DNA of 64,000 bases, from positions 217,458 through 281,457 of the forward strand of contig JAGDZV010000002.1 of assembly GCA_049115495.1 (NCBI GenBank). Direction: 5' to 3'. Positions 1 through 64,000 of the stretch are shown here, in pieces. The notes below the pieces were generated by a model. It saw only the letters and a list, made by a program, of their open reading frames with translations, was not told the origin of the DNA and did no database searches. Position 1 is the stretch's first letter. Every line of letters begins with the position of its first letter. Made by a program: the position numbers and the translations under genes. The DNA is from Bacteroidia bacterium. Its GTDB lineage: Bacteria; Bacteroidota; Bacteroidia; CAILMK01; JACPUW01.

Positions 1-363
1 GAAGAATTAAGTCCCAAAGACAACTGGTATCCCACAGGAGATTTGGTTGAACCAAGAGATTATGGTTATTATGAAATAGTTGGGCGTAAAGACGCTAGAT
101 TCAACGTTGGTGGAAAACAAGTAGACCCATTAATTGTAGAGCAAGTCTTGCTAAACTTTGGAGTGCCAGACTGTAGAGTATATTCCGAAGAAAATTCGCT
201 TTTAGGAAACATAGTTGTGGCGAAGTTGCAATTGGAAAAAAGTAAGGATGTTGAAGCTGCACTAAGAAAGCACTGTTCTGAAAACTTGCCGCCGCACGCC
301 TGCCCAATAAGATATATTTACACAAACAATTTTGGTATGAATAACCGATTTAAACGCAATTAG
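1..363 (+). CDS. AMP-dependent synthetase/ligase, C-terminal fragment (5' end lies outside the window)
   Basis: Frame 1 is open from base 1. The translation ..WYPTGDLV..YYEIVGRKDARFNVGGKQVDP.. matches the hinge and C-terminal subdomain of adenylate-forming enzymes. The ORF track shows it only from an internal Met at 43. Confidence 0.75.
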   Translation, partial: EELSPKDNWYPTGDLVEPRDYGYYEIVGRKDARFNVGGKQVDPLIVEQVLLNFGVPDCRVYSEENSLLGNIVVAKLQLEKSKDVEAALRKHCSENLPPHACPIRYIYTNNFGMNNRFKRN

Positions 364-365
364 AT

Positions 366-1337
366 TTGGTGCTAAAGAGTGATGTTGAAATTTTCACCCA
401 GCCGGTGCAATGGTTAGATTACGATCGCTATCAAGTTGATTTAGAGTTAAATCATAAAATGAATGCGGCGCATGGTTTTACAGGCTCGCTTTGTTACTTA
501 AATCATAATGATTTTTTTGATCCTTGGTTGTTGGCTTCTCAGTTGGTTTGTAAAACAGGTTTAAAGCCATTGGTAGCTGTAAATCCAGCTTACCATCACC
601 CTTATATTATTGCACGTTCGGTTTTTACGCTTTCTCAAATGCGTAATGGACCAATTTCTCTCAATTTTATTGCGGGAACAGCAACTACCGATTTGCAACA
701 AATAGGAGAGATGTATGATAAAAAGAGAAGATATGAAAGGCTGGGTGAGATGATGCAGATAGTGCACAACTACTTATTTAAAAAAGAACCTTGGAGTTTT
801 GAGGGAAGCTATTACAATATAGAGTGCTCTTCTTTTTTAGGAGATTTAGCGAGTAAACCAGATTTTTTTGTGGCAGGTCATTCCAACGATGCCATACAAT
901 TGTCAAATAAATTTGATGGAGTTTGGGCCCGATCATTATTAGCAGATGACTTGATAAAATCAGAAAAAGAAAATAATGTAGCATTGGGCTTTGGTCTATT
1001 TGTGGGTGAAAATGCTGAGCAAGCCAAGCAAGCCTTATCAAAAAAGTTGGGTTTGAATAAGTCAAGCGATGTGCTTTTTAGATTGAAAATGGCAAATACT
1101 GATGCGCAATGGAAGAAAGAACAATCTAAGACATTAGACTCAGCTGATTTACCAGTAAACTATTTTGCTCAAACGATTAAGAGTCAAGTTAATGTACCTT
1201 TTTTGGTAGGTACTGAGAATGAGTTAAGTTCTTTGGTTAGAAAGCAAATTTTAGACCGCGGTATTAAAAAGTTTATTCTCCCAGTTATTGATGAAATTGG
1301 GTATGAAATGATTAAGAATGTATTTGCTAAAATTTGA
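366..1337 (+). CDS. Luciferase-like (LLM class) flavin-dependent oxidoreductase
   Basis: 323 aa. Resembles the LLM family (..LNFIAGTATTDL..RYERLGEMMQIV..FEGSYYNI..FFVAGHS..). TTG start 2 nt after the upstream stop, so the exact start is uncertain. Confidence 0.55.
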   Translation: MVLKSDVEIFTQPVQWLDYDRYQVDLELNHKMNAAHGFTGSLCYLNHNDFFDPWLLASQLVCKTGLKPLVAVNPAYHHPYIIARSVFTLSQMRNGPISLNFIAGTATTDLQQIGEMYDKKRRYERLGEMMQIVHNYLFKKEPWSFEGSYYNIECSSFLGDLASKPDFFVAGHSNDAIQLSNKFDGVWARSLLADDLIKSEKENNVALGFGLFVGENAEQAKQALSKKLGLNKSSDVLFRLKMANTDAQWKKEQSKTLDSADLPVNYFAQTIKSQVNVPFLVGTENELSSLVRKQILDRGIKKFILPVIDEIGYEMIKNVFAKI

Positions 1338-1397
1338 AAAGGCAAAACTGAATAGAGTATTGTGGTTAAAGAAAAACTAAAGAACGGTATTTTAATC

Positions 1398-1436
1398 AAA
1401 AAAAAATCCCCTTCCAAATTGATTTGAAAGGGGATT
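1398..1436 (-). terminator. Rho-independent terminator downstream of rpoD
   Basis: 9-bp stem aatcccctt/aaggggatt (1405-1413 / 1428-1436). On the minus strand it is followed by a U-run (plus-strand A-run 1398-1406). Confidence 0.6.
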
Positions 1437-1462
1437 CTAATATTTTCAATAAAGCTACTAAT

Positions 1463-2326
1463 CTAACCTAAGTAGGTTTTTAGCAATTTGCTTTTGCTTG
1501 ATTTTCTTAGTTTTCTAAGAGCTTTTTCCTTGATTTGACGCACACGCTCACGAGTTAGGTTCACTTTCTCGCTAATGTCTTCATAACTATGAGGCATGTT
1601 GTTATCTAGGCCAAAATGTAGCCTTAATATTTCTCTTTCTTTTTCAGAAAGAATACCCATTACTCTTGAAATCTCTCTTTGAAGCGACTCGTGTAATAAG
1701 CCTTTATCAGGATTTGGTTCTTGATCGTTTGGTAGAAGCGTTAACAAACTGGCGTCTTCATCCTCATTAATCGGAGCATCAATACTCACGTGTCTTGATG
1801 AAGTTGAAAGTGTAGTTTCAATCTCTTCTTGCGGAAGCTCTAATCTATCGGCAATCTCGCTAGTTGTAGCTTCACGCTCGTGCTCTTGTTCAAGAGCTGC
1901 AGCCGCTGCGCCAATTTTACTTAGCGAACCTACCTTGTTAAGCGGTAAACGAACAAGTCTTGATTGATCGGCCAATGCTTGTAATATAGATTGACGAATC
2001 CACCATACAGCGTAAGAGATGAATTTGAAACCACGTGTTTCGTCAAATCTTTGGGCTGCTTTTATAAGACCTAGGTTTCCTTCATTAATTAAGTCACCTA
2101 AAGTTAATCCTTGGTTTTGATACTGCTTGGCAACCGATACTACGAACCTTAGGTTGGCATTAACCAATCTTTCCAAGGCCAGTTGATCACCTTCTTTTAT
2201 TCTTTTAGCCAGTTCTACCTCTTCCTGAGGTGTAATCATTTCTACCTTAGATATTTCATTAAGGTATTTATCTAATGATTTGTTTTCGCGGTTGGTAAAC
2301 TGCTTACTAATCTTGAGCTGTCTCAT
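1463..2326 (-). CDS. rpoD: RNA polymerase primary sigma factor (sigma-70 family, Bacteroidota SigA type)
   Basis: 287 aa. Region 2 (..[37 protein letters not shown]..) and region 4 (..[27 protein letters not shown]) are present. Confidence 0.93.
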
Positions 2327-2523
2327 GCAACAGAAGAATTTTTAATTGTAAATCAATAACTAGTACAGGATTTGAATTTTGGCCAACTTAAGTGTTCGAA
2401 TCAATAAAGAAAAATCTTTGGCTTTTTTGGCTCTCAATTCTGCTGTAATTTTGAACGTGCAAAAGTACTAAACTTTATACACTCCATCATAACGCAAATA
2501 GTTTTAAATAGTTGTCTTCATTT

Positions 2524-3522
2524 ATGTTAAAGGATAAAATACAAGAAGCCCTTGGCGAGTTAAAGCAGGTTGCTCCTCAAAACGCGGATGAGCTTGAAGA
2601 GTTGAGAATTAAGTTTTTAGGAAAAAAAGGACTGCTTTCGTCGTTCTATGCTTCTTTAAAAGAAGTTCCTAACGAAGAGAAAAAAGCTTTTGGTCAGCTT
2701 ATTAATGAGCTCAAAAATGAAGCAACTGGTAAAATAGATGAATACAAAAGTGCTTTGGCGGCCAAGCGTTCAAAAGCAGAAGCCAATGCCATTGATTTAA
2801 CCCTGCCCTCAACAGTTTACCAACAAGGAGCAAAACATCCTTTAACGCTTATAAAGGAGCAATTAGTTGAGATTTTCGGAAGAATTGGTTTCGATGTTGC
2901 CGAAGGGCCTGAAGTAGTGGATGAATGGACCAATTTTTCTGCATTGAACATGCCTGATGATCACCCGGCGAGAGATATGCAGGATACATTCTTTGTAAAA
3001 AACCTTGATAATCATGTGTTGCGTACGCATACTTCGGGCGTGCAAGTACAAGAAATGCTTAAAGGAGAACCTCCGCTCAGAATAATTTCTCCGGGCATGG
3101 TATTTAGGAAAGATAACGATGCAACGCACTCACCATTCTTTCATCAGGTTGAAGGCTTATATATTGATAAAAACGTGTCGTTCAAAGATTTAAAGCAAAC
3201 GCTTTTTTATTTTGTAAAGGAGCTTTTTGGCGAAGACACAAAGTTCAGGCTTAGACCAAGTTATTTTCCATTTACTGAGCCAAGTGCAGAAATGGATATT
3301 GAATGGATTAAAAATGGCAAAAGCGGTTGGATGGAAATTTTGGGTTGTGGCATGGTTGATCCTGCAGTACTTACAAATTGCGGAATAGATGCAAACGAAT
3401 ACACTGGCTATGCATTTGGAATAGGCATAGAGAGAATTGCCATGTTAAAATATGGTATTAATGATATAAGGGTGTTCTACGAAAACGATCTTCGCTTTTT
3501 AAGTCAATTTACTGCCGTTTAA
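2524..3522 (+). CDS. pheS: Phenylalanine--tRNA ligase alpha subunit
   Basis: Class II aaRS motifs (..RTHTSGVQV.., ..FRKDNDATHSPFFHQVEG.., ..GFAFGIGIERIAMLKYGI..). ATG at 2524 is preferred; the track starts at TTG 2512. Confidence 0.93.
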   Translation: MLKDKIQEALGELKQVAPQNADELEELRIKFLGKKGLLSSFYASLKEVPNEEKKAFGQLINELKNEATGKIDEYKSALAAKRSKAEANAIDLTLPSTVYQQGAKHPLTLIKEQLVEIFGRIGFDVAEGPEVVDEWTNFSALNMPDDHPARDMQDTFFVKNLDNHVLRTHTSGVQVQEMLKGEPPLRIISPGMVFRKDNDATHSPFFHQVEGLYIDKNVSFKDLKQTLFYFVKELFGEDTKFRLRPSYFPFTEPSAEMDIEWIKNGKSGWMEILGCGMVDPAVLTNCGIDANEYTGYAFGIGIERIAMLKYGINDIRVFYENDLRFLSQFTAV

Positions 3523-3971
3523 TGAGAGAGCAAACCGTTAGAGAGTTTTCCTATTCAAAGCGTTATAAATTTACATTCATATGGCTTAGCAACATATTGT
3601 TGGTGCTGCTAACGCTCTCTTTGGTTTATTGGAAACCGGTCCTTGCCGGGCTCAACTTTTTTGCCTGGTCACTAAACTATTATTTCTTAGGAATTTCCTT
3701 TAACAAAAAGCTATTCGTTAGTAATGAAGGAAAGTTTGTATACCGAAATGTTTTAAGACGAAGATTATCGTTTAATGTTGAAGATATTGAGGAAGTAAAG
3801 CTTACATCAGTACGTAAAGGCTTAATGTTAAAGCTCTCAGACAGCAAAGGCTTTGTTTACTTAACACCTTACTGGCGCAATTCAAAAACGCTTTTTCGTT
3901 TTATAATTAATAGGATAGACCCAGCAAAGATTAAAGAAAGGGACAAATTGATATCAGCCTTTAACTTGTAG
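3522..3971 (+). CDS. Hypothetical membrane protein
   Basis: 149 aa with two N-terminal hydrophobic helices. Start overlaps the pheS stop (TAATG). No recognisable motif. Confidence 0.45.
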   Translation: MREQTVREFSYSKRYKFTFIWLSNILLVLLTLSLVYWKPVLAGLNFFAWSLNYYFLGISFNKKLFVSNEGKFVYRNVLRRRLSFNVEDIEEVKLTSVRKGLMLKLSDSKGFVYLTPYWRNSKTLFRFIINRIDPAKIKERDKLISAFNL

Positions 3972-4007
3972 CAGGGCGGTTTACCTTTGACAAAATTTTC
4001 TTAAAGC

Positions 4008-4868
4008 ATGAATATTACTGATATTAAAAGAGTGGCAATAATTGGTGCGGGTACCATGGGGCTTGGAATTGCTCAAGTATTTGCTCAAAAAGGTTTTGAA
4101 ACCATTCTTTTTGATCTTCATGATACGGCTTTGGAAAAAGCCAAATCTAGAATTGCAAAAAACCTAGAAGGTGCGGTTAAACGCGGGAAACTTACTGAAA
4201 CGGAAAAGGAAGCAACTCAAGGCAGACTTGCATATAGTAAGCAGTTTTCAGACTTAAAAGCCGATTTTATTTTAGAAGCGATTCTTGAGAAAGTTGACCT
4301 TAAAGTTGACCTGTTTAATAGATTACATGAGCAAAACAATGCTGATGTAATTTTTGCTACCAACACCAGTACCATACCAATTACTCAAATAGGAGCACAA
4401 ATTCCTAACCCTAAAAGGCTCATTGGAATGCACTTTTTTAACCCAGCGCATATAATGAAATTGGTTGAAGTTATTTCTGGAGCAGCCACAAGTCCTGAAA
4501 TTGCGAAGCTTACCTATGATTTAGCAGCGCACCTTGGCAAAAAACCTGTAATGGCAAAAGATGCTCCAGGTTTTATTGTAAATAGGGTTGCTCGTCATTT
4601 TTATGTTGAGTCGCTAAAAGTTTTAGAAGAAAATGTAACTGACCACGAAGGGATTGATAAATTGCTTGAATCAAGTGGTTTTAAAATGGGCCCTTTTAAG
4701 TTAATGGACCTAATTGGAGTTGATACCAACTTCTCAGTCACTTCATCTATGCATGCGAGTTTTCATGGAGACAGTAAGTTTAGACCAAGCAGAATACAAG
4801 AGCAAAAAGTTTTTGCTGGACACAATGGAAGAAAATCAGGAAAGGGATTTTACGATTATTCAGAATAA
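4008..4868 (+). CDS. 3-hydroxyacyl-CoA / 3-hydroxybutyryl-CoA dehydrogenase
   Basis: N-terminal Rossmann motif VAIIGAGTMGLGIA, plus ..NTSTIPIT.. and ..HFFNPA..MKLVEV.. typical of the HBD/FadB C-terminal family. Confidence 0.9.
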   Translation: MNITDIKRVAIIGAGTMGLGIAQVFAQKGFETILFDLHDTALEKAKSRIAKNLEGAVKRGKLTETEKEATQGRLAYSKQFSDLKADFILEAILEKVDLKVDLFNRLHEQNNADVIFATNTSTIPITQIGAQIPNPKRLIGMHFFNPAHIMKLVEVISGAATSPEIAKLTYDLAAHLGKKPVMAKDAPGFIVNRVARHFYVESLKVLEENVTDHEGIDKLLESSGFKMGPFKLMDLIGVDTNFSVTSSMHASFHGDSKFRPSRIQEQKVFAGHNGRKSGKGFYDYSE

Positions 4869-4871
4869 GCA

Positions 4872-5750
4872 ATGGCAATAAACTATAAAATATTAAGCCC
4901 AGATAGATTTACCGAATACGAGATTATCGATTGTGGTAATGGCAAAAAGCTTGAGCGTTTTGGTAAGGTAAGGCTCATAAGGCCAGAGCCCGCCGCAAAC
5001 TGGAAACCTCAGCTATCTTTTGATGAATGGAAGAGTGTGGCAAACGCTCAATTCATTTCTCAAGATGGGCAAAAAGGCAAGTGGGAAATGCTTAAGGAAA
5101 CAGATACTACATGGCGTTTAGGATATAAAAGCTCTGATGTAAACCTTAGCTTTATGCTAAAGCTCACGTCATTTAAGCATGTAGGGCTTTTTCCCGAGCA
5201 ATGTGTGCATTGGGATTATATTTACAGGGCGTCAAAATCACTAAGTAAACCCAAAGTTTTAAATCTTTTTGCTTACACAGGTGCTGCATCTATAGCGGCT
5301 AAAGCTGCCGGCGCGGACGTTATTCATCTTGAAGGCTTAAAACAATTGGTAGGTTGGGCCAGGCAAAACATGGAGCTTAACAAACTTGATAATATTAGAT
5401 GGTTAATTGAAGATGCGCTCAAGTTTGTAAAAAGAGAAGTGAAAAGGGGAAATAAATACAACGGAATTATAATGGACCCTCCAAGCTTTGGTATTGGTCC
5501 TGCTGGCGAGCGCTTTGTGTTAGATGACCAATTGGGCGAATTGATTGGCCATGTTGGCAAACTTCTAGATCATAAAAGCTTTGTAGTTTGCAACAGCTAC
5601 TCATATAAATTCTCAGCATTAACATTGAGTAATATGTTTAGTCGCCATTTGCAAAAGCAGCATTTTTCAGAATTAGGAGAACTAGCCACACCATTTGGTC
5701 AAAACAAGCATTTATCGCATGGTGTGTTTTTTAGAAGTAAGAACTTTTAG
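4872..5750 (+). CDS. Class I SAM-dependent methyltransferase (RlmI/RlmK-like)
   Basis: ..VLNLFAYTGAASIAAKAAGA.. (SAM-binding loop) and ..IIMDPPSFG.. catalytic motif. Confidence 0.75.
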   Translation: MAINYKILSPDRFTEYEIIDCGNGKKLERFGKVRLIRPEPAANWKPQLSFDEWKSVANAQFISQDGQKGKWEMLKETDTTWRLGYKSSDVNLSFMLKLTSFKHVGLFPEQCVHWDYIYRASKSLSKPKVLNLFAYTGAASIAAKAAGADVIHLEGLKQLVGWARQNMELNKLDNIRWLIEDALKFVKREVKRGNKYNGIIMDPPSFGIGPAGERFVLDDQLGELIGHVGKLLDHKSFVVCNSYSYKFSALTLSNMFSRHLQKQHFSELGELATPFGQNKHLSHGVFFRSKNF

Positions 5751-5772
5751 GTATAAAAACTCATGAAGTTTT

Positions 5773-5805
5773 TTTGCATCAGAAAGTAAATTGTTACTAC
5801 TTTTG
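5773..5805 (+). promoter_or_regulatory. Candidate Bacteroidota-type promoter of rplS (-33 TTTG / -7 TAnnTTTG)
   Basis: TTTG at 5773-5776 and TACTTTTG at 5798-5805, spaced 21 nt apart, about 37 nt upstream of the rplS ATG. Confidence 0.35.
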
Positions 5806-5841
5806 CACTTCGATTTTTTTCAAGGCCCAAAACGTAGCGTC

Positions 5842-6189
5842 ATGAACCCGATACTAAGAGAAATCCAGAAAGATAATTTAAGAACAGATATTCCTGATTT
5901 TCAAGCAGGTGATACCGTAACTGTTTACTATAAAATTAAAGAAGGAGATAAAGAGCGTATTCAGCCATTTACTGGTGTGGTACTTCAAAGAAGAAGCAGT
6001 GGTGCTACCGAAACGTTTACCGTTCGCAAAATTTCTGGCGGTATTGGCGTTGAAAGAATCATTCCAGTTCACTCTCCATTTATCGATAAACTTTTGGTTA
6101 ACAAAAGAGGTAAAGTAAGAAGAGCCAGAATTTTCTATCTACGTGAGTTAACTGGTAAGAAAGCCAGAATTAAAGAGCGTAAGATTTAA
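5842..6189 (+). CDS. rplS: 50S ribosomal protein L19
   Basis: [47 protein letters not shown].. is the canonical L19 sequence. The track ORF begins upstream at TTG 5791; the internal ATG at 5842 fits L19 length. Confidence 0.93.
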
Positions 6190-6221
6190 TCTTGTTGATA
6201 AATACATCACTCAATATAAAA

Positions 6222-6248
6222 GGGAAGTTTTCATACTTCCCTTTTTTT
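6222..6248 (+). terminator. Rho-independent terminator after rplS
   Basis: Stem gggaagt/acttccc, 6-nt loop, followed by T7. Confidence 0.7.
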
Positions 6249-6317
6249 GTTCTTTAATTTCGAAACAGGTTTTCTGCAAACACCAATCTTTCCGCAGGCC
6301 AATTCCAAATTATTTAG

Positions 6318-8561
6318 ATGAGCCATTTTTTAGAAGAATTAAATGATGCACAAAGGCAAGCAGTAAGCCATTTACAAGGGCCTTTGATGGTATTAGCTGG
6401 TGCCGGATCTGGCAAAACCAGAGTACTAACTTATAGAATTGCTCATTTAATTGATTCCGGTATAGATCCCTTTAATGTTCTTTCATTAACCTTTACCAAT
6501 AAGGCAGCAAGGGAAATGAGAGATAGGATAGAAAGACTCATTGGCGCCGAGGCTAGAAATCTATGGATGGGAACTTTTCACTCTGTGTTTGCTAAAATAT
6601 TGCGATATGAGGCTAAAGAGATTGGCTACCCTAACAATTTTACCATTTACGATACTGACGATTCAAAGAGTCTTCTAAAAAGTATTGTAAAAGAGATGGG
6701 ATTAAACAAAGACCATTACAAACCATCTCAACTCTATGGTAGAATATCAAGCATGAAAAACAGCTTTGTTTCGGTTAGAGAGTATCTAGAAAACCCTGAA
6801 TACAGAAATGAAGATAGAAACACCAATAAACCAAAGTTTGGTGATGTTTATAGGGAGTACGTAGCAAGGTGTTTTAAAGCCGGCGCCATGGACTTTGATG
6901 ATATTCTTTTAAAGACGAACCAGCTATTTACTGAAAAACCTGAAGTATTAGAAAAATACCAAAGAAAGTTTCAGTTTGTTTTAGTCGATGAGTATCAAGA
7001 TACCAACCATGTGCAGTATTTAATTATTAATAAACTAGCACAAACACATCATAACATTTGCGTTGTAGGCGATGATGCTCAAAGTATTTATGCATTTAGG
7101 GGCGCCAACATTAAGAACATTCTAAATTTTGAGAAGGACTATCCTGAATATAAACTCTACAAATTAGAGCAGAACTATAGGTCAACAAAAGTTATTGTAG
7201 ATGCTTCGTCTAGCGTAATAAAAAACAATAGAGAACAGCTTAAAAAAGAAGTTTGGACCGATAATGATTTAGGCGATAAGATAAAGGTTTTTAAAGCAAG
7301 CAGCGATGGAGATGAAGGTAGAATAATTGCCGGACAGATTTTTGAGACTAAAATGAACGAAAAGGCATTGAACTCAGAATTTGCCATTTTATACAGAACA
7401 AACTCTCAGTCGCGTTCATTTGAAGAGTCTCTCAGAAAACTCAATATTGCATATCGCATTATTGGCGGCCTTTCATTTTATCAGAGAAAAGAAATTAAAG
7501 ACCTGCTTGCCTATTGCAGGTTGCTAATTAATCCTAGTGATGAGGAAGCGCTAAAGCGTGTAATTAATTATCCAACACGCGGTATTGGCAATACCACTAT
7601 GGAGAAAATAAACCTAATTGCCAAAGAACAAGATCTTTCTCTTTGGCAAGTTGTAGATGCAGCTCAAACATTTGGTTTTTCAGGTGCTGTTGCCAATAAA
7701 TTGAGCCAGTTTGCCACCATGATAAAAAGTTTTGGAACGCTGGCAAATACAAAAGATGCTTATGAAGTAGCCCTTGAGATAGCTAAAGCTTCAGGCATAA
7801 TGAAAAAGCTATTTGAAGATAAAACAGTAGAAGGTGTAGCACGTTATGACAACATGCAAGAGCTTTTGGCGGGTATCAAAGAGTTTGTAGAAAAAGAAGA
7901 TCAAGAAGATAAAAGCCTACCTGCTTTTATGCAAGACGTTGCCTTATTAACCGATGCCGATAATCAAGATGACAGTGAAGACAAGGTTACATTAATGACC
8001 ATTCACGGTGCAAAAGGACTTGAGTTTCCATTTGTATATGTTGTTGGGCTTGAAGAAAACCTTTTTCCATCTCAACTCTCATTGCAATCAAGAGCTGATC
8101 TTGAAGAAGAAAGACGGTTATTTTACGTAGCACTTACAAGGGCTGAGAGAAAAGCAACCTTAAGCTATGCAACCCAAAGGTTTAGGTGGGGGCAATTAGT
8201 ATACAGCGAACCTTCAAGGTTTATTGATGAGTTAGATTCAACACTTTTAGATTATCAAGTGCCCGAAACTAATTTTGGCACAACAAGTAGTGGCGAAAGT
8301 GGTTTTAAATTACCTAAACCAAATTTAACAAGGCTTAGCGCGGCAAGCCAAAAGAAACCAGTTTCAAATTTTGCTAACTTTAAAACAAGTCCTTCTTCAA
8401 GTATCGAAATAGGACAAAAAGTGGAGCATGCACGTTTTGGAAAAGGAAAAGTGCTTAGTATTGAAGGTGCAAGCGGCAATGAAAAGGCTACAATTGAGTT
8501 TAATGATTTTGGGCAGAAGCTGATTTTACTGAAGTTTGCAAAACTGAGAATTATAGAATAG
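6318..8561 (+). CDS. ATP-dependent DNA helicase, UvrD/PcrA/Rep family (SF1)
   Basis: Walker A AGAGSGKT, motif II VDEYQDTN, ..VGDDAQSIYAFRGA.., ..LEQNYRST.., and C-terminal ..TIHGAKGLEF... Confidence 0.9.
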   Translation: MSHFLEELNDAQRQAVSHLQGPLMVLAGAGSGKTRVLTYRIAHLIDSGIDPFNVLSLTFTNKAAREMRDRIERLIGAEARNLWMGTFHSVFAKILRYEAKEIGYPNNFTIYDTDDSKSLLKSIVKEMGLNKDHYKPSQLYGRISSMKNSFVSVREYLENPEYRNEDRNTNKPKFGDVYREYVARCFKAGAMDFDDILLKTNQLFTEKPEVLEKYQRKFQFVLVDEYQDTNHVQYLIINKLAQTHHNICVVGDDAQSIYAFRGANIKNILNFEKDYPEYKLYKLEQNYRSTKVIVDASSSVIKNNREQLKKEVWTDNDLGDKIKVFKASSDGDEGRIIAGQIFETKMNEKALNSEFAILYRTNSQSRSFEESLRKLNIAYRIIGGLSFYQRKEIKDLLAYCRLLINPSDEEALKRVINYPTRGIGNTTMEKINLIAKEQDLSLWQVVDAAQTFGFSGAVANKLSQFATMIKSFGTLANTKDAYEVALEIAKASGIMKKLFEDKTVEGVARYDNMQELLAGIKEFVEKEDQEDKSLPAFMQDVALLTDADNQDDSEDKVTLMTIHGAKGLEFPFVYVVGLEENLFPSQLSLQSRADLEEERRLFYVALTRAERKATLSYATQRFRWGQLVYSEPSRFIDELDSTLLDYQVPETNFGTTSSGESGFKLPKPNLTRLSAASQKKPVSNFANFKTSPSSSIEIGQKVEHARFGKGKVLSIEGASGNEKATIEFNDFGQKLILLKFAKLRIIE

Positions 8562-9188
8562 ATGGAAATGGACTACAATACCCAGCTAGAACCTTTAATG
8601 ATAAAGGAGTATGGGCGCAATGTGCAACGCATGGTTGAACATGCAAAATCTCTTGAAGATAAAGAACAAAGAAACTTAGCGGCAAAGGGAATCATAAAGG
8701 TTATGGAACTTATAAACCCTGACCCTAAAAAAGGCGGTGATCACGAGCATAAATTATGGGATCATCTGCACATAATTGCCAATAACGAACTTGATGTAGA
8801 TTCTCCATATGAGAGGCCAGAGTCAGCTTCTTCGCTTGACAAGGTGGCCAACAAGCCAAGTTATTCAAATGGAAGAATTAGATACAGACACTATGGTACG
8901 CTTGTACACGATATGATTAAGATAGCGGCTGATGAAAAAGATCCTGAGGCAAAGGATAAAATGGAGCAGTACTTAGCAGCTTACATGAAATTGGCCTATA
9001 AACAGTGGAATAGTGCAAAAATGTCTGACGATGTTATCCTGCAAAACCTAAAAGATATGTCGAATGGTGCTATTGAGCTTGAAGAAGTAGTGGATATTAC
9101 AGATTCTGTTGCAGACAATGTGGCCAATAATAGCGCACCAAGACAAAATCCAATTAGAAAAAAGAAAAAGAGAAAGAAAAGAAGATAA
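8562..9188 (+). CDS. DUF4290-like protein with a basic KKKKRKKRR tail
   Basis: 208 aa. The N-terminus ..IKEYGRNVQRMVEHA.. resembles the Bacteroidota DUF4290 family. Translationally abutted to the helicase gene. Confidence 0.6.
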   Translation: MEMDYNTQLEPLMIKEYGRNVQRMVEHAKSLEDKEQRNLAAKGIIKVMELINPDPKKGGDHEHKLWDHLHIIANNELDVDSPYERPESASSLDKVANKPSYSNGRIRYRHYGTLVHDMIKIAADEKDPEAKDKMEQYLAAYMKLAYKQWNSAKMSDDVILQNLKDMSNGAIELEEVVDITDSVADNVANNSAPRQNPIRKKKKRKKRR

Positions 9189-9213
9189 TTTTCAAGTAAT
9201 AAAAAAGTAGTTC

Positions 9214-10521
9214 ATGCAATCATTCAAAATACAAGGGCCAGTAAAACTATCAGGCGAAATAACTCCACAAGGTGCTAAAAATGAGGCCTTACAGGTTATT
9301 TCTGCGGTACTTCTAACATCAGAAAGGGTAAGAATTGAGAATATTCCAGCCATTAAAGATGTATTAAAGCTTATTGAAATCTTAAACTCATTGGGTGTTG
9401 AGGTAACAAAAATCAATACCAATACTTATGAGTTTAGGGCGGCCAACATTAATATAGATTACATGAGCACCCCTGACTTTATAGAGCAGGGAGGGAGTCT
9501 TCGTGGGGCGGTTATGATCATGGGGCCACTTGTAGCCCGTTTTGGTAAAACCATAATACCTAAACCGGGTGGTGATAAAATTGGGCGTAGAAGAATGGAT
9601 ACGCACTTTGAAGGTATCCAAAAATTAGGTGCCAAGTTTGAGTATGACGAAAAGAACTATTTGTTTAGAGTTGATGGGAACGACCTAAAAGGTACCTTCA
9701 TTTTACTTGATGAACCATCGGTTACCGGTACGGCTAATATTACTATGGCGGCAGTATTGGCAAAGGGCACCACAACAATATACAATGCGGCTTGCGAACC
9801 ATACAACCAGCAACTATGTCAAATGTTGGTTTCTATGGGGGCCAACATACAAGGCATTGGTTCAAATAAATTAATTATTGAAGGAGTAGAGTCTTTGGGC
9901 GGCTGTAATCATAGATGCTTACCAGATATGATTGAAATAGGCTCTTTTATTGGCTTAGCAGCAATGACCAACTCAGCCCTGAGGGTTAAAAATGTGAGAT
10001 ATGATATGCTTGGAAACATTCCTACAATGTTTAGCAAATTAGGTATCCATTTTAATTTAGAAGGTGATGACATTGTTATTCCAGAGCAAGATGTTTATGA
10101 GATTCATAATTTTATAGATGGTTCAATCTTAACCATTGCTGACGGTCCTTGGCCTTTATTTACCCCAGATCTTATTTCTATTGCCCTGGTTACGGCAACA
10201 CAAGCAAAAGGTAATGTGCTTATTCATCAAAAAATGTTTGAGAGTCGATTGTTTTTCGTAGACAATTTAATTGATATGGGCGCTCAAATCATTCTGAATG
10301 ATCCGCACAGGGCAACAGTGATGGGTTTGGCTCGAAAACAAAATTTACGTGGAATTACCATGCGATCTCCTGATATTAGGGCGGGTGTTTCTCTGCTTAT
10401 TGCTGCTTTATCGGCCGAAGGTGAAAGCACGATTCATAACATTGAACAAATTGACCGAGGTTATGAAAATATTGAAGGACGACTTAATGCGCTTGGGGCA
10501 CATATTTTGCGTGTAGACTAA
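9214..10521 (+). CDS. murA: UDP-N-acetylglucosamine 1-carboxyvinyltransferase
   Basis: 435 aa. ..GAKNEALQVISAVLL.., ..PGGDKIGRRRMDTHF.., C-terminal ..IDRGYENIEGRLNALGA... Confidence 0.93.
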   Translation: MQSFKIQGPVKLSGEITPQGAKNEALQVISAVLLTSERVRIENIPAIKDVLKLIEILNSLGVEVTKINTNTYEFRAANINIDYMSTPDFIEQGGSLRGAVMIMGPLVARFGKTIIPKPGGDKIGRRRMDTHFEGIQKLGAKFEYDEKNYLFRVDGNDLKGTFILLDEPSVTGTANITMAAVLAKGTTTIYNAACEPYNQQLCQMLVSMGANIQGIGSNKLIIEGVESLGGCNHRCLPDMIEIGSFIGLAAMTNSALRVKNVRYDMLGNIPTMFSKLGIHFNLEGDDIVIPEQDVYEIHNFIDGSILTIADGPWPLFTPDLISIALVTATQAKGNVLIHQKMFESRLFFVDNLIDMGAQIILNDPHRATVMGLARKQNLRGITMRSPDIRAGVSLLIAALSAEGESTIHNIEQIDRGYENIEGRLNALGAHILRVD

Positions 10522-10533
10522 AAAAGAATTATC

Positions 10534-11055
10534 ATGAAAGGCTTTACATTATTTGCATTCGGAATTTCAATACTTTTTTTAACTGCAGCAATGCCCGATC
10601 AATCGGTAGGATTAAAAGTGGGTGATGTGGCACCAAATATTGTTCAAGAAGGACTTGACGGAAAAAAACTTTCGCTTAACTCATTGCAAGGCAATTTGGT
10701 TTTAATTGATTTTTGGGCTTCTTGGTGCGGGCCATGCCGTCGTGCTAACCCAAGTTTAGTTAATACTTACAATAAATACAAAAACCAACAATTTAAAAAT
10801 GCCAAAGGTTTTACAGTTTTTAGTGTGTCTTTAGATGCCAAAAAGGCTGATTGGCAGAGAGCCATTAAAGAAGATAAATTAACATGGCCTAGCCATGTGA
10901 GCGATCTTAAATACTGGAATAATGAAGCTGCAAAGCTGTATAAAGTTCGTTCAATTCCTCAAACCGTGCTCATAGATGGCAACGGTGTTATAATTGCCAA
11001 AAACTTGAGTCATCAAATGCTCGATTACGAGTTAGCCAAAAGGTTGGCTAAGTAA
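10534..11055 (+). CDS. TlpA-like thiol-disulfide oxidoreductase (thioredoxin fold), secreted
   Basis: Signal peptide plus ..LIDFWASWCGPCR.. (CxxC active site). Confidence 0.8.
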   Translation: MKGFTLFAFGISILFLTAAMPDQSVGLKVGDVAPNIVQEGLDGKKLSLNSLQGNLVLIDFWASWCGPCRRANPSLVNTYNKYKNQQFKNAKGFTVFSVSLDAKKADWQRAIKEDKLTWPSHVSDLKYWNNEAAKLYKVRSIPQTVLIDGNGVIIAKNLSHQMLDYELAKRLAK

Positions 11056-11129
11056 AAATGACACTTTGACATTTCTTAATTATTGGCAGCAAGTTTGACC
11101 ATTTGCAGCCAGGTAAATTTCTATGCAAA

Positions 11130-11723
11130 ATGAGCGAAGAAAAAGATAGAATAGAAGAAGAAACTATTGATCAGAATACTGAACAAGAAGTAAACGATAA
11201 GGCTGAAGAAAGTGCCGATGAAACAACGGCCAAAAAAGAAACGGGAGAAGTTAAAGAGAAAGAAGCTGAAAAAAATCCTTTAGCTGAACTTGAAGAGGAA
11301 AAAAAGGAACTTCAAGATAAATACATTAGACTCTACTCTGAGTTTGAAAACTTTAGAAGAAGAACAGCTAAAGAAAAGCAAGAGCTTAGGTTAGTGGCTT
11401 CACAAGATCTAATGGTTGATTTATTACCAATTTTAGATGATTTTGAAAGAGGTATAGAAGCAATGGCCAAGGCTGCAGATGTAAAATCTGCTAGCGATGG
11501 TGTTGAGCTTATATACAATAAATTCAAGGGTATATTATCTAAGAAAGGGCTTAAGCCAATTGAAGCTAAAGAAAAGGAATTTGACTTAGACCTTCATGAA
11601 GCGTTAACAAAATTTCCAGCGCCAAACCCTGAAATGAAAGGAAAGGTTATGGATGAAATTGAAAAAGGATATACACTACACGATAAAGTTATAAGACACG
11701 CAAAAGTTGTGGTTGCTGAATAG
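11130..11723 (+). CDS. grpE: Nucleotide exchange factor GrpE
   Basis: Acidic N-terminus, then ..YIRLYSEFENFRRRTAKE.. and ..PILDDFERG... ATG at 11130 is preferred over the track's TTG at 11103. Confidence 0.9.
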   Translation: MSEEKDRIEEETIDQNTEQEVNDKAEESADETTAKKETGEVKEKEAEKNPLAELEEEKKELQDKYIRLYSEFENFRRRTAKEKQELRLVASQDLMVDLLPILDDFERGIEAMAKAADVKSASDGVELIYNKFKGILSKKGLKPIEAKEKEFDLDLHEALTKFPAPNPEMKGKVMDEIEKGYTLHDKVIRHAKVVVAE

Positions 11724-11746
11724 CCTTTGCAAACTAACCTAAAAAG

Positions 11747-12913
11747 ATGTCAAAAAGAGATTATTACGAAGTACTAGGAGTAAGCAAAAGCGCTACGAAA
11801 GATGAAATTAAAAAGGCCTATAGAAAGATGGCTATAAAATTTCATCCTGATAAAAATCCAGATAATAAAGAAGCCGAAGATAAATTTAAAGAAGCAGCCG
11901 AAGCTTACGATGTACTATCTGATGAAGACAAAAGAGCCCGATATGATCGCTATGGTCACCAAGGTGTAAGCGGCGCTGGTTTTGGCGGCGGCGGTGGTGG
12001 CGGAGGAATGTCTATGGACGACATTTTTAGTCATTTTGGCGATATTTTTGGCGATTCAGGAAATCCATTCGAGTCGTTTTTTGGCGGCGGTGGTGGTAGA
12101 AGGGGCGGTGGCTCTAGAAGAACCAAAGGCTCTAATATTAGAGTAAAAGTTAAACTTAACCTTTATGAGATCGCCAATGGTGTAACAAAAAAACTCAAGC
12201 TTAAAAAAGATGTGGAGTGCGACACCTGTACAGGTAGTGGTGCTGCCAATTCGGGAGCTGTGCAAACTTGTGGTACCTGCGGTGGTGCAGGTCAAGTACG
12301 CAGGGTTACCAACACATTTATTGGTCAAATGCAAACTGCCACAACATGTCCAAATTGTCAGGGCATGGGTAAAGTAATCGTTGATAAGTGTAAAGCCTGT
12401 TTTGGAGAAGGAAAAGTAAAAGGAGAAGAAGTTGTTGAAATAAATATTCCGGCTGGTGTTAGGAACGATGTTCAGCTGAGTGTTTCAGGAAAAGGTAATG
12501 CTGCCCGCAGGGGTGGTATTAATGGAGACCTAATTGTTGTAATTGAAGAAGAAGAAAATGAAGAGCTTACACGAGATGGCAATAATGTTATTTACGATTT
12601 GCATTTAAGTTTTCCTGATGCGGCACTTGGTGTTGAAATTGAAGTACCTACCATAGACGGTAAGGCTAAGATTAATATTCCTCCAGGTACACAGGGTGGA
12701 AAAATATTTAGACTTAAGAACAAAGGAATTCCTGATCTTAATGGTTATGGAAAAGGAGATCAATTAATACATACAAATATTTGGGTGCCTAAAACCCTAA
12801 ATAAGCAAGAGCGAAAAGTAATTGAAGAATTGCGAGACTCAGAAAATTGTACTCCTTGTCCTGATAAGAGCGATAAATCATTTTTTGATAAAGTGAAGGA
12901 GATTTTTAGCTAG
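11747..12913 (+). CDS. dnaJ: Molecular chaperone DnaJ
   Basis: J domain with HPDKN, a G/F-rich linker, and four CxxCxGxG zinc-finger repeats. Confidence 0.95.
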
Positions 12914-12935
12914 ATTAAATTGGCTATAAATAAAG

Positions 12936-12964
12936 AAGCCCAGGCCATGTCTTGGGCTTTTTTT
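12936..12964 (+). terminator. Rho-independent terminator after dnaJ
   Basis: 9-bp stem aagcccagg/cttgggctt, 6-nt loop, then a T-run. Confidence 0.6.
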
Positions 12965-13070
12965 GTGCGAAAAAATACGCTAGACTTCGTATACCATCTA
13001 CGACTATTTACTGATGTAAACAGGGGGCCAGCGTTATGATTTTTGCTTTCGAAAAGGAAATCATAAAATC

Positions 13071-13985
13071 ATGAAAAATCTACTCATCATTCTTTGCCTT
13101 TTGGCTTCGTTAAGGCTTGCTGCTCAAAATGTTAATTACAGCATAATTGAAAATGATATTAACAAGATTAACAACGTAACGCTCGAATTTACCCCAGTAA
13201 GCATTGAAGCATGGACCGGGTCTACAAATGAGAGCTGGTTCGGTTATAGAGCAAAGTTTTCTTATAGACTAGGAAGTTTCGGCTCAGTTTCTTATACCTA
13301 TAGGCCACAGTTCAACGTAGGGAGCTCAGATATTTCAGGTAACCGTCCCGATCAGTTTGATTTTTCAGAAATTACATTAACCAAAGGGTTAGGGAATAAA
13401 ACAGTTACTGGCAAGGTGAAAGTGAATTTAAAATCTTCGTCGAGTGGTAAAACCACAACCACAACCTATATTATGGCTGATGCAGATTATTTTAAAGTTA
13501 GTGAACTAAGGTTTGGCTTGCTCAATTACAATAGCCATTTAGAATATAAGTTTGCTGATGAAAGTGAACTTTATACATTAAGTGTAACATCAAGTGTTTT
13601 CTCTTTTGGAATTCAAAAAGGAGATATTAATAGGCTTAAAATAGACTCAGATTATGGACGTAAGAAGAACATGCAATCGCTTACTTACTATTTTGACTTT
13701 CTATATGCTCCAAGACTTGCAGTTAACGAAAACAATCTAAGTGATATAGCCAATCTCACAGGTTCTGAATTACAGTATACTAAATCGAGATTTGGTTTTA
13801 GGTATGGCCTACAATGGACACGGTTAACAAACGTGGGATTTAGCACTGGTATTGAACTAGGGTGGAGACCAGTAATAAGGCCAACAGAAAATAGTGCATG
13901 GAACCGTTTTTATTTAGGTTTAAACTGGTCGTTTCCTGTTGTGTCTTTTAGAACTCCTACGCCAAAGGCCTTTGCATTTAATTGA
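13071..13985 (+). CDS. Hypothetical secreted protein, possibly an outer-membrane beta-barrel
   Basis: Signal peptide MKNLLIILCLLASLRLAAQ, alternating-hydrophobicity strands and a C-terminal aromatic residue pattern. No named family recognised. Confidence 0.45.
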   Translation: MKNLLIILCLLASLRLAAQNVNYSIIENDINKINNVTLEFTPVSIEAWTGSTNESWFGYRAKFSYRLGSFGSVSYTYRPQFNVGSSDISGNRPDQFDFSEITLTKGLGNKTVTGKVKVNLKSSSSGKTTTTTYIMADADYFKVSELRFGLLNYNSHLEYKFADESELYTLSVTSSVFSFGIQKGDINRLKIDSDYGRKKNMQSLTYYFDFLYAPRLAVNENNLSDIANLTGSELQYTKSRFGFRYGLQWTRLTNVGFSTGIELGWRPVIRPTENSAWNRFYLGLNWSFPVVSFRTPTPKAFAFN

Positions 13986-14025
13986 TAAAACTCCTGTAAA
14001 CGTCTAAATTATGTGAAGCGGCTAT

Positions 14026-14235
14026 TTATTCACAGTTCCATTTGTAGGTAACGCCATTCTTTGAATACGAAGAAGTTTCTTCAATATCGTCCAACACACT
14101 TCCACAGTACTCATTGTATGTAGTATCTGTTTTTATACCATCATTAGCAATCAAAGCGCAGTCTGCACATTTTTGACATGAGCCAAACATTAAACAAACA
14201 AATAATAGAAGGGTAAAAAAGGGCTTAAGCATCAA
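14026..14235 (-). CDS. Small cysteine-rich lipoprotein (hypothetical)
   Basis: 69 aa. Lipobox-like ..LMFGSC.. followed by 5 further Cys in about 48 residues. Confidence 0.4.
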   Translation of the reverse strand: MMLKPFFTLLLFVCLMFGSCQKCADCALIANDGIKTDTTYNEYCGSVLDDIEETSSYSKNGVTYKWNCE

Positions 14236-14346
14236 TTATTAAATCAGAATTTCAAATGTTAAAATAAATTTTACTTTATTAATCGGCGTTAACTATAAAA
14301 TAAAAAGCATTTTAACTTAGTTTACATTTGCCTGCATTGAAAAAGC

Positions 14347-15945
14347 ATGAATAAAAAGCGCCTTAGGTATATCACGTCAGCCATGGTTTTTGCATTGCTA
14401 GGAATAATAGTAATACAAGGTTTCTGGATTAAAAACGCGTATTCGGCAATTAGAGAAAGATATTTTAGGGAAGTTGAATCAAAGCTTGACGATGTAATTG
14501 ATAAGCACGAGGTTTTGCTAACTCTTGAGCTTATTGAAGATATTGATCAACGTGGCTTTACCGGAGTGAGTAGTTTCGAAAAGCAAAAGAAAATATTAGC
14601 CAATGTTGATTCAAGCGAAGTTGTTTTTAAAAAGTACACTGTAGATATTGAAGAAGTACTTTTTGAACCGAATACCGAAAAGCTCGTAAGAATGAAAAGT
14701 GGTGATAATCAAATTAACACCACGCCTTCTGCCGATTCGGCATCTTATGATGTTAAAGGGGGAGTAGATAAGATTGAGCTGACCAAAGACAGCCAAATGG
14801 TTGACTTTAGAGAACTTAAAATGGATAGTGAAGGCCAGCTTTTTAGACTAATACGTTCTTTTTTAACTACCTACCCAAAAGTAAATAAGCTCAAAGTTGA
14901 ACGCCAGCTTGATTCATTAATAAATTTTGAATTAGCCAGTTTAAATCCTGATTTAAATTTTAGGTATGAAATATTGGATTATCCTGCCGACACTTTCAAT
15001 ACTTTTATTGAGAGTAGTGAGAAAAAGAATCTGGCTGGAACCCACATAAAAAAGAAATTATTTCCGAGCTCTACCAATCCGCACAATATGCATTTGCTGG
15101 TAAATATTGTTGATCCCATGAGGGTTGTACTAAGCCAAATGAAGTTGATTTTGGTAATGTCAATTCTTTTCTTGGCAATAATTATCTATTCATTCTTTTA
15201 TACGCTCAATAGTCTTGTGCGACAGGGAAAGCTTTCGCAAATGAAAAGTGATTTTATAAATAACATGACCCATGAGTTAAAAACTCCTATAACTACAATT
15301 TCTCTTGCAACAGAAGCTTTATTAGATCGTTCAATCGAAATGTCGCCTGAAAAGGTGAATAGCATGAGTAAGTTAATATCTAAAGAAAACAACAGGCTTA
15401 AGTCTCAAGTAGAGCGTGTGCTTCAAATGGAGCGACTTGATAGGAAGAAGATTAAACTTGATCAGGCTTCTGTTAAGCTAAACGATTTTCTTGAAGAAAT
15501 ACTTAAGAGTGTAACAATTCAAGTTGAAAGCAAGGGCGGTCAAATTACTTGGGTGTTAAAAGCTGATCCTGATATGGTGTCAATAGACGAACTCCATATT
15601 GGCAATGTGGTTTACAGCCTTATAGATAATGCCATTAAATACAGTAACGAACGTATTGAGATTTTTGTGAATACCTATACTACAAAAGATCAAGTATTTA
15701 TAGATATTGAAGATAAAGGTATTGGCATACCAAAAGAACTATTGCCACGCATATTTGAGCGATTTTACAGGGTGCCTACAGGCAACTTGCACGATGTTAA
15801 GGGCTTTGGGTTGGGGCTAAGCTATGTTAAAGAAATGATGAATTTGCATAAAGGAGATGTAAGTGTAGTGAGCCGAATTGGCAAGGGAAGCACATTTACC
15901 CTCATTTTTCCAATAAATAAAAACACCACTAATGAAAAATTCTGA
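14347..15945 (+). CDS. Sensor histidine kinase (two TM segments, HisKA + HATPase_c)
   Basis: H-box ..FINNMTHELKTPITTISLA.., N-box ..LIDNAIKYS.., G-boxes ..DKGIGI.. and ..GFGLGLSYV... Confidence 0.85.
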   Translation: MNKKRLRYITSAMVFALLGIIVIQGFWIKNAYSAIRERYFREVESKLDDVIDKHEVLLTLELIEDIDQRGFTGVSSFEKQKKILANVDSSEVVFKKYTVDIEEVLFEPNTEKLVRMKSGDNQINTTPSADSASYDVKGGVDKIELTKDSQMVDFRELKMDSEGQLFRLIRSFLTTYPKVNKLKVERQLDSLINFELASLNPDLNFRYEILDYPADTFNTFIESSEKKNLAGTHIKKKLFPSSTNPHNMHLLVNIVDPMRVVLSQMKLILVMSILFLAIIIYSFFYTLNSLVRQGKLSQMKSDFINNMTHELKTPITTISLATEALLDRSIEMSPEKVNSMSKLISKENNRLKSQVERVLQMERLDRKKIKLDQASVKLNDFLEEILKSVTIQVESKGGQITWVLKADPDMVSIDELHIGNVVYSLIDNAIKYSNERIEIFVNTYTTKDQVFIDIEDKGIGIPKELLPRIFERFYRVPTGNLHDVKGFGLGLSYVKEMMNLHKGDVSVVSRIGKGSTFTLIFPINKNTTNEKF

Positions 15946-16642
15946 AGTAAGAGTACTAATGGTTGAAGATGACGACAGCCTAGGGAGTATTTTAAGAGAG
16001 TATCTGATGTTAAAAGGCTATCAAGTAGTACATGCTAAAGATGGCTTAGAAGCATTAGATGTTTATGAGAAAGATAGGTTTGATATTTGCCTTCTTGATG
16101 TTATGATGCCGAAGCTAGATGGCTTTAATGTGGCCAAGAAAATTAGAGAAAATGATGAATATGTTCCAATAATATTTGTTACGGCAAAATCTATGCAAGC
16201 CGATAAACTAGAAGGTTTAAAAATTGGCGCAGATGATTACGTAACAAAGCCATTTAGTATGGAAGAGCTTCAGCTGAGAATTGAGGCCATTTTGAGAAGG
16301 ACAACTACTACCGAAGCAGGTAAGCCATTAGATATGAAAGAGTACACCATTGGTACTTACAAGTTTAATAGGCTGTTAAAAATACTCACTGATGTAGATG
16401 GCAAAGAAAGAGGACTTACTGATAAAGAAGCTTCATTGTTAGAAATGTTAATTCAGCATAAAAATGATACCATGAGTCGTAAAGAAGCTCTAATTAAAAT
16501 ATGGGGAGATGATGACTATTTCAATGGTAGAAGTATGGACGTTTACATAACTAAGATCAGAAAAATGCTCAAAGGAGATTCAAATCTTAAGTTGAATAAT
16601 GTTCATGGAGTTGGTTATCAATTAATTGAGTTAAAGGATTAG
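15932..16642 (+). CDS. Response regulator transcription factor (OmpR/PhoB type)
   Basis: Receiver domain (..VLMVEDDD.., ..LLDVMMPKLDG.., ..TAKS..) plus a winged-helix C-terminus (..VYITKIRKML..VHGVGYQL). Overlaps the kinase gene by 14 nt. Confidence 0.9.
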   Translation: MKNSEVRVLMVEDDDSLGSILREYLMLKGYQVVHAKDGLEALDVYEKDRFDICLLDVMMPKLDGFNVAKKIRENDEYVPIIFVTAKSMQADKLEGLKIGADDYVTKPFSMEELQLRIEAILRRTTTTEAGKPLDMKEYTIGTYKFNRLLKILTDVDGKERGLTDKEASLLEMLIQHKNDTMSRKEALIKIWGDDDYFNGRSMDVYITKIRKMLKGDSNLKLNNVHGVGYQLIELKD

Positions 16643-16702
16643 AATTTAGCCCAAAATCATATTTAGATTGCAATAAAGAATACTATTTTTGCCCACCCTT
16701 AA

Positions 16703-16773
16703 GGCGCCGTGGCCGAGTGGCTAGGCACTGGTCTGCAAAACCAGGTACACCAGTTCGAGTCTGGTCGGCGCCT
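16703..16773 (+). tRNA. tRNA-Cys (GCA)
   Basis: Hand-folded cloverleaf. Acceptor GGCGCCG/CGGCGCC. Anticodon stem CTGGT/ACCAG with loop CTGCAAA (anticodon GCA). T arm ACCAG-TTCGAGT-CTGGT. Discriminator T. No encoded CCA. Confidence 0.9.
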
Positions 16774-16781
16774 CAAAAAAA

Positions 16782-16812
16782 AGCCATTTCAGATTTCTGA
16801 AATGGCTTTTTT
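16782..16812 (+). terminator. Rho-independent terminator after tRNA-Cys
   Basis: Perfect 11-bp stem agccatttcag/ctgaaatggct, 4-nt loop, then T6. Confidence 0.8.
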
Positions 16813-16882
16813 GATGAGGAAATTTATTTTAAATCTCTTTTATATCAAATAGGATTCGATTGTTAATCGATTCGTTTTTTTA

Positions 16883-17461
16883 CTAAAAAGAGTATGTTAC
16901 GTCTAAAACAATTCTAGTGCTGCCGGTTCCGCTCTCAAGCACTATTTGATTTGGAAAATCTTGATATTTATCCTTAAACTTTGAAGTTACGCTGCCAATA
17001 AATTCAAAAACAACATTAAAGTTGTCATCAAAATCGTAGTCTACAACTTCAAAAGTTACATCACTTCTCATGTCTCTCAATTTAAAGCTACATGGTATCT
17101 CTAAACTTTTGCTTCCGTCAGCGTTTTCATGTAGTTGGTTATTTAGGTCAGTTGGTTCAAAATATTTGTTTTGAAGATCATATACTCTTAAGGTAATATC
17201 ACCTTTTGAGTCATCATCTTCGTTGTCCCATTCTCTCGATCCATCCATGGCGTTGAATTTCTCTATGGTCATCATTGATACGTTAATAGAAAAAGGTTCA
17301 ACCTCTTCGTCGCACAAGTCTCCTGTCCAACCAAGTTCACAGTCGCATATTCCTTCGTTGCAGTCACCATTTACACAGTTTACATCTTCACATGCATTTC
17401 CGCATGAATTTATTAAAGGAATAGAAAGTGTAAGGGCAATTAGTAGGCTAAAATATTTCAT
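16883..17461 (-). CDS. Lipoprotein with an EGF-like domain and an acidic beta-sandwich-like C-terminal region
   Basis: Lipobox ..LINSC.., then CEDVNCVNGDCNEGICDCELGWTGDLC (six-Cys EGF spacing; CxCxxGWxxxxC fits the EGF_2 signature). The C-terminal part is rich in D clusters (..VVDYDFDDNF..). Confidence 0.55.
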   Translation of the reverse strand: MKYFSLLIALTLSIPLINSCGNACEDVNCVNGDCNEGICDCELGWTGDLCDEEVEPFSINVSMMTIEKFNAMDGSREWDNEDDDSKGDITLRVYDLQNKYFEPTDLNNQLHENADGSKSLEIPCSFKLRDMRSDVTFEVVDYDFDDNFNVVFEFIGSVTSKFKDKYQDFPNQIVLESGTGSTRIVLDVTYSF

Positions 17462-17485
17462 AATGGAGTTTTTTTCAAATATAAA

Positions 17486-18538
17486 TTAGTGAGACCAATC
17501 GTATTCATTAATTGTTGAAACGCATTTTTCAAGTAGATTAATACTGTTTTCAATATCTTTCTTATGAGACATTTCTACAACTTGGTGCAGATGCCTTGTA
17601 GGAATTGAAATTGCTCCAGCTATTGCTCCATTTTTTCCCATTCGTTGCACGCCTGCCGTATCAGTACCACCTGCTGTTAATATTTCAAGTTGAAAAGGAA
17701 TATCGCTGGTTTTTGCAGTGCTTTTCATGAATTCAACCATCCTGTAATCACAAATGGTCATGGCATCCATCACTTTAATGGCGGTTCCTTTGCCAAGATG
17801 TGTTACTTTTTCTTGTGGTTTTGCCCCTGGTAAATCAAATGCAATTGTAGTATCTAAAGCAATACCATAGTCGGGGTTTATTTGGTGTGTTGCAACATTG
17901 GCGCCTCGTATGCCAACTTCTTCTTGCACCGTAAAAACGGCATAGAAGTCATAAGGGATGCTTTGGCTCTTAAATCTTCTTAAGGTTTCAATAAGAATAT
18001 AAACCGCCACTCTATTGTCTAACGATTTACCATTTACGCAATCGCCCATTTCAATTAGCTCACGCTCACGTGTTATAGGATTTCCTATTTCAATAAATTC
18101 TTCTACTTCTTCTTTAGATAAGCCAAGGTCAATAAAGTAGTCGTTTATTTTAGGATTCTTGGTTCGTTCTTCTGCTGTCATTACGTGAATTGGCTTAGAA
18201 CTCATAACACCAATTATATCCTTTTTACCATGAATTATGACCCTTTGTGCAGTAAGTGTTTTTGGATCAAATCCCCCTAAAGTATTGAAGAAAACAAATC
18301 CATCATCATCAATATAATTTACCATAAAGCCGATTTCATCTAAATGAGCAGCGCTCATCACTCGTTTTGATGAATCCTTACCTTTCTTAATAGCTATTAC
18401 ATTACCTAAATTATCAACTGTAATCTCATCAACTAATTCCTCAATTTCGTTAATTACCAAGTCTCTTATCCTTTTTTCATAACCTGGTGCTCCTGCCGTT
18501 TCGGAGATGTTTTTTAATAACTGGAAGTTGAAAGACAT
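17486..18538 (-). CDS. M42 family metallopeptidase (glutamyl aminopeptidase / FrvX-like)
   Basis: ..MSAAHLDEIGFMV.., ..KSLDNRV.., ..VQEEVGIRGA.., ..GGTDTAG... ATG at 18538 is preferred; the track starts at 18559. Confidence 0.85.
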   Translation of the reverse strand: MSFNFQLLKNISETAGAPGYEKRIRDLVINEIEELVDEITVDNLGNVIAIKKGKDSSKRVMSAAHLDEIGFMVNYIDDDGFVFFNTLGGFDPKTLTAQRVIIHGKKDIIGVMSSKPIHVMTAEERTKNPKINDYFIDLGLSKEEVEEFIEIGNPITRERELIEMGDCVNGKSLDNRVAVYILIETLRRFKSQSIPYDFYAVFTVQEEVGIRGANVATHQINPDYGIALDTTIAFDLPGAKPQEKVTHLGKGTAIKVMDAMTICDYRMVEFMKSTAKTSDIPFQLEILTAGGTDTAGVQRMGKNGAIAGAISIPTRHLHQVVEMSHKKDIENSINLLEKCVSTINEYDWSH

Positions 18539-18589
18539 GTTTTGATTTAATTTCTGCAAAAATATGGTTAACCGCCTAGTAAATAAAAA

Positions 18590-18622
18590 GCCCCAAATCT
18601 GCGATTTGAGGCTTTATTTTTT
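18590..18622 (-). terminator. Hairpin terminator between pyk and the M42 peptidase gene
   Basis: 10-bp stem gccccaaatc/gatttgaggc with one mismatch and a 3-nt loop. A/T runs on both sides make it potentially bidirectional. Confidence 0.5.
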
Positions 18623-18639
18623 CAAAATAACTCTTATGG

Positions 18640-20073
18640 TTATTTTACAATGGAAATCTTAATAGTATTGGTTCGCGACCTTTCTTTAATTGGCATTGAA
18701 GCTGTGTTAATGATAATGTCTTCATGATCTACAAAACCACTTTCTTGCAAAATTCTATTAACCTCTTCAATGGTTTGATCTGTACTTTGGTATTTGTCAT
18801 AGTAAAAGCCTCTCACACCCCAAATCAAACTTATTTGCGTGAGTAACTTTTTATTACCAGTAAATATGTAAGTATGCGCTCTAGGTCTAAAACTGCTTAT
18901 TTTAAATGCAGTATAACCACTTACCGTCATACTTACTATTGCCTTAGCATGAGAAGTAATCGAAGTTCGAACTGCTGTTTTGCATAAGGCATCGGATAAA
19001 AAGGTTTCTGAAGATTTGTCTAAAACAACATCTTTATCATAAATGGTAGATTGATCTTCAACCTTACCAATGATTTTTTGCATATTTCTGATTACACCAA
19101 CAGGGAACTTACCTACAGAAGTTTCACCACTAACCATTAGCGCATCGGCACCATCTAGTACTGCATTTGCAACATCATTAATCTCTGCTCTGGTAGGCTG
19201 CGGAGAAGTAATCATGCTCTCCATTATTTGAGTAGCAATAATTACTGGCTTAGATTTTATAAGACATTTTGAAACAATAGATTTTTGAGCCATTGGCATT
19301 TCTTCAATGGGCACTTCAACACCAAGGTCGCCTCTGGCTACCATTATGGCATCTGTTGCGTCAATTATTGAATCAATATTTTCAAGCGCTTGTGGCTTTT
19401 CTATTTTGGCAATTATCTTGGCATTGCAATGTTTGGCTTCTAAAATCTGTCTTAGGGCGATTATGTCATAAGATTCACGCACAAAAGAAAGTGCAATCCA
19501 ATCAGGAGAATGATCAAGAATAAAGTCTAGGTCGGCCAAATCCTTCTCAGTTAAACACGGCAATGAAATTTTAGTACTAGGAAGGTTAACGCCCTTTTTG
19601 GGGTAAAGCGGACCGCCGTGTACCACTTCTGTTTCAACCATGTCAATTCGGTTGGTATCAGTAACTCTAAGTACCAACTTTCCATCGTCTAACAGTACCT
19701 TATCGCCCTCTGCTACATCTTGAGCGAAGTTTTGATAAGTGATATAAGCAACTCCTTCCTTTTCTTTTTCCTTGTTTGTAGTAAAACAAAATTTATCGCC
19801 TTCTAGCAGGTCAATATACTCCACATCTAAGGCGCCAATTCTAATTTTTGGTCCTTGAAGATCACAAAGAATTGAAACATTTAACCCATATTCATCATTG
19901 ATTTTTCTGATGGTTTGCATTACCCTTAGGTGCTCTTCATGAGCGCCATGCGAAAAATTCAATCTACAAACGTCAACTCCTTCCATAAACATTTTGGTTA
20001 GAATCTCTTCGCTCGACGATGCAGGGCCAATAGTGGCAATTACTTTGGTACGGTTAAAAACTGGTTTGATCAA
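18640..20073 (-). CDS. pyk: Pyruvate kinase
   Basis: 477 aa. ..TKVIATIGPAS.., ..RLNFSHG.., ..IIAKIEKPQALENIDSI.., ..MVARGDLGVE... Confidence 0.93.
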   Translation of the reverse strand: MIKPVFNRTKVIATIGPASSSEEILTKMFMEGVDVCRLNFSHGAHEEHLRVMQTIRKINDEYGLNVSILCDLQGPKIRIGALDVEYIDLLEGDKFCFTTNKEKEKEGVAYITYQNFAQDVAEGDKVLLDDGKLVLRVTDTNRIDMVETEVVHGGPLYPKKGVNLPSTKISLPCLTEKDLADLDFILDHSPDWIALSFVRESYDIIALRQILEAKHCNAKIIAKIEKPQALENIDSIIDATDAIMVARGDLGVEVPIEEMPMAQKSIVSKCLIKSKPVIIATQIMESMITSPQPTRAEINDVANAVLDGADALMVSGETSVGKFPVGVIRNMQKIIGKVEDQSTIYDKDVVLDKSSETFLSDALCKTAVRTSITSHAKAIVSMTVSGYTAFKISSFRPRAHTYIFTGNKKLLTQISLIWGVRGFYYDKYQSTDQTIEEVNRILQESGFVDHEDIIINTASMPIKERSRTNTIKISIVK

Positions 20074-20476
20074 AATACTTCAATTTAGTTTTTGTAAAGA
20101 ATTTCTCTTCAATAGCAAATATAGATTGAACCGAACCCACCTTACTTAAATCGTTTTTTGCGCTATCTATATTTAATTGCACGCTTGGCCCCAATGCAAT
20201 TAATAGATAGTCAGCCAATTTGGCCTTGCTAAAAAATAACCCTTCTGGTTGATGATTTTTTATTAAAATAAGTGTGTCTTCTTCTAGCGCAAATTTGTAA
20301 AAAGTAAGACTAGGGTGTTCATTAAAATTTTGATTTGTGAATTTTTCAGGTTCTTGTTCAAATGTTTTTGAAAGAAAATAGGCCATTCTGTAAAAGTCAA
20401 TAGCTGCCGAAATTCCATAGATAACCATGGGCTGTTTTCGTTCAGTAGCATCTATTTTCAGCTTTTCAACCTTCAT
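20054..20476 (-). CDS. Conserved hypothetical protein, possibly the Bacteroidota 'IPExxxVDY' family
   Basis: 140 aa. Sits between pyk and the divergent acpP-fabF-rnc unit, where I recall that family being found. The motif here is only ..QPEG..(10)..ADY, so the assignment is tentative. Confidence 0.4.
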   Translation of the reverse strand: MKVEKLKIDATERKQPMVIYGISAAIDFYRMAYFLSKTFEQEPEKFTNQNFNEHPSLTFYKFALEEDTLILIKNHQPEGLFFSKAKLADYLLIALGPSVQLNIDSAKNDLSKVGSVQSIFAIEEKFFTKTKLKYFDQTSF

Positions 20477-20661
20477 TTAAATGTTATGCACAATTTTTTT
20501 AGAATCAAAACACATGATATTATTCCACAAGACAATATCAATAGTACAACACTTGCCTAAAACAGGGTAAAAAATGAGTAATAACAATTCAACACCTAAG
20601 GTTGTTTGCTATTAACTCAAAAAAGCTATTTCTTTGCAGCAAAATTTTAAAAGGATACAAA

Positions 20662-20901
20662 ATGTCTGACATTTCAGCTAAGGTAAAAGAAATCATTGTT
20701 GAGAAGTTAGGAGTTGACGAAAGCGAGGTAACTCCGGAAGCAAGCTTCACTAACGACTTAGGTGCTGACTCATTGGATACAGTAGAATTAATCATGGAGT
20801 TTGAGAAGGAATTCAATGTATCAATTCCTGACGAACAAGCTGAAAACATCCAATCTGTAGGAGAAGCAGTTAAATATCTAGAAAACGAATTAGCGAAGTA
20901 A
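20662..20901 (+). CDS. acpP: Acyl carrier protein
   Basis: [35 protein letters not shown].. with the phosphopantetheine Ser in DSLD. The track ORF starts upstream at 20602. Confidence 0.95.
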
Positions 20902-20920
20902 TTCAATAAATCCTTCGTTT

Positions 20921-22174
20921 ATGACATCAAGGCGAGTTGTAGTAACGGGCTTAGGAGCATTGACTCCAATAGGTAATGACGTAGAGACGTTTTGGAAAAA
21001 CTGCTTAGCAGGTAAAAGCGGTGCTGCCGAAATCACCAAATTCGATGCTTCTAAGTTCAAAACTCGCTTTGCATGTGAGGTAAAGGACTTTGATCTAGAA
21101 AGATATTTACCTAAGCGAGAGGCGAGAAGATTAGATCCATTTGTGCAATATGCAATTGCGGCTAGTGATGATGCCATTACTGATTCTGGCATAGATTTTA
21201 GCGCAATGGATGCACGCAGGGCAGGTGTGATTTGGGCCTCTGGTATCGGTGGATTATCTACCTTTTATGATGAAGTAACTGCATTTGCAAATGGTGATGG
21301 AACTCCCCGTTTCAACCCTTTCTTCATCCCAAAAATGATTATTGACCTTGCAGCAGGTCATATTTCAATGAGACATGGTTTGCAAGGTGTAAACTTTGCT
21401 ACTGTTTCAGCTTGTGCTTCATCTACACATGCCTTAGGTGAGGCGTTTAATTACATTCAAGCCAATAAGGCTGATGTAATTGTTACTGGTGGCTCTGAAG
21501 CTGCTATTACTCAACCAGGAATTGGTGGTTTTAATGCCATGAAAGCCTTATCTACTCGAAACGACACTCCAGAAACAGCATCAAGACCATTTGATGCCAC
21601 TAGAGATGGTTTTGTTATGGGTGAGGGTGGAATAGGATTACTGCTTGAAGAGTATGAGCATGCAAAGGCACGTGGTGCAAAAATTTATGCTGAGGTTGTA
21701 GGTTATGGAGTAACTGCCGATGCACATCACATTACCGCTCCGCACCCCGAAGGTGAAGGCGCAAAAGGTGTTATGCAAATGGCACTTGACTGCAATAGTA
21801 TTGACCCTAACAATATTGACTACATCAATGTACATGGTACATCAACTCCATTGGGCGATGTTGCTGAATTAAAGGCAATTACCAAAGTTTTTGGTGATCA
21901 TGCTTACGATTTAAATGTTAGTTCAACTAAATCAATGACCGGGCACTTACTTGGTGCTGCAGGAGCAATTGAAGCAATGGCCTGTATTTTGGCCGTTAAA
22001 GATGATGTAGTACCACCTACTATAAATCATGAAGTTGCTGATGAAAACATTGATCAAAAGTTGAATTTAACGCTGAATGTGAAGCAAGAGCGTAAGGTGA
22101 ATTATGCACTTAGTAACACTTTTGGTTTTGGTGGTCATAATGCATCAGTAATCGTTAAGAAGTTTGAAGAGTAA
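20921..22174 (+). CDS. fabF: Beta-ketoacyl-ACP synthase II
   Basis: 417 aa. Active-site ..SACASS.., ..HGTSTPLGD.., ..NTFGFGGHNASV... Confidence 0.95.
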   Translation: MTSRRVVVTGLGALTPIGNDVETFWKNCLAGKSGAAEITKFDASKFKTRFACEVKDFDLERYLPKREARRLDPFVQYAIAASDDAITDSGIDFSAMDARRAGVIWASGIGGLSTFYDEVTAFANGDGTPRFNPFFIPKMIIDLAAGHISMRHGLQGVNFATVSACASSTHALGEAFNYIQANKADVIVTGGSEAAITQPGIGGFNAMKALSTRNDTPETASRPFDATRDGFVMGEGGIGLLLEEYEHAKARGAKIYAEVVGYGVTADAHHITAPHPEGEGAKGVMQMALDCNSIDPNNIDYINVHGTSTPLGDVAELKAITKVFGDHAYDLNVSSTKSMTGHLLGAAGAIEAMACILAVKDDVVPPTINHEVADENIDQKLNLTLNVKQERKVNYALSNTFGFGGHNASVIVKKFEE

Positions 22175-22916
22175 GCTCTTAGCCAAACTTTTTCCTTCTC
22201 TTTTTACTAAAAAAGATCAGCAATACGGAGCAATTGTTGAGTTGATTGGTTACAAGCCAAAAAACTATTGGCTCTTTAAAACTGCGCTGAGACATAGTTC
22301 AGTAATTTATACCAAAAAGCTTGATCTTGAGTCTAATGAAAGACTTGAATTTTTGGGAGATGCCGTGCTTGATATGGTGGTTTCTGAGCGACTTTATGAA
22401 GATTTTCCAAATAAAAATGAAGGCGAGCTTACAAAACTTAGGGTTAAGCTGGTAAACCGTAACTTTCTAAATGATGTGAGCATAAGAATTGGAATTCCAA
22501 AGCTATTGCATCAATATGTAGGTAAAAAGAAAGATCTTACAAGACATAAACACAATATTTATGGAAATGCTCTAGAATCTTTGATAGGAGCAGTATACAT
22601 AGATGGAGGACTAAAAAAGGCTAGAGAGTTTGTAGAAACTAAAGTTTTTGTTGGAGAAGACGAATATGATTCAATTCTCTCAAAAGACAAAGATTACAAG
22701 AGCCGTTTGGTAAGTTGGTGTCAAAAAGAAAGTCTTCAAATTGAATTTATTGATGAGCTTTCTAAAAAAAGCAATGGTTTTGAAGTCATCGTAAAAATTG
22801 GAGATGTGTTTTATGGTAGAGGGGTAGGGCGGCGAAAAAAGCAGGCACACCAAAAAGCAGCAGAGACAACAATTGAGCTTTTAGAAAGCAAAGGGAGAGT
22901 TGTAGAAGAACTGTAG
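22164..22916 (+). CDS. rnc: Ribonuclease III
   Basis: RNase III signature ..NERLEFLGDAVLD.. plus a C-terminal dsRBD (..GRGVGRRKKQAHQKAAE..). Overlaps fabF by 11 nt. Confidence 0.9.
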   Translation: MKSKLLAKLFPSLFTKKDQQYGAIVELIGYKPKNYWLFKTALRHSSVIYTKKLDLESNERLEFLGDAVLDMVVSERLYEDFPNKNEGELTKLRVKLVNRNFLNDVSIRIGIPKLLHQYVGKKKDLTRHKHNIYGNALESLIGAVYIDGGLKKAREFVETKVFVGEDEYDSILSKDKDYKSRLVSWCQKESLQIEFIDELSKKSNGFEVIVKIGDVFYGRGVGRRKKQAHQKAAETTIELLESKGRVVEEL

Positions 22917-23009
22917 CCTTTTTTCCTTCTTTTTTATATTATGATGACTAAATATTAGCGTTTAAAAGGTCTGAATTGAGTATTTTCTAATGATCTTTAC
23001 TGCTTCAGT

Positions 23010-23041
23010 TTTTGATTTTAAGTTTTTTGTTCAAATCAAAA
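23010..23041. terminator. Hairpin between convergent rnc and the TonB-dependent receptor gene
   Basis: 9-bp stem ttttgattt/aaatcaaaa with a 14-nt loop. AT-only stem, so it is weak. Confidence 0.3.
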
Positions 23042-23085
23042 CATGTTGTCTTTCAAGGGGATAGTGGATTGAATTCTCAAGAGAA

Positions 23086-25386
23086 TCATATTTTCACATC
23101 AAGCCTTAAGCTAAAATTTCTTGGTGCTTCCATAAGACCTGGTCTTAAACTATATTGTTTATTAAAGGCATTATTAGCTAAAAAGCTAAATCTAAAATGC
23201 TGATTATGCCGGTAAGACAATCTAAAATTAGAAATAAAAACTCCTGCGTTGTTTTCTTCTCTAAAATCTTTTAGCCCTGGAACTACAAAGGCTTCAAAAA
23301 TGGCATCAACCGCCTGCATGTGGCTATAAAAATTGGCTGAGGTGCCCAATCCCCATTTTTTGTACTTGAACTCAATATCGTACTTAAAAGTGTGTTTGAA
23401 TCTATATTTCAATATATTTTGGCTGCTAGAAGAGTTATTGAAATTAATTTGGCCTTCACTAGTAGGCTCGGCAACCGGAATGGTGTCAAACTCGGCAAAT
23501 TTTGGATCTACATAATTATAACCCATCAAATGACTTACACTAAAGGCATTAGATTTTAGTTCTCCCATCCACGATAACTCAAAACCTTTAATTTGTGTGT
23601 TACCAATATTTACACTTTGAAAACCTGTAGTAGTAAGATCAATAAAGTTAAACTCCATCATATTTTGATACTGAGACAGATAAAAAGAAAGATCTAAGAA
23701 GCCCTTATACTTTTTAACTCCAATACCTTGCTTAATTCCTACTTCTGCACTCCAGCCAGTTTCTGATCGTAAGTTTACATTAGGACTTATTAAAATACCT
23801 CCAAACGTGGTTTTTATAAACTGTTCGGCAACGGTAGGGTAACGATAACCTTGTCCCCAACTAGCACGAATAAAAGTGTATTTGGCTGCTTGATAGTTTG
23901 TTCCAATTCTAAAAACAGGTCGAGCTTCTTGTTTTCTTCCATTTGGAATTGTGTCACAAATAGTTTCTCCAGTAAAGGGATTTTTTCTACAGTTAAAATA
24001 TTCGGGTGCTCTAAGTGTGTTGCTCTCGTAACGGGCTCCTATGGTTACTTTAAGCTTTTCATAAATTGACTGATCATACTGCAAATAAGCTGCAGAATTT
24101 GTGGTAGAGAAACTCGTATCTCCATATAATTCAGCGCTTATTGAATTCATTGTATTAACAAGCCCAGCTGAGACGTTACCGTTGAGCTTCGCTATTTTTC
24201 TATAAAACTGATATTCTGAATAGAAAAGCTGGGAGGCATTTGATCTTCCTGCATTGGTTTCATTATTTACAAAATGATACCGTGTGAGAATTCTATGGCG
24301 GTTATTAGAATTATCATAGAAAGTAAGCCTTGGATCAATATTAAACCTACTGGCCGCAACAGTACTAACGGTTCCATTTGACGGTACAAATAGGCTATCT
24401 AAGCTTTTCCAAAAGAAAAATTCGCTGTTATTGGCCAAATTGGCATTAAAATTAAAACCTAAACTCAGTCGTTCATTGGGTTTGTGGTTTACACTGCCGC
24501 TTAGTCTTTTATAGTCATCAGATGTGAATTTATTGAAGCTAATTAGATTTTTGCTAAACACACCTAGAACTAAGTCGGTCTTATTGATCTTTTGCTTGTG
24601 ATAAAGCCCAAACCCAAATTCGTTTGGAGTTTCATTTTTACCCCACCAAGCTTGGTTAAGTGGTTTAGAAAAACCAGTTGCGTAGGTAAAAAAGCCTGTT
24701 TCGGGTTCAGATTTTGCATAATCGGTTCTTAGGTGGATAATACCATTAAGCGCTGAAGATCCATATAAAGAAGAGCTTGCTCCTTTAAGTACTTCAATTT
24801 GGCCAACAAGTTCAATGGGTAGGTCATTCCACTGCGGAAAACCGGCATCAGCTTGCAGTATGGGAATACCATCAAGTAGCACAAGTACTCGGCTTCCTGC
24901 GCCATAGCTGTAGCCCGAGCCACCGCGAATGTTGGCTTGTCCATCAATTATTTCTACACCAGGTATACGCTTTAAAATAGCATCAGCTGTATTGGCATTA
25001 TTTCTTTTTATTAGATCAGGTTTAATTACATCAACGGTTATTGGGCTTTGAGCGGTGCTCACTTCGTATTTGCTTCCCGTTATTACCAATTCTCCAAGTA
25101 AAACATCATTTGCTTGGAGTTTATAAACAGTTTCTTTTTTTGGTTTACTGTTAAACTTAACTGTTCTAGTTTTATAAGAAATATGAGATATTTCTAATTG
25201 ATAAATGCCCGTTTTAAGCTCAAGCTTAGCCTCGCCCAAAATGTTGGTTACACCAATTCCTAAATTATTAAGAGCAATATGGCAACCAATAATTGGTTCG
25301 TTGCTTACTGAATCTACTATTTTTATTGTTTGTGCTTTGGCTATATAGCCTGTGCAAATAATAAAACTCAGAAAAAGTGCTCTCAT
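23086..25386 (-). CDS. TonB-dependent receptor with an N-terminal carboxypeptidase-regulatory-like domain
   Basis: 766 aa. Signal peptide, a CarboxypepD_reg-like N-terminus, a plug (..ILKRIPGVEI..NIRGG..VLLDGIP..), and a C-terminal barrel ending ..FSLRLDVKI. Confidence 0.88.
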   Translation of the reverse strand: MRALFLSFIICTGYIAKAQTIKIVDSVSNEPIIGCHIALNNLGIGVTNILGEAKLELKTGIYQLEISHISYKTRTVKFNSKPKKETVYKLQANDVLLGELVITGSKYEVSTAQSPITVDVIKPDLIKRNNANTADAILKRIPGVEIIDGQANIRGGSGYSYGAGSRVLVLLDGIPILQADAGFPQWNDLPIELVGQIEVLKGASSSLYGSSALNGIIHLRTDYAKSEPETGFFTYATGFSKPLNQAWWGKNETPNEFGFGLYHKQKINKTDLVLGVFSKNLISFNKFTSDDYKRLSGSVNHKPNERLSLGFNFNANLANNSEFFFWKSLDSLFVPSNGTVSTVAASRFNIDPRLTFYDNSNNRHRILTRYHFVNNETNAGRSNASQLFYSEYQFYRKIAKLNGNVSAGLVNTMNSISAELYGDTSFSTTNSAAYLQYDQSIYEKLKVTIGARYESNTLRAPEYFNCRKNPFTGETICDTIPNGRKQEARPVFRIGTNYQAAKYTFIRASWGQGYRYPTVAEQFIKTTFGGILISPNVNLRSETGWSAEVGIKQGIGVKKYKGFLDLSFYLSQYQNMMEFNFIDLTTTGFQSVNIGNTQIKGFELSWMGELKSNAFSVSHLMGYNYVDPKFAEFDTIPVAEPTSEGQINFNNSSSSQNILKYRFKHTFKYDIEFKYKKWGLGTSANFYSHMQAVDAIFEAFVVPGLKDFREENNAGVFISNFRLSYRHNQHFRFSFLANNAFNKQYSLRPGLMEAPRNFSLRLDVKI

Positions 25387-25451
25387 AGTCCATCAAATTT
25401 ATATGAGCATTCATAAGTTTCATTTACATTTCACACTTTAAATTAAAATTC

Positions 25452-26237
25452 ATGAAAGCCGTTTCATTCTTAGGTTTAATCATATTGTTAAGTGGCTCGG
25501 TAGCACTTGCTCAAGATTGCGAACCAAATGACACTATTCCAGATTCATTATTGGGGGTTTTTCCTATGCCTTACGATCCTGTAGAAAGTCCGCAAGGAGG
25601 AATAAAGGATACTGCTTGTATTGGATTTGAATACAACTTTGTGTTTACCACCGTTGTAGGCGATTCATTTACTTTAGGCCAAACAACATTGCCGTTAGAT
25701 TCATTATGGCTAAGTACTGAAACTGCCGTTGAAAATTTGCCAGAAGGTTTAGAGTATGCTTGTAATCCCCCAACTTGTGTTTTTGAGAAAAATTCGAAAG
25801 GTTGTGTAATAATTTATGGAACACCAAAGCAAGGCACCGAAGGGATTCACAAAATGAAATTATCGGGCAAGCTTTACGCCGATGGTAATGCATTTGGCTT
25901 ACCATTGAGTTTCCCTGATCCAAATATTGCACCAGGGGAATACACCATTGTGGTGGCCACTAAAAATGAGTCTCCTTGTAGGCAGCTAAGTGTAAGAGGT
26001 TTTGTACCTGAAATATTTGCTGTATTTCCAAATCCAGCGACTAACCAAATTAATATAACTACTGAAGAAGCCGGAAACATAGCAATGATTGATGCACTTG
26101 GCAAGGTAGTGGTTAAAGAAAAAATTCTAAAAGGGGAGAATGTATTTGAAGTAGGTGAGGTTCCATCAGGATTTTATAAACTAGTAATGACTTCAAACTC
26201 TCATAAAATCGCGGTACGAAAAGTATTGATTGAATAG
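25452..26237 (+). CDS. Secreted protein with a T9SS C-terminal sorting domain
   Basis: Signal peptide. The C-terminus ..FPNPATNQINITT..GKVV..L..GFYKLVMTS..KVLIE is type A CTD-like. Confidence 0.7.
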   Translation: MKAVSFLGLIILLSGSVALAQDCEPNDTIPDSLLGVFPMPYDPVESPQGGIKDTACIGFEYNFVFTTVVGDSFTLGQTTLPLDSLWLSTETAVENLPEGLEYACNPPTCVFEKNSKGCVIIYGTPKQGTEGIHKMKLSGKLYADGNAFGLPLSFPDPNIAPGEYTIVVATKNESPCRQLSVRGFVPEIFAVFPNPATNQINITTEEAGNIAMIDALGKVVVKEKILKGENVFEVGEVPSGFYKLVMTSNSHKIAVRKVLIE

Positions 26238-26242
26238 AAAAC

Positions 26243-27475
26243 CTATTCTACGCTTAAAGAAGGTATGTTTAAGGTGAAAGTAGTGCCCTTGTCAATTGCA
26301 CTTTCAACGTCAATTTTAACATTTATCTTATCAGCATAGCTTTTTGCAAGATTTAACCCTAAGCCAAAACCTAACTCGCCTTTAGTGCCGTTTGTGAGTC
26401 CGTTTTGCATGCTAAACAAACTTTTTTGCTGTTCTTGGGTCATTCCGTGGCCATTATCATTAATAGAGAAAATGATGTTTTTACCTTCATTACCACATTT
26501 CAACACAATTTTTCCGTTTTGCTTTGGCGTAAATTTTATGGCGTTGGATATAATGTTTCTAATAATAAGTCTAAGCATTTCAGCATCGGTTTCTAATCTT
26601 AATGATTTCTCAATGCCGCACATATAAACCACATCAATCCCTTTTTCTTCTATTTGGTGGCTATATTGTTCAATTGTGGCTTCCGCAAAGTCAACAAACT
26701 TTAAAGGTTCAATATTTGGTTCGGCTGAGCTTAATTGATTTTTGATCCAAAGCAATGTATTATCTAACATGTATGAAGTTTTGTCAACTTCAGTTGAAAG
26801 TGTTCTCAAAAGCTCTTTGAATTCTTCTTTTGTTATGTCATCATTGTCAAATAGATCAATTACACCTTTTATTGAATTCATTGGTGATCGTAAATCATGA
26901 CTCACTACTGATATCAGCTTTTCTTTTATGGCATTATTGCTTTCTAAATGCTGTCTATATTCTTCGTGAGTGTTTCTGAAATAATAAGAAACAACATATA
27001 TGAGAAATAATGCTGCAAATTGGTTGGTAAAATGAAGCATGTTTTCTAAAGAAGTAAATTCAGAGAATTTCCCTTTTGAGAAAAGTAGAAACTCAGCAAA
27101 GAGGAATAGAATGGCCACAAATATCCATATCAACTCATTCCAATACTTTTTTCTTTTTGTGAGAAAACTTAAAGCAATGGCCCCTGGAATAATGTAAAAG
27201 TGCGAAGAGATATTGCCAAAGAACATTACATAAAGCACCATTAGTACGGGCACACCAATAAAGAATACCCACATAGATATATTGTACCATCTTTTTACAT
27301 AGGCAAAAAAGCTAATGGCACAAATTGCAGCAGTAATAAGATTAAAAATGGAGTAACTATAGTGCTTTAGCGGCAGAGTGATTACTGAAAGTAAAAGGCA
27401 AACCACAACGCCTCCTAAACTAATAGCCTTAAAAAGTCTTTTATCTAGCCTATCAGCAAACGTAATAGGGTTCAT
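26243..27475 (-). CDS. Membrane sensor histidine kinase (multi-TM N-terminus)
   Basis: H-box ..VVSHDLRSPMNSIKG.., N-box ..ISNAIKFTP.., ..DNGHGM.., ..GFGLGLNLA... No adjacent response regulator. Confidence 0.8.
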   Translation of the reverse strand: MNPITFADRLDKRLFKAISLGGVVVCLLLSVITLPLKHYSYSIFNLITAAICAISFFAYVKRWYNISMWVFFIGVPVLMVLYVMFFGNISSHFYIIPGAIALSFLTKRKKYWNELIWIFVAILFLFAEFLLFSKGKFSEFTSLENMLHFTNQFAALFLIYVVSYYFRNTHEEYRQHLESNNAIKEKLISVVSHDLRSPMNSIKGVIDLFDNDDITKEEFKELLRTLSTEVDKTSYMLDNTLLWIKNQLSSAEPNIEPLKFVDFAEATIEQYSHQIEEKGIDVVYMCGIEKSLRLETDAEMLRLIIRNIISNAIKFTPKQNGKIVLKCGNEGKNIIFSINDNGHGMTQEQQKSLFSMQNGLTNGTKGELGFGLGLNLAKSYADKINVKIDVESAIDKGTTFTLNIPSLSVE

Positions 27476-27523
27476 TCTTCTTTTTGAATCATTCTAAAAA
27501 AAAAGGGCGGTCGTTGTTAACGA

Positions 27524-28507
27524 CTAATTACCCTTAAGAAGCTCTTTTATTCCGCCAACCGAGCTTAAGATTCCTGATGCTTCATAAGGCATATAAACTG
27601 TTTTGTTGTCTTTGCCTGTTGTCATTTCTTTGAGTGCATCAATGTATTTTACGGCTACTAGATAGTTTACGGGGTCACCGTTCTTATCTACTACGGCTTC
27701 AGCAATTTGTTGAATAGCTTCTTTTTCTGCTTCGGCCACGAGTTTAAGTGCTTGGGCTTTACCTTCAGCTTCAAGAATTTTTGCTTGACGCTCACCTTCA
27801 GCCTTGTTTATTTCAGATTCCTTAAAACCTTCAGCTTCAAGAATTTTTGCTCGTTTCATACCTTCCGCTTCAAGAATTGCGGCACGTCTGTCACGCTCGG
27901 CTCTCATTTGCTTTTCCATAGCATTTCTAATGTCGGCCGGGGGATTAATGTCTTGAATTTCAACACGATTTACTTTAACACCCCATTTGTTGGTAGCTTC
28001 ATCAAGAATCAATCTTAATTTAGAGTTAATGGTATCACGAGATACCAAAGATTCGTCAAGTTCAAGCTCACCAATTACATTTCTAAGCGTAGTTTGAGTA
28101 AGTTTTTCAATTGCATCTGGCAAATTGTTAATCTCATAAACGGCTTTCAAAGGGTCTACAATTTGAAAGTAAATCATGGCGTTAATTTCTACGCCAACGT
28201 TATCTTTAGTAATTACATTCTGTCTAGGGAAATCATAAACGGTTTCTCTTAAATCAATGCGCTTTATTGTTTTGAATCTTGAGTATTTTCTACCATCCAT
28301 TCCTTGCACAACATAGCGCCAGTTCATGTCTCTGGCTTTATCAAAAAATGGAATAATAATATTTATACCAGAGGTTAAAGTTCTGTTGTACTTACCTAGT
28401 CTTTCTATTAGCATGGTTTCTGATTGCTGAACAATTTTGAAACCAGAAATTGCGAAAATGACAATTAAAATGGCAAAGAGGCCAACTACGAGTGTAAATC
28501 CGGTCAT
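27524..28507 (-). CDS. SPFH / band 7 (stomatin-like) protein
   Basis: N-terminal TM plus an SPFH core (..YEINNLPDAIEKLTQTTLRNVIGELELDE..) and a coiled-coil region with AEG repeats. Confidence 0.88.
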   Translation of the reverse strand: MTGFTLVVGLFAILIVIFAISGFKIVQQSETMLIERLGKYNRTLTSGINIIIPFFDKARDMNWRYVVQGMDGRKYSRFKTIKRIDLRETVYDFPRQNVITKDNVGVEINAMIYFQIVDPLKAVYEINNLPDAIEKLTQTTLRNVIGELELDESLVSRDTINSKLRLILDEATNKWGVKVNRVEIQDINPPADIRNAMEKQMRAERDRRAAILEAEGMKRAKILEAEGFKESEINKAEGERQAKILEAEGKAQALKLVAEAEKEAIQQIAEAVVDKNGDPVNYLVAVKYIDALKEMTTGKDNKTVYMPYEASGILSSVGGIKELLKGN

Positions 28508-28525
28508 GTGATTGGTTTTATGCGG

Positions 28526-28981
28526 TTATAATTTTTTTACTGTAACTATGATACTATCCCTTGACAAAATCTCTACTTGGCTATTAAGCTCTATGACTTC
28601 ATTATTGCTTGAAACGGCTTTCCATTGATCACCATCTACTGCCACATAGCCAGTACCCTTAGCGCTATTTATTTCTTCTACAACTTTACCCTTTTTACCA
28701 ACTAAACTGTCGGCATTGGTTTTTACTTTATCGGCGTTTTGATATCCAATTTTTAAAATAAATGGCCTAATAAGGAAGAAAGATGCCGCTGTACCAACTG
28801 AAAAGAAAATCAATTGTATGGTGTAACTTAGCTCAAGTGCCGAAGCCAAACCGCCAAATAGAAAGCCAATTCCTAAACAGGCTGCAACAAATGCGGGTGT
28901 AAAAATCTCGATTATAAAAAATAATACACCCAAGAGTATCCAAATGTGCCATTCTTCTAATGGTATGCCAAATAATTCCAT
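28526..28981 (-). CDS. NfeD family membrane protein
   Basis: Three TM helices plus a C-terminal OB-like ..GKKGKVVEEI..GYVAVDGDQWKAVS... Sits directly upstream of the SPFH gene, the classic NfeD-SPFH pairing. Confidence 0.8.
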   Translation of the reverse strand: MELFGIPLEEWHIWILLGVLFFIIEIFTPAFVAACLGIGFLFGGLASALELSYTIQLIFFSVGTAASFFLIRPFILKIGYQNADKVKTNADSLVGKKGKVVEEINSAKGTGYVAVDGDQWKAVSSNNEVIELNSQVEILSRDSIIVTVKKL

Positions 28982-29014
28982 TGATTGAAACCTTTAAGTA
29001 TCAACCAAAAATAG

Positions 29015-29761
29015 TTATTCAGCTTGATTAAAGGTCTTTCTTTTCAATTCAAAGTTTTGGCCTAAATATACTTTGCGCACCACTGGGTCAGCAGCTAAGT
29101 GTTCTGCTGTTCCTGCATTAAGAATTTTGCCTTCAAATAATAAGTAAGCCCTATCGGTTATAGACAATGTCTCTTGAACATTGTGATCAGTAATGAGTAT
29201 TCCTATGTTTTTATACTTAAGTGTTGCCACAATGCTTTGAATGTCTTCAACGGCAATTGGGTCAACCCCAGCAAAGGGTTCATCAAGCAAAATAAAGTTC
29301 GGACTTACCGCCAAAGCTCTTGCAATTTCTGTTCTTCTTCGTTCTCCTCCCGATAGCAAATCGCCTCTATTTTTTCTCACCTTGTTTAGCCTGAACTCAT
29401 CAATTAGCGATTCCATTTTCATTTGCTGCTCCTTTCGGCTAAGCTTAGTCATTTGTAAAACCGCCTTTATGTTGTCTTCAACGCTTAGTTTTCTAAAAAC
29501 TGAAGGCTCTTGTGGTAAATAACCAATACCCATTTTTCCCCTTCGGTACATGGCTTGGTTGGTTATATCTTTATTGTCAAGGTAAATTGAACCACCATTT
29601 GGTTTTACAAAACCCACAATCATGTAAAAACTTGTGGTTTTGCCTGCTCCATTAGGGCCTAATAAGCCAACAATTTCACCTTGGTTTACTTCAACCGATA
29701 CTTTGTCAACAACTCGACGTTTTCCGTATTGTTTTATAAGGTTTTCAGCTCTAAGCTTCAT
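29015..29761 (-). CDS. lptB: LPS export ABC transporter ATP-binding protein
   Basis: Walker [10 protein letters not shown], signature LSGGERRR, Walker B ILLDEP, and an LptB-like length and C-terminus. Confidence 0.88.
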
Positions 29762-31454
29762 TTGTTATTGGCTTTAGGTCTTTAATGTTTAGTTGCAAAA
29801 AGCGGTTGCCTTGCCACTCATTGGGTTCAATAGTGTAGCAAAGATTTGCTACAAGATGCTTTTTTAAAGGGGCAAACAAGGTTGCGAAGTTAAATGCAAT
29901 GCAGTCTATGTTGCCTGTAGGATTGTTAATTGAAAACTTTAGATGTTTTTCTCCAATAATTTTTGGATTAAACAACCTCACATTGGTGCTTACAAAAGTT
30001 GGTCGCATATTTTTAGGGCCAAAAGGGCCCATTCTTTCAAGCGTATTGTACATACTCCAATTTATACTGGTAGTGCTAATTTCTGCATCATACCACTGTT
30101 TTGGGGTTAATTGCTCTGGTTCAATAGTGCTTCTAACTACGTCGTCAAAAATGGTTTTAAAGTCTTCAATTTTATCAATAGCAATGGTTAGGCCAGCCGC
30201 CGCCTTGTGTCCGCCAAATTTTTCAAATAAGAACGAACATTCATTTAACGCATTGTAAAGGTTATAGCCATCAACTGTTCTGGCAGATCCTACAGCAAAG
30301 CCTTTGTCAGATTTTGTAAGCACCACTGTTGGCTTATAAAACGTTTCAACTAATTTACTTGCCACAATACCAACTACACCTTTATGCCATCCTTCACCAA
30401 AAACAACTGTGCTCACGCTTTTTTCTGAAAGATTATCTGACTTAACTTGTTCAATGGCCTCATTTACAATTTCTTGTTCCAAGCCTCGTCTTGATATATT
30501 TAGGTCGTTAATTCGCTGGCCAATTTCTTCAATTTCGTCGGCTTCAGTACCAATAAGCAGCTCAACAGCTTTGGTGGCATGGTCTAATCTTCCGGCAGCA
30601 TTTATTCTTGGGCCAAGTTTAAATACAACGTCAGTAATATTATAAGTTTTGTTGTAGCCGGCTACTTTTTTTAATTGTTCAATACCTGCAATGGCTTGTT
30701 CATTCAGTTTTTTAAGACCAAAATGAGCAAGAACTCGGTTTTCGCCTGTAATAGGCACAATATCAGAAGCAATGCTAACAGCCACAAGGTCTAAAAATTG
30801 AAAAGGGTTCTTTTTAAATCCTTTAGAAAACATAGCGCTGCATAGCTTAAAGGTTATTCCGCAACCGCTAAGTTCCTTATAAGGGTACATGCAATCTTCC
30901 CTTTTGGGGTCAAGTACTGCAATGGCATTAGGAAGAGTTTCGCCCGGAGTGTGATGGTCGCAAATAATAAAGTCAATGCCCTTGTTTTTTGCGTAATCAA
31001 CTTTTTCAACGGCTCTTATGCCACAATCCATGGCAATAATTAGCTTGTATTCATTCTCAGCTGCATAGTCTATGCCTTGGTTAGAAATGCCGTAACCTTC
31101 TTTATGTCTGTCTGGTATGTAATAACCGGTATTATTATAAATATCTTTAAAGAATAAAACCATTAGCGCAACTGATGTAGTACCATCTACATCATAATCT
31201 CCATAAAAAAGGATTTTTTGGTTTTGCTTTATGGCTTGAGAAATACGGTCAATCGCTTTATCCATATCTTTCATTAGAAAAGGCCCAATAAGCTGTGTGT
31301 GGTCTGGATTGAAATATTTTTTTGCAATTTCAAAATCGGTTAAACCACGTTGGGCCATTAAATTAGCCAATACACTACTAATGCCAATTCTATCCATTAG
31401 CATTTGCACCAAGCCTTCATCAGGAATGTTTCGGCGAAGCCATTGTTTCTCCAT
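29751..31454 (-). CDS. recJ: Single-stranded-DNA-specific exonuclease RecJ
   Basis: DHH motifs (..[12 protein letters not shown].., ..IICDHH..) and DHHA1 (..GGHKAAAG..). ATG at 31454 (MEKQWL..) is preferred over the track's GTG at 31478. Confidence 0.9.
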
Positions 31455-31521
31455 GAAGCGAAAATAAAGCTGCAACACTTATCTCTTAAATTACCTTTGC
31501 CAAAAACACAAATAGACCTTA

Positions 31522-32445
31522 ATGAGATTGGTTTTTATGGGTACGCCCGATTTTGCTGTTGCGAGTTTAGATGCTTTGGTAAAAGCAGGCCACGATGTTG
31601 CTTGTGTAATTACCGCGCCAGATAAACCTGCCGGAAGAGGAAGGAAACTAAGTCAGTCAGCGGTTAAGAAATACGCCGAAACTCAAAACCTAAATGTGTT
31701 ACAGCCCGAGAAACTGAAAAATCCCGAGTTTTTGCAAAATCTAGAAGCGCTAAATGCCGAATTATTTGTGGTGGTGGCTTTTCGTATGTTACCTGAAGTG
31801 GTTTGGAGCATGCCACCTAAAGGAACCTTTAATTTACATGGCTCACTTTTGCCAAAGTATAGGGGAGCGGCACCTATTAATTGGGCGGTAATTAATGGTG
31901 AAAATGAAACTGGGGTTACTACTTTTTTTCTTCAGCATGAAATTGATACTGGTGATATTATAGCCCAAGAGAAAATGCGAATAAGTGAAGATGACACTGC
32001 CGGCAGTGTGCACGACAATATGATGCTGATTGGCGCTGACCTTGTGGCTAAAACCGTAGAAATGATAGAGAGTGGAAATGTAAGTAGCATGCCACAAAAA
32101 ATTGAAGGCGAAATACCTCATGCACCAAAGATTTTTAGGGAAGATTGCAGAGTTGATTGGCAGCAATCTTTAAATACCATTTATAATAAAATACGCGGTT
32201 TGAGCCCTTATCCTGGTGCTTGGAGCATGCTTGATGGGAAAACTTTTAAATTGCTAAAGGTTAGAAAGCAAGATGAGAAACACAATTTTGATAATGGAGC
32301 TTGTGTTGCTGATAAACATGAATTGAAAATTGCATGTTTAGGTGGGCTTTTAATTGTAGATGAACTACAACTTGAAGGCAAAAAGAGAATGAAGGCTGAT
32401 GAGTTTTTGCGTGGGTTTGATATTGAAAATAAAAAGTTGATATAA
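31522..32445 (+). CDS. fmt: Methionyl-tRNA formyltransferase
   Basis: MRLVFMGTPDFA.., ..NLHGSLLPKYRGAAPINWAVING.., and C-terminal ..LQLEGKKRM... Confidence 0.93.
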   Translation: MRLVFMGTPDFAVASLDALVKAGHDVACVITAPDKPAGRGRKLSQSAVKKYAETQNLNVLQPEKLKNPEFLQNLEALNAELFVVVAFRMLPEVVWSMPPKGTFNLHGSLLPKYRGAAPINWAVINGENETGVTTFFLQHEIDTGDIIAQEKMRISEDDTAGSVHDNMMLIGADLVAKTVEMIESGNVSSMPQKIEGEIPHAPKIFREDCRVDWQQSLNTIYNKIRGLSPYPGAWSMLDGKTFKLLKVRKQDEKHNFDNGACVADKHELKIACLGGLLIVDELQLEGKKRMKADEFLRGFDIENKKLI

Positions 32446-32933
32446 TGCTATCGTTTGAAGATAAAACACTCAAAGAGCTAACAAAAAAGTTTGCAAAACC
32501 TGGCAAAGTTGAGTTGATCACCTACCGATCAGAACAATATACTTTGCCAAGCGAAATTGATAACATAATGGCAATTAAAGATCAGGGCCTAGATGGTGAT
32601 CATTATGCCAAAAAAGGAGGTAAACGGCAGGTAACTTTAATTCAAAAGGAACATATTGAAGCCGTTGCCAACATGATGGGCATGGATCAAATTGACCCAA
32701 AGCTGCTGAGAAGAAATATTGTAGTTAGCGGTATAAATCTTTTGGCACTAAAAGGGCATCAATTTAAAATTGGGGATGCGGTATTGGAGTTTGCTGGACC
32801 ATGCGTGCCATGCTCAAGAATGGAAGAAAACTTGGGTAAAGGTGGTTATAATGCCATGCGAGGCCATGGTGGTATTTGCTGTAGGGTTGTTGAGTCAGGT
32901 GATATTAAGGTTGGTGATGGCGTAGCAATTTGA
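32445..32933 (+). CDS. MOSC domain-containing protein
   Basis: ..RQVTLI..RRNIVVSGINL..F.IG..LEFAGPCVPCSRME.. with the conserved MOSC Cys. Confidence 0.78.
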   Translation: MLSFEDKTLKELTKKFAKPGKVELITYRSEQYTLPSEIDNIMAIKDQGLDGDHYAKKGGKRQVTLIQKEHIEAVANMMGMDQIDPKLLRRNIVVSGINLLALKGHQFKIGDAVLEFAGPCVPCSRMEENLGKGGYNAMRGHGGICCRVVESGDIKVGDGVAI

Positions 32934-33288
32934 ACTAAAAAATGATGAATTAATTAGTAAAAGCCATAGTTCCAGTTTAAAATAATGCCTGGTTATTTAC
33001 TCAAATTATGAATGTTAGAATTGTAAATGCAAATGGCTATTTAAAACAAGTAACTTAAGATTTTGACGAATTCTGTTCAAACATTTGAAGAGTTTGGCAT
33101 GATTTACAGTTATGAAGCATATTCCTTTTTAAGCTATTTGAATGTACATTAAACTATGAGTCAAGATGTATTTTGGTTTTTAAAGATTATGGCAAGCCTG
33201 AATACTTAGATGGAGAGATTGGAGAGTTTTACGTAACCTTGAATTTATTGTTAAAAGAGATTAGGAAAAAACGCTAATAGAGCTTATT

Positions 33289-34515
33289 ATGAGGAGTATT
33301 TTACTTGTTTTAGCAATTGCATTTACGCTTAATTTAAAAGCACAAATTCCTGAAATAAAGCCAAGCGCTGTGTATGCACTGAACTTTAGTAAAGAAGGTG
33401 AAGAACAGTTTAATAGAGATAGCGATACTATGAAAGCTATTTTTAAGAAGCTTTCAGAAGGTGCGTCTGAAGATGATCTTACTAAAAGTCAGATTGAAGT
33501 TTGGCAAAACTTTGATGAAACTATGGAAAGTTATTATCAGACCGAAGGAGGTGGCTGTAGTTGGTATTGCGGAGGCGGACCATATGAGGTTACGGGGTCA
33601 AGTTTTCTCAATTCAAGCGGAAGTATAGATTATAAACCTGAAAATGCGCACGATTTTAGTTTTAAATCGGCCTGGGTTGAAGGGGATGAAGGTTATGGTG
33701 TTGGCGAATACTTGCTTTATCATTTCAGTCCAGAATCGCCAAGAATTACAAGTATATCTGTTGCCAATGGATATGTTAAAAGTGAAACTGCATGGAACAG
33801 CAATTCAAGAGTGAAGAAACTGAAAGTATACTTTAATGAATATCCGGTTGCTATTTTGAATTTAGAAGACTCTAGAAGTCAGCAAGTTTTTAGGGTTGAT
33901 ACGCTTGGTCATGGAAATAGAAGGAATATGGATGATTTAAAAGCTTTGGGTGAGTGGAAATTGAAGTTTGAAATCTTGGAAGTTTATAAAGGAGATCTTT
34001 ATAAAGATGTCGTAATTAGCGAAATATCTTTTGATGGGGTAGATGTCCATTGTTTCGCCAAAGGAACTAAAGTGCTTTTAGCAGATTCGTCAGAATTAAT
34101 TATTGAAGACTTGAGATTAGGTGATACCATATTGAGCTATGACTTAAATACAAATAGACTTAAACAATCTATTGTTGAGAAAACAGAAAAAGTAGTTCAC
34201 ACCAATTTGGTAAGGTATGATTTTGAAAGCGGAAACTCAATTATTACAACAAGAGATCATCCATTTTTAGTGAATGTTAAAGGGTGGGCATCTCTTTTGC
34301 CAAAAAAGTCAAGTATTTATGAAGGTTTTGATGGTATTTCTAATGTCGAAGTTGGAGATGTTTTTATTCAGGCAAATTCAACGGATACTTTAGTTGCAAT
34401 TTCGCCAATTAAAAACCCCATGGAGACTTTTACAATATCAAGGCTTTCTCTAGGTAATACATTTATTGCTAATGGATTTATTGTGGGTGTAGAAACTGTT
34501 GCAATTAAACCATAA
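33289..34515 (+). CDS. Secreted two-domain protein: glycan-binding-like (CSWYC motif) N-domain plus a C-terminal Hint (intein/Hedgehog-type) domain
   Basis: Signal peptide MRSILLVLAIAFTLNLKAQ. ..GGGCSWYCGGGP.. jelly-roll-like region. Hint block A HCFAKGTKVLLADSSELIIEDLRLGDTILS (Cys255 = nt 34051-34053). Block B ..TTRDHPFLV... Terminal ..NTFIANGFIVGVETVAIKP* lacks His-Asn. Confidence 0.7.
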   Translation: MRSILLVLAIAFTLNLKAQIPEIKPSAVYALNFSKEGEEQFNRDSDTMKAIFKKLSEGASEDDLTKSQIEVWQNFDETMESYYQTEGGGCSWYCGGGPYEVTGSSFLNSSGSIDYKPENAHDFSFKSAWVEGDEGYGVGEYLLYHFSPESPRITSISVANGYVKSETAWNSNSRVKKLKVYFNEYPVAILNLEDSRSQQVFRVDTLGHGNRRNMDDLKALGEWKLKFEILEVYKGDLYKDVVISEISFDGVDVHCFAKGTKVLLADSSELIIEDLRLGDTILSYDLNTNRLKQSIVEKTEKVVHTNLVRYDFESGNSIITTRDHPFLVNVKGWASLLPKKSSIYEGFDGISNVEVGDVFIQANSTDTLVAISPIKNPMETFTISRLSLGNTFIANGFIVGVETVAIKP

Positions 34516-34906
34516 ACTTCTCCCTTTCTTCAGGTGTTGGCAGCCTACAGGTTTCTTTTTTACCAAACCATTTGTATCGATTTTCTGATACCCAATTGTA
34601 AATACGGTCTCTAAAGCCTTTTGGGAGAATTAAAAACACTTGCATCCATCTGTAATACCAAGGTAAATAGGCGCAAAGCTTTAAAACACCTGTTGATTGG
34701 TAATAGAGCTCGCCATCAATAAAGATTACAACGGTATCTAGCTTTTCAAGAATATTAGAAGGAATAATTTGTTTTGCGGTTTCGCCTTGCAAGGCGGCAA
34801 ATCTCAGTTGATTGTTATTGGCGTCAAGTTTAAAAAGAACATCAATAAACTTATTACAAAGGCCACAAACGCCATCAAAAAATATTATTGGACCTGCTTG
34901 ATTCAT
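34505..34906 (-). CDS. DCC1-like thiol-disulfide oxidoreductase (DUF393)
   Basis: ..IIFFDGVCGLCNKFIDVLFKLD.. is the family's CxxC N-terminus. 133 aa. Confidence 0.8.
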   Translation of the reverse strand: MNQAGPIIFFDGVCGLCNKFIDVLFKLDANNNQLRFAALQGETAKQIIPSNILEKLDTVVIFIDGELYYQSTGVLKLCAYLPWYYRWMQVFLILPKGFRDRIYNWVSENRYKWFGKKETCRLPTPEEREKFMV

Positions 34907-34933
34907 TGCTTTTTAAACTGCCAACAAAGGTTT

Positions 34934-35434
34934 TTAGTTCTGCTCTTTTTTGTATTCATAGCTAAGCATATTTAAAAACTTGGGTATGCAATCATCTTCA
35001 ATCTTTATGCTAGTAGCTTCTTTCTTTTTATTAGGTTCGTTTGTGTCAACCAATTCAGGGAAATAAAGCAATAAATCGCCAGATTGGGCGAAAACTTCAA
35101 TTTGTGCACTAAAGTCACTGATAAATCTACGGCCATCCTTTTTAACAATTACGGTCATTGGATCAATTTCGCATAGTTTGGTTTTTTGAGTAGTTACCTT
35201 TTCTAGCCCGTCTTCAATTTTTCTTTTAACAATAGGAAATTGCTTGTAGAAGACTTGTACCGTCACATCTTCATTGAATTTCAAAACAACGTTTGAGTTG
35301 TAGGCATAAGGCAAAAAGCTTTCAATTTTGCCTTTATTGTTGGTGTAGCATATTTCATTTAGTTCAACCTTATCTCTTTGGTAAAAAGAAAAACTTACCA
35401 GCAAAGTCAAAAACACAAGGGCTAAATACTTCAT
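34934..35434 (-). CDS. Hypothetical secreted protein
   Basis: Start taken at MKYLALVFLTLLVSFSF.. (signal peptide). The longer track ORF would overlap the upstream gene. Confidence 0.4.
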   Translation of the reverse strand: MKYLALVFLTLLVSFSFYQRDKVELNEICYTNNKGKIESFLPYAYNSNVVLKFNEDVTVQVFYKQFPIVKRKIEDGLEKVTTQKTKLCEIDPMTVIVKKDGRRFISDFSAQIEVFAQSGDLLLYFPELVDTNEPNKKKEATSIKIEDDCIPKFLNMLSYEYKKEQN

Positions 35435-35439
35435 AGATA

Positions 35440-35910
35440 TTAATTTGAAAATTGTTTTAAATGATGGTCTAAATGCTTGTAAATAAGCTTGCCCCATTCT
35501 TTTTTACTGAGTTTGCCAAAAACGCCATGTGGGTAAATTTGGCTTTCAGAATTAATAGAAACAAATTTTTCTAATTTGGCTATTAATATCTGTTTATCAT
35601 TTTCAATTTCAGTAGCTTTAGTACCTCCACGTTCTTGGTCAAGTTCATGTACAGTTTTAACTTTTTCGGGCGGCGCATCAATTATGTTTACCGCCAAATA
35701 TTTGACAAACGTTCTTGAGAAGAAAGTGCTTTTGTCGCGGCATTCAACTTCGCCCATGGCCATTCTAAGTTGATCAGCCAAATGGCAAATCATTTGATTT
35801 ACATTCATTTTTCCCCAAAGCTTTTTTGAATCTTGGTCAACAGACTTAATTCGCCTAATCATTTGATCACGATCAAATGAATTTAAAATACTTTTTGCCA
35901 TTGATTTCAA
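35440..35910 (-). CDS. DinB-superfamily / DUF1569-like protein
   Basis: ..KLWGKMNVNQMICHLADQLRMAMGE.. and C-terminal ..HLDHHLKQF, a four-helix-bundle His pattern. Confidence 0.65.
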   Translation of the reverse strand: MKSMAKSILNSFDRDQMIRRIKSVDQDSKKLWGKMNVNQMICHLADQLRMAMGEVECRDKSTFFSRTFVKYLAVNIIDAPPEKVKTVHELDQERGGTKATEIENDKQILIAKLEKFVSINSESQIYPHGVFGKLSKKEWGKLIYKHLDHHLKQFSN

Positions 35911-35941
35911 AGCTAAAGATTACAAGCTTTATAATTGAAAA

Positions 35942-36892
35942 ATGAATAGGCTCGAGCGTGTAACTTCTATATTACTGATGTTGCAAACCAAAAGAATATT
36001 AAAAGCTAATGAAATAGCTAAAAGGTTTGAAATTAGCTTAAGAACAGTTTATAGAGATATTAGTGTGCTTGAAGAGGCAGGTGTTCCTATAATAAGCGAA
36101 CCTGGCCTAGGCTACTCAATTATGAAAGGTTATACCTTACCGCCGGTGGCTTTTACTCAAGATGAAGCCAATACTTTACTTATAGCAGGTAAACTATTAG
36201 AACCATATTCAGATGTTTCGGTAAGAAAACATTTTGCAAGTGCCTTAGATAAGGTGAAAGCAATTTTGAACCTGCCAGAAAAAGATCATTTAGAAACGCT
36301 TGAACAAAGAGTTAAGGTGATTCAACAGTTTAACAATGCTCCAAACATTACAAAAAATTTGGTGAGTGTTCAACAAGCATTGGCAGATTCTCATGTAATT
36401 GAAATTGATTATCAGACGTCTTTCTCACAACAAAAAAGTACTAGAAGAGTGGAGCCTATTGGCCTTACTTTTTACAGCAATGCCTGGCATCTTATTGCTT
36501 GGTGTCAATTAAGAAAAGACTATAGAGATTTTAGAACCGATAGAATCCAAAGAATTGATTTTACCAAAAACTACTTTAAGAAAGCTGATCATAAGGGGCT
36601 TGAAGAATACCTGACGGAGTTAGAAAGGATTAACGCACTTTTTAAGGTAGTAATTGATGTAGGGCAAAAGCTTTATCCTTATTTAGAGAATCAAAAAGTT
36701 ACGTTGGGTTTGGTAAAAGAAGTTGAACATAATGGCTTTGTAAGAATGGAATTTATGGTAGGGAGCTTACATTATTTTGCTCAGACTTTATTAACATGGG
36801 GTGCGCACGCAAAAATTGTAGAGCCTAATGAGCTTAGCGAAATGATCAAATTCATGTTGCATGAATTAAATAGTTATTACAATTTTTCTTAA
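35942..36892 (+). CDS. YafY-family transcriptional regulator (HTH + WYL domain)
   Basis: N-terminal ..LLMLQTKRILKANEIAKRFEISLRTVYRDISVLEEAGVPI.. and central ..YSNAWHLIAWCQLRKDYRDFRTDRI.. (WYL). Confidence 0.85.
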   Translation: MNRLERVTSILLMLQTKRILKANEIAKRFEISLRTVYRDISVLEEAGVPIISEPGLGYSIMKGYTLPPVAFTQDEANTLLIAGKLLEPYSDVSVRKHFASALDKVKAILNLPEKDHLETLEQRVKVIQQFNNAPNITKNLVSVQQALADSHVIEIDYQTSFSQQKSTRRVEPIGLTFYSNAWHLIAWCQLRKDYRDFRTDRIQRIDFTKNYFKKADHKGLEEYLTELERINALFKVVIDVGQKLYPYLENQKVTLGLVKEVEHNGFVRMEFMVGSLHYFAQTLLTWGAHAKIVEPNELSEMIKFMLHELNSYYNFS

Positions 36893-36948
36893 GCCTACTG
36901 ACATACCCTTGTCACACCACTGTGATACTATTGACTTAAAAACAGAAA

Positions 36949-38157
36949 ATGAGCATTTACAAAAACAGTACACTTGAGCATGCAAGAGTTTCGATTAAAG
37001 AAAAGCAACTTGAAACCTACAGAAAGAATTACAATGATTTTTTGAAGGGAGTAAAACACCTGGATGGTAACATTGGTATTTCAACTTGGCAAAACATAAA
37101 CAGGCCCGCAGAGATTGTTGACCTTGGTGTTTGGGAAAATTTGGATTTGGCACACAAAGCAGATGCTTTTGTGCAGGAGTCAAAGCAGTTTACTGATTTT
37201 TTTGCTCCAATGGAATCAGTAGATAGTTTTGATCATTTTGAATTTATCGGTGAAATAGAAAAAATCATTCCAAGTGAAAATACCTTTCTTGAGATCTATG
37301 TTTATAAAATTGATGAGGCAAAATCTCATGATCATTTTGAAAAGAAAAGGGCTTTTGCCGCAATGCTTGATCAAAATGTTTCTGGATTTGTTCAGTATAG
37401 TTGGTTTAAGAGTTTGAATGACCCATCTATTCAGCTTGATCTTTATTGGTATAATAGAACAGAAGCAGAAATTGTTGAAAATGCTCAAATTGAGCAAAAT
37501 TCAGCTGCAGGAGCAATGATGCAAACCATAATATCAATGGATTGGTATGAAACATACTTGCCCTTTAAGGCTGAAATTGAAAAAGTTGACCTTCTAAAAA
37601 GCAATAAGGAATATTACCGAGCCAAGCTTAAGCCTGAGATTGTACCACTTGGTTGGCACAGTTTTATTAGTGTAAAAGGTAAAGGTGCACCTGAATCAAA
37701 GGCTTTTGAGGACGCCATGGGTTTTCTTTACCCAGTAGCTTATAAAACTAAGTTTAAATCTAAGGCGTTAGGCAGAGACTATGTAGTGCCAAAAATGGAA
37801 GGTTTTTGGTATGTTGAATCTGGAGAATTTGAAGATGCAGCCAGAGAAGACTGGTGTTGGCAGGTAATGATTCCATTGCCAGAGTTTGTGCATCCAAAAA
37901 CAGCTCAATTCATTATTAAAGAGTTGGGCTTTGAGTCAAATGTTTCTGTAGAGCTTCAAGAAGCTGGCACGCATGCACAAATGATGCATATAGGTTCATA
38001 TGATGCAGAAGAAGAAACATTAAAGGTGCTTCATTCATTTATTGATGATAGCGGCCATATTATGAAGGGGTACCATAGGGAGGTGTATTTAAAAGACCCC
38101 ATGCGTACTGAAGAAAGTAAGCTTAAAACTATTATCAGATACCAAGTTTCCAAATAA
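36949..38157 (+). CDS. GyrI-like small-molecule-binding domain protein with two N-terminal ABM-like (dimeric alpha/beta barrel) repeats
   Basis: The C-terminal half (..FISVKGKGAPE..YVVPKMEGFWYVE..WCWQVMIPLP..MHIGSYD..HREVYLKDP..) is GyrI-like. Calling the N-terminal 200 aa an ABM-like duplication is my inference. Confidence 0.65.
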   Translation: MSIYKNSTLEHARVSIKEKQLETYRKNYNDFLKGVKHLDGNIGISTWQNINRPAEIVDLGVWENLDLAHKADAFVQESKQFTDFFAPMESVDSFDHFEFIGEIEKIIPSENTFLEIYVYKIDEAKSHDHFEKKRAFAAMLDQNVSGFVQYSWFKSLNDPSIQLDLYWYNRTEAEIVENAQIEQNSAAGAMMQTIISMDWYETYLPFKAEIEKVDLLKSNKEYYRAKLKPEIVPLGWHSFISVKGKGAPESKAFEDAMGFLYPVAYKTKFKSKALGRDYVVPKMEGFWYVESGEFEDAAREDWCWQVMIPLPEFVHPKTAQFIIKELGFESNVSVELQEAGTHAQMMHIGSYDAEEETLKVLHSFIDDSGHIMKGYHREVYLKDPMRTEESKLKTIIRYQVSK

Positions 38158-38189
38158 AGAAAACGGCGGCCAAAAGGCCGCCGTTTTCT
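38158..38189. terminator. Bidirectional terminator between convergent genes
   Basis: Perfect 14-bp stem agaaaacggcggcc/ggccgccgttttct, loop aaaa, flanked by A/T runs. Confidence 0.8.
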
Positions 38190-38204
38190 TTATTGCAGGA
38201 TGTG

Positions 38205-38951
38205 TTAAACATCGTCTTTTTCTTCCCCTAAGTCGTCATAGCTAGTTTCTTCATCTGAGTCTTCAAACTCTTTTTCGTCTTCTTTCGAATGTGCTTCTTC
38301 TAAATGGTCCTCGTCAATATTGTCAATTGATGTAGCTTCTAAACCTACAAATAATCTTAATTTATGGGGTATTTCATGTTCATAATCTACATCAAAGGTT
38401 TCAGGTAGCTCTTTGTAAGAAGCGCCCATTTCTTCAAATCGCTTTTTGGTTTCGGTGCAAGCTTTGCCTGTTCCAAACTCCATATTTTCAATTACCTCTG
38501 GGCTGTATTCGCTCATGCCCAATAAATAATAGCCCCCATCTTTAAGTGGTCCAATAACAAAGTCTTTATTTCTTAAAAGCGCAAAGGCCTGTTTAATTCT
38601 TGCGCTTGTAAGTTCAGGGCAATCAGGGCTCATAATAATTACATGCTCATAGCCTTCATCAAATAAGGTTTTATATGCATTTCTCATTTTGGTTGCTAGA
38701 TCTCCTTCACCTTGTAAGTATTTGTCGTAATGATCATCACTCCAGTTGTCGTTCGCAGGAATAAACTCATTATAAAAAATCTTATTCTCACAAAAGTCAA
38801 GTTCTTGGGTTATTTCTCTAGTGTGTTTAAGAAGTTGCATGTACACCTTTAAGGCCATTGTATCCCCAATATCCTTTGCTAGTCTAGTTTTTACTTTGCC
38901 TGCAACTGGGTTTTTTGTAAAAACAACCAATGCGTTACTTCGGGCTTCCAT
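38205..38951 (-). CDS. DUF2064 / TIGR04282-like glycosyltransferase-fold protein with an acidic C-terminal tail
   Basis: ..ALVVFTKNPVAGKVKTRLA.. N-terminus. The last ~45 aa are dominated by D/E. Confidence 0.7.
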   Translation of the reverse strand: MEARSNALVVFTKNPVAGKVKTRLAKDIGDTMALKVYMQLLKHTREITQELDFCENKIFYNEFIPANDNWSDDHYDKYLQGEGDLATKMRNAYKTLFDEGYEHVIIMSPDCPELTSARIKQAFALLRNKDFVIGPLKDGGYYLLGMSEYSPEVIENMEFGTGKACTETKKRFEEMGASYKELPETFDVDYEHEIPHKLRLFVGLEATSIDNIDEDHLEEAHSKEDEKEFEDSDEETSYDDLGEEKDDV

Positions 38952-39263
38952 AGTGTTGAATTTTATGGTATAAAGTTAGCGTGAAATGCTCTTATTTTTA
39001 GCTTTATGATGAAAGAAAATGCCACTCTTCAGGATCTAATTAGAGATGTTATTCCAAAAAAGAGAATACTTTTCTAGATTGGAATTCTGTAGGGGTTAGA
39101 CCGTGTGTTTCGGTTGAATTAGGTGAAATATCGGTTAAGTTGCGTTTAAATTATGTTTAATCACATAGTTTCGTGAAAGTGAATTCTACAGTCGCCCTTA
39201 ATCTAATGTGAAATTTAAGTTAGGCAACGTATTTGATTCTTATTAACTATCAAACACACAGAA

Positions 39264-41543
39264 ATGAAATTACAACAATCTCAAAAACAAGAAATGTCTT
39301 TTGTAAAAAAGGCAGCGTTCCTTGGCGGAACGTCATTAATTGTAGCGCTAATTGCATTTGCCGGAATTAAACTAAGTAATGTAAACGATGCCAAGGCAGG
39401 AAACGATTACGAAGTAAAAGGAACATCTAAAACAATTTCGTCGGGTAATTACGATGAAATTAAAGTTGAAGATGGTGGTACTTTGATTATTACAGGTGCA
39501 GTTAGAGTTAGTGATAAGGTAGAGATTAAGAAGAAATCGAAAATTGAAATTAAGGTAGGTGGATCGTTAACAATGGATGAGCTGAAAATTGAAGAAGAGA
39601 GTTCTTTGATTGTTGATGGAACCATTGATGTTAGTGATAAAATTGAAGTTAAAAAGAAGTCTACTTTTAGTTTGGCGGCTGGTTCTGATTTTACTTTAAA
39701 TGATGAGTTTAAAGTTGAAGAAGAGTGTACGGTAACTATAAATTCAAATATTACAGTAAACGATAAAGTTGAGATAAAAAAAGAAAGCAATTTTTCTTTG
39801 GGTAAAGGCGCGGTCTTTATTGTAAAAGATGAGTTTAAAATAGAGGAATACGTGGTCTTAAATCTTAATGGTAAGCTTGAGATGAAAGACAAAGCTGAGC
39901 TAAAAAAGTATTCAACAATTAATGTTAGCGAAGGTGGTGAGTTTGTGCATTCTGGTGGAGAAGAGATTGTATTAAAAGAAGAAGTGGTGTTGAATGTTAA
40001 AAACCTAGGAGAAGCAAGGTTTACAAATAAAAAATTGAAGGTTGAGCACAGTAGAACCAAAGTGAATATTGAACCAGGAGGTTGGATGTTTGTAAAGGAG
40101 ATGGAAGTAAAAAACAGCTCTTCTTTTGTGAATAACGGTTATTTAGAGCACACGAGTAATAGTAAAAAGTTAAAGTTTGATGGGGTTAGTATGACAGGTA
40201 ATGGAGTTTTTTACTGTCTTAAAAAGAGTAAGCTTGATTTAAAAAATAACGCCAAACTTTTTGGTAAAACAAAAAATCAGCACTCAAATGATCATTTTAG
40301 TGTAGGGTCAAACAAAATTGCTGTTAAGCGTCTGCCAAAATTTAAAATAGAAGAAGATAACTGGGAACTTTCTGATACTTTGGTAGTAAAAGATACAATT
40401 GATTTAAATGGAAAGAGTTTAGATATTAAAGATAAGGACTTTAGACTGCCAAAGAGTTTTTCATTTAACCGATCGGGAGATAATTCAGAATATATAAAAA
40501 CCAGTAGCTCAGGTAGATACAAGTTGTCTATGTTAAAGAACGACAAGGTGCATACAGCACCAATAGGAAGAAACCCTTATTTACCTGTAGAAGCTGAGTG
40601 TGAAGATTGTGAGGGAACTGAATTTGCAGTTGCGGTAACAGAAAATGTTTACCTTGATCCAGTGCTAAAAACGGGTCAGCAAAATAGCAGTGCTGTTGGA
40701 GAAACATGGTCTGTAATACCAGATAAAAATGTAAGCGGAAGTGTAACATTTGAATTTCAATGGAATGCAGGTGCCAACGGAACTACATCTTCTGAATTGT
40801 CGGGATTCAATAGAAGTGGAGCAACTTCTTACTACTGGATTGTTGGTCAAAGCTCACAGTGGCAAAACGATGGAACAAATGTAAATATAGCTGTGACAGG
40901 ATCAGACCCATACACTATGCAGGTAACTTTTAATGGCATGACCCAAGGCAAAGAATATTTGTTCTCAGTTGGTAGTGCAGGAACTGCTTTGCCGGTTGAG
41001 TTCACTTATTTTGATGCAAAATCAATGGGTGATAAAATTGAATTGACCTGGGGTACGGCTACAGAAACCAATAACGACTTTTTTGAAGTACAACGCTCTC
41101 AAGATGGAGTGAACTGGGACGCATTAGAAGAAGTAAATGGGGCCGGTACTACTTTAGAAGCTCAAGATTATACCACATATGATTATTACCCATTAGATGG
41201 TTTAACATATTACAGATTGAGACAAGTTGATTTTGATGGTACTCAAGATTATAGTGAAGTAAGAAAAATAGAAAGCTCAAGCGCAAACGCTAATGAACTA
41301 TTGATTACCTCTATTTATCCGAATCCTTTTAGATCTATGCTTACGGTAGATATTGACGGTTTGGCATTTGATAATTTCAAAATAGAATTATTGAATAGTA
41401 GCGGTGTTGTTGTTAAGGAGCGTGAGTTTGGAGCTGGTGAAAATGCTCAATTGTCAAACCTTGATGATCTACAGTTTGGAGTTTACTTTTTGAGGGTTAT
41501 TCAATCAGAAAAAATAGTAACTCAGCAAGTTATTAAGAGATAA
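39264..41543 (+). CDS. T9SS-sorted surface protein with about six 41-42-aa internal repeats
   Basis: Leader (..MSFVKKAAFLGGTSLIVALIAFAGIKLSNVNDAKA), repeats, the conserved module LPVEFTYFDAK..WGTATETNNDFFEVQRS..YYRLRQVDFDGT.., and CTD ..IYPNPF..GVYFLRVIQ..VIKR. Confidence 0.7.
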   Translation: MKLQQSQKQEMSFVKKAAFLGGTSLIVALIAFAGIKLSNVNDAKAGNDYEVKGTSKTISSGNYDEIKVEDGGTLIITGAVRVSDKVEIKKKSKIEIKVGGSLTMDELKIEEESSLIVDGTIDVSDKIEVKKKSTFSLAAGSDFTLNDEFKVEEECTVTINSNITVNDKVEIKKESNFSLGKGAVFIVKDEFKIEEYVVLNLNGKLEMKDKAELKKYSTINVSEGGEFVHSGGEEIVLKEEVVLNVKNLGEARFTNKKLKVEHSRTKVNIEPGGWMFVKEMEVKNSSSFVNNGYLEHTSNSKKLKFDGVSMTGNGVFYCLKKSKLDLKNNAKLFGKTKNQHSNDHFSVGSNKIAVKRLPKFKIEEDNWELSDTLVVKDTIDLNGKSLDIKDKDFRLPKSFSFNRSGDNSEYIKTSSSGRYKLSMLKNDKVHTAPIGRNPYLPVEAECEDCEGTEFAVAVTENVYLDPVLKTGQQNSSAVGETWSVIPDKNVSGSVTFEFQWNAGANGTTSSELSGFNRSGATSYYWIVGQSSQWQNDGTNVNIAVTGSDPYTMQVTFNGMTQGKEYLFSVGSAGTALPVEFTYFDAKSMGDKIELTWGTATETNNDFFEVQRSQDGVNWDALEEVNGAGTTLEAQDYTTYDYYPLDGLTYYRLRQVDFDGTQDYSEVRKIESSSANANELLITSIYPNPFRSMLTVDIDGLAFDNFKIELLNSSGVVVKEREFGAGENAQLSNLDDLQFGVYFLRVIQSEKIVTQQVIKR
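39470..40270 (+). repeat. In-frame tandem repeats, period 123-126 bp, inside the 39264 CDS
   Basis: The GAT of the V(S/N)DK(V/I)E(I/V)KK(K/E)S core recurs at 39513, 39636 and 39762, with GAC (the KDK Asp codon) at 39888. Each unit alternates ..DKVEIKKKS.. and ..DEFK(V/I)EEE.. half-units. Later units are degenerate. Confidence 0.6.
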
Positions 41544-41566
41544 TAGCGAACGATTTGTAAAATATA

Positions 41567-41603
41567 GTACAACAAAAGGCCCATTTTGGGCCTTTTGTTG
41601 TAC
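41567..41603 (+). terminator. Perfect 16-bp hairpin after the 39264 CDS
   Basis: gtacaacaaaaggccc / gggccttttgttgtac with a 5-nt loop. There is no clean trailing T-run. Confidence 0.6.
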
Positions 41604-41907
41604 TATATTCCATTATTAAGACGTAATCTCTAAATTGGCAATTCGACTTTTTAACACGTGAAAAATCTTTGATAAGCAAATATTGGCAGTGAGCGTAAAC
41701 CTTAACTTTACGCTTTTGATATGTTGAAAAGGGCTATTAGGGTTAGTATTGGCGTATTTTTGTTCGTTCGTGTTATATGCGAGCTTACCAATTCTAATGC
41801 TTAAACCTTTCCAAATACGGTACTTTAATTTGCTATGTTTAAAACTTTAGGCTTGTTTTAAGCCTTTAGCAAAAAATTTGTTTACACACAGCAGTAAGGT
41901 AATTGTA

Positions 41908-44900
41908 ATGGTAAACAAGAAAACGAGTCTAAGTCAAAGGCAAAGTATGTCTTTTAGACAAAAGCTAATTATTGGAGCAAGTACTTCAGTTTTATTAATT
42001 GTTTTGATAATTGCAAGCATTAAGCTTTTTGATGTTAGGCAAGCAAAGGCCGCCGATACTGGGGTTCAAAACCCAAGTGCAGCGTCAACAAGTGGAGGCA
42101 CCGGTAGGTCATGGAGCAACACTAACAATATCTATAGTGAAAATGGTTTTTACGCCAGTGTGAACCTGTCATCAAGCGGAGCAAATCGCAGAAGTGAATA
42201 TCTTGAAGCTACAGGCTTTGGGTTTTCAATCCCCGTAGGTGCTACTATTGATGGAATAGAGGTAACTGTTGCCCGTAAAGGATCGGCTAATAGTTCAATT
42301 AGAGATAGAGATGTTTATTTGACCAAAGATGGTAGCAGTGCTGTAGGAACTGATTATGCAGTTACCGGAACCAATTGGTTAAATACAGATGATTATGCAA
42401 CTTATGGTGGATCAACAGATTTATGGGGAACCACATGGTCAGTCTCAGAAGTCAACAGTGCCAATTTCGGTTTATTATTTCAATGTAGAAATAGGGCAAG
42501 TGGTAGTAGAACAGCTTACGTTGACAATATTCAAATTAAGGTTTACTATACGGCAGCAGCAAGCAATCCTGCACCTGGTGGCGTTTCAAGTAGTATTGAG
42601 TTGTGGCTTGATGCCAATAACGACGTAACCGGAACAACTGAAATTAGTTCTTGGGGTGATCAGTCAGGAAATAGCAATGATATGTCTATAACAGGTTCAG
42701 CCCGTCCTTCACTAGAATCCAGCTTTGTAAATGGTAATAATGCCATTGATTTTGATGGTGGTGATGAATACATGGAAGCTGCGGCAGGTGGCTATAGCGA
42801 TGATGTTTTCGTTGTGTTAATTCCAGATAATACAGTAAATTATACTGCAACAAGTCAGGTTCCAGTATCGTTTGAAGCAGACGATATTTCATACGCATCT
42901 TCATGGATAGGTTTAGGTTCCGCTACCTCAGGCCTAAGTAATGAAGTTGTTTCTTACGGTGAAGGAGCTTCAGGTACATGGCGAAGAGGCTATACTTCTA
43001 CAACTGGCAGCCATGCAGCTGGTGAACCCATGATTTTAAACGTATCAAATAATGATGGAAGTTCAACAACTTCTATTTATTACAATCAAACTCAAATTGC
43101 AAACTCAAGCAACGGTAGTTATACAACTGCCGAAAATAATGTTGAAATAAGAGTAGGAGGTAATACACATTACTGGGGTGGTAGCTATTATGATGGCAAA
43201 ATAGCCGAAGTAATTACATACTCTAGTAATCTAAGCGCAAACGATCGAAATAAGGTGGCCGCTTACCTTGCTGTAAAATATGGTGTTACTCTTCAAGATG
43301 ACTATGTTCTATCTGATGGAACCGTAGTTTGGGACGAAACAGCAAACTCTTCGTACCACAATGATGTTGCAGGAATTGTAAAGGATGAAGATGCAGATCT
43401 TGAGCAACTTTCAAGTAAAAGTGAGAATAATGATGCTGTTGTAACCATGAGCGCGTCAAGTTTTGATGATGATCTTGATGCCATAATTTGGGGAAATGAC
43501 AATGGAACGTTATCAAAAGGTACAGGAAATGGTGGGTCATATTTTACAGACGCAAGTAATAGAACTTGGAAAGTAGAAACTAATGAGACCCCAAGTGGCC
43601 TGTCGGTTTCATTTGATCTTTCTGCAATGGCAATGACTGGTGGATCGGCAAACGATTATGCGATATTAATTGATTCAGATACTGATTTTTCAAACGCTAC
43701 CGAACATACAACAGGCGCTTCTTTAAATTCAAATATTATAACGTTTACTGGTGTGTCATTTTCTGATGGCTATTACTTTACCTTGGGGCAAAGCGATATT
43801 GATCCTTTTCCGGGTGGCGTTTCAAGTAGTATTGAGATGTGGCTAAAAGCCGATGCAGAAGTTTACGAAGATGCAGGTACCGACCTTGCTGAAGATAATG
43901 ATGACGTGCTAGAGTGGGGCGATCAATCTGGTTTTAATTTTGATGTTGAAGCAGCAGGAAGCAGTGGAACAAGACCAAACCTGAGAAATGCTTCAATAAA
44001 CTTTAATCCTTCAATTCATTTTACAGATGACGGTAACAGACATTTAGCTTCATCAGGAAACCCAGTTGATGGTGACATGACTTGGTACGTGGTTTATCAA
44101 AGTACGCATACCGATGGGAGTGGAAGCTTTTGGACTTGTCCGGCCATTGTGGGCGCTGAGAATAGTGGAACAACAAATGACTATACCATTAGTCATAATG
44201 CTGGGAAACCATTTTTTAAAGGAACAGGTGGCAACAATTTCGGCTGTGCATCAACCACAAATAGAAACAACAGAAAACCCGTAATTCTGGGAGCAACAAG
44301 AATTAAAACTTCAGCTACTGGTACCAATTATTTGTATATAAATGGCGGTATTGAAGCCACTTATGCCGCAGATAATAACACATTATCAGACCCAAGTAGC
44401 GTTGGAATTGGAAACCACGATGACCCAATTTCGGGCAGCCAATATAAAGGTAAGATTGCCGAAGTTATTAACTTTTCAATTGCGCTAGGAGATACTGATA
44501 GGTACAAAATTGAAACCTATTTGGCTGTGAAATATGGTATGTCATTAGATCACGTTTACCTCAACACTACCGGCGATACTATATGGGATAATGCTTCTAA
44601 TTCAGCTTTCCACAACAGAATTACAGGTATTGGTAGAGATGATGAAACAGGCTTGGATCAAAGACAATCAAGAAATGTTGAAAACACAAGTGTAGTAACA
44701 GTGGCGCATGGAAGCATTGCGGCTACTAATCAAGATAACGGCAATAGTTTTTCAACCAATAAGAGCTTCTTAATTGTTGGAGATGATGCAGGTGATTTAA
44801 CCGGTGAAAATGAAACCGATCAAGGAACTACCACTAACGCTGAAGACATTGAAAGAAGAATTGAAAGAGCGTGGAAAGTTGAAGAAGTTGGTACTGTTGG

Positions 44901-45708
44901 TTCAGTTAGGCTCAAATTTGATTTGGAAACATTTCCTGGTGTAATAGCTGCCGGTTCTACGTATGATTTTACTGAGCTGAGACTATTAGTTGATGCAGAT
45001 GGAGTTTTTGCGTCAGGTGCTTATAGTGTAAGTCCAACTACATATACTTTTAGTAGTTCAGATACTTCAATTGTTTTCGACTATAATTTCCCAGTAGGAA
45101 CAAGTTACTTCTCATTAGGAACTTTGGATGAAGCCGGTTCTCCGCTTCCTGTTGATTGGACTCACTTTGATGCTAATGCTATTGAAGGAAAAGTTGAACT
45201 TAATTGGGGTACAGCTACAGAAACCAATAATGAGTATTTTCAAGTTCAAAGATCAATTGATCTAAATGAATGGGAAAATCTAGAAAGGTTAGAAGGTGCT
45301 GGAACTACACTTGAACCCCAAGAGTACATTGCTTATGATAATTCACCAATAAATGGAATAGCTTATTACAGAGTTAAGCAGACTGATTTTGATGGTACTA
45401 CAGATTACACGCAGGTACGTCAAGTTGACCTTTCTGGAGCTTTGTCGAGCAATATTGAAATTTTGAGTGCATATCCCAACCCATTTATTGATCAAGTATT
45501 TATTGATGTAATGGTACCTAATTCAGGCGACTACACCTTTGAATTATTGAACTCAAGTGGGGTGGTGTTGAGTGAAGCATCAGAAACAATTTACAACAGT
45601 AGCTATCAAAAAGTATTCTCTAATCTTGGCTCATATAAGCCAGGCGTTTACTTTGTAAGAGTTAGAAACGAGCAACAGTCAGTAATTACAAGAGTCATCA
45701 AGTATTAG
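41908..45708 (+). CDS. Large T9SS-sorted surface protein with two LamG-like modules (internal ~412-aa duplication)
   Basis: Leader paralogous to the 39264 gene. Two copies of PGGVSSSIE(L/M)WL..WGDQSG..RP.. ending (Y)xGKIAEVI..DR.K...YLAVKYG. Same LPV(E/D).. module and ..YPNPF.. CTD. Possible starts at 41878 (TTG), 41908 or 41947. Confidence 0.75.
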   Translation: MVNKKTSLSQRQSMSFRQKLIIGASTSVLLIVLIIASIKLFDVRQAKAADTGVQNPSAASTSGGTGRSWSNTNNIYSENGFYASVNLSSSGANRRSEYLEATGFGFSIPVGATIDGIEVTVARKGSANSSIRDRDVYLTKDGSSAVGTDYAVTGTNWLNTDDYATYGGSTDLWGTTWSVSEVNSANFGLLFQCRNRASGSRTAYVDNIQIKVYYTAAASNPAPGGVSSSIELWLDANNDVTGTTEISSWGDQSGNSNDMSITGSARPSLESSFVNGNNAIDFDGGDEYMEAAAGGYSDDVFVVLIPDNTVNYTATSQVPVSFEADDISYASSWIGLGSATSGLSNEVVSYGEGASGTWRRGYTSTTGSHAAGEPMILNVSNNDGSSTTSIYYNQTQIANSSNGSYTTAENNVEIRVGGNTHYWGGSYYDGKIAEVITYSSNLSANDRNKVAAYLAVKYGVTLQDDYVLSDGTVVWDETANSSYHNDVAGIVKDEDADLEQLSSKSENNDAVVTMSASSFDDDLDAIIWGNDNGTLSKGTGNGGSYFTDASNRTWKVETNETPSGLSVSFDLSAMAMTGGSANDYAILIDSDTDFSNATEHTTGASLNSNIITFTGVSFSDGYYFTLGQSDIDPFPGGVSSSIEMWLKADAEVYEDAGTDLAEDNDDVLEWGDQSGFNFDVEAAGSSGTRPNLRNASINFNPSIHFTDDGNRHLASSGNPVDGDMTWYVVYQSTHTDGSGSFWTCPAIVGAENSGTTNDYTISHNAGKPFFKGTGGNNFGCASTTNRNNRKPVILGATRIKTSATGTNYLYINGGIEATYAADNNTLSDPSSVGIGNHDDPISGSQYKGKIAEVINFSIALGDTDRYKIETYLAVKYGMSLDHVYLNTTGDTIWDNASNSAFHNRITGIGRDDETGLDQRQSRNVENTSVVTVAHGSIAATNQDNGNSFSTNKSFLIVGDDAGDLTGENETDQGTTTNAEDIERRIERAWKVEEVGTVGSVRLKFDLETFPGVIAAGSTYDFTELRLLVDADGVFASGAYSVSPTTYTFSSSDTSIVFDYNFPVGTSYFSLGTLDEAGSPLPVDWTHFDANAIEGKVELNWGTATETNNEYFQVQRSIDLNEWENLERLEGAGTTLEPQEYIAYDNSPINGIAYYRVKQTDFDGTTDYTQVRQVDLSGALSSNIEILSAYPNPFIDQVFIDVMVPNSGDYTFELLNSSGVVLSEASETIYNSSYQKVFSNLGSYKPGVYFVRVRNEQQSVITRVIKY

Positions 45709-45820
45709 TATATTAGCCTAATTATGAGTGTGTTAGTTTTACTTTTTAGGACTGTTGTTCTCTAGGTGCTTGAAAGTGAAATCTTGTTTTTGACCACATA
45801 GATCTTTTAAATTCATTAAA

Positions 45821-46252
45821 ATGAAAAACCGACTAGAAATTAAACCAAAAGTTAGAGTTAGACCTATTTATGTAGTTACCGGAGGGCTGCTTACATTAGC
45901 TTTAATCATAGTTTTATCAATTGTTTTAGGCGGTTTTTCAAACTCTGAGAGCAAAGCGAGCAATATTTCGCCAAAAGATGAAGATGCTTCAGTAAGATGG
46001 GTTGTTGAAGGTGTTTCAATAAATGAGTCTATAGAAGAAATCAATGTTGAAATCAGTTCTATTAGTAGTGCATATCTGCAACTTAAGTTATATAACGATC
46101 AGCGGGAGTTACTACTAAAAAAGTCTGTAAAGGTTACAGAAGGGAATAGCGAAGAAGGTTTTAATGGTCTATCATTTTTACCAAAAGGAAAATACTTAGT
46201 AGTTGTTTCTGGCGAAGATAAAACTGTAGAAAAGTGGGTGAGCAAGGAGTAA
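45821..46252 (+). CDS. Small membrane-anchored/secreted protein that is essentially a leader plus a CTD-like beta-sandwich
   Basis: 143 aa. Basic n-region, TM, then ..SKA. The C-terminal ..LQLKLYNDQRELLLKKSVKVTEG..FNGLSFLPKGKYLVVVSGEDKTVEKWVSK resembles a T9SS sorting domain. Confidence 0.45.
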   Translation: MKNRLEIKPKVRVRPIYVVTGGLLTLALIIVLSIVLGGFSNSESKASNISPKDEDASVRWVVEGVSINESIEEINVEISSISSAYLQLKLYNDQRELLLKKSVKVTEGNSEEGFNGLSFLPKGKYLVVVSGEDKTVEKWVSKE

Positions 46253-46743
46253 ATGCTGAATACTTAATTCAAGCACTAGAGCTTGCTAAGCATCCTGAAG
46301 GTGGATATTTTAAAGAAGTTTATAGAAGTATAGAAAATCTTGGCGAGCTGCCAGAAAGGTTTAATGGCATAAGAAGTACGAGTACATCAATTTACTTTTT
46401 GTTGAATGAAAACGACAAGAGCCATTTTCATAAAATCAAAAGTGACGAAACATGGCATTTTTATTCAGGTAGCGCTGCTGTTATTCATATGATAGATAAA
46501 GTAGGTAATTACTCAAAAACAGTTGTGGGATCAAACATAACCGCCGGTGAGTCATTTCAGGTTACCATTCCGTATGATGTTTGGTTTGCAGCAGAATTAA
46601 TAAATAAAAAGAGTTATGGCCTTTTTGGCTGCACGGTAGCTCCGGGTTTCAATTTCCACGACTTTGAGTTGGCAAATGCTAAAAAATTATCGGCATTATG
46701 CCCTGATAAAAGAGACCTTATAGCAACCTTTTGTTTAAGCTAG
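46234..46743 (+). CDS. Cupin-fold protein (DUF985-like)
   Basis: ..LELAKHPEGGYFKEVYRS..STSIYFLL..SHFHKIKSDETWHFY... GTG start, uncertain. Confidence 0.7.
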   Translation: MGEQGVNAEYLIQALELAKHPEGGYFKEVYRSIENLGELPERFNGIRSTSTSIYFLLNENDKSHFHKIKSDETWHFYSGSAAVIHMIDKVGNYSKTVVGSNITAGESFQVTIPYDVWFAAELINKKSYGLFGCTVAPGFNFHDFELANAKKLSALCPDKRDLIATFCLS

Positions 46744-47228
46744 CGTTCGGTTTCAAAAATCCCGATTTTTCTGTTTTTCTTTACATTGTCATGGTTAAAG
46801 CACATGCCATTCATGGTAACATAAACCCCATTTGGCAGGCTTTGAACAAATCCAAGGCTGCTTCCTAAATTAAAAAGTCCATCGCTACTTCCAAATTTAT
46901 AAGGAATCATAGCGCCGGTAAGTACTATGGTTTTGTTTAAATTCATGGCGCCTAGGGCCTTGGCTGTTTTGTCCATGGTGTCTGTTCCGTGAGTAATTAA
47001 GATTCTATCTTCTTTACACTTTTTGCAATTGTAAAGAATCATATCTCTATCGTCATCGGTCATTTCATAGCTATCAACCATCATTAGGGTCGTAATTCTT
47101 ACATCTACAAGAGAACGACCCAAATGTAGGATCTCTTTTACATGCGAGTCTTTAAAAAAGAGCTCACCAGTTAGCATATCGTATTCTTTGTCAAAAGTGC
47201 CGCCTGTGGCAAATATTCTAATGGCCAT
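46740..47228 (-). CDS. Asparaginase-domain protein (short, N-terminal domain only)
   Basis: ..IFATGGTFDK.. and ..ITHGTDTMDKTA.. are asparaginase/glutaminase active-site motifs. ATG at 47228 is preferred. Confidence 0.72.
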   Translation of the reverse strand: MAIRIFATGGTFDKEYDMLTGELFFKDSHVKEILHLGRSLVDVRITTLMMVDSYEMTDDDRDMILYNCKKCKEDRILITHGTDTMDKTAKALGAMNLNKTIVLTGAMIPYKFGSSDGLFNLGSSLGFVQSLPNGVYVTMNGMCFNHDNVKKNRKIGIFETER

Positions 47229-47552
47229 ACAGTAGAGTTTTTGCAAAGGTGATTAAATGTACCCATATATAAATCAGATCAATCCGATATTTCGTTTCAT
47301 ATCTTTTGTTATTGCGCCGCTTAGATATCAATTAAAGCACCCTTAATTTGAAAATAAGTATCTGTGTATAATTTACAATCTCACACATTTGAGTATTATG
47401 GCGGTTAAACGCTTTGTTTTAGAGTATAAGAATGGCTGCGCCGTAAAAAAATATAACAGCCAAAAGCTTGGAAAGCTTAAAGGGTGTTACATTTTTTCTT
47501 CTACTATCATAGTAGTTCCATCTAATTGGAACTTATATTGGCTGATGATTAA

Positions 47553-49352
47553 ATGAAAAAAAGCCAGGATCAACCTTTGGCAAGCGTAGCCGTGTTGCCA
47601 TTTTCAAATTTGAGTGTTTCAGAAGAGAATCAATACTTCTGCGATGGCATTACTGAAGATATTATTAATGCGTTGGCTAAGCTTAAAGAGCTAAAGGTGA
47701 TATCCCCAACTTCGTCAAGCGTTTTTAAAAACTCAATTGAAGATATAGCATCAATAGCCGAAAAGCTCAAGGTTACCTTAATTCTTAAAGGCAGTGTTAG
47801 GCTGTCAGCTTCAACGATGAGAATTTCCGTTCAACTGATTGAAGTAGCAACAAATACTCTGCTTTGGACAGAAAATTGGGACAGAAAAGTAGAAAACGTT
47901 TTCGTTATTCAAGATGAAATAAGCCTTCTTGTTGCCGATTCTATTCGCGAGCGATTGGGGCATATTGAGATAGAAGAGCACTTAATTGAAAGGCTTAATG
48001 CCAATCCGAAAGCATATGATTTTTACTTAAAAGGTAATTATCATATTAGAAAATGGAATGCGGAAGATGTTAATAAGGCCATAGAATATTTTGAAAAGGC
48101 TGCCGCATTGGACCCAAACGACATAAAGCCATATTTAGGTTTGGCTGATGCTTATAGCTTTTTGGCAGTAGCCGGCTTTGCACCCAGAGCGCAAGCGTGG
48201 TTAAAAAGTGTAGAGAACATTGAAATGGCAAAAAGTATTGATGCCAATAATGCATCGTTGAACCACATGTTAGCTAATCAAAAGTTTTTTACCGAGGCTG
48301 ATTATGCTGGCGCGTTTAAATATGCCAAAAAGGCCATTGCAGTAAAACCTAATTATGCTGAAAGTCAGCAGTTTTTATGTTTCCTTTATGCATTGAAAAA
48401 AGATTTTGAAAAGTCATATAAACATTTGATGTACGCAAAATCAATTGACCCATTGAACTTTGAAACTAAGTTTTATGAAGCATACTATTATTATAAAAGG
48501 GAAGATTTAGATCAAGCTTTTCATTTAATTGAAGAGCTTATTGCTGAAAACCCTAAAAGTTTACCCGCGGCATTAATTCATCTGTTTATTCTAATTGGCC
48601 AGAAAAAACTTGACTTGGCTGAGAATGCACTAAACAAGATGGCCATTGAAGAGATTACACCTGATGAAAGAAAAGGGCTCAATTGTTTTATTTATGCCCA
48701 TAAGCATAATAAGAGACACGATTCTTTAATTGACTTGGAGCAAAGTGGAATTGATCCATTGGCACATCACGCACATACCTATTTGTTTTTAGTATATGCC
48801 ACCTTGGGTGAATATAATGATGCTTTTACTGTTTTTGAAAAGGTTTTTACTCAAAAGTCTTCTGTGCTTCTACTTTATTTAAATGATCCTTTAGTTAGCA
48901 AACTTTCAGCTCAAAAGAGTTACACATCAATGCATCAAAGGGCTTTTCCTGAGTTAGTAGATGATGAGCCAAAAAAGAAAAGGTCATCGGCCATAGATGC
49001 CAATAAAGCTAAAGAACTTTCAGAATTACTTGTTCAATTTGTTGAAAGCAATCAGCCTTTTTTAAACCCAGCTTTAAATCTAAGAAGTTTAGCAGCTGAT
49101 ATTAATGTTAATGCCAATCAATTGTCGTGGTTGCTAAATGAGTTTTTAGGTGTGAGTTTTTCTCATTTTATTAATTCATATAGAATTGAGCATTTTAAGA
49201 AATTGATCTTAGATGAAAATAACGCTCATATATCAATAATTGGTTTAGCTTTTGAAAGCGGTTTTAGTTCAAAAACGGTGTTCAATACCTCCTTTAAAAA
49301 GATTGAAGGTATTACGCCAAAGCAATATCAAATGGCAAATTCAAAAAAATAA
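47553..49352 (+). CDS. AraC-family regulator with an N-terminal TolB-N-like module and TPR repeats
   Basis: N-terminus ..VAVLPFSNLS..ENQYFCDGITEDIINALAK.., central TPR-like helices, and a C-terminal HTH_AraC (..INSYRIEHFKKL..IGLAFESGFSSKTVFNTSFKKIEGITPKQY). Confidence 0.8.
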   Translation: MKKSQDQPLASVAVLPFSNLSVSEENQYFCDGITEDIINALAKLKELKVISPTSSSVFKNSIEDIASIAEKLKVTLILKGSVRLSASTMRISVQLIEVATNTLLWTENWDRKVENVFVIQDEISLLVADSIRERLGHIEIEEHLIERLNANPKAYDFYLKGNYHIRKWNAEDVNKAIEYFEKAAALDPNDIKPYLGLADAYSFLAVAGFAPRAQAWLKSVENIEMAKSIDANNASLNHMLANQKFFTEADYAGAFKYAKKAIAVKPNYAESQQFLCFLYALKKDFEKSYKHLMYAKSIDPLNFETKFYEAYYYYKREDLDQAFHLIEELIAENPKSLPAALIHLFILIGQKKLDLAENALNKMAIEEITPDERKGLNCFIYAHKHNKRHDSLIDLEQSGIDPLAHHAHTYLFLVYATLGEYNDAFTVFEKVFTQKSSVLLLYLNDPLVSKLSAQKSYTSMHQRAFPELVDDEPKKKRSSAIDANKAKELSELLVQFVESNQPFLNPALNLRSLAADINVNANQLSWLLNEFLGVSFSHFINSYRIEHFKKLILDENNAHISIIGLAFESGFSSKTVFNTSFKKIEGITPKQYQMANSKK

Positions 49353-49375
49353 GTTCTGATTTATAAATCAGAACT
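49352..49375 (+). terminator. Palindromic hairpin after the AraC-family gene
   Basis: agttctgatttataaatcagaact is a perfect 24-nt palindrome directly after the stop codon. No T-run follows. Confidence 0.35.
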
Positions 49376-49446
49376 TGGATACTGAATATCCGAACAATTA
49401 AGGCCTCAAGGTGATGTCAATTTGTACCATTAAAAAAGTACAAGAC

Positions 49447-50439
49447 ATGACAAATCAAATCACCATGAAAGCAGTTGTAGCCACAAGATATGGCGGACCA
49501 GAAGTATACAAAATTGCTGAACTGCCAAAGCCTACACCAAAACCTAATGAAATTTTAGTAAGAGTAAAGGCTGCATCGGCAACTACGGCCGATTCAATGA
49601 TAAGAACTGGTAAGCCTTATTTCGGACGCCTTTTTATAGGTTTTAGAAAGCCAAGAAAAGCCACGCCAGGCACTGGTTTTGCGGGCATTATTGAAAGCCT
49701 AGGCGCTGAAGTTGATGCATTTAAAATTGGCGACAGGGTATTTGGGGAAACTCTTTTTAATTTTAGCTCAAATGCAGAATACATATGCGTGCCTGCCAAT
49801 GGGGTGGTACTTAAAATGCCTCAGAACCTTCAGTTTGCTGAAGCGGCAAGTTTTTGCGATGGCCATTTAACTTCTTATAATTTTCTTTCTAACATAGTAG
49901 CACTAAAAAAGGGCGATAAGGTACTTATCAATGGTGCTTCGGGTTCTTTGGGAGTTTCGGCTATTCAAATTGCCAAATATTTTGGTGCTGAGGTAACTGC
50001 GGTTTGTAGCCAAAGAAACATTGGCTTGGTAGAGTCTTTGGGAGCTGATCACACAATTAATTATCAAAGCCAAGATTTTACCCAAAGCAACGATAAGTAT
50101 GACTTTATTTATGACACTATAGGCAAAAGCTCATTTAAAAAAACAAAGGCAATTCTTAAGCCCAATGGTAAGTATTTGTCGCCAGTTCTAAATTTTCCAT
50201 TACTGGTTCAAATGCTATTAACATCACTAAAAGGCGGTAAGAAAGCAATTTTTGAAGCTACAGGATCAAACAAACCTGCAAAGTTAAAAACCATGCTTAA
50301 GGGTGTAATGGATGTTTACAAAACAGGCAAACTCAAAACTGTAATTGACAGGCAATTTCCACTTGAGAAAATCGCTGAAGCGCATAGATATATTGATACG
50401 GGTAGAAAAAGAGGAAGTATTGCTTTAATTAATGAATAA
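49447..50439 (+). CDS. Medium-chain (zinc-type/quinone) NAD(P)-dependent oxidoreductase
   Basis: ..EILVRVKAAS.., ..GDRVFG.., nucleotide-binding loop ..INGASGSLGVSAIQIAK... Start uncertain (49411 GTG, 49447 or 49465 ATG). Confidence 0.8.
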   Translation: MTNQITMKAVVATRYGGPEVYKIAELPKPTPKPNEILVRVKAASATTADSMIRTGKPYFGRLFIGFRKPRKATPGTGFAGIIESLGAEVDAFKIGDRVFGETLFNFSSNAEYICVPANGVVLKMPQNLQFAEAASFCDGHLTSYNFLSNIVALKKGDKVLINGASGSLGVSAIQIAKYFGAEVTAVCSQRNIGLVESLGADHTINYQSQDFTQSNDKYDFIYDTIGKSSFKKTKAILKPNGKYLSPVLNFPLLVQMLLTSLKGGKKAIFEATGSNKPAKLKTMLKGVMDVYKTGKLKTVIDRQFPLEKIAEAHRYIDTGRKRGSIALINE

Positions 50440-51103
50440 GAAAAAAGATATGAAAAATTCAGTATACGCAAGAATAACTGGGATATCATTGCTTTTAATG
50501 GCAATAGTTGCCATGTTTAGCTTTGGATTTGTTTACTCCAGCATATTGGTGGCAGAAAATGCTTTGGCCACAGGAAATAATGTTAAGCAGCAATCAGACT
50601 TATTTCTCAATGGCCTTTTGGGCTGGGTGATGGTGGCAGTTTTAGATGTTATTGTTTCAATTGGTTTATACAAGTCTTTTAAAGGTATTCAGTTAAAGCT
50701 ATCGGCAGTGGCCGCGGCAATTAGAATTGTTTACACCGCTTTTTTAGTAATTGCTATTTGGCAACAAGGCCTCGCTTATGTTAATAGAGTAACATATTCA
50801 GAACATGAGCTTTACAATTATTTAGTAGCCTTTGAATCAATTTGGACCCAAGGGCTCATAATATTTGGATTTCATCTATTGTTATTGGCCGCAATTGCTT
50901 TTAAAGCAGATATAATTTCGAGTGTTTATGGTTGGCTATTAGCAGTTGCCGGAATTGGCTACGTGTTATTGAGCTCTTTAAAAGCTTTGCTAGGTAATAT
51001 TGAATGGCTTTCAACTTTAGAAATGATATTAGCTACGCCAATGGCAGTGGGGGAGTTGGCTTTGGCTATTTGGCTTATTGTAAAAGCTAAAAAGTTTGAT
51101 TAA
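50432..51103 (+). CDS. Multi-pass membrane protein (DUF4386-like)
   Basis: 223 aa with about 6 hydrophobic helices. The family assignment is from memory of similar sequences. Confidence 0.55.
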   Translation: MNKKKDMKNSVYARITGISLLLMAIVAMFSFGFVYSSILVAENALATGNNVKQQSDLFLNGLLGWVMVAVLDVIVSIGLYKSFKGIQLKLSAVAAAIRIVYTAFLVIAIWQQGLAYVNRVTYSEHELYNYLVAFESIWTQGLIIFGFHLLLLAAIAFKADIISSVYGWLLAVAGIGYVLLSSLKALLGNIEWLSTLEMILATPMAVGELALAIWLIVKAKKFD

Positions 51104-51181
51104 ATCTGATCCAACTGAACATTAAATGGATTTTGCAAGCGTTAATGTGATTCGAAATTATTGAGTTTTACATTTTTAATC

Positions 51182-51940
51182 ATGAAGAGATTTATTTTCC
51201 TAACAGTTTTTGCTTCTTTATTTAACCTAGTAAATGCGCAAAAAACGATTCATATTTATGTCGCGCTATGTGATAATGTTAATCAAGGAATTGTTACTGT
51301 GCCAAGTAAACTGGGAAATGGGCAAGACCCAGCCAAAAATCTGTATTGGGGAGCCATGTATGGAGTTAAGTCATTTTTTAAATACAAGGTAGACGAGTGG
51401 ATACTTGTTAAAAATGTCAAACCTGAAAATCCGAAAATTCTTGAAAGAGTTCTGTTTAAACACAAAACTCAAGAAGTTTATTTTTTAGCAGATGCTTATG
51501 ATGGCGCTCAAATAAAATCCTGCACTATTGATTTTTTAAAAGCTACAAATGGTCAGGGGTTAGAAACAATAGAATATGAAAACAAAGTCTTAGATTTTGC
51601 GGGGAAATCTGACCTAGTGGTTTACTGTGGCCATAATGGTTTAATGGACTTTGAATTGAATATTGAATTCGAGGAGCTTCCTAAGAAGAATGACTGCATG
51701 ATTTTAGCTTGTTACAGCAAATCTTATTTTGAAGAATATATTAGGCGTACTGGAGCCAACCCCGTTTTATGGACCACACATTTAATGGCTCCCGAAGCCT
51801 ATACTCTTAATGCGGCTTTTGAAACCTGGCTCAAAAGTGGCAATGGTCTTCAAATTGAAGAACAAGCCGCACAGGCTTACAATAAATTTCAAAAATGTGG
51901 GATCAATGGAGCTAGAAACCTTTTTACAACGGGTTTTTAG
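51182..51940 (+). CDS. Hypothetical secreted protein with a His/Cys dyad pattern
   Basis: Signal peptide MKRFIFLTVFASLFNLVNAQ. Contains ..DLVVYCGHNG.. and, 26 aa later, ..CMILACYS... Confidence 0.45.
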   Translation: MKRFIFLTVFASLFNLVNAQKTIHIYVALCDNVNQGIVTVPSKLGNGQDPAKNLYWGAMYGVKSFFKYKVDEWILVKNVKPENPKILERVLFKHKTQEVYFLADAYDGAQIKSCTIDFLKATNGQGLETIEYENKVLDFAGKSDLVVYCGHNGLMDFELNIEFEELPKKNDCMILACYSKSYFEEYIRRTGANPVLWTTHLMAPEAYTLNAAFETWLKSGNGLQIEEQAAQAYNKFQKCGINGARNLFTTGF

Positions 51941-52354
51941 CTAGATTGCCTTAATCTTATTGTTTCGTTTTTCATGAGTAATTTCAGCTAAACCCAAGGC
52001 TTCCATTAGTGGTGGAATATACATGCCAAACCTACCCCTAAAGTTCTTTTTTAATCCATACCAGCCACCAATAGGATTATTTTCAGAACGTCCCCAATGT
52101 TCTAATGTTCCTTCTTTTGCAGCTTGTTTCTCGTCTTTACTTCCCATTTCTATCCAATCGCCATGTTCCTTAAGCATGTTATGAACATCATCAATGCATC
52201 TCAAATCGTAATGCAAAATGGTTTTGCCTACTGTACAAACCAAAATTTCTTTGCCGTCTTTTTCATCAACGTGCATGGTATAGTTCGATGTAAGCGGTGG
52301 CGTTTGCAGTTCAAGTGGGTTTGCTTTATTTCCAATTTTCTCTTTGTAGTTCAT
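51941..52354 (-). CDS. Conserved hypothetical protein
   Basis: 137 aa from MNYKEK... ..NPIGGWYGLKKNFRGRFGMYIPPLMEALGL.. looks like a widespread uncharacterised family that I cannot name reliably. Confidence 0.45.
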   Translation of the reverse strand: MNYKEKIGNKANPLELQTPPLTSNYTMHVDEKDGKEILVCTVGKTILHYDLRCIDDVHNMLKEHGDWIEMGSKDEKQAAKEGTLEHWGRSENNPIGGWYGLKKNFRGRFGMYIPPLMEALGLAEITHEKRNNKIKAI

Positions 52355-52413
52355 GACTATTCGATTTGGGATAAAAATAATCAATTAAGATTTGATGTAG
52401 TGCAAGACCTTGC

Positions 52414-53577
52414 TTAGCGACTGATTACGAGTTTGGTTGTTCCAATTACTACATCACCATCTTTTATTTGAGCCAAATAGATGCCATTAGCAAGGTTTAT
52501 TGAAACTTTCAGCTTTTCATTTTTATCATTTTGAATAGGGAGTGAAACCAACATAGCCCCTTGTAGATTGTAAATTGAAAGTACACCAGATTTCAACTTT
52601 TTTGAATAGGAAATATTGAAGTAACCAAGGTTAGGGTTGGGGTAAAGCTCAACGGTCTCATTTTTTCTAGTTTTGGCTCGTATGTTATTGGTATTGTCAA
52701 AAGCTAGTTTAATTGCCACTGGCCTGTGGTCTGAAATATGTTGATCATAGTGCTGCCATCCGTTTAAATTTTCATCTACCAAAATGGTTTTTACGGCTGA
52801 TCCATTTCTTTCAAAGTCGCTAAATAGCTCATTTGAAATTATGATATGATCAAGGTCAGAAGGCCAGCTTGGGAAAGACCAATCAGAACTACTGCCATTT
52901 GAAATGTCAAAATCAGCGAACGAATAATTCAATGAATCGCCTAGAATTTTTTTAAAAACATTATGCTCGTTTACATCAGTCAGTTCGTCATTTAAATCTC
53001 CTAGAATTATTACTTTTTCATTGGCGAAATTTGCATCAACATACTCTTTAAGGTAGTTCATTGCAAAAAGCCTTCTTGTTTCTTCATCTCCTTCATCTTC
53101 AATATCTAAAGTGCCATCTCCACAGCATTTAAAATGATTATTAATTACTATAATCCGCTCATTATTAAAGTTTAAGTCCATTACCATGGGCGATCTCGGA
53201 AAAGCATTCCAGAACTGCGAAGTAGAAAAGATCTCGTAAATACTGTTGATTTCGATTTCTCTTGAGTCATACAAATAAGCCAAACCGCCAAAATAGGCAG
53301 ATTCGAAATGGCCTTTATAACTTTTAATATTTTGTTCTAATCTTCTAAATGCTGCTGTATCACTTACTTCTTGTATCGCTAAAAGGTCAATTTGCATGGC
53401 CTCAATTACGTCTTTTACAAAAACCAAAGTGGTTTCGCCATTTTTAGGAAACCTTTCAATATTCCAAGTGGCAACTTCAAATGTTGAGTCTGTTCCAAAT
53501 TTTAGATGCTCTAGTGACTGTGCATTAAGTACTAAAATCGAAAAACTAAAACTAAGTAGAGCGCAAAATTGCTTCAT
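52414..53577 (-). CDS. Endonuclease/exonuclease/phosphatase (EEP) family protein with a T9SS sorting domain
   Basis: Signal peptide. EEP motifs (..VATWNIERF.., ..LLAIQEV.., ..ILGDLND.., ..SDHRPV..). CTD ..LYPNPNLGYFNIS..GIYLAQIKDG..KLVISR. Confidence 0.8.
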   Translation of the reverse strand: MKQFCALLSFSFSILVLNAQSLEHLKFGTDSTFEVATWNIERFPKNGETTLVFVKDVIEAMQIDLLAIQEVSDTAAFRRLEQNIKSYKGHFESAYFGGLAYLYDSREIEINSIYEIFSTSQFWNAFPRSPMVMDLNFNNERIIVINNHFKCCGDGTLDIEDEGDEETRRLFAMNYLKEYVDANFANEKVIILGDLNDELTDVNEHNVFKKILGDSLNYSFADFDISNGSSSDWSFPSWPSDLDHIIISNELFSDFERNGSAVKTILVDENLNGWQHYDQHISDHRPVAIKLAFDNTNNIRAKTRKNETVELYPNPNLGYFNISYSKKLKSGVLSIYNLQGAMLVSLPIQNDKNEKLKVSINLANGIYLAQIKDGDVVIGTTKLVISR

Positions 53578-53781
53578 TAATTCAAAGAAACAGTTTTTGC
53601 GAGTTTATGAATGATAATTAAACATGTATATGTTTTAATGACTTTAAGAAAGAAATGAAGTTAATCCACTTTTCTAATATGAACATTTCTATTTCTCCAT
53701 ATACCTGCCAGGTTTAAATTGTTAGAGGTAGTTTTGGTTTATGGTTTGAAAAAACAATCTGTTAATCTATTATAAGTAAAA

Positions 53782-54285
53782 ATGAAAAATATTGGGTTGC
53801 TAATAATTATGGCCTTTATAGTTGTAGCCTGTTCTCAAAAAAATGGGGTTAACTATTTTCCAATAGAAAAATTCGAGATTAGTAACGGGCTTATTGAAGA
53901 TAGCACCATTGTTTATATACTTTATGCAAGTGTAAGCTCCGGTGGAGAGAGTTTTAATTACAAGGAAGAAACTAAGTTTCTTGGAAAGGGCGATTCTTAT
54001 GTTCAGTTAGTGGTTCATACAGGTCAAGGAGACACTTTCAATATCTTAACACCTGTACAAGACCAATTTACTAGTAAAGATCATGAAAAGGAGTTTTACT
54101 TCAGATCAATTGAAGATCAATTGGTCAGAATTCTATTTCTTGATAATAAAGATATTTCAAATGCTAAGGATCTTAATAATAGGTCAATTAAAGAAGTAAA
54201 AAAGGTGCTACGAGATCCAAATTTTGATAAAATAGCAGACAATAATTACCCTACTACATTGGGAGTAATTGAAAGGAGAAATTAA
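53782..54285 (+). CDS. Hypothetical lipoprotein
   Basis: Lipobox ..FIVVACSQ... No recognisable domain. Confidence 0.4.
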   Translation: MKNIGLLIIMAFIVVACSQKNGVNYFPIEKFEISNGLIEDSTIVYILYASVSSGGESFNYKEETKFLGKGDSYVQLVVHTGQGDTFNILTPVQDQFTSKDHEKEFYFRSIEDQLVRILFLDNKDISNAKDLNNRSIKEVKKVLRDPNFDKIADNNYPTTLGVIERRN

Positions 54286-54333
54286 TTGGTTCTTTTGCCA
54301 AAAGTGGCTCTTTGCCATACATGTTAAACCTTT

Positions 54334-54735
54334 ATGAAAATCTATAAAGACAAAATTCCAAAGGGATATAGATATCCTATTAAAACAAGTCAAATTGAAA
54401 TGGCAATTGAAGGGTTTGATATTAAGAGTATAGAATCCATAATCTATAGCAATCAAAACATTGGAAATCATCTAATTAGTTTTCATTTTAATGGTTATCA
54501 CAACAAAAACAATTTAATAAAAAACGGCACGTCTTTTATATTCATTAACAAAGTAAAAAGCACCGATTTTAGCAAAGATTTAGTTGATCAACTTCAAACA
54601 AAACTTGATGAAGGTTTTAAATGGTTGCAGACCATGGAGCATCAAGGTGAAGACTCATCATTTGTTAGTCAGAACTATTCTTTTTATATCGCTATTTTAG
54701 AAAATAAATTGGTGTCAAAGATTAAAAGGGTATAA
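54334..54735 (+). CDS. Hypothetical protein
   Basis: 133-aa ORF with no signal peptide and no recognisable motif. Confidence 0.35.
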   Translation: MKIYKDKIPKGYRYPIKTSQIEMAIEGFDIKSIESIIYSNQNIGNHLISFHFNGYHNKNNLIKNGTSFIFINKVKSTDFSKDLVDQLQTKLDEGFKWLQTMEHQGEDSSFVSQNYSFYIAILENKLVSKIKRV

Positions 54736-54803
54736 ATTATTCGAAGATTAGATTACCCATTGTAATGTCTGAATTTGAAAAGGGGGTAGATTGAAATAAA
54801 AAA

Positions 54804-54989
54804 TGGCCGGGGAGTAGAAAATCCTAATAAAAAGGATTTTGGCCGCCGATACATCGCTGACTTCCACCGTTCTCCCAAAGGATCATTATTCTGCCCGTAG
54901 GCAGAAGGTTAGAGGCCTGTCATTGACATACCAATTCGGACCGACATTTTAGATAGTGTTGATTTTCTCTCATCAAGTTAACCCGGCCA
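54804..54989 (+). ncRNA. Candidate structured RNA with yybP-ykoY (Mn2+) riboswitch-like boxes; identity unconfirmed
   Basis: 8-bp GC clamp tggccggg (54804-54811) / cccggcca (54982-54989). GGGGAGTAG at 54809-54817 and TTGACATA at 54923-54930. Internal hairpins at 54818-54840, 54891-54904 and about 54959-54976. Confidence 0.35.
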
Positions 54990-55213
54990 ATGTCTTTATT
55001 CAGTCTTTAAATGAACTTCTTTTCTATGATTCAAATATATGTAGCCTTAGTCCACACAAGTATGACTTTCGTCTCTTTTTAATCTTTAAAATTTTAAATG
55101 ACTCATCTCTAAAACTTTAAAATTTTGAATGCTTGATGTTGGGTTTTGAAATTGTCTTTAAACAAGGTTCAAGCATAAATTTTTAGAATATTACGTTGGC
55201 TGACGCCAAGGTC

Positions 55214-55334
55214 TAACCAAAAAAGTGTTGGGTCATTCCAAACTTGATTTGGAATCTGCTCAAAGTGTTGTATTTTAATTCTATAGATTCCGGATCAAGT
55301 CCGGAATGACATTGTAACTCACTTTTTTGTTATG
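55214..55334. repeat. Inverted pair of REP-like 25-nt hairpin units
   Basis: gtcattccAAacttgatTTggaatc (55232-55256). The reverse complement of 55286-55310 is gtcattccGGacttgatCCggaatc. The flanks aaccaaaaaagtgttgg / taactcacttttttgtta are also roughly inverted. Confidence 0.55.
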
Positions 55335-55352
55335 CCGAAAAGTCATTTCAAA

Positions 55353-56801
55353 CTAAAAATACTCTGCAAAAAAGTAGGTGTACAGGGTAAGTAAAGCCAC
55401 CCCGATAAAATTAAGCCAAATGCCTAGCCTTATCATATGTTTATTGCTAACTTCTCCTGTTCCAAAAACAATGGCATTTGGTGGTGTTGCAACGGGCAAC
55501 ATAAAGGCATAAGAAGCTGAGAAAGTGGCAGGCACCAATAAATACATAGGCTCTACATTGGTTGCCTTAATTACAATAATTAATAGCGGAAGAATCAACT
55601 GCGTGGTAGCCGTATTGCTTGTAATCTCAGTGGCAAAGGTCATAAACAAGCAAATAATCAATATCATAAGCCAAATGGGCAAAGCCGAAAGAGGCTCTAA
55701 TTGAGTTACCAAAATATCGTCGATCCCTGTTTTTTCAAAAGCCTTGGCCAAAGCAAAACCTCCACCAAAAATGAATAGAATATCAAAGGGCAATCGCTTT
55801 GCGTCTTCCCACTCCAAAATATTACGCTGTTTTTCATTTTTTGAAGGAATAAAGAACAGCAGCATAACCACTGCCATGCCTATTGCGCTATCTTTTATAA
55901 AGCCTGGTTCTGGGAAAAGACTTGTCCAGCCGCGAATGGTAATTCCACCTATTTCTATGTTTTTAGCACTCATCCAAAGCACTGCAAGTGCAATAAATAT
56001 TACTAGAACTACGCGCTCTTCGTAACTGGGTTTACCAAGTTTTTTGATCTGTGCTTTAAGCGAGTCAGCTTTTAGATTAATTGTTTGCCCATTTAATTTT
56101 CTTGCCAAATAGAAAAATAATATCACGGTAAAAAAAATTCCTAAAGGCAAAGCAAATCGCATCCAGCTTAAAAAGTTGATTTCTGGTAATTCAGGAAACG
56201 AACTTTCGTAATAGCTTTTTAGCAATAAGTTGGGTGCAGTGCCAATAGGGGTTACTGTTCCACCAATTGATGATGCATAGGCAATACCGAGCAGTAATAC
56301 CACGCCAAACCAACCATTGTTGCTTTTTGATTTAAACTCATTTATTATAGCCAGTGCCGGGGCAAGCAATACAATGGTGGTGGCTGTATTGTTGATCCAC
56401 ATACTCAAAATGAAGGATGCTAATACAAAGCCTAAAAGAATGCGTTTGGGTTCAAACCCTATTAATCCAATAATCTTAAATGCAATTCGCCTATGCAGTT
56501 GCCATCTTTCCATAGCAAAGGCCAAAAGAAAGCCTGCAATAAACAAAAAGATAATATGGCTAGCATAAAGGGGAGTAACGGTTTTAATATCAAGTACGCC
56601 GGTTAACGGAAATATGGCAATGGGCAAAAGTGATGTAGCACCCATAGGAATCGCTTCGGTAATCCAAAGGCTAGCCATTAATGCCGTAGTACCAAGCACC
56701 CAGTTCATTTCCATTGGGTTTCCGCTAAGGTTTGACCAAACGAAAACCAATAGTGATAAACCAACACTAGCCAAAAGCAATTTTGAGCGTCGGTTTATCA
56801 A
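55353..56801 (-). CDS. SLC13/DASS family anion:sodium symporter
   Basis: 482 aa, about 12-14 TM. ..SNTATT.. hairpin motifs occur in both halves (..NNTATTIVL.. and ..EITSNTATTQL..). Confidence 0.85.
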   Translation of the reverse strand: MINRRSKLLLASVGLSLLVFVWSNLSGNPMEMNWVLGTTALMASLWITEAIPMGATSLLPIAIFPLTGVLDIKTVTPLYASHIIFLFIAGFLLAFAMERWQLHRRIAFKIIGLIGFEPKRILLGFVLASFILSMWINNTATTIVLLAPALAIINEFKSKSNNGWFGVVLLLGIAYASSIGGTVTPIGTAPNLLLKSYYESSFPELPEINFLSWMRFALPLGIFFTVILFFYLARKLNGQTINLKADSLKAQIKKLGKPSYEERVVLVIFIALAVLWMSAKNIEIGGITIRGWTSLFPEPGFIKDSAIGMAVVMLLFFIPSKNEKQRNILEWEDAKRLPFDILFIFGGGFALAKAFEKTGIDDILVTQLEPLSALPIWLMILIICLFMTFATEITSNTATTQLILPLLIIVIKATNVEPMYLLVPATFSASYAFMLPVATPPNAIVFGTGEVSNKHMIRLGIWLNFIGVALLTLYTYFFAEYF

Positions 56802-56805
56802 TGAT

Positions 56806-57807
56806 TTAGAGATTTACTATTTTAAAAAGCATTTCTTTAAGTAACTCAGCTGGGCTTACATTATAGCTGTTTACCCCTTTTGAGCGCAATTCATAGTCCT
56901 TTACTATTTTTAAAACATCTTTGAGTTTATAGCCATAATGGTCTATACCCACTTTTATTTTTTTGTAATGCCATTCAGAAATACCTAGTTCTGAGAAAAG
57001 TTCATCCTTAGTTTTTCTCGATACTGAGATTGCGTATGCCTGAGAGAAATATCTGAAAAGAATTGAGTTAATACCAATAATATCACCAGGCTTCATAATG
57101 GTTTCAAAGTACTTTACAATTCTTGTAAGGGTCTTTTTATTTCTAGAAGCCAATGCTTCTTGCACTTCAAAAATGTCAAAGTCTTTTCCAAAGCCAATAT
57201 TTTCTTGAACCAGTTTCGCCGTTATTGTTTTAAGGTCTTTTTTTATGTTGATCTTATTGATCTCATTCATTAGTTTTTGAACCTCGGTGCCTTGAAATTC
57301 AACAAGAAACTCAACAGCTTGTGGTTCTATTCTTAGATTGTGATTGTCTTGTAAAAAACCAGGAAGCCATTTTTTTAATTGCCAATCTTTCATAGCCTTA
57401 CTTTCCATTACGGCCGCTTTTTCCTTAAATTTTTTGTAAATCTTAGTGGTTTTGTTCATGGATTTTACCTTGTGTGCAATCACTAATACTGTGGTGCTCA
57501 CTGGGTTTTCCAAATAGTTTAATAGACCATCTAAATTTCTTATGGCTTGTGCTTCTTTTACAATTACCACTTGTTTATCACCCATCATCGGAAACTGCTG
57601 CGCCTGAGAAGCAATAGCATCAATACTAACATCCTTACCATATACTACCGTAAAATTAAAAGCCTTGTCTGCTTCAGTAAGGGCGTTCTCTTCAATGTAT
57701 TTGCATACGTTGTCAATAAAATAAGGCTCTTCTCCGTGCAGCAGGTAAACCGGGCGGTATTTACCATCTTGCATTTCGCGCATTAGCTTATCAAAGGTGA
57801 TCTCCAT
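56806..57807 (-). CDS. holA: DNA polymerase III subunit delta
   Basis: 333 aa. ..YRPVYLLHGEEPYFID.. N-terminus and overall delta-subunit layout. Confidence 0.82.
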   Translation of the reverse strand: MEITFDKLMREMQDGKYRPVYLLHGEEPYFIDNVCKYIEENALTEADKAFNFTVVYGKDVSIDAIASQAQQFPMMGDKQVVIVKEAQAIRNLDGLLNYLENPVSTTVLVIAHKVKSMNKTTKIYKKFKEKAAVMESKAMKDWQLKKWLPGFLQDNHNLRIEPQAVEFLVEFQGTEVQKLMNEINKINIKKDLKTITAKLVQENIGFGKDFDIFEVQEALASRNKKTLTRIVKYFETIMKPGDIIGINSILFRYFSQAYAISVSRKTKDELFSELGISEWHYKKIKVGIDHYGYKLKDVLKIVKDYELRSKGVNSYNVSPAELLKEMLFKIVNL

Positions 57808-57890
57808 GGTGCTTCAACATTAATAAAAAGTGTCATTACCACTGCAAGTTGATTATCTATTTTATGTGAGCTAAACTACTTTCGTAACCT

Positions 57891-58304
57891 GTGGACCTAA
57901 ACCTGCCTGAATACGAGCCTGAACTTAGGCAAGAAAATGAAAAGTACTTTGTAAAGTGCCTTGTTCGTAAAAAATGGTTGGTACTTACACCTGAAGAGTG
58001 GGTGCGCCAGCATTTTTTAAACTACCTATTTACTAAGAAGGGGTATTCAAGAGCAAGAACCGCAGTAGAGCATGGTCTAAATTACAATGGGCTCAAAAAG
58101 CGTATTGATATTTTATGTTTTGATGCTTTAGGTAAGCCCGAGCTTATGGTTGAATGCAAAGCCCCTGAAATTAAGTTAGATCAAAAAGTAATTACCCAAA
58201 TAGCCATTTATAATTCAAAATTCATGGTTAGTCATTTATGTATTACCAATGGGTTGCAGCATTATTGGTTTGAGCTGGTAGATCATAAATATCAACTTAC
58301 ATAA
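57891..58304 (+). CDS. HsdR-N-terminal-domain (PD-(D/E)xK-like) protein
   Basis: ..EEWVRQHFLNYL.., ..RIDILCFD..PELMVECKAP... Divergent from holA, which is the usual Bacteroidota arrangement. GTG start. Confidence 0.7.
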   Translation: MDLNLPEYEPELRQENEKYFVKCLVRKKWLVLTPEEWVRQHFLNYLFTKKGYSRARTAVEHGLNYNGLKKRIDILCFDALGKPELMVECKAPEIKLDQKVITQIAIYNSKFMVSHLCITNGLQHYWFELVDHKYQLT

Positions 58305-58356
58305 GGTATTTTGGTACTTTAGGGTGTATTTAGCTGAAAATCATATTTTTGGCTTT

Positions 58357-59823
58357 ATGAGAATGGTTCTGTTAGGTATTTGGGTTCTTAGTACTGTATT
58401 TATGGCATCATGTGCAAATAGCACAAGTAATACGGGTGCTTCAGCCATAGCTGGTATTGATTCTACTAAAACATCTGTTGAACCCGTGGCATTTGCTAGA
58501 GATCTAGATGAAATTATTGAAGATGGGGTTTTAAATGCAATTACTATCTATAGCTCAACAAGTTATTTCCTTTACAAGGGCGTGCCCATGGGTTTTGAGT
58601 ACGAGTTGCTTAAGCGATTGGCCGATGATCTTGGCGTTGAATTACATGTAACTATTGCCAACGATATTGATGATCTTTTTAAAATGCTAAACGATGGTCA
58701 AGGTGATATTATCGCTTACGGTCTTACAATAACCGAACCCAGAAAAAAGCTTGTTGATTTTACGCAGCATCACTTTACAACCTATCAATCTTTAGTGCAA
58801 AAAATGCCTGATAATTGGAGAGACTTACCAGGCTATAAAATTGATAAATACCTTATTACAAATACGCTAGACTTACTTGATGATACGGTATATGTAAGAA
58901 AAAACTCATCATATGCTGAGCGAATTCAAAACCTTGAAGAAGAAATGGGCGGTAAAATTCATGTGAAATATATTGATGGAAACATACCTACTGATGAAAT
59001 CATTAAAATGGTAGTTGAAGGTAAGATATCAAGAACAATTGCCGATCACAACATAGCTTCAATAAACAAAACTTATTATCCAATTTTAGATATCGATACT
59101 AAGATTTCATTTGCTCAAAGGGTGGCTTGGGCAGTGCCAAAAAACTGCAATGCATTATTAAGAGCCATTAATGAGTGGATAAAAAAAGAGAAAAAGCAAG
59201 ACGATTATTATGTTATCTTCAATAAGTATTTTAAAGACAAAAAATCTTACCGAAGAATTGTGCAAAGCGATTTTTTTAGTAAAAACGGAAATAAGATTAG
59301 CCAGTACGATGAACTTATAAAATCTAACGCAAAAACTATAGGTTGGGATTGGCGATTGCTTACGTCACAAGTTTATCAAGAGTCAAGGTTTGATCCCAAT
59401 GCAAGGTCATGGGCTGGGGCCGAAGGACTTATTCAACTCATGCCAAGCACGGCAAAAGAAGTAGGCGTTGACAACCCCACCGATCCTGAATCGAATTTGA
59501 AAGGTGGCGTAAGATACTTGGCTAAGCTTTGGAAAAGGTTTGAAGCCATAGAAGATTCAATTCAGCGCATTAAATTTACTTTGGCATCATTTAATTGCGG
59601 TTATGGCCACGTGGTTGACGCGCAAAAATTAGCGGAAATAGAGGGGCAAGAGCATAAGGTATGGGATAATGCAGTTGAGAATTATATCTTAAAGCTTTCT
59701 GATAAAAAGTACTATCTCCATAATGCGGTTAAATATGGCTATGTGCGCGGAAAAGAGCCTTTTAATTATGTGAAAGACATTTTTTTAAGGTTTGAGCACT
59801 ATCAACAGTTCATAAAAAAATAA
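58357..59823 (+). CDS. mltF: MltF-like lytic murein transglycosylase (solute-binding-like domain + SLT domain)
   Basis: N-terminal PBP-type domain (..GFEYELLKRLADDLGV..) and SLT catalytic region (..QVYQESRFDPNARSWAGAEGLIQLMPSTA..). The track starts at GTG 58324. Confidence 0.82.
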   Translation: MRMVLLGIWVLSTVFMASCANSTSNTGASAIAGIDSTKTSVEPVAFARDLDEIIEDGVLNAITIYSSTSYFLYKGVPMGFEYELLKRLADDLGVELHVTIANDIDDLFKMLNDGQGDIIAYGLTITEPRKKLVDFTQHHFTTYQSLVQKMPDNWRDLPGYKIDKYLITNTLDLLDDTVYVRKNSSYAERIQNLEEEMGGKIHVKYIDGNIPTDEIIKMVVEGKISRTIADHNIASINKTYYPILDIDTKISFAQRVAWAVPKNCNALLRAINEWIKKEKKQDDYYVIFNKYFKDKKSYRRIVQSDFFSKNGNKISQYDELIKSNAKTIGWDWRLLTSQVYQESRFDPNARSWAGAEGLIQLMPSTAKEVGVDNPTDPESNLKGGVRYLAKLWKRFEAIEDSIQRIKFTLASFNCGYGHVVDAQKLAEIEGQEHKVWDNAVENYILKLSDKKYYLHNAVKYGYVRGKEPFNYVKDIFLRFEHYQQFIKK

Positions 59824-59999
59824 GAACCTAGATTAAATCTAATTTATCAAAAGCGAAAGTATTTAACTCAATCATTACCTAAAAGTCTTTTGTATTGAAG
59901 TTTATTGATGGTGTCATTTACCTCTAAAATTCATTCATTTATGGATTTTGATTTGCTTCAGTCTCTACCTTTCCGCAAGTTTGATACAAAGGATACCGT

Positions 60000-62900
60000 A
60001 TGTTAAGAGTTAATGGTTCAAGGTTAAAAGCAATAATCAAGTCTTATTTTAAATCCTTTTCAATGATCCCCTTTATTAAGTCAAAGAATCCTGCTAAACT
60101 AAAAGGGCTTGCATTACTCGCCTTGCTGGCTTCTATGTTTTCATTAAATGCCCAAGATTTAATTCATGCACATAAGGGCTCGCTTAAATACAACTATTAC
60201 AAGCTAACTAGAGAACAAGCTGAAACGCTATATAAAAAGGGGCCTGAAGGAGGCCTTCATAGGTATATGGACAACTTGGTTCTTGAAGTGCCAAAAGATA
60301 GTTTTTCAACCGTAAAGCCAAAAGAAGCAGGGCATTATATGTACACCTATGTATTAAATAATACCATTTATTATAACAACTATACTAAGCCATTTTTAAG
60401 GGTAAATATGAGTGGTGTTTTGGGCGAAGGAAAACTTAAGCTCTATGATTTTGAAGGAAACGCAATAGTAGGAGCCAAGGTGCGCTATGAAGAGAAAGAA
60501 GGTAAATGGATAGATGTTCCTTTTGACGAAGGTTGCGGATGCTATGGTTTTAAAGAAGAATTTTACAATAAGCTTATGTCTATTGAGCACAAAGGACAAT
60601 TCGACTATTATTACATTTCAAATGAAGGATTAAGGATTCCTTCAATAGATAGAAGCAATCCTTATGCAGGACAAAAAGTATTTCCGGGCTATATGGTGTT
60701 TAACAAACCAAAGTACCGCCATTTTGATACTTTAAAAATGAAGGCTTTTGTTGTAACAAATGAAGGTAGGCCACTGCACAGAAAGCTTGATGTTTACATG
60801 TATGCAAACTATAAAGAGGTAAAGCTAGCAACCATTAAACCAGTATCAGCAGGTGCCTACTTATATGAGTTTGTAATTGGCGATAGCCTCAGACTTAATT
60901 CTTCAATAACCCTTAGGCTAAAGTCAAAAAATCAAGAGATTAAATCTAACTCAATATTTATTGAAGATTATGAATTGAAAAAAGCCAGCTACACTTCACG
61001 AATGCTAAAAACGAATTTTAATAAGGGCGAAAAAATTGAAGTAATAGTAGATGCTTTTGATGCGAATAGCATGCCTATGCTCGATACCAGGGTTAAGTTA
61101 AAGGTGAGCTTTAGTAATGCATCGGCGCTTATTCCAGAAAAATATCAACGCAACGACTCAATTTTCACTAAAATATTTGATTATAATGATTTAATAGATG
61201 AAACAGGCACAAGTATCATAGAAATTCCTGATAGTGTTTTACCTCCTTTAGTGGCCAATTATTCGGTGGCGGTTGAGTTGATAAATGCTGAAGGGGAGTA
61301 CAAAAGATTTAGCCATATTTTTAATTACAATGCAAAGCCAACTTATCATAAAATTATGCAGGTTGGCAACAAGCTTTTGGGCGTAAAATATGTAAACGGA
61401 AAGCTGCAAAAAGGTGATGCCGTTACCATTTATCAGTATGGTTATAATGGGAATACGGTTATTACTACCCAAACCAATTTTCCTATAGAATTAGAAATAA
61501 ACCCTTCGGCTCAAATGATAAATGTTCTTGAAGGTGACTCCAATATTTTTAGCCAAAACGTTTATGATAATTCTAATTTGGCAACTTCAGTTACTGGTAA
61601 AAGAACTTATGATTCGGTTTTTGTAAACTTAAAAAACGATTTTAATCTTGATGTTTACTACAGGGTGTACCGCAATAAGCAGGTAGTTGCTAAAGGCTTT
61701 GGAAAGCAGATAGCCTTTAAAAATGAAGATAAATCAATGTGGCCCTATTATGTGCTTTGGGGGTATCAATGGGCAGGTAGAGAGCATTTTTACGAAACAC
61801 CACTTACTGTTAAAGAAAAAGAACTGAATGTGAAAATTCATCAGCCAAAAGCCATTTTTCCTGGCGAAAAAGTGGATGTGAAGATTAGTGTAACCGATTA
61901 TAAAAATCAACCGCTAAAAAGGGTAAACCTAACTGCCTATGCGCTAAACATGGAGTTTCCCAGTATTCCAGTGCCTGAGATGCCTTATTTCGGAAGGCGT
62001 TTTCCGAATATGTCGCGCAATTCTAACTTTACTTCAAGACAAGTTAGTTTTAGTGGCCAACAACATTTTGTTGATGCACATTACGATCGGTTTAATGTTG
62101 TTGATACCAATTACTACCTTCATTATCAGCATCCTAAAGATAAAATAAGAGAATACTATCAACCTATTGCGTACCAGCTGGCCGAACTAGTTCCCATGAT
62201 ATTTTATGATGGTACTGATCAACCTTTGGTAAATGTTTGGATTGATGATCATTTGGTTTCAAGCAAGCTAAATGAAAACAGATCGCACAGCATAATAAGA
62301 TATCCTGCTGGTACTTATACCATAAAGCTAAGGCTGCACAAGCGCATTTTTACTATTGAAAATGTAAAACTAGAGCCTTATAAAAGATTGTATCTAAGCC
62401 TTGATATGACTAAGTGCAGAAACACAAGGGTAAACCAACAAGGGTTGCCAGATTTTATGCTTTCAAAAAGAGAGTATCAAGAAATTAAGGCTCAAACCAT
62501 GTTTATTGATAATACCTATTTTAACAATGATACGGTATGGGTAGAAAACAACGGTATGCGTTGGCTTTTAAGGGCAAATACAACTAGCTATTTTAAATCT
62601 CATTACTACAGAGCCTTAAATAAAAACCTAACCACTATTACAGGAATAAGAGCAGGTCAAACAATAATGCGTATCAATAGAGATACCATCTATTTCAATT
62701 TTGAACCGGGCAATTATTACGTGTATGAAAAAGGGATATTGAGTAGCTATCCTTTACCCAGCTGGCCACTAAATCATGAATTTTTTGACAGCAGAAGGCA
62801 GGTATTTAACACAAACCTTAGCAGTAGTCCGTGGTACTTTAATAATGAAACAAAAAAAGTAAATAAACAAAAGCGAAGAGAAAAACTCAAAGAAGAGATA

Positions 62901-64000
62901 GAAAAACCATGGTATGAGCGCTTAAGAGCCTATTATTATTACAAAGGACATAAAAGCAAATGGGCTAGGTTTCAAATGTTTAACCCAGCAGGTGTAAACG
63001 TAAAGTGCTTTTGGTTGGTAAATAAGGAGCAGCCAATGTTCTCAATGGCCTACAATTCCAATTCTACCAATTATCAAAACAACTTTAAAAAAGGAATTTA
63101 CACACTGGTAGTTATTACAAACAAAGGCAAGGTTTACATTCAAAAAGATATTGAACTTGGGGTAGGCGATTATTATTTCGTGCGTTTACAATCAAATCGT
63201 TTTGTAAAAGGTAATGCCGAAATGGTAGAACCTTACCGCGAAATAATTCACCGTGTTTCTAGACCCGATATTAGGCCGGCGCCTTTATTTCCTGAATTAC
63301 TAAGCGGCAATTGGGAATTCAAACAAGACACGTCAAACTTTGGAAGCATTTTGGGTAGGCTAAGAGACCAAACTTCACTTTACGATATTGCCAATGCAAC
63401 GGTTTATTTAGAGCAAGGTGGCTACATACGCAACGCCGTAATTTCAAATGCCTGGGGCGAGTATATTTTTAGAAACCTGCAAGATGGTGAATACATGATT
63501 AAGATAATGTCTCAAGGTTATCGTCTTACAATGGTGCATAAGCTCAAGGTAATTGGTGGTAAAACAACTGTAGTTGACCTAAACCTTGAACGCGCCAAAG
63601 ACTATGTTGAGTCGGTTAACAAACCCATCCAAAAAGCCGAAGACTTAGAGAATCTTAAAGTTGAGTTTGGCAGCGGGCAGATTAATGTTCGAGTTGCAGA
63701 TGGTGTTACAGGAGAAATTTTACTTGGAGTAAATGTAACAGTATGGCACAACAACGAATTTATAAGAGGGGCAGCAACCAATGTAGAAGGAATAGCGGCA
63801 TTAACAAGTTTGCCAGAAAAAGATTATGAACTCAGAATAAGTTATGTGGGTTATGAAACGCGCAAAATTAGAATTGACCTTACCAAAGAACCCAAGTATT
63901 CATTTTACGTGGCACTTTTTCCAAGTGCAAATGAGCTCAATGAAGTAATGGTTGTAAGCAACGAATTGGTTTTTGAATCAATGGATGATGCTGGAGGTTC
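60000..64000 (+). CDS. Very large secreted protein, 3' end outside the window (MG/alpha-2-macroglobulin-like and carboxypeptidase-regulatory-like domains)
   Basis: I checked every codon from ATG 60000 to 64000 by hand and found no in-frame stop (over 1333 codons). In-frame TGA at 59982. Signal peptide ..LALLALLASMFSLNAQ. MG-like ..IHQPKAIFPGEKVDVKISVTDYKNQPL... Two CarboxypepD_reg-like units near the end. Confidence 0.8.
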   Translation, partial: MLRVNGSRLKAIIKSYFKSFSMIPFIKSKNPAKLKGLALLALLASMFSLNAQDLIHAHKGSLKYNYYKLTREQAETLYKKGPEGGLHRYMDNLVLEVPKDSFSTVKPKEAGHYMYTYVLNNTIYYNNYTKPFLRVNMSGVLGEGKLKLYDFEGNAIVGAKVRYEEKEGKWIDVPFDEGCGCYGFKEEFYNKLMSIEHKGQFDYYYISNEGLRIPSIDRSNPYAGQKVFPGYMVFNKPKYRHFDTLKMKAFVVTNEGRPLHRKLDVYMYANYKEVKLATIKPVSAGAYLYEFVIGDSLRLNSSITLRLKSKNQEIKSNSIFIEDYELKKASYTSRMLKTNFNKGEKIEVIVDAFDANSMPMLDTRVKLKVSFSNASALIPEKYQRNDSIFTKIFDYNDLIDETGTSIIEIPDSVLPPLVANYSVAVELINAEGEYKRFSHIFNYNAKPTYHKIMQVGNKLLGVKYVNGKLQKGDAVTIYQYGYNGNTVITTQTNFPIELEINPSAQMINVLEGDSNIFSQNVYDNSNLATSVTGKRTYDSVFVNLKNDFNLDVYYRVYRNKQVVAKGFGKQIAFKNEDKSMWPYYVLWGYQWAGREHFYETPLTVKEKELNVKIHQPKAIFPGEKVDVKISVTDYKNQPLKRVNLTAYALNMEFPSIPVPEMPYFGRRFPNMSRNSNFTSRQVSFSGQQHFVDAHYDRFNVVDTNYYLHYQHPKDKIREYYQPIAYQLAELVPMIFYDGTDQPLVNVWIDDHLVSSKLNENRSHSIIRYPAGTYTIKLRLHKRIFTIENVKLEPYKRLYLSLDMTKCRNTRVNQQGLPDFMLSKREYQEIKAQTMFIDNTYFNNDTVWVENNGMRWLLRANTTSYFKSHYYRALNKNLTTITGIRAGQTIMRINRDTIYFNFEPGNYYVYEKGILSSYPLPSWPLNHEFFDSRRQVFNTNLSSSPWYFNNETKKVNKQKRREKLKEEIEKPWYERLRAYYYYKGHKSKWARFQMFNPAGVNVKCFWLVNKEQPMFSMAYNSNSTNYQNNFKKGIYTLVVITNKGKVYIQKDIELGVGDYYFVRLQSNRFVKGNAEMVEPYREIIHRVSRPDIRPAPLFPELLSGNWEFKQDTSNFGSILGRLRDQTSLYDIANATVYLEQGGYIRNAVISNAWGEYIFRNLQDGEYMIKIMSQGYRLTMVHKLKVIGGKTTVVDLNLERAKDYVESVNKPIQKAEDLENLKVEFGSGQINVRVADGVTGEILLGVNVTVWHNNEFIRGAATNVEGIAALTSLPEKDYELRISYVGYETRKIRIDLTKEPKYSFYVALFPSANELNEVMVVSNELVFESMDDAGG

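Follow-up and report, generated by a model that had tools for sequence, protein, structure and literature searches.

A terminal BIL-type Hint domain on a predicted secreted lectin-like protein of Bacteroidota

The locus lies within a 64,000-nt stretch of DNA, called the window here, and is centred on a complete ORF that joins a lectin-like domain to a terminal Hint domain (Table 1). Direct reading of the DNA agreed with an earlier sequence-only reading in every checkable detail, including the ORF coordinates, the codon of Cys255 and the assignment of the conserved blocks and the tail. The AT-rich spacer described there is indeed exactly 355 bp long, as the upstream neighbour, a MOSC ORF, ends at position 32933, and its GC content is 0.28–0.31 compared with 0.33–0.43 for the flanking genes. 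The promoter of the Hint-lectin gene is presumably located in this spacer. A search of the spacer against Rfam gave no match near threshold, the sole match being at chance level (E = 0.99); sigma-70-like hits in it did not rise above those in shuffles, and the Bacteroidetes −7 motif TAnnTTTG does not occur within the 355 bp. No second copy or paralogue of the gene was found in the window. The AlphaFold model of the full-length protein has a pLDDT of 84.7 and a pTM of 0.65, and the model of the N-domain alone has values of 90.7 and 0.85; the uncertainty in the full-length model may lie in the mutual placement of the two domains.

Table 1. Features of the Hint-lectin locus, in positions of the window.
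Feature	Position	Strand	Remarks
AT-rich intergenic spacer, 355 bp	32934..33288	.	Upstream of the Hint-lectin gene
Complete ORF, 408 aa	33289..34515	+	ATG start, TAA stop; signal peptide, helical/Cys-loop segment, CBM32-like domain, terminal Hint domain
Sec/SPI signal peptide, residues 1–18, MRSILLVLAIAFTLNLKA	33289..33342	+	Predicted cleavage before Gln19, read from sequence
N-terminal beta-strand and helical hairpin, residues 19–86	33343..33546	+	Packs as one unit with the beta-sandwich
Gly-rich CxxxC loop GGGCSWYCGGGP, residues 87–98	33547..33582	+	Adjoins the helical segment
NADase-type glycan-binding / CBM32-discoidin-like beta-sandwich, residues 92–249	33562..34035	+	PF25302, NF047619
Predicted scissile junction His254/Cys255 (cat tgt)	34048..34053	+	Alignment with Cys1 of Hh-C and BILs
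Hint (Hedgehog/intein-fold) autoprocessing domain, residues 255–402, 148 aa	34051..34494	+	Foldseek, profile searches
His304	34198..34200	+	In the hairpin between blocks A and B; family-specific invariant residue
Block B, Thr321-Arg-Asp-His324 (TxxH)	34249..34260	+	Followed by invariant Pro325
Degenerate block G, FIANGFIVG-V-E	34462..34494	+	Intein His-Asn replaced by Gly400-Val401; Glu402 at +1
Non-conserved tail TVAIKP (six residues) and stop codon	34495..34515	+	No C-extein
DCC1-like gene, convergent	34505-34906	-	PF04134, E = 2e-25; overlaps the last 11 bp of the Hint-lectin ORF

The N-terminal residues are predicted to form a signal peptide because they consist of MR, a hydrophobic core and NLKA directly ahead of Gln, and because Gln19 is conserved, at ≥90% in family alignments A1 and A2 and in 51 of the 71 ungapped genomic homologues. 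These features support the earlier proposal of a Sec signal peptide, in which we read no lipobox Cys. Export through the Sec/SPI route with cleavage before Gln19 would be in line with the Q-rule for signal-peptide cleavage in Bacteroidetes (PMC5837995). In the full-length model, the segment that follows is composed of a strand (residues 27–30) and two helices (residues 35–56 and 66–74), and its Pro25 is invariant in the family alignments. The motif that the sequence-only reading had singled out in the N-domain was recovered in the CxxxC loop. Of the 79 ungapped genomic homologues, 77 have Cys90 and the same number have Cys94; Trp92 and Tyr93 are invariant in the family alignments. Residues 87–90 of this loop are the least confident stretch of the full-length model. 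The loop raises the question of a disulfide or a metal site.

The beta-sandwich scored well above the cut-off of both Pfam PF25302 (NADase_transloc; residues 92–249, 171.1 bits against 27, E = 2.2e-50) and NCBIfam NF047619 (NADase_discoid; 127.8 bits against 38, E = 2.7e-37), and Foldseek gave CBM32 modules as the best matches of the N-domain model (TMt about 0.7). The glycan-binding or discoidin character considered earlier for this domain was thus recovered both by profile and by superposition of the model on CBM32/discoidin modules. The sole PDB sequence matched by the N-domain profile was the translocation domain of the Streptococcus pyogenes NADase (7ji1), with E = 1.9e-4 for the single sequence and 2.4e-8 for the profile. 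The N-domain may bind a glycan. Our literature search among open publications returned nothing that treats the translocation domain of NADase as a CBM.

The Hint domain begins directly behind the last strand of the CBM32-like domain, and block A (HCFAKGTKVLLADSSELIIEDLRLGDTILS) starts with Cys255. When the AlphaFold model of the C-domain was compared with the PDB using Foldseek, BIL2 (6y75) matched with E = 4.5e-12, a TMt of 0.87 and an rmsd of 2.4 Å, and further matches included the BIL 2lwy (TMt 0.87), 1mi8 (0.82) and Hedgehog 1at0 (0.74), in agreement with the Hint fold anticipated from the sequence. There were 83 matches at E ≤ 1e-3, nearly all of them inteins, BILs or Hedgehog, including 6tmm and mini-inteins. 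The family profile matched the same structures among PDB sequences, with E values of 3e-11 for BIL2 over the whole domain, 1e-5 for 2lwy and 0.04 for 1at0. Comparison with the Hog profile by hhalign gave a match across the entire Hint domain (Prob 97.5%, E = 2.6e-11) that is real, yet weaker than the match to BILs.

Searches with the single sequence placed TIGR01445 (intein_Nterm; 27 bits, cut-off 24.5) and the Hint-related AXH model (PF08517; 36.9 bits, cut-off 33) above threshold, the latter being the sole Pfam model to reach it on the C-domain. The Pfam families named for Hint domains and inteins each remained under their gathering cut-offs: Hom_end_hint, Intein_splicing, Vint, PT-HINT (PF07591; 18.3 bits, cut-off 27.7), Hint (Hog, PF01079; 15.6 bits, cut-off 29.7) and Hint_2 (PF13403; 13.8 bits, cut-off 28.4). 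PT-HINT appears to be the Pfam model that matches A-type BILs, and Hint_2, which we take to be the model for B-type BILs, appears to be its counterpart; by sequence, membership of the window Hint domain in the B-type is not supported. The family profile also matched the AXH domains of ataxin-1 (E = 1e-9) and HBP1 (6.5e-7). A chance match is unlikely because profile scores exceed their cut-offs, the Foldseek E value is low and more than 1000 homologues share the same architecture. The modelled fold and the residues of blocks A and B place the C-domain in the Hint superfamily, as a terminal domain of BIL type, predicted to be limited to N-cleavage, that belongs to neither the Hog nor the intein family. 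The description "Hedgehog-like" in the sequence-only reading therefore stands for the architecture and the expected chemistry and falls for family membership: BILs are nearest, the Pfam Hint model stays below threshold and there is no sterol-recognition tail.

Residue conservation was counted over 81 species-level genomic loci and over 194 class-1 (G-x-E) Hint domains, with an overall identity of only about 50%. Cys255 (codon tgt at 34051-34053, preceded by cat for His254) is aligned to Cys1 in Hedgehog Hh-C and in BILs; it is present in 81/81 genomic homologues and 100% of the class-1 domains, and His254 in 79/81. The block B residues Thr321 and His324, which align with T69 and H72 of Hh-C, and the adjoining Pro325 are each found at all 81 loci and in 100% of the class-1 domains, and Trp333 is invariant across the 81 loci. 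The orthologue survey suggested with the sequence-only reading thus found Cys255 and Thr-x-x-His invariant and the Asn and +1 nucleophile absent throughout. His304 is likewise present in 81/81 genomic homologues and in 99% of the class-1 domains; HN-type relatives have Arg (32%) or His (30%) at this position. It is a candidate general base. In Hedgehog, the general base for activating the incoming hydroxyl is Asp46, whose column holds Asp in 74 and His in 3 of 77 Hog sequences. Its equivalence to His304 is tentative: in two hhalign runs Asp46 falls opposite position 300, which is not conserved (Glu in 33, Ala in 33 and Asp in 9 of the 81 homologues) and lies in the same hairpin four residues before His304.

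The C-terminal block reads NTFIANGFIVG-V-E402 and is followed by TVAIKP and the stop codon. As noted earlier, the window protein has no penultimate His, no terminal Asn and no conserved +1 Cys/Ser/Thr. The position of the intein His-Asn is always G-x in the family (Gly400 in 75/81; Val, Thr or Ile at position 401), and Glu402 occupies +1 in 79 of 80 genomic homologues. Asn395 of the same block is present in 79/81. Because this G-x-E ending is itself conserved, we regard it as a derived functional state and not as decay, and because the C-terminal catalytic set has been systematically replaced, only the N-terminal chemistry is left. The tail beyond the equivalent of Glu402 has a median length of 6 aa and a minimum of 0, some relatives stopping exactly at Glu; canonical relatives align through ..LV and then run on as HN-K-(0–5 aa)-CF. 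A frameshifted C-extein downstream was considered and dismissed, the convergent gene overlapping the stop codon. The same G-x-E Hint is also attached to unrelated cargo (P0156, P0148, P0165), which indicates a portable module that serves whatever lies N-terminal of it.

The Hint-lectin family is widespread in Bacteroidota and uncharacterised: at least 414 species genomes, from all major orders of the phylum, carry the gene. Cultured organisms with a homologue include Chryseolinea serpens DSM 24574, Flammeovirga aprica, Labilibaculum antarcticum, Aquimarina spp. and Porphyromonas canoris. A few MAG loci labelled Bacillales, Smithella, Lachnospiraceae or Clostridia are on contigs of 1.2–4.6 kb, and these labels are probably binning errors, not real spread. 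When the Hint domain alone served as query, a word-indexed search recovered nothing beyond fragments of this same family; the wider Hint relatives were found by an exhaustive representative search. In some databases, members of the family are called "Intein" or "Hint domain-containing homing endonuclease". Clustering of all ORFs up to 6 kb on either side of the window locus and of 80 homologous ones revealed no operon partner: the Hint-lectin family itself aside, every family was confined to 8 or fewer of the 81 loci. The genomic context is without functional clue. Our literature search found no paper on the Hint-lectin family or on the relationship between AXH and Hint.

We propose that the protein is probably a precursor exported through Sec, with a Hint domain at its C-terminus that acts as a single-turnover, N-terminal-cleavage-only module and releases the lectin-like domain. 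Signal peptidase I would cleave ahead of Gln19, and the folded Hint domain would carry out an N-S acyl shift of Cys255 onto the carbonyl of His254, assisted by Thr321 and His324 of block B as in inteins, BILs and Hedgehog. Because the penultimate His, terminal Asn, +1 nucleophile and C-extein are absent, the resulting thioester would be neither passed on nor resolved by splicing, and this dead end would leave it to attack by an external nucleophile. By default this would be water, putatively activated by Glu402, predicted to adjoin the thioester from the +1 position, and/or by His304. This would yield a mature lectin-like protein of ~26 kDa (Gln19–His254), made up of the helical segment and the CBM32-like domain, and a spent Hint fragment of ~17 kDa, both by default in the periplasm. 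Known systems perform comparable steps: BIL2 forms an N-terminal thioester and hands its N-extein to a nucleophile (PMC8616854), and B-type BILs without the intein C-terminal motif cut their N-terminus (reviewed in PMC7765530). As a counterpoint to release, pure hydrolysis gives no obvious reason for phylum-wide conservation of the Hint module. The periplasm is oxidising, while Cys1 must be a free thiol. It can also be held against release that most Pfam models of the Hint clan stay under threshold and that AXH is a non-catalytic module.

A serious alternative, which we consider possible though not likely, is that an acceptor instead of water resolves the His254 thioester, as in Hedgehog and BUBL, so that the lectin-like domain becomes attached through its C-terminus. 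The domain could be accepted by an amine or hydroxyl group on an envelope component, for instance on mDAP of peptidoglycan, on phosphatidylethanolamine or on a sugar of LPS or capsule, or by a Lys of another protein, and the Hint domain would then be a built-in, ATP-independent, sortase-like ligase. Hedgehog moves its cargo to cholesterol after the same first step. The additional invariant polar pair of His304 and Glu402 is what a nucleophile-activating site would need, and retention of the Hint domain on differing cargos suggests a benefit beyond self-removal. In discoidin and CBM32 folds the termini are opposite the ligand-binding loops, so a C-terminal tether would turn the binding site outward. 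Tetrahymena BIL2, the closest relative by both sequence and structure, links its N-extein to Lys by isopeptide bonds without ATP (PMC8616854). Against transfer, the window protein has no acceptor-recruiting region past the Hint core comparable to the one that recognises sterol in Hedgehog, its neighbourhood holds no conserved gene that might provide an acceptor or partner, and the alignments put Hedgehog Asp46 opposite the non-conserved position 300 instead of His304. We favour release of the lectin-like domain.

It is improbable, in our view, that the Hint domain is non-catalytic and serves as a binding or scaffold module like AXH in ataxin-1 and HBP1, with the protein working at full length in the periplasm or at the surface. 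Inactive Hint derivatives are known, and both the Pfam result and the family-profile match to ataxin-1 point towards AXH. However, AXH has lost residues that are invariant here (the block B Thr and His are replaced by Leu and Tyr, and the match starts past the Cys) and spans only the first two-thirds of the Hint fold, and complete conservation of Cys255, Thr321 and His324 across Bacteroidota orders at such low overall identity is hard to explain without catalysis. It is very improbable that the domain is a canonical intein, an A-type BIL or a pre-toxin HINT, acting by splicing or by freeing an effector on its C-terminal side, or that it is such an element in decay: same-clade Hint relatives do end in canonical ..LVHN-K-C.. 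junctions, in some cases behind an Rhs-core-like motif, and intein names are in use in databases, but the short domain is not inserted in a host protein, has neither toxin domain nor endonuclease insert, lacks the entire C-terminal splicing set, keeps a conserved ending of its own and falls short of PT-HINT.

More speculatively, the terminal G-x-E Hint might be an envelope ligase in which the His304/Glu402 site moves the cargo thioester, independently of ATP, onto an envelope or extracellular acceptor, for example peptidoglycan, lipid head groups, polysaccharides or other proteins. If so, bacteria would have an equivalent of Hedgehog cholesteroylation and of isopeptide formation by BUBL, and a third covalent anchoring route would stand beside sortases and the T9SS PorU system; such attachment would add a new envelope-anchoring chemistry to Bacteroidota, among them species of the gut, the rumen, the mouth and the sea. 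Processing, if it occurs, would represent a phylum-wide bacterial case of secreted cargo combined with a terminal Hint domain limited to the thioester step, would bear on the origin of Hog-type processing and would provide a simple bacterial model system. A natural Hint domain locked in N-cleavage, with Glu at +1 and no C-extein, could also serve to make C-terminal thioesters. The idea of an architecture made of a signal peptide, an N-region and a C-terminal Hint-like domain has been known since 2008 (PMC2362128).

Among characterised systems, BIL2 of Tetrahymena thermophila BUBL1 (6Y75/6TMM) is the best match to the window Hint in both structure and sequence. The two have in common Cys1, the TxxH block and an insertion after block B, K-x-W-x-S-x-x-P, and the nucleophile to which BIL2 hands the thioester is not a +1 Cys/Ser/Thr (PMC8616854). 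Unlike the window Hint, BIL2 still ends in Asn (mutated together with Cys1 in the crystallised C1A-N143A form) and is followed by ubl5 as its C-extein. BIL2 comes from a eukaryote, is located in the cytosol and has ubiquitin-like cargo, whereas the window protein has G-V-E in place of H-N, is predicted to be exported and carries lectin-like cargo. Hedgehog (Hog; Hh-C, 1AT0) resembles the window protein in its signal peptide, secreted cargo and C-terminal Hint limited to the N-terminal step, with Cys1, Thr and His aligned. In contrast to Hedgehog, the window protein is bacterial, lacks a sterol-recognition/ARR region, ends six residues past the Hint core and has BILs, not Hog, as its closest sequence relatives.

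BILs (C. thermocellum 2LWY and others) likewise occur in secreted bacterial proteins and autocleave instead of splicing, as the window Hint would by analogy. The A-type is defined by a conserved C-terminal His-Asn, absent from the window Hint, which also has no downstream domain; the B-type, like the window Hint, lacks the intein C-terminal motif, and it cuts its N-terminus (PMC7765530). BILs typically lie inside hypervariable regions of large non-conserved proteins, whereas the window Hint is terminal in a compact, conserved protein. Secreted proteins of Stigmatella, Myxococcus, Photorhabdus, Yersinia and others with a C-terminal Hint-like domain were described by Burglin in 2008 (PMC2362128, Additional file 16). 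These proteobacterial and myxobacterial proteins, noted by Dassa and Pietrokovski too, were described there as diverging from BILs, inteins and Hog domains alike (PMC2362128). Compared by description, they resemble the window protein in starting with a signal peptide, in having a conserved N-region that contains two conserved Cys and in ending with the Hint-like domain, and they come from phyla other than Bacteroidota.

The lectin-like domain shares its profiles with the translocation domain of the S. pyogenes NAD+ glycohydrolase (7JI1) and its fold with CBM32 modules that bind galactose/GalNAc. The window protein differs from the former in having no NADase or other enzyme domain behind it, and from both in its additional N-terminal helical hairpin and CxxxC loop. 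AXH is a non-catalytic protein- and RNA-binding module of about 120 aa found in eukaryotic nuclear proteins. The window C-domain, in contrast, has the full 148-aa Hint fold with blocks F and G and invariant catalytic Cys, Thr and His, and it is bacterial and predicted to be exported. In this analysis, no sequences connect catalytic BIL-type Hint domains with the AXH of ataxin-1 and HBP1 more clearly than those of the Hint-lectin family.

The gene of interest encodes a 408-residue protein in which a lectin-like N-terminal half runs directly into a terminal Hint domain. Reading the DNA directly confirmed each detail of the sequence-only reading, namely the Cys255 codon, the Gly-rich CxxxC loop, block A (HCFAKGTKVLLADSSELIIEDLRLGDTILS), block B (T321-R-D-H324) and the final conserved block NTFIANGFIVG-V-E402, which is followed by six residues (TVAIKP) and the stop codon. 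The gene is flanked by fmt/MOSC on one side and by a convergent DCC1-like gene on the other. With the MOSC-domain ORF upstream stopping at 32933, the spacer measures exactly 355 bp, and the description of this spacer as AT-rich holds (GC 0.28–0.31 vs 0.33–0.43 for the adjoining genes). The stop-proximal end of the Hint gene overlaps the 3′ end of the DCC1-like gene by 11 bp (34505–34515), and a search for a terminator-like hairpin between the two genes found none.

Coordinates of the Hint-protein gene, its features and its convergent neighbour
Feature	Position (nt)	Strand	Remarks
ORF, 408 aa	33289–34515	+	ATG start, TAA stop
Gly-rich CxxxC loop GGGCSWYCGGGP, residues 87–98	33547–33582	+	Read from DNA
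Cys255 codon, tgt	34051–34053	+	His254 immediately before; read from DNA
AXH match, residues 256–362	34054–34374		Pfam PF08517; first two-thirds of Hint fold
DCC1-like thiol-disulfide oxidoreductase gene	34505–34906	-	PF04134, E=2e-25; convergent

By its fold, block A and block B, the C-terminal domain belongs to the Hint superfamily, as the sequence-only reading had claimed. On residues 255–408, TIGR01445 (intein N-terminal splicing region) scored 27 bits against a cut-off of 24.5 and Pfam AXH 36.9 against 33; the six Hint- or intein-named Pfam families all matched this stretch of the single sequence below their cut-offs. A full-length AlphaFold model was built with 106 homologues as input (pLDDT 84.7), and Foldseek comparison with the PDB returned 83 matches at E<=1e-3, almost all of them inteins, bacterial intein-like (BIL) domains or Hedgehog. 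The top match was BIL2 of the Tetrahymena BUBL1 locus (6y75/6tmm; E=4.5e-12, TM 0.87, rmsd 2.4 Å), with the Clostridium thermocellum bacterial intein-like domain 2lwy also among the best (TM 0.87); mini-inteins and then the Hedgehog autoprocessing domain Hh-C (1at0, TM 0.74) ranked after the BILs.

Cys255, His304, Thr321, His324, Pro325 and Trp333 are each present in all 81 genomic homologues, His254 and Asp323 in 79 each, Gly400 in 75 and Glu402 in 79 of 80; beyond Glu402 the median tail length is 6 residues and the shortest 0. When 1.84 billion representatives were searched exhaustively with a profile of the Hint domain only, 12,307 proteins matched at E<=1e-3, and local re-alignment of the best 150 of these together with earlier matches separated two classes. 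Class 1 proteins carry one Hint domain, which lies at the C-terminus or close to it, ends …F-I-A-N-G-x-x-V-[G/K/S/A]-x-E and usually follows an NADase-type domain. Some class 1 proteins from these searches carry unrelated cargo: P0156 has a 130-aa N-domain without a Pfam match, P0148 (Puteibacter caeruleilacunae TKG88871.1) has about 28 residues from signal peptide to Cys1 and a 140-aa tail beyond GVE, and in P0165 MORN-like repeats precede the NADase-type domain and the terminal G-x-E Hint. In class 2, 2–7 Hint domains follow one another head to tail, and the junctions between them have the canonical intein-like form (…L-V-H-N-K-(0-5 aa)-C-F…). Alignment of the classes places Gly400-Val401 at the His-Asn positions and Glu402 at the +1 position. 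Retention of Cys255 and TxxH and loss of the terminal Asn extend to the orthologues. The equivalent of His304 is His in 99% of class 1 vs 30% of class 2 (Arg in 32%), and His304 is, on these alignments, a hallmark of class 1.

Outside the window, close relatives of this Hint subtype form arrays of 2–7 complete Hint domains (P0130, P0131, P0134, P0136, P0140, P0145 and P0167), which have junctions of the form ...LVHN-(K/R)-(0-5 aa)-CF..., so that the +1 region of each copy is Cys1 of the next. One example is a 1285-aa protein with seven copies; a Nanoarchaeota MAG protein (MBU0757110.1) has four, a 4119-aa Mucilaginibacter angelicae protein (WP_377022980.1) has five, and the two copies of P0145 lie downstream of an Rhs-core-like motif.

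All Hint reactions begin with attack of Cys1 on the preceding carbonyl, assisted by the block B Thr and His, and the residues for this step are invariant among the genomic homologues. The +1 nucleophile, cyclising Asn, penultimate His and C-extein of the later intein steps are all absent, and a different conserved ending stands instead. Given this combination, the domain is predicted to be capable only of forming a thioester at His254 that an external nucleophile then resolves. Cys255 would attack the His254 carbonyl with the assistance of Thr321 and His324, and hydrolysis would be the default outcome, releasing a lectin-like protein of ~26 kDa (Gln19–His254) and a Hint fragment of ~17 kDa. 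Because Glu402 occupies the site where inteins hold the thioester-attacking residue, its position would suit the activation of water or some other nucleophile; a second candidate for this role is His304. To see whether His304 corresponds to the Hedgehog general base, Asp46, the family profile was aligned by hhalign to Hh-C (query identical to 1AT0); Asp46 lay opposite residue 300, as it did against a 77-sequence profile of the Hedgehog domain, Hog (Prob 97.5%, E=2.6e-11). The Asp46 column of that profile is D in 74 and H in 3 sequences, and among the 81 genomic homologues residue 300 is Glu in 33, Ala in 33 and Asp in 9. By sequence alignment His304, a possible counterpart of Asp46, comes four residues later in that hairpin. 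External resolution of the thioester by cholesterol is established for Hedgehog. B-type BILs undergo N-terminal cleavage (PMC7765530), and BIL2 performs transfer to Lys, forming an isopeptide without ATP (PMC8616854).

The N-terminus (MR, a hydrophobic core, then NLKA before Gln19) resembles a signal peptidase I (SPI) substrate. Homologue alignments show Gln19 conserved at 90% or more, which together with the apparent cleavage site NLKA/Q fits the Bacteroidetes Q-rule, whereby Gln becomes the N-terminal residue once SPI has cut (PMC5837995). As the protein sequence has neither a lipobox Cys nor space for a T9SS C-terminal domain, we infer the periplasm as its default location. The single sequence matched NADase_transloc (Pfam PF25302, F5/8-type-C-like) on residues 92–249 (E=2.2e-50) and NADase_discoid (NCBIfam NF047619) on residues 104–246 (E=2.7e-37). 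A model of residues 19–254 alone (pLDDT 90.7, pTM 0.85) best matched family-32 carbohydrate-binding modules (CBM32) that bind galactose, GalNAc or LacNAc, in agreement with the glycan-binding-type domain proposed earlier, and also Factor V/VIII C2 and DOC/APC10 domains. The sole match of the N-domain profile to PDB sequences was the S. pyogenes NADase translocation domain (7ji1, E=2.4e-8). Residues 19–86, an N-terminal strand and helical hairpin, are modelled as packing in one unit with the beta-sandwich, whose last strand (…VVISEISFDGVDVH) leads directly into Cys255 with essentially no linker. The CxxxC loop is near-invariant in the family (Cys90 and Cys94 each 77/79; Trp92 and Tyr93 invariant) and is the least confident part of the full-length model; it could form a disulfide, bind a metal or contact a ligand.

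A homologue search of 5.8 billion proteins gave 1039 matches, the best 120 of which share a common architecture and 48–57% identity, nearly all being about 375–445 aa long (one 616 aa). Named members include Labilibaculum, Flammeovirga, Marinifilum, Sediminitomix, Mangrovivirga, Porphyromonas, Dysgonamonadaceae, Cyclobacteriaceae and Flavobacteriales, under the database names “NADase-type glycan-binding domain-containing protein”, “AXH domain-containing protein”, “Intein” and “hypothetical protein”. Scanning one genome from each species with a pattern gave at least 414 species that carry the gene, and the 80 listed loci belong to Bacteroidales, Cytophagales, Flavobacteriales (Aquimarina, Tenacibaculum, Cellulophaga) and Chitinophagales. 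Four homologous loci (L027, L028, L030 and L045) on contigs of 1.2–4.6 kb are labelled as non-Bacteroidota MAGs (Bacillales, Smithella, Lachnospiraceae, Clostridia); these are probably mis-binned Bacteroidota contigs, not horizontal spread. Clustering of all ORFs within +/-6 kb at the 80 loci and the window revealed no conserved neighbour: the commonest family after the Hint family itself occurs at only 8 of 81 loci, and the DCC1-like gene is not kept beside homologues. The gene stands alone, as had been suggested.

The lack of a conserved partner gene, like that of an acceptor-recruiting tail, counts against a reading in which the thioester is passed to an acceptor and the lectin-like domain becomes covalently attached. 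We consider such transfer less probable than hydrolysis but with a real chance of being right. In its favour, the closest relative is a BIL that ligates, two additional polar residues are invariant and the module is portable between different cargos. In discoidin/CBM32 folds, moreover, the termini lie on the side opposite the binding loops, so that a C-terminal tether would point the binding site outward. Hydrolytic release of the lectin-like domain is the outcome we favour.

The match to AXH, the eukaryotic ataxin-1/HBP1 module, bears on whether the domain is catalytic at all. The family Hint profile matched structures of ataxin-1 AXH (E=1e-9) as well as HBP1 (E=6.5e-7), and a motif after block B, GW(A/S)S..P, is common to the family Hint, AXH and Tetrahymena BIL2; at block B, AXH has Leu for Thr and Tyr for His. 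A match over the initial two-thirds of the Hint fold, the common motif and the lost Thr and His together suggest that AXH may be a BIL/BUBL-clade Hint that has been truncated and is catalytically dead; our literature search found no paper treating “AXH” together with “Hint domain”. That the Hint domain studied here is itself a non-catalytic, AXH-like module is improbable, because exactly those residues that the alignment shows as lost in AXH are invariant in it. The sequence contradicts identity as a true intein, an A-type BIL or a pre-toxin HINT, and these readings are hardly credible. As far as computation goes, the interpretation first given to this protein, autoprocessing at Cys255 without splicing, is supported.

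Identities as an intein, Hog, A-type BIL or B-type BIL were each rejected by defining features or profiles. Our literature search found no paper on the Bacteroidota NADase-type/Hint family. Secreted bacterial proteins with a C-terminal Hint-like domain were noted in 2008, in a proteobacterial/myxobacterial group (PMC2362128) different from the Bacteroidota family. On its conserved residues, the family is a terminal, predicted N-cleavage-only derivative of the BIL/BUBL-clade Hint, with a G-x-E ending, an invariant His304 and a CBM32-like cargo. Although it represents no new kind of biology, the family is large and easily testable, and it resembles Hedgehog in architecture and BILs in ancestry.

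Follow-up and report, generated by a model that had tools for sequence, protein, structure and literature searches.

The window analysed here, a stretch of 64,000 nucleotides from a Bacteroidia genome, contains a 617-bp gap between two convergent open reading frames (ORFs), 54334-54735 on the plus strand and 55353-56801 on the minus strand. The plus-strand ORF is small and amidase-like; its minus-strand counterpart encodes an SLC13-type symporter and is followed by holA. Inside the gap, the clamp tggccggg (54804-54811) / cccggcca (54982-54989) bounds a structured element of 186 nt (54804-54989).

A first-pass annotation had tentatively identified this element as a plus-strand yybP-ykoY (Mn2+) riboswitch, based on two short strings, GGGGAGTAG and TTGACATA, which that annotation took to be signature strings of the family. 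All features it listed are present at 54804-54989: besides the clamp and the gap, these are GGGGAGTAG at 54809-54817, overlapping the clamp, the string GGCCTGTCATTGACATA beginning at 54914, the second box TTGACATA, TTTAG and three local hairpins. The description as an orphan structured RNA lacking a downstream gene was also borne out, with no plus-strand ORF after the element in this genome (G000), in G002 or in G003, the latter two being further species of the genus. Compared with shuffled sequence, the element folded better on both strands (z = -2.4 for plus and -2.5 for minus), and both BLAST and a model of five homologues (R2, see below) found a single copy in its own genome.

Searching the whole window with Rfam at the gathering thresholds returned a single tRNA only. 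For the element itself, submitted as 2 kb (54000-56000) or as 231 nt (54780-55010) on both strands, Rfam 15 gave zero matches to any family at E ≤ 10. Permissive matches in the region were chance hits of microRNA-type models on an adjoining palindrome (55230-55312) and were discarded.

Two further features of the surroundings were recorded. Between the element and the 3' end of the SLC13 gene lies a nearly perfectly paired hairpin of some 90 nt (55222-55320). The palindrome is dispersed, with 25 BLAST matches in its own genome, about 12 of them near full length at 76-81% identity, and looks like a REP- or MITE-like element. In this genome the spacer here separates the element from SLC13 by 363 bp, including the repeat; at about 130 and 100 bp, the spacers of G002 and G003 are much shorter. 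Furthermore, an ORF at 52414-53577 on the minus strand combines an endonuclease/exonuclease/phosphatase domain with a C-terminal Por_Secre_tail (type IX secretion sorting), which supports a Bacteroidota origin for the window.

Strand, limits and fold

To assign the strand, we compared base pairs and flanking signals between homologues. A consensus fold of three sequences contained the same long-range helices on either strand. When read from the minus strand, several pairs are A-U/G-U switches or constant G-U; in the plus-strand fold, three pairs become C-A. In an alignment of five close sequences (A8: this genome, G002, G003 and the metagenome contigs L151 and L152), the minus-strand pairs 24/189, 32/180 and 74/142 alternate between A-U and G-U, and 60/156 and 78/136 are always G-U. 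On the minus strand, a perfect TAnnTTTG box, the consensus of the Bacteroidetes/Bacteroidota -7 promoter element, precedes the first base of the clamp by 44-51 nt in 5/5 homologues; on the plus strand, the 110 nt before the clamp contain such a box in 0/5. Similarly, all five homologues show, on the minus strand, a T-rich stretch immediately behind the 3' clamp. Since wobble pairs, promoter box and U-run all point in the same direction, we assign the RNA to the minus strand, co-directional with SLC13 and holA.

This assignment turns the earlier reading around. The plus strand had been taken as the RNA strand, and a relic of a lost Mn exporter gene or antisense read-through into SLC13 had been offered as explanations for the missing target gene; neither is needed for an RNA that runs in the direction of SLC13 from a promoter box of its own. 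The Mn-homeostasis genes suggested as possible downstream partners (mntP, terC or UPF0016) are not the neighbours in G000, G002 and G003, where SLC13 and holA face the plus-strand element instead. Read from the minus strand, the RNA likewise runs towards a convergent gene, and thus there is nothing downstream for it to regulate. Taken together, the locus would represent a stand-alone minus-strand gene with a transcription start near 55025, an end near 54797 and a structured core of 54805-54988.

Following the minus strand from the 5' end, the putative promoter box (TATATTTG, fitting TAnnTTTG) is located at 55032-55039. The start position deduced from it predicts a 5' leader up to the clamp (54989-55025), of which the longest RNA-library contig (X1) reaches 55002. 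The outer closing stem P1 begins with GGCCGGG (54982-54988), invariant in the five close homologues, and is separated by an asymmetric loop from the inner closing stem P2. The 5' strand of P2, GAGAGAAAAUC (54961-54971), is the likely template of a product RNA; the stem consists of 11 pairs with 98% of the alignment cells paired, shows U-A/U-G and A-U/G-U switches and aligns with GRRAAACUC of the Rfam families 6S-Flavo and Bacteroidales-1. It opens into a central bubble, whose 5' strand AACACUAUCUAAAAUGUC (54943-54960) is unpaired in the consensus fold, measures 17-18 nt among the homologues (18 here) and begins with AACAC; its opening UCAACACUA is identical to the opening block of the Rfam 6S-Flavo consensus.

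The internal stem P3-P5 (54841-54942) carries a variable tip with two apical hairpins and has three compensatory pairs among the five close homologues. Two of its loops are invariant, CAAUGRCAGGCC (54914-54925) and GGUGGAAGUCA (54858-54868), and align with AAUGGCGGGCC and GGAUUACA of Bacteroidales-1. On the returning side, the bubble strand AAAAUCCUUUUUAUUAG (54824-54840, 17 nt) aligns with CAAAUCCU...UAGG of Bacteroidales-1-like RNAs. It is followed by the P2 3' strand GAUUUUCUACUC (54812-54823; GAUUUUC.UCUC in the fold), which is interrupted here by a single bulge and a single A-A mismatch, and by CCCGGCC (54805-54811), the partner strand of P1 in the consensus fold. The U-run AUUUUUUAUUU (54794-54804) is the likely termination site, and the loose end of one RNA-library contig (X8) stops three bases past the clamp.

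In the five-sequence alignment, the fold comprises 40 pairs with 96.9% of the cells paired, versus 32-54% when the partners were slid against each other. Three pairs are compensatory and most never vary, so that covariation in this set lends thin support. We also considered a wide alignment of 14 sequences aligned by model, in its clean version 12 rows including Rfam-annotated relatives. Here, 90.7% of the cells are paired compared to 64.2% in shuffles, a value reached by 0/500 of them, although this alignment was fitted to the model and leans towards structure. With the same model-fitted rows, 33 of the 40 pairs are compensatory (P1 7/7, P2 9/11, P3 17/19). Alignment indels of 1, 2, 4 and 5 nt argue against coding.

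Homologues and RNA-library contigs

BLAST identified full-length homologues with about 70% identity in G002 and G003, which are two of the three other species of the genus, and a pattern scan added the two metagenome contigs L151 and L152. Conservation at this level of divergence indicates that the element is more than chance. The blocks conserved in this close set are, on the minus strand, GAGAAAAUCAACAC, GGUCCGA, UCAAUGRCAGGCCUC, ACGGUGGAAGUCA, GGCGGCC and GGRUUUUC. In G000, G002 and G003, the element is always positioned just 3' of holA, with SLC13 in between or absent, and the opposite flank differs in each.

The two presumed riboswitch boxes behave differently. Both strings are present on the plus strand of this genome, but they are changed in the homologues: GGGGAGTAG is replaced by GGGCGGAGATG or GGGTGAGATG in G002 and G003 and by GGGAGGAGAAG in L151 and L152, and TTGACATA by TTGATAAC, TTGACAAC, TTGACAAA or TTGAATAA. 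As the boxes are not conserved, we regard them as a chance resemblance on the antisense strand of a real RNA.

For the distribution beyond the close set, we used two models built from the homologues, R1 from three sequences and R2 from five sequences with a hand-set structure. Detectable copies were restricted to 3 of the 25 genomes of the order, all from one genus, and neither the models nor a motif scan detected intermediates in the order's other four families. In G001, which also belongs to the genus, the contig ends 841 nt downstream of holA. Model R1 had no match in the regions downstream of holA in G004, G007, G008 and G009, and nothing credible was seen in five holA loci. The motif AAAMTCAACRCTA yielded 35 matches in 15/25 genomes of the order, not much above the count of a reversed-pattern control. 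Among 30 motif loci inspected, a 6S-like architecture was present in just the two that were already known, and most others lay inside long ORFs.

Several candidates were dropped on inspection. In G017, contig C325 carries two copies of a 13-nt motif, AAACTCAACACTA (343-355 and 2338-2350). The first copy was situated in an open frame of about 148 codons, which, judged by its sequence, looked like the C-terminal end of a gene for a secreted protein, and was rejected as a coding coincidence. A BLAST match in G009 was discarded for its position inside a DUF7738 ORF. A first, loose contig pattern produced at least 119 chance matches, mostly in GC-rich genomes and none of them useful, and a second one returned the known sequences plus three unrelated matches that model R1 did not recognise.

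Transcript evidence came from public RNA libraries. An index search with a 331-nt stretch found parts of it in 18 RNA runs of 13 studies, with small shares of up to 0.24. We examined four metatranscriptome runs from four studies (marine, marsh, salt marsh and estuary), and each of them contained a single contig of 179-204 nt. With 90-95% identity, these contigs stem from relatives and not from the genome described here, and they carry no information on strand, exact ends or level. Together they are confined to 54809-55002, and their loose ends (24-33 nt) reach the diverged hairpin as well as the 3' clamp. In the four runs, no contigs covered 54300-54790 or 55040-55440, except for one low-identity SLC13 piece in one run (X6); uncovered parts of 54300-55500 do not mean silence. 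Contigs that correspond approximately to the element alone in four studies fit a discrete, stable RNA of about 200 nt.

Relation to 6S-type RNAs and competing explanations

The first-pass annotation had proposed a comparison with the 6S and 6S-Flavo models. A probable 6S-type identity did emerge, but from our reciprocal models and not from Rfam: RF00013, RF01685 and RF01693 have no match on the element at E ≤ 10, and formal family membership thus fails (gathering scores are 60 bits for RF01693 and 85 bits for RF01685). Elsewhere in the genome, RF01685 has 0 matches, and the best RF00013 match (13 bits) and the sole RF01693 match (24 bits) were both rejected as 6S RNAs, lying inside ORFs. None of the three models provides a credible rival 6S candidate in this genome. 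SRP RNA was also rejected as the identity of the element, as a proper SRP RNA is present at another place in the genome.

In the reverse direction, model R1 gave the best match per locus on the 6S-Flavo RNA in 3/3 loci (11.0, 9.9 and 5.0 bits). On Bacteroidales-1-like loci it produced full-length matches at the annotated place and strand in 6/7 cases, being the top match of the locus in 4/7. Model R2 matched the annotated place and strand in 9 of 10 Rfam-annotated 6S-Flavo or Bacteroidales-1 loci and ranked first in 7 of the 10, with a best E-value of 5.5e-5. It missed one locus (L216), and in another (L209) a false hairpin outranks the true site. From the lengths of loci and element, we estimate that a random best match would fall on the right site and strand in about 6% of loci. 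The reciprocal R2 scores are weak (8-23 bits). According to the model consensus lines and nine relatives, the shared blocks are collinear: GRRAAAMUC-AACAC.., CCGA, AAUGRC.GGCC, GGAWKWCA, AAAUYCU..GGAKUUUUC, the 3' strand of the stem and the U-run.

The closest resemblance is to Bacteroidales-1 (RF01693), which Rfam describes as '6S-Bacteroidales RNA suggested'. Both are stand-alone small-RNA genes with a GC-rich outer stem, whose 3' strand runs into a U-run (UUUuUua at the end of the Bacteroidales-1 consensus), an inner stem GRRAAAMUC/GAKUUUYC and a central bubble of about 17 nt that is rich in A and U. The order of blocks is equal as well (CCGA, AAUGGC.GGCC, GGAWKWCA and AAAUCCU..GGAKUUUUC), and R1 and R2 match 6/7 Bacteroidales-1 loci. 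In contrast, the Rfam model itself finds no match on the element (E ≤ 10), the internal stem has an apical portion of about twice the length in the element, with two hairpins, and the bubble starts with AACAC, as in 6S-Flavo, instead of AUCAA. The predicted leader between box and clamp is also longer: the box is 36-43 nt away from the clamp, farther than the model-defined start of Bacteroidales-1. This counts against a 6S assignment.

With 6S-Flavo (RF01685), the element shares the block at the P2/bubble junction (ACUCAACacuAa in the model versus AAUCAACACUAa in the element) as well as the outer stem with T-run, and R1 and R2 match 3/3 loci. It differs in that the 6S-Flavo model has only 108 positions and a short internal stem, and the AAUGGC.GGCC and GGAWKWCA loops are much weaker there. 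Canonical 6S RNA (SsrS, RF00013; Escherichia coli, Bacillus subtilis) agrees in its length of about 185-200 nt, in its rod-like build (closing stem, central bubble, internal stem) and in the ability of the bubble's 3' strand to pair with the closing-stem strand once that is freed, which for the element is a computed potential. There is no detectable sequence or model similarity to the canonical RNA, and the context differs too, the element following holA whereas the canonical gene is arranged as zapA-ssrS-ygfA.

Published work points to a 6S function for the two Rfam families. Bacteroidales-1 is regarded as the 6S homologue of Bacteroides thetaiotaomicron, and in Segatella copri it builds up during stationary phase (10.1101/2024.04.05.588293), a Bacteroides 6S RNA was detected by dRNA-seq together with two classes of product RNA (PMC7366714), and 6S-Flavo was proposed as a 6S equivalent (PMC2864571).

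We consider it probable (about 0.8) that the element is a minus-strand gene for a divergent 6S RNA (SsrS-type), the counterpart of Bacteroidales-1 and 6S-Flavo in this genus. It would most likely be a known kind of RNA with an ordinary housekeeping role, too divergent for the public RNA family models. Speaking against this assignment, the gap to the Rfam families is large, and no intermediates bridge it, with copies in 3/25 genomes of the order and in one genus.

The strongest competing explanation is a structured small RNA particular to this lineage, also on the minus strand, whose role has nothing to do with 6S. It might be a protein-binding or base-pairing regulator, and its likeness to Bacteroidales-1 and 6S-Flavo would then be convergent or superficial. 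The failure of the Rfam 6S-type models to reach the element, the low reciprocal scores and the detection in a single genus would all be expected from such an RNA, and the long invariant loops (CAAUGRCAGGCC and GGUGGAAGUCA) could suit another protein partner. Nevertheless, we judge this explanation unlikely, as 9/10 independent Rfam-annotated loci were matched at the right place and strand, about seven blocks are collinear over the whole length including both bubble strands, the architecture agrees even in the U-run that comes after the closing stem, and the genome has no other 6S candidate.

Much less probable still is that the element has no gene of its own and represents either the 3' UTR or terminator of a holA-SLC13 operon or a mobile repeat (MITE). 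Its constant position 3' of holA or SLC13 on the same strand would suit a UTR, its terminal inverted repeats would suit a MITE, and a true dispersed palindromic repeat adjoins at 55222-55320. Such an origin conflicts with the perfect promoter box in 5/5 homologues, the single copy in the genome, the contigs that stop at the element borders and do not enter SLC13, and the 363 bp including the repeat that separate the element from SLC13 in G000.

The yybP-ykoY family (RF00080) shares with the locus two short antisense-strand strings that resemble its conserved loops, and closer relatives in the RNA libraries keep GGGGGAGTAG in their contig loose ends. RF00080 (gathering score 45 bits) has no match on either strand of the element and 0 matches in the whole 4.7-Mb genome at E ≤ 10, while the same search matched 9/14 control genomes, two of them above the cut-off. 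Despite GGGGAGTAG beside the GC clamp and TTGACATA on the same strand, a plus-strand Mn2+ riboswitch or its relic is already refuted by these searches together with the altered boxes in G002, G003, L151 and L152, the three C-A pairs, the lack of an upstream TAnnTTTG on the plus strand (0/5) and of any following plus-strand ORF in G000, G002 and G003 to be regulated.

Reach of the family models and a possible mechanism

With the divergent 6S RNA as the preferred reading, a false riboswitch lead is removed, and an uncultured genus of marine Bacteroidota probably gains the 6S RNA that had been missing from it. The case may extend beyond this genus. In a sample of the class, 6S-Flavo was detected in 3 of 121 genomes and Bacteroidales-1 in 8 of 151, with one genome above the cut-off per model and stricter filters applied above 40 genomes; none of the order's 25 genomes exceeded the RF01693 cut-off. 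Hence, Rfam coverage of Bacteroidia 6S RNAs is poor: the two curated models miss most of the sampled class, and most genomes are left lacking an annotated 6S RNA.

One locus connects the two families. In L161, both RF01685 (49 bits) and RF01693 (41 bits) match one RNA, a double match that suggests a single homologous group. In this locus and in a second 6S-Flavo locus, L159 (1440-1720 in both; genomes G123 and G035, respectively), the RNA lies between the end of one gene and a gene with a hydrophobic N-terminus.

It is conceivable, if speculative, that 6S-Flavo, Bacteroidales-1 and the RNA described here constitute one Bacteroidia-wide 6S superfamily, in which the invariant UCAACAC bubble start and the loop pair AAUGRC.GGCC / GGAWKWCA would act as an RNA mimic of the -7/-33 promoter of the Bacteroidota primary sigma factor. 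If this were true, most of the class would have an unannotated 6S RNA, and a pan-family model with bridging sequences could reveal them. The present RNA, as a bridging sequence with blocks from both models, could seed such a single wider model for Bacteroidia. The blocks common to the three groups mark nucleotides that are probably recognised by the atypical Bacteroidota RNA polymerase holoenzyme.

How the RNA might work can be outlined from canonical 6S RNA, for which the mechanism is known. By analogy, the central bubble would mimic an open promoter and sequester the housekeeping sigma-RNA polymerase holoenzyme. During outgrowth, the polymerase would use the bubble's 5' strand and the P2 strand next to it as the template for a short product RNA, with the sequence of the plus strand from about 54957 rightwards. 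Its synthesis would unzip P2, whose freed 3' strand would then pair with that of the bubble (AAAAUCC/GGAUUUU in this genome), and the complex would dissociate. Polymerase binding, product-RNA synthesis and rearrangement are all transferred here from characterised 6S RNAs.

The last of these steps has a computed counterpart in the sequences. A rearrangement that releases the polymerase has been characterised for the 6S RNAs of E. coli and B. subtilis. For each of the 12 sequences in which the segment is present, the 3' strands of bubble and P2 are predicted to form a hairpin of their own, with energies of -2.6 to -6.1 kcal/mol. This alternative hairpin is consistent with a 6S-type release rearrangement, though not a proof of it. 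In the genome described here it is a clean 8-bp helix, AAAAUCCU/AGGAUUUU, at -6.1 kcal/mol.
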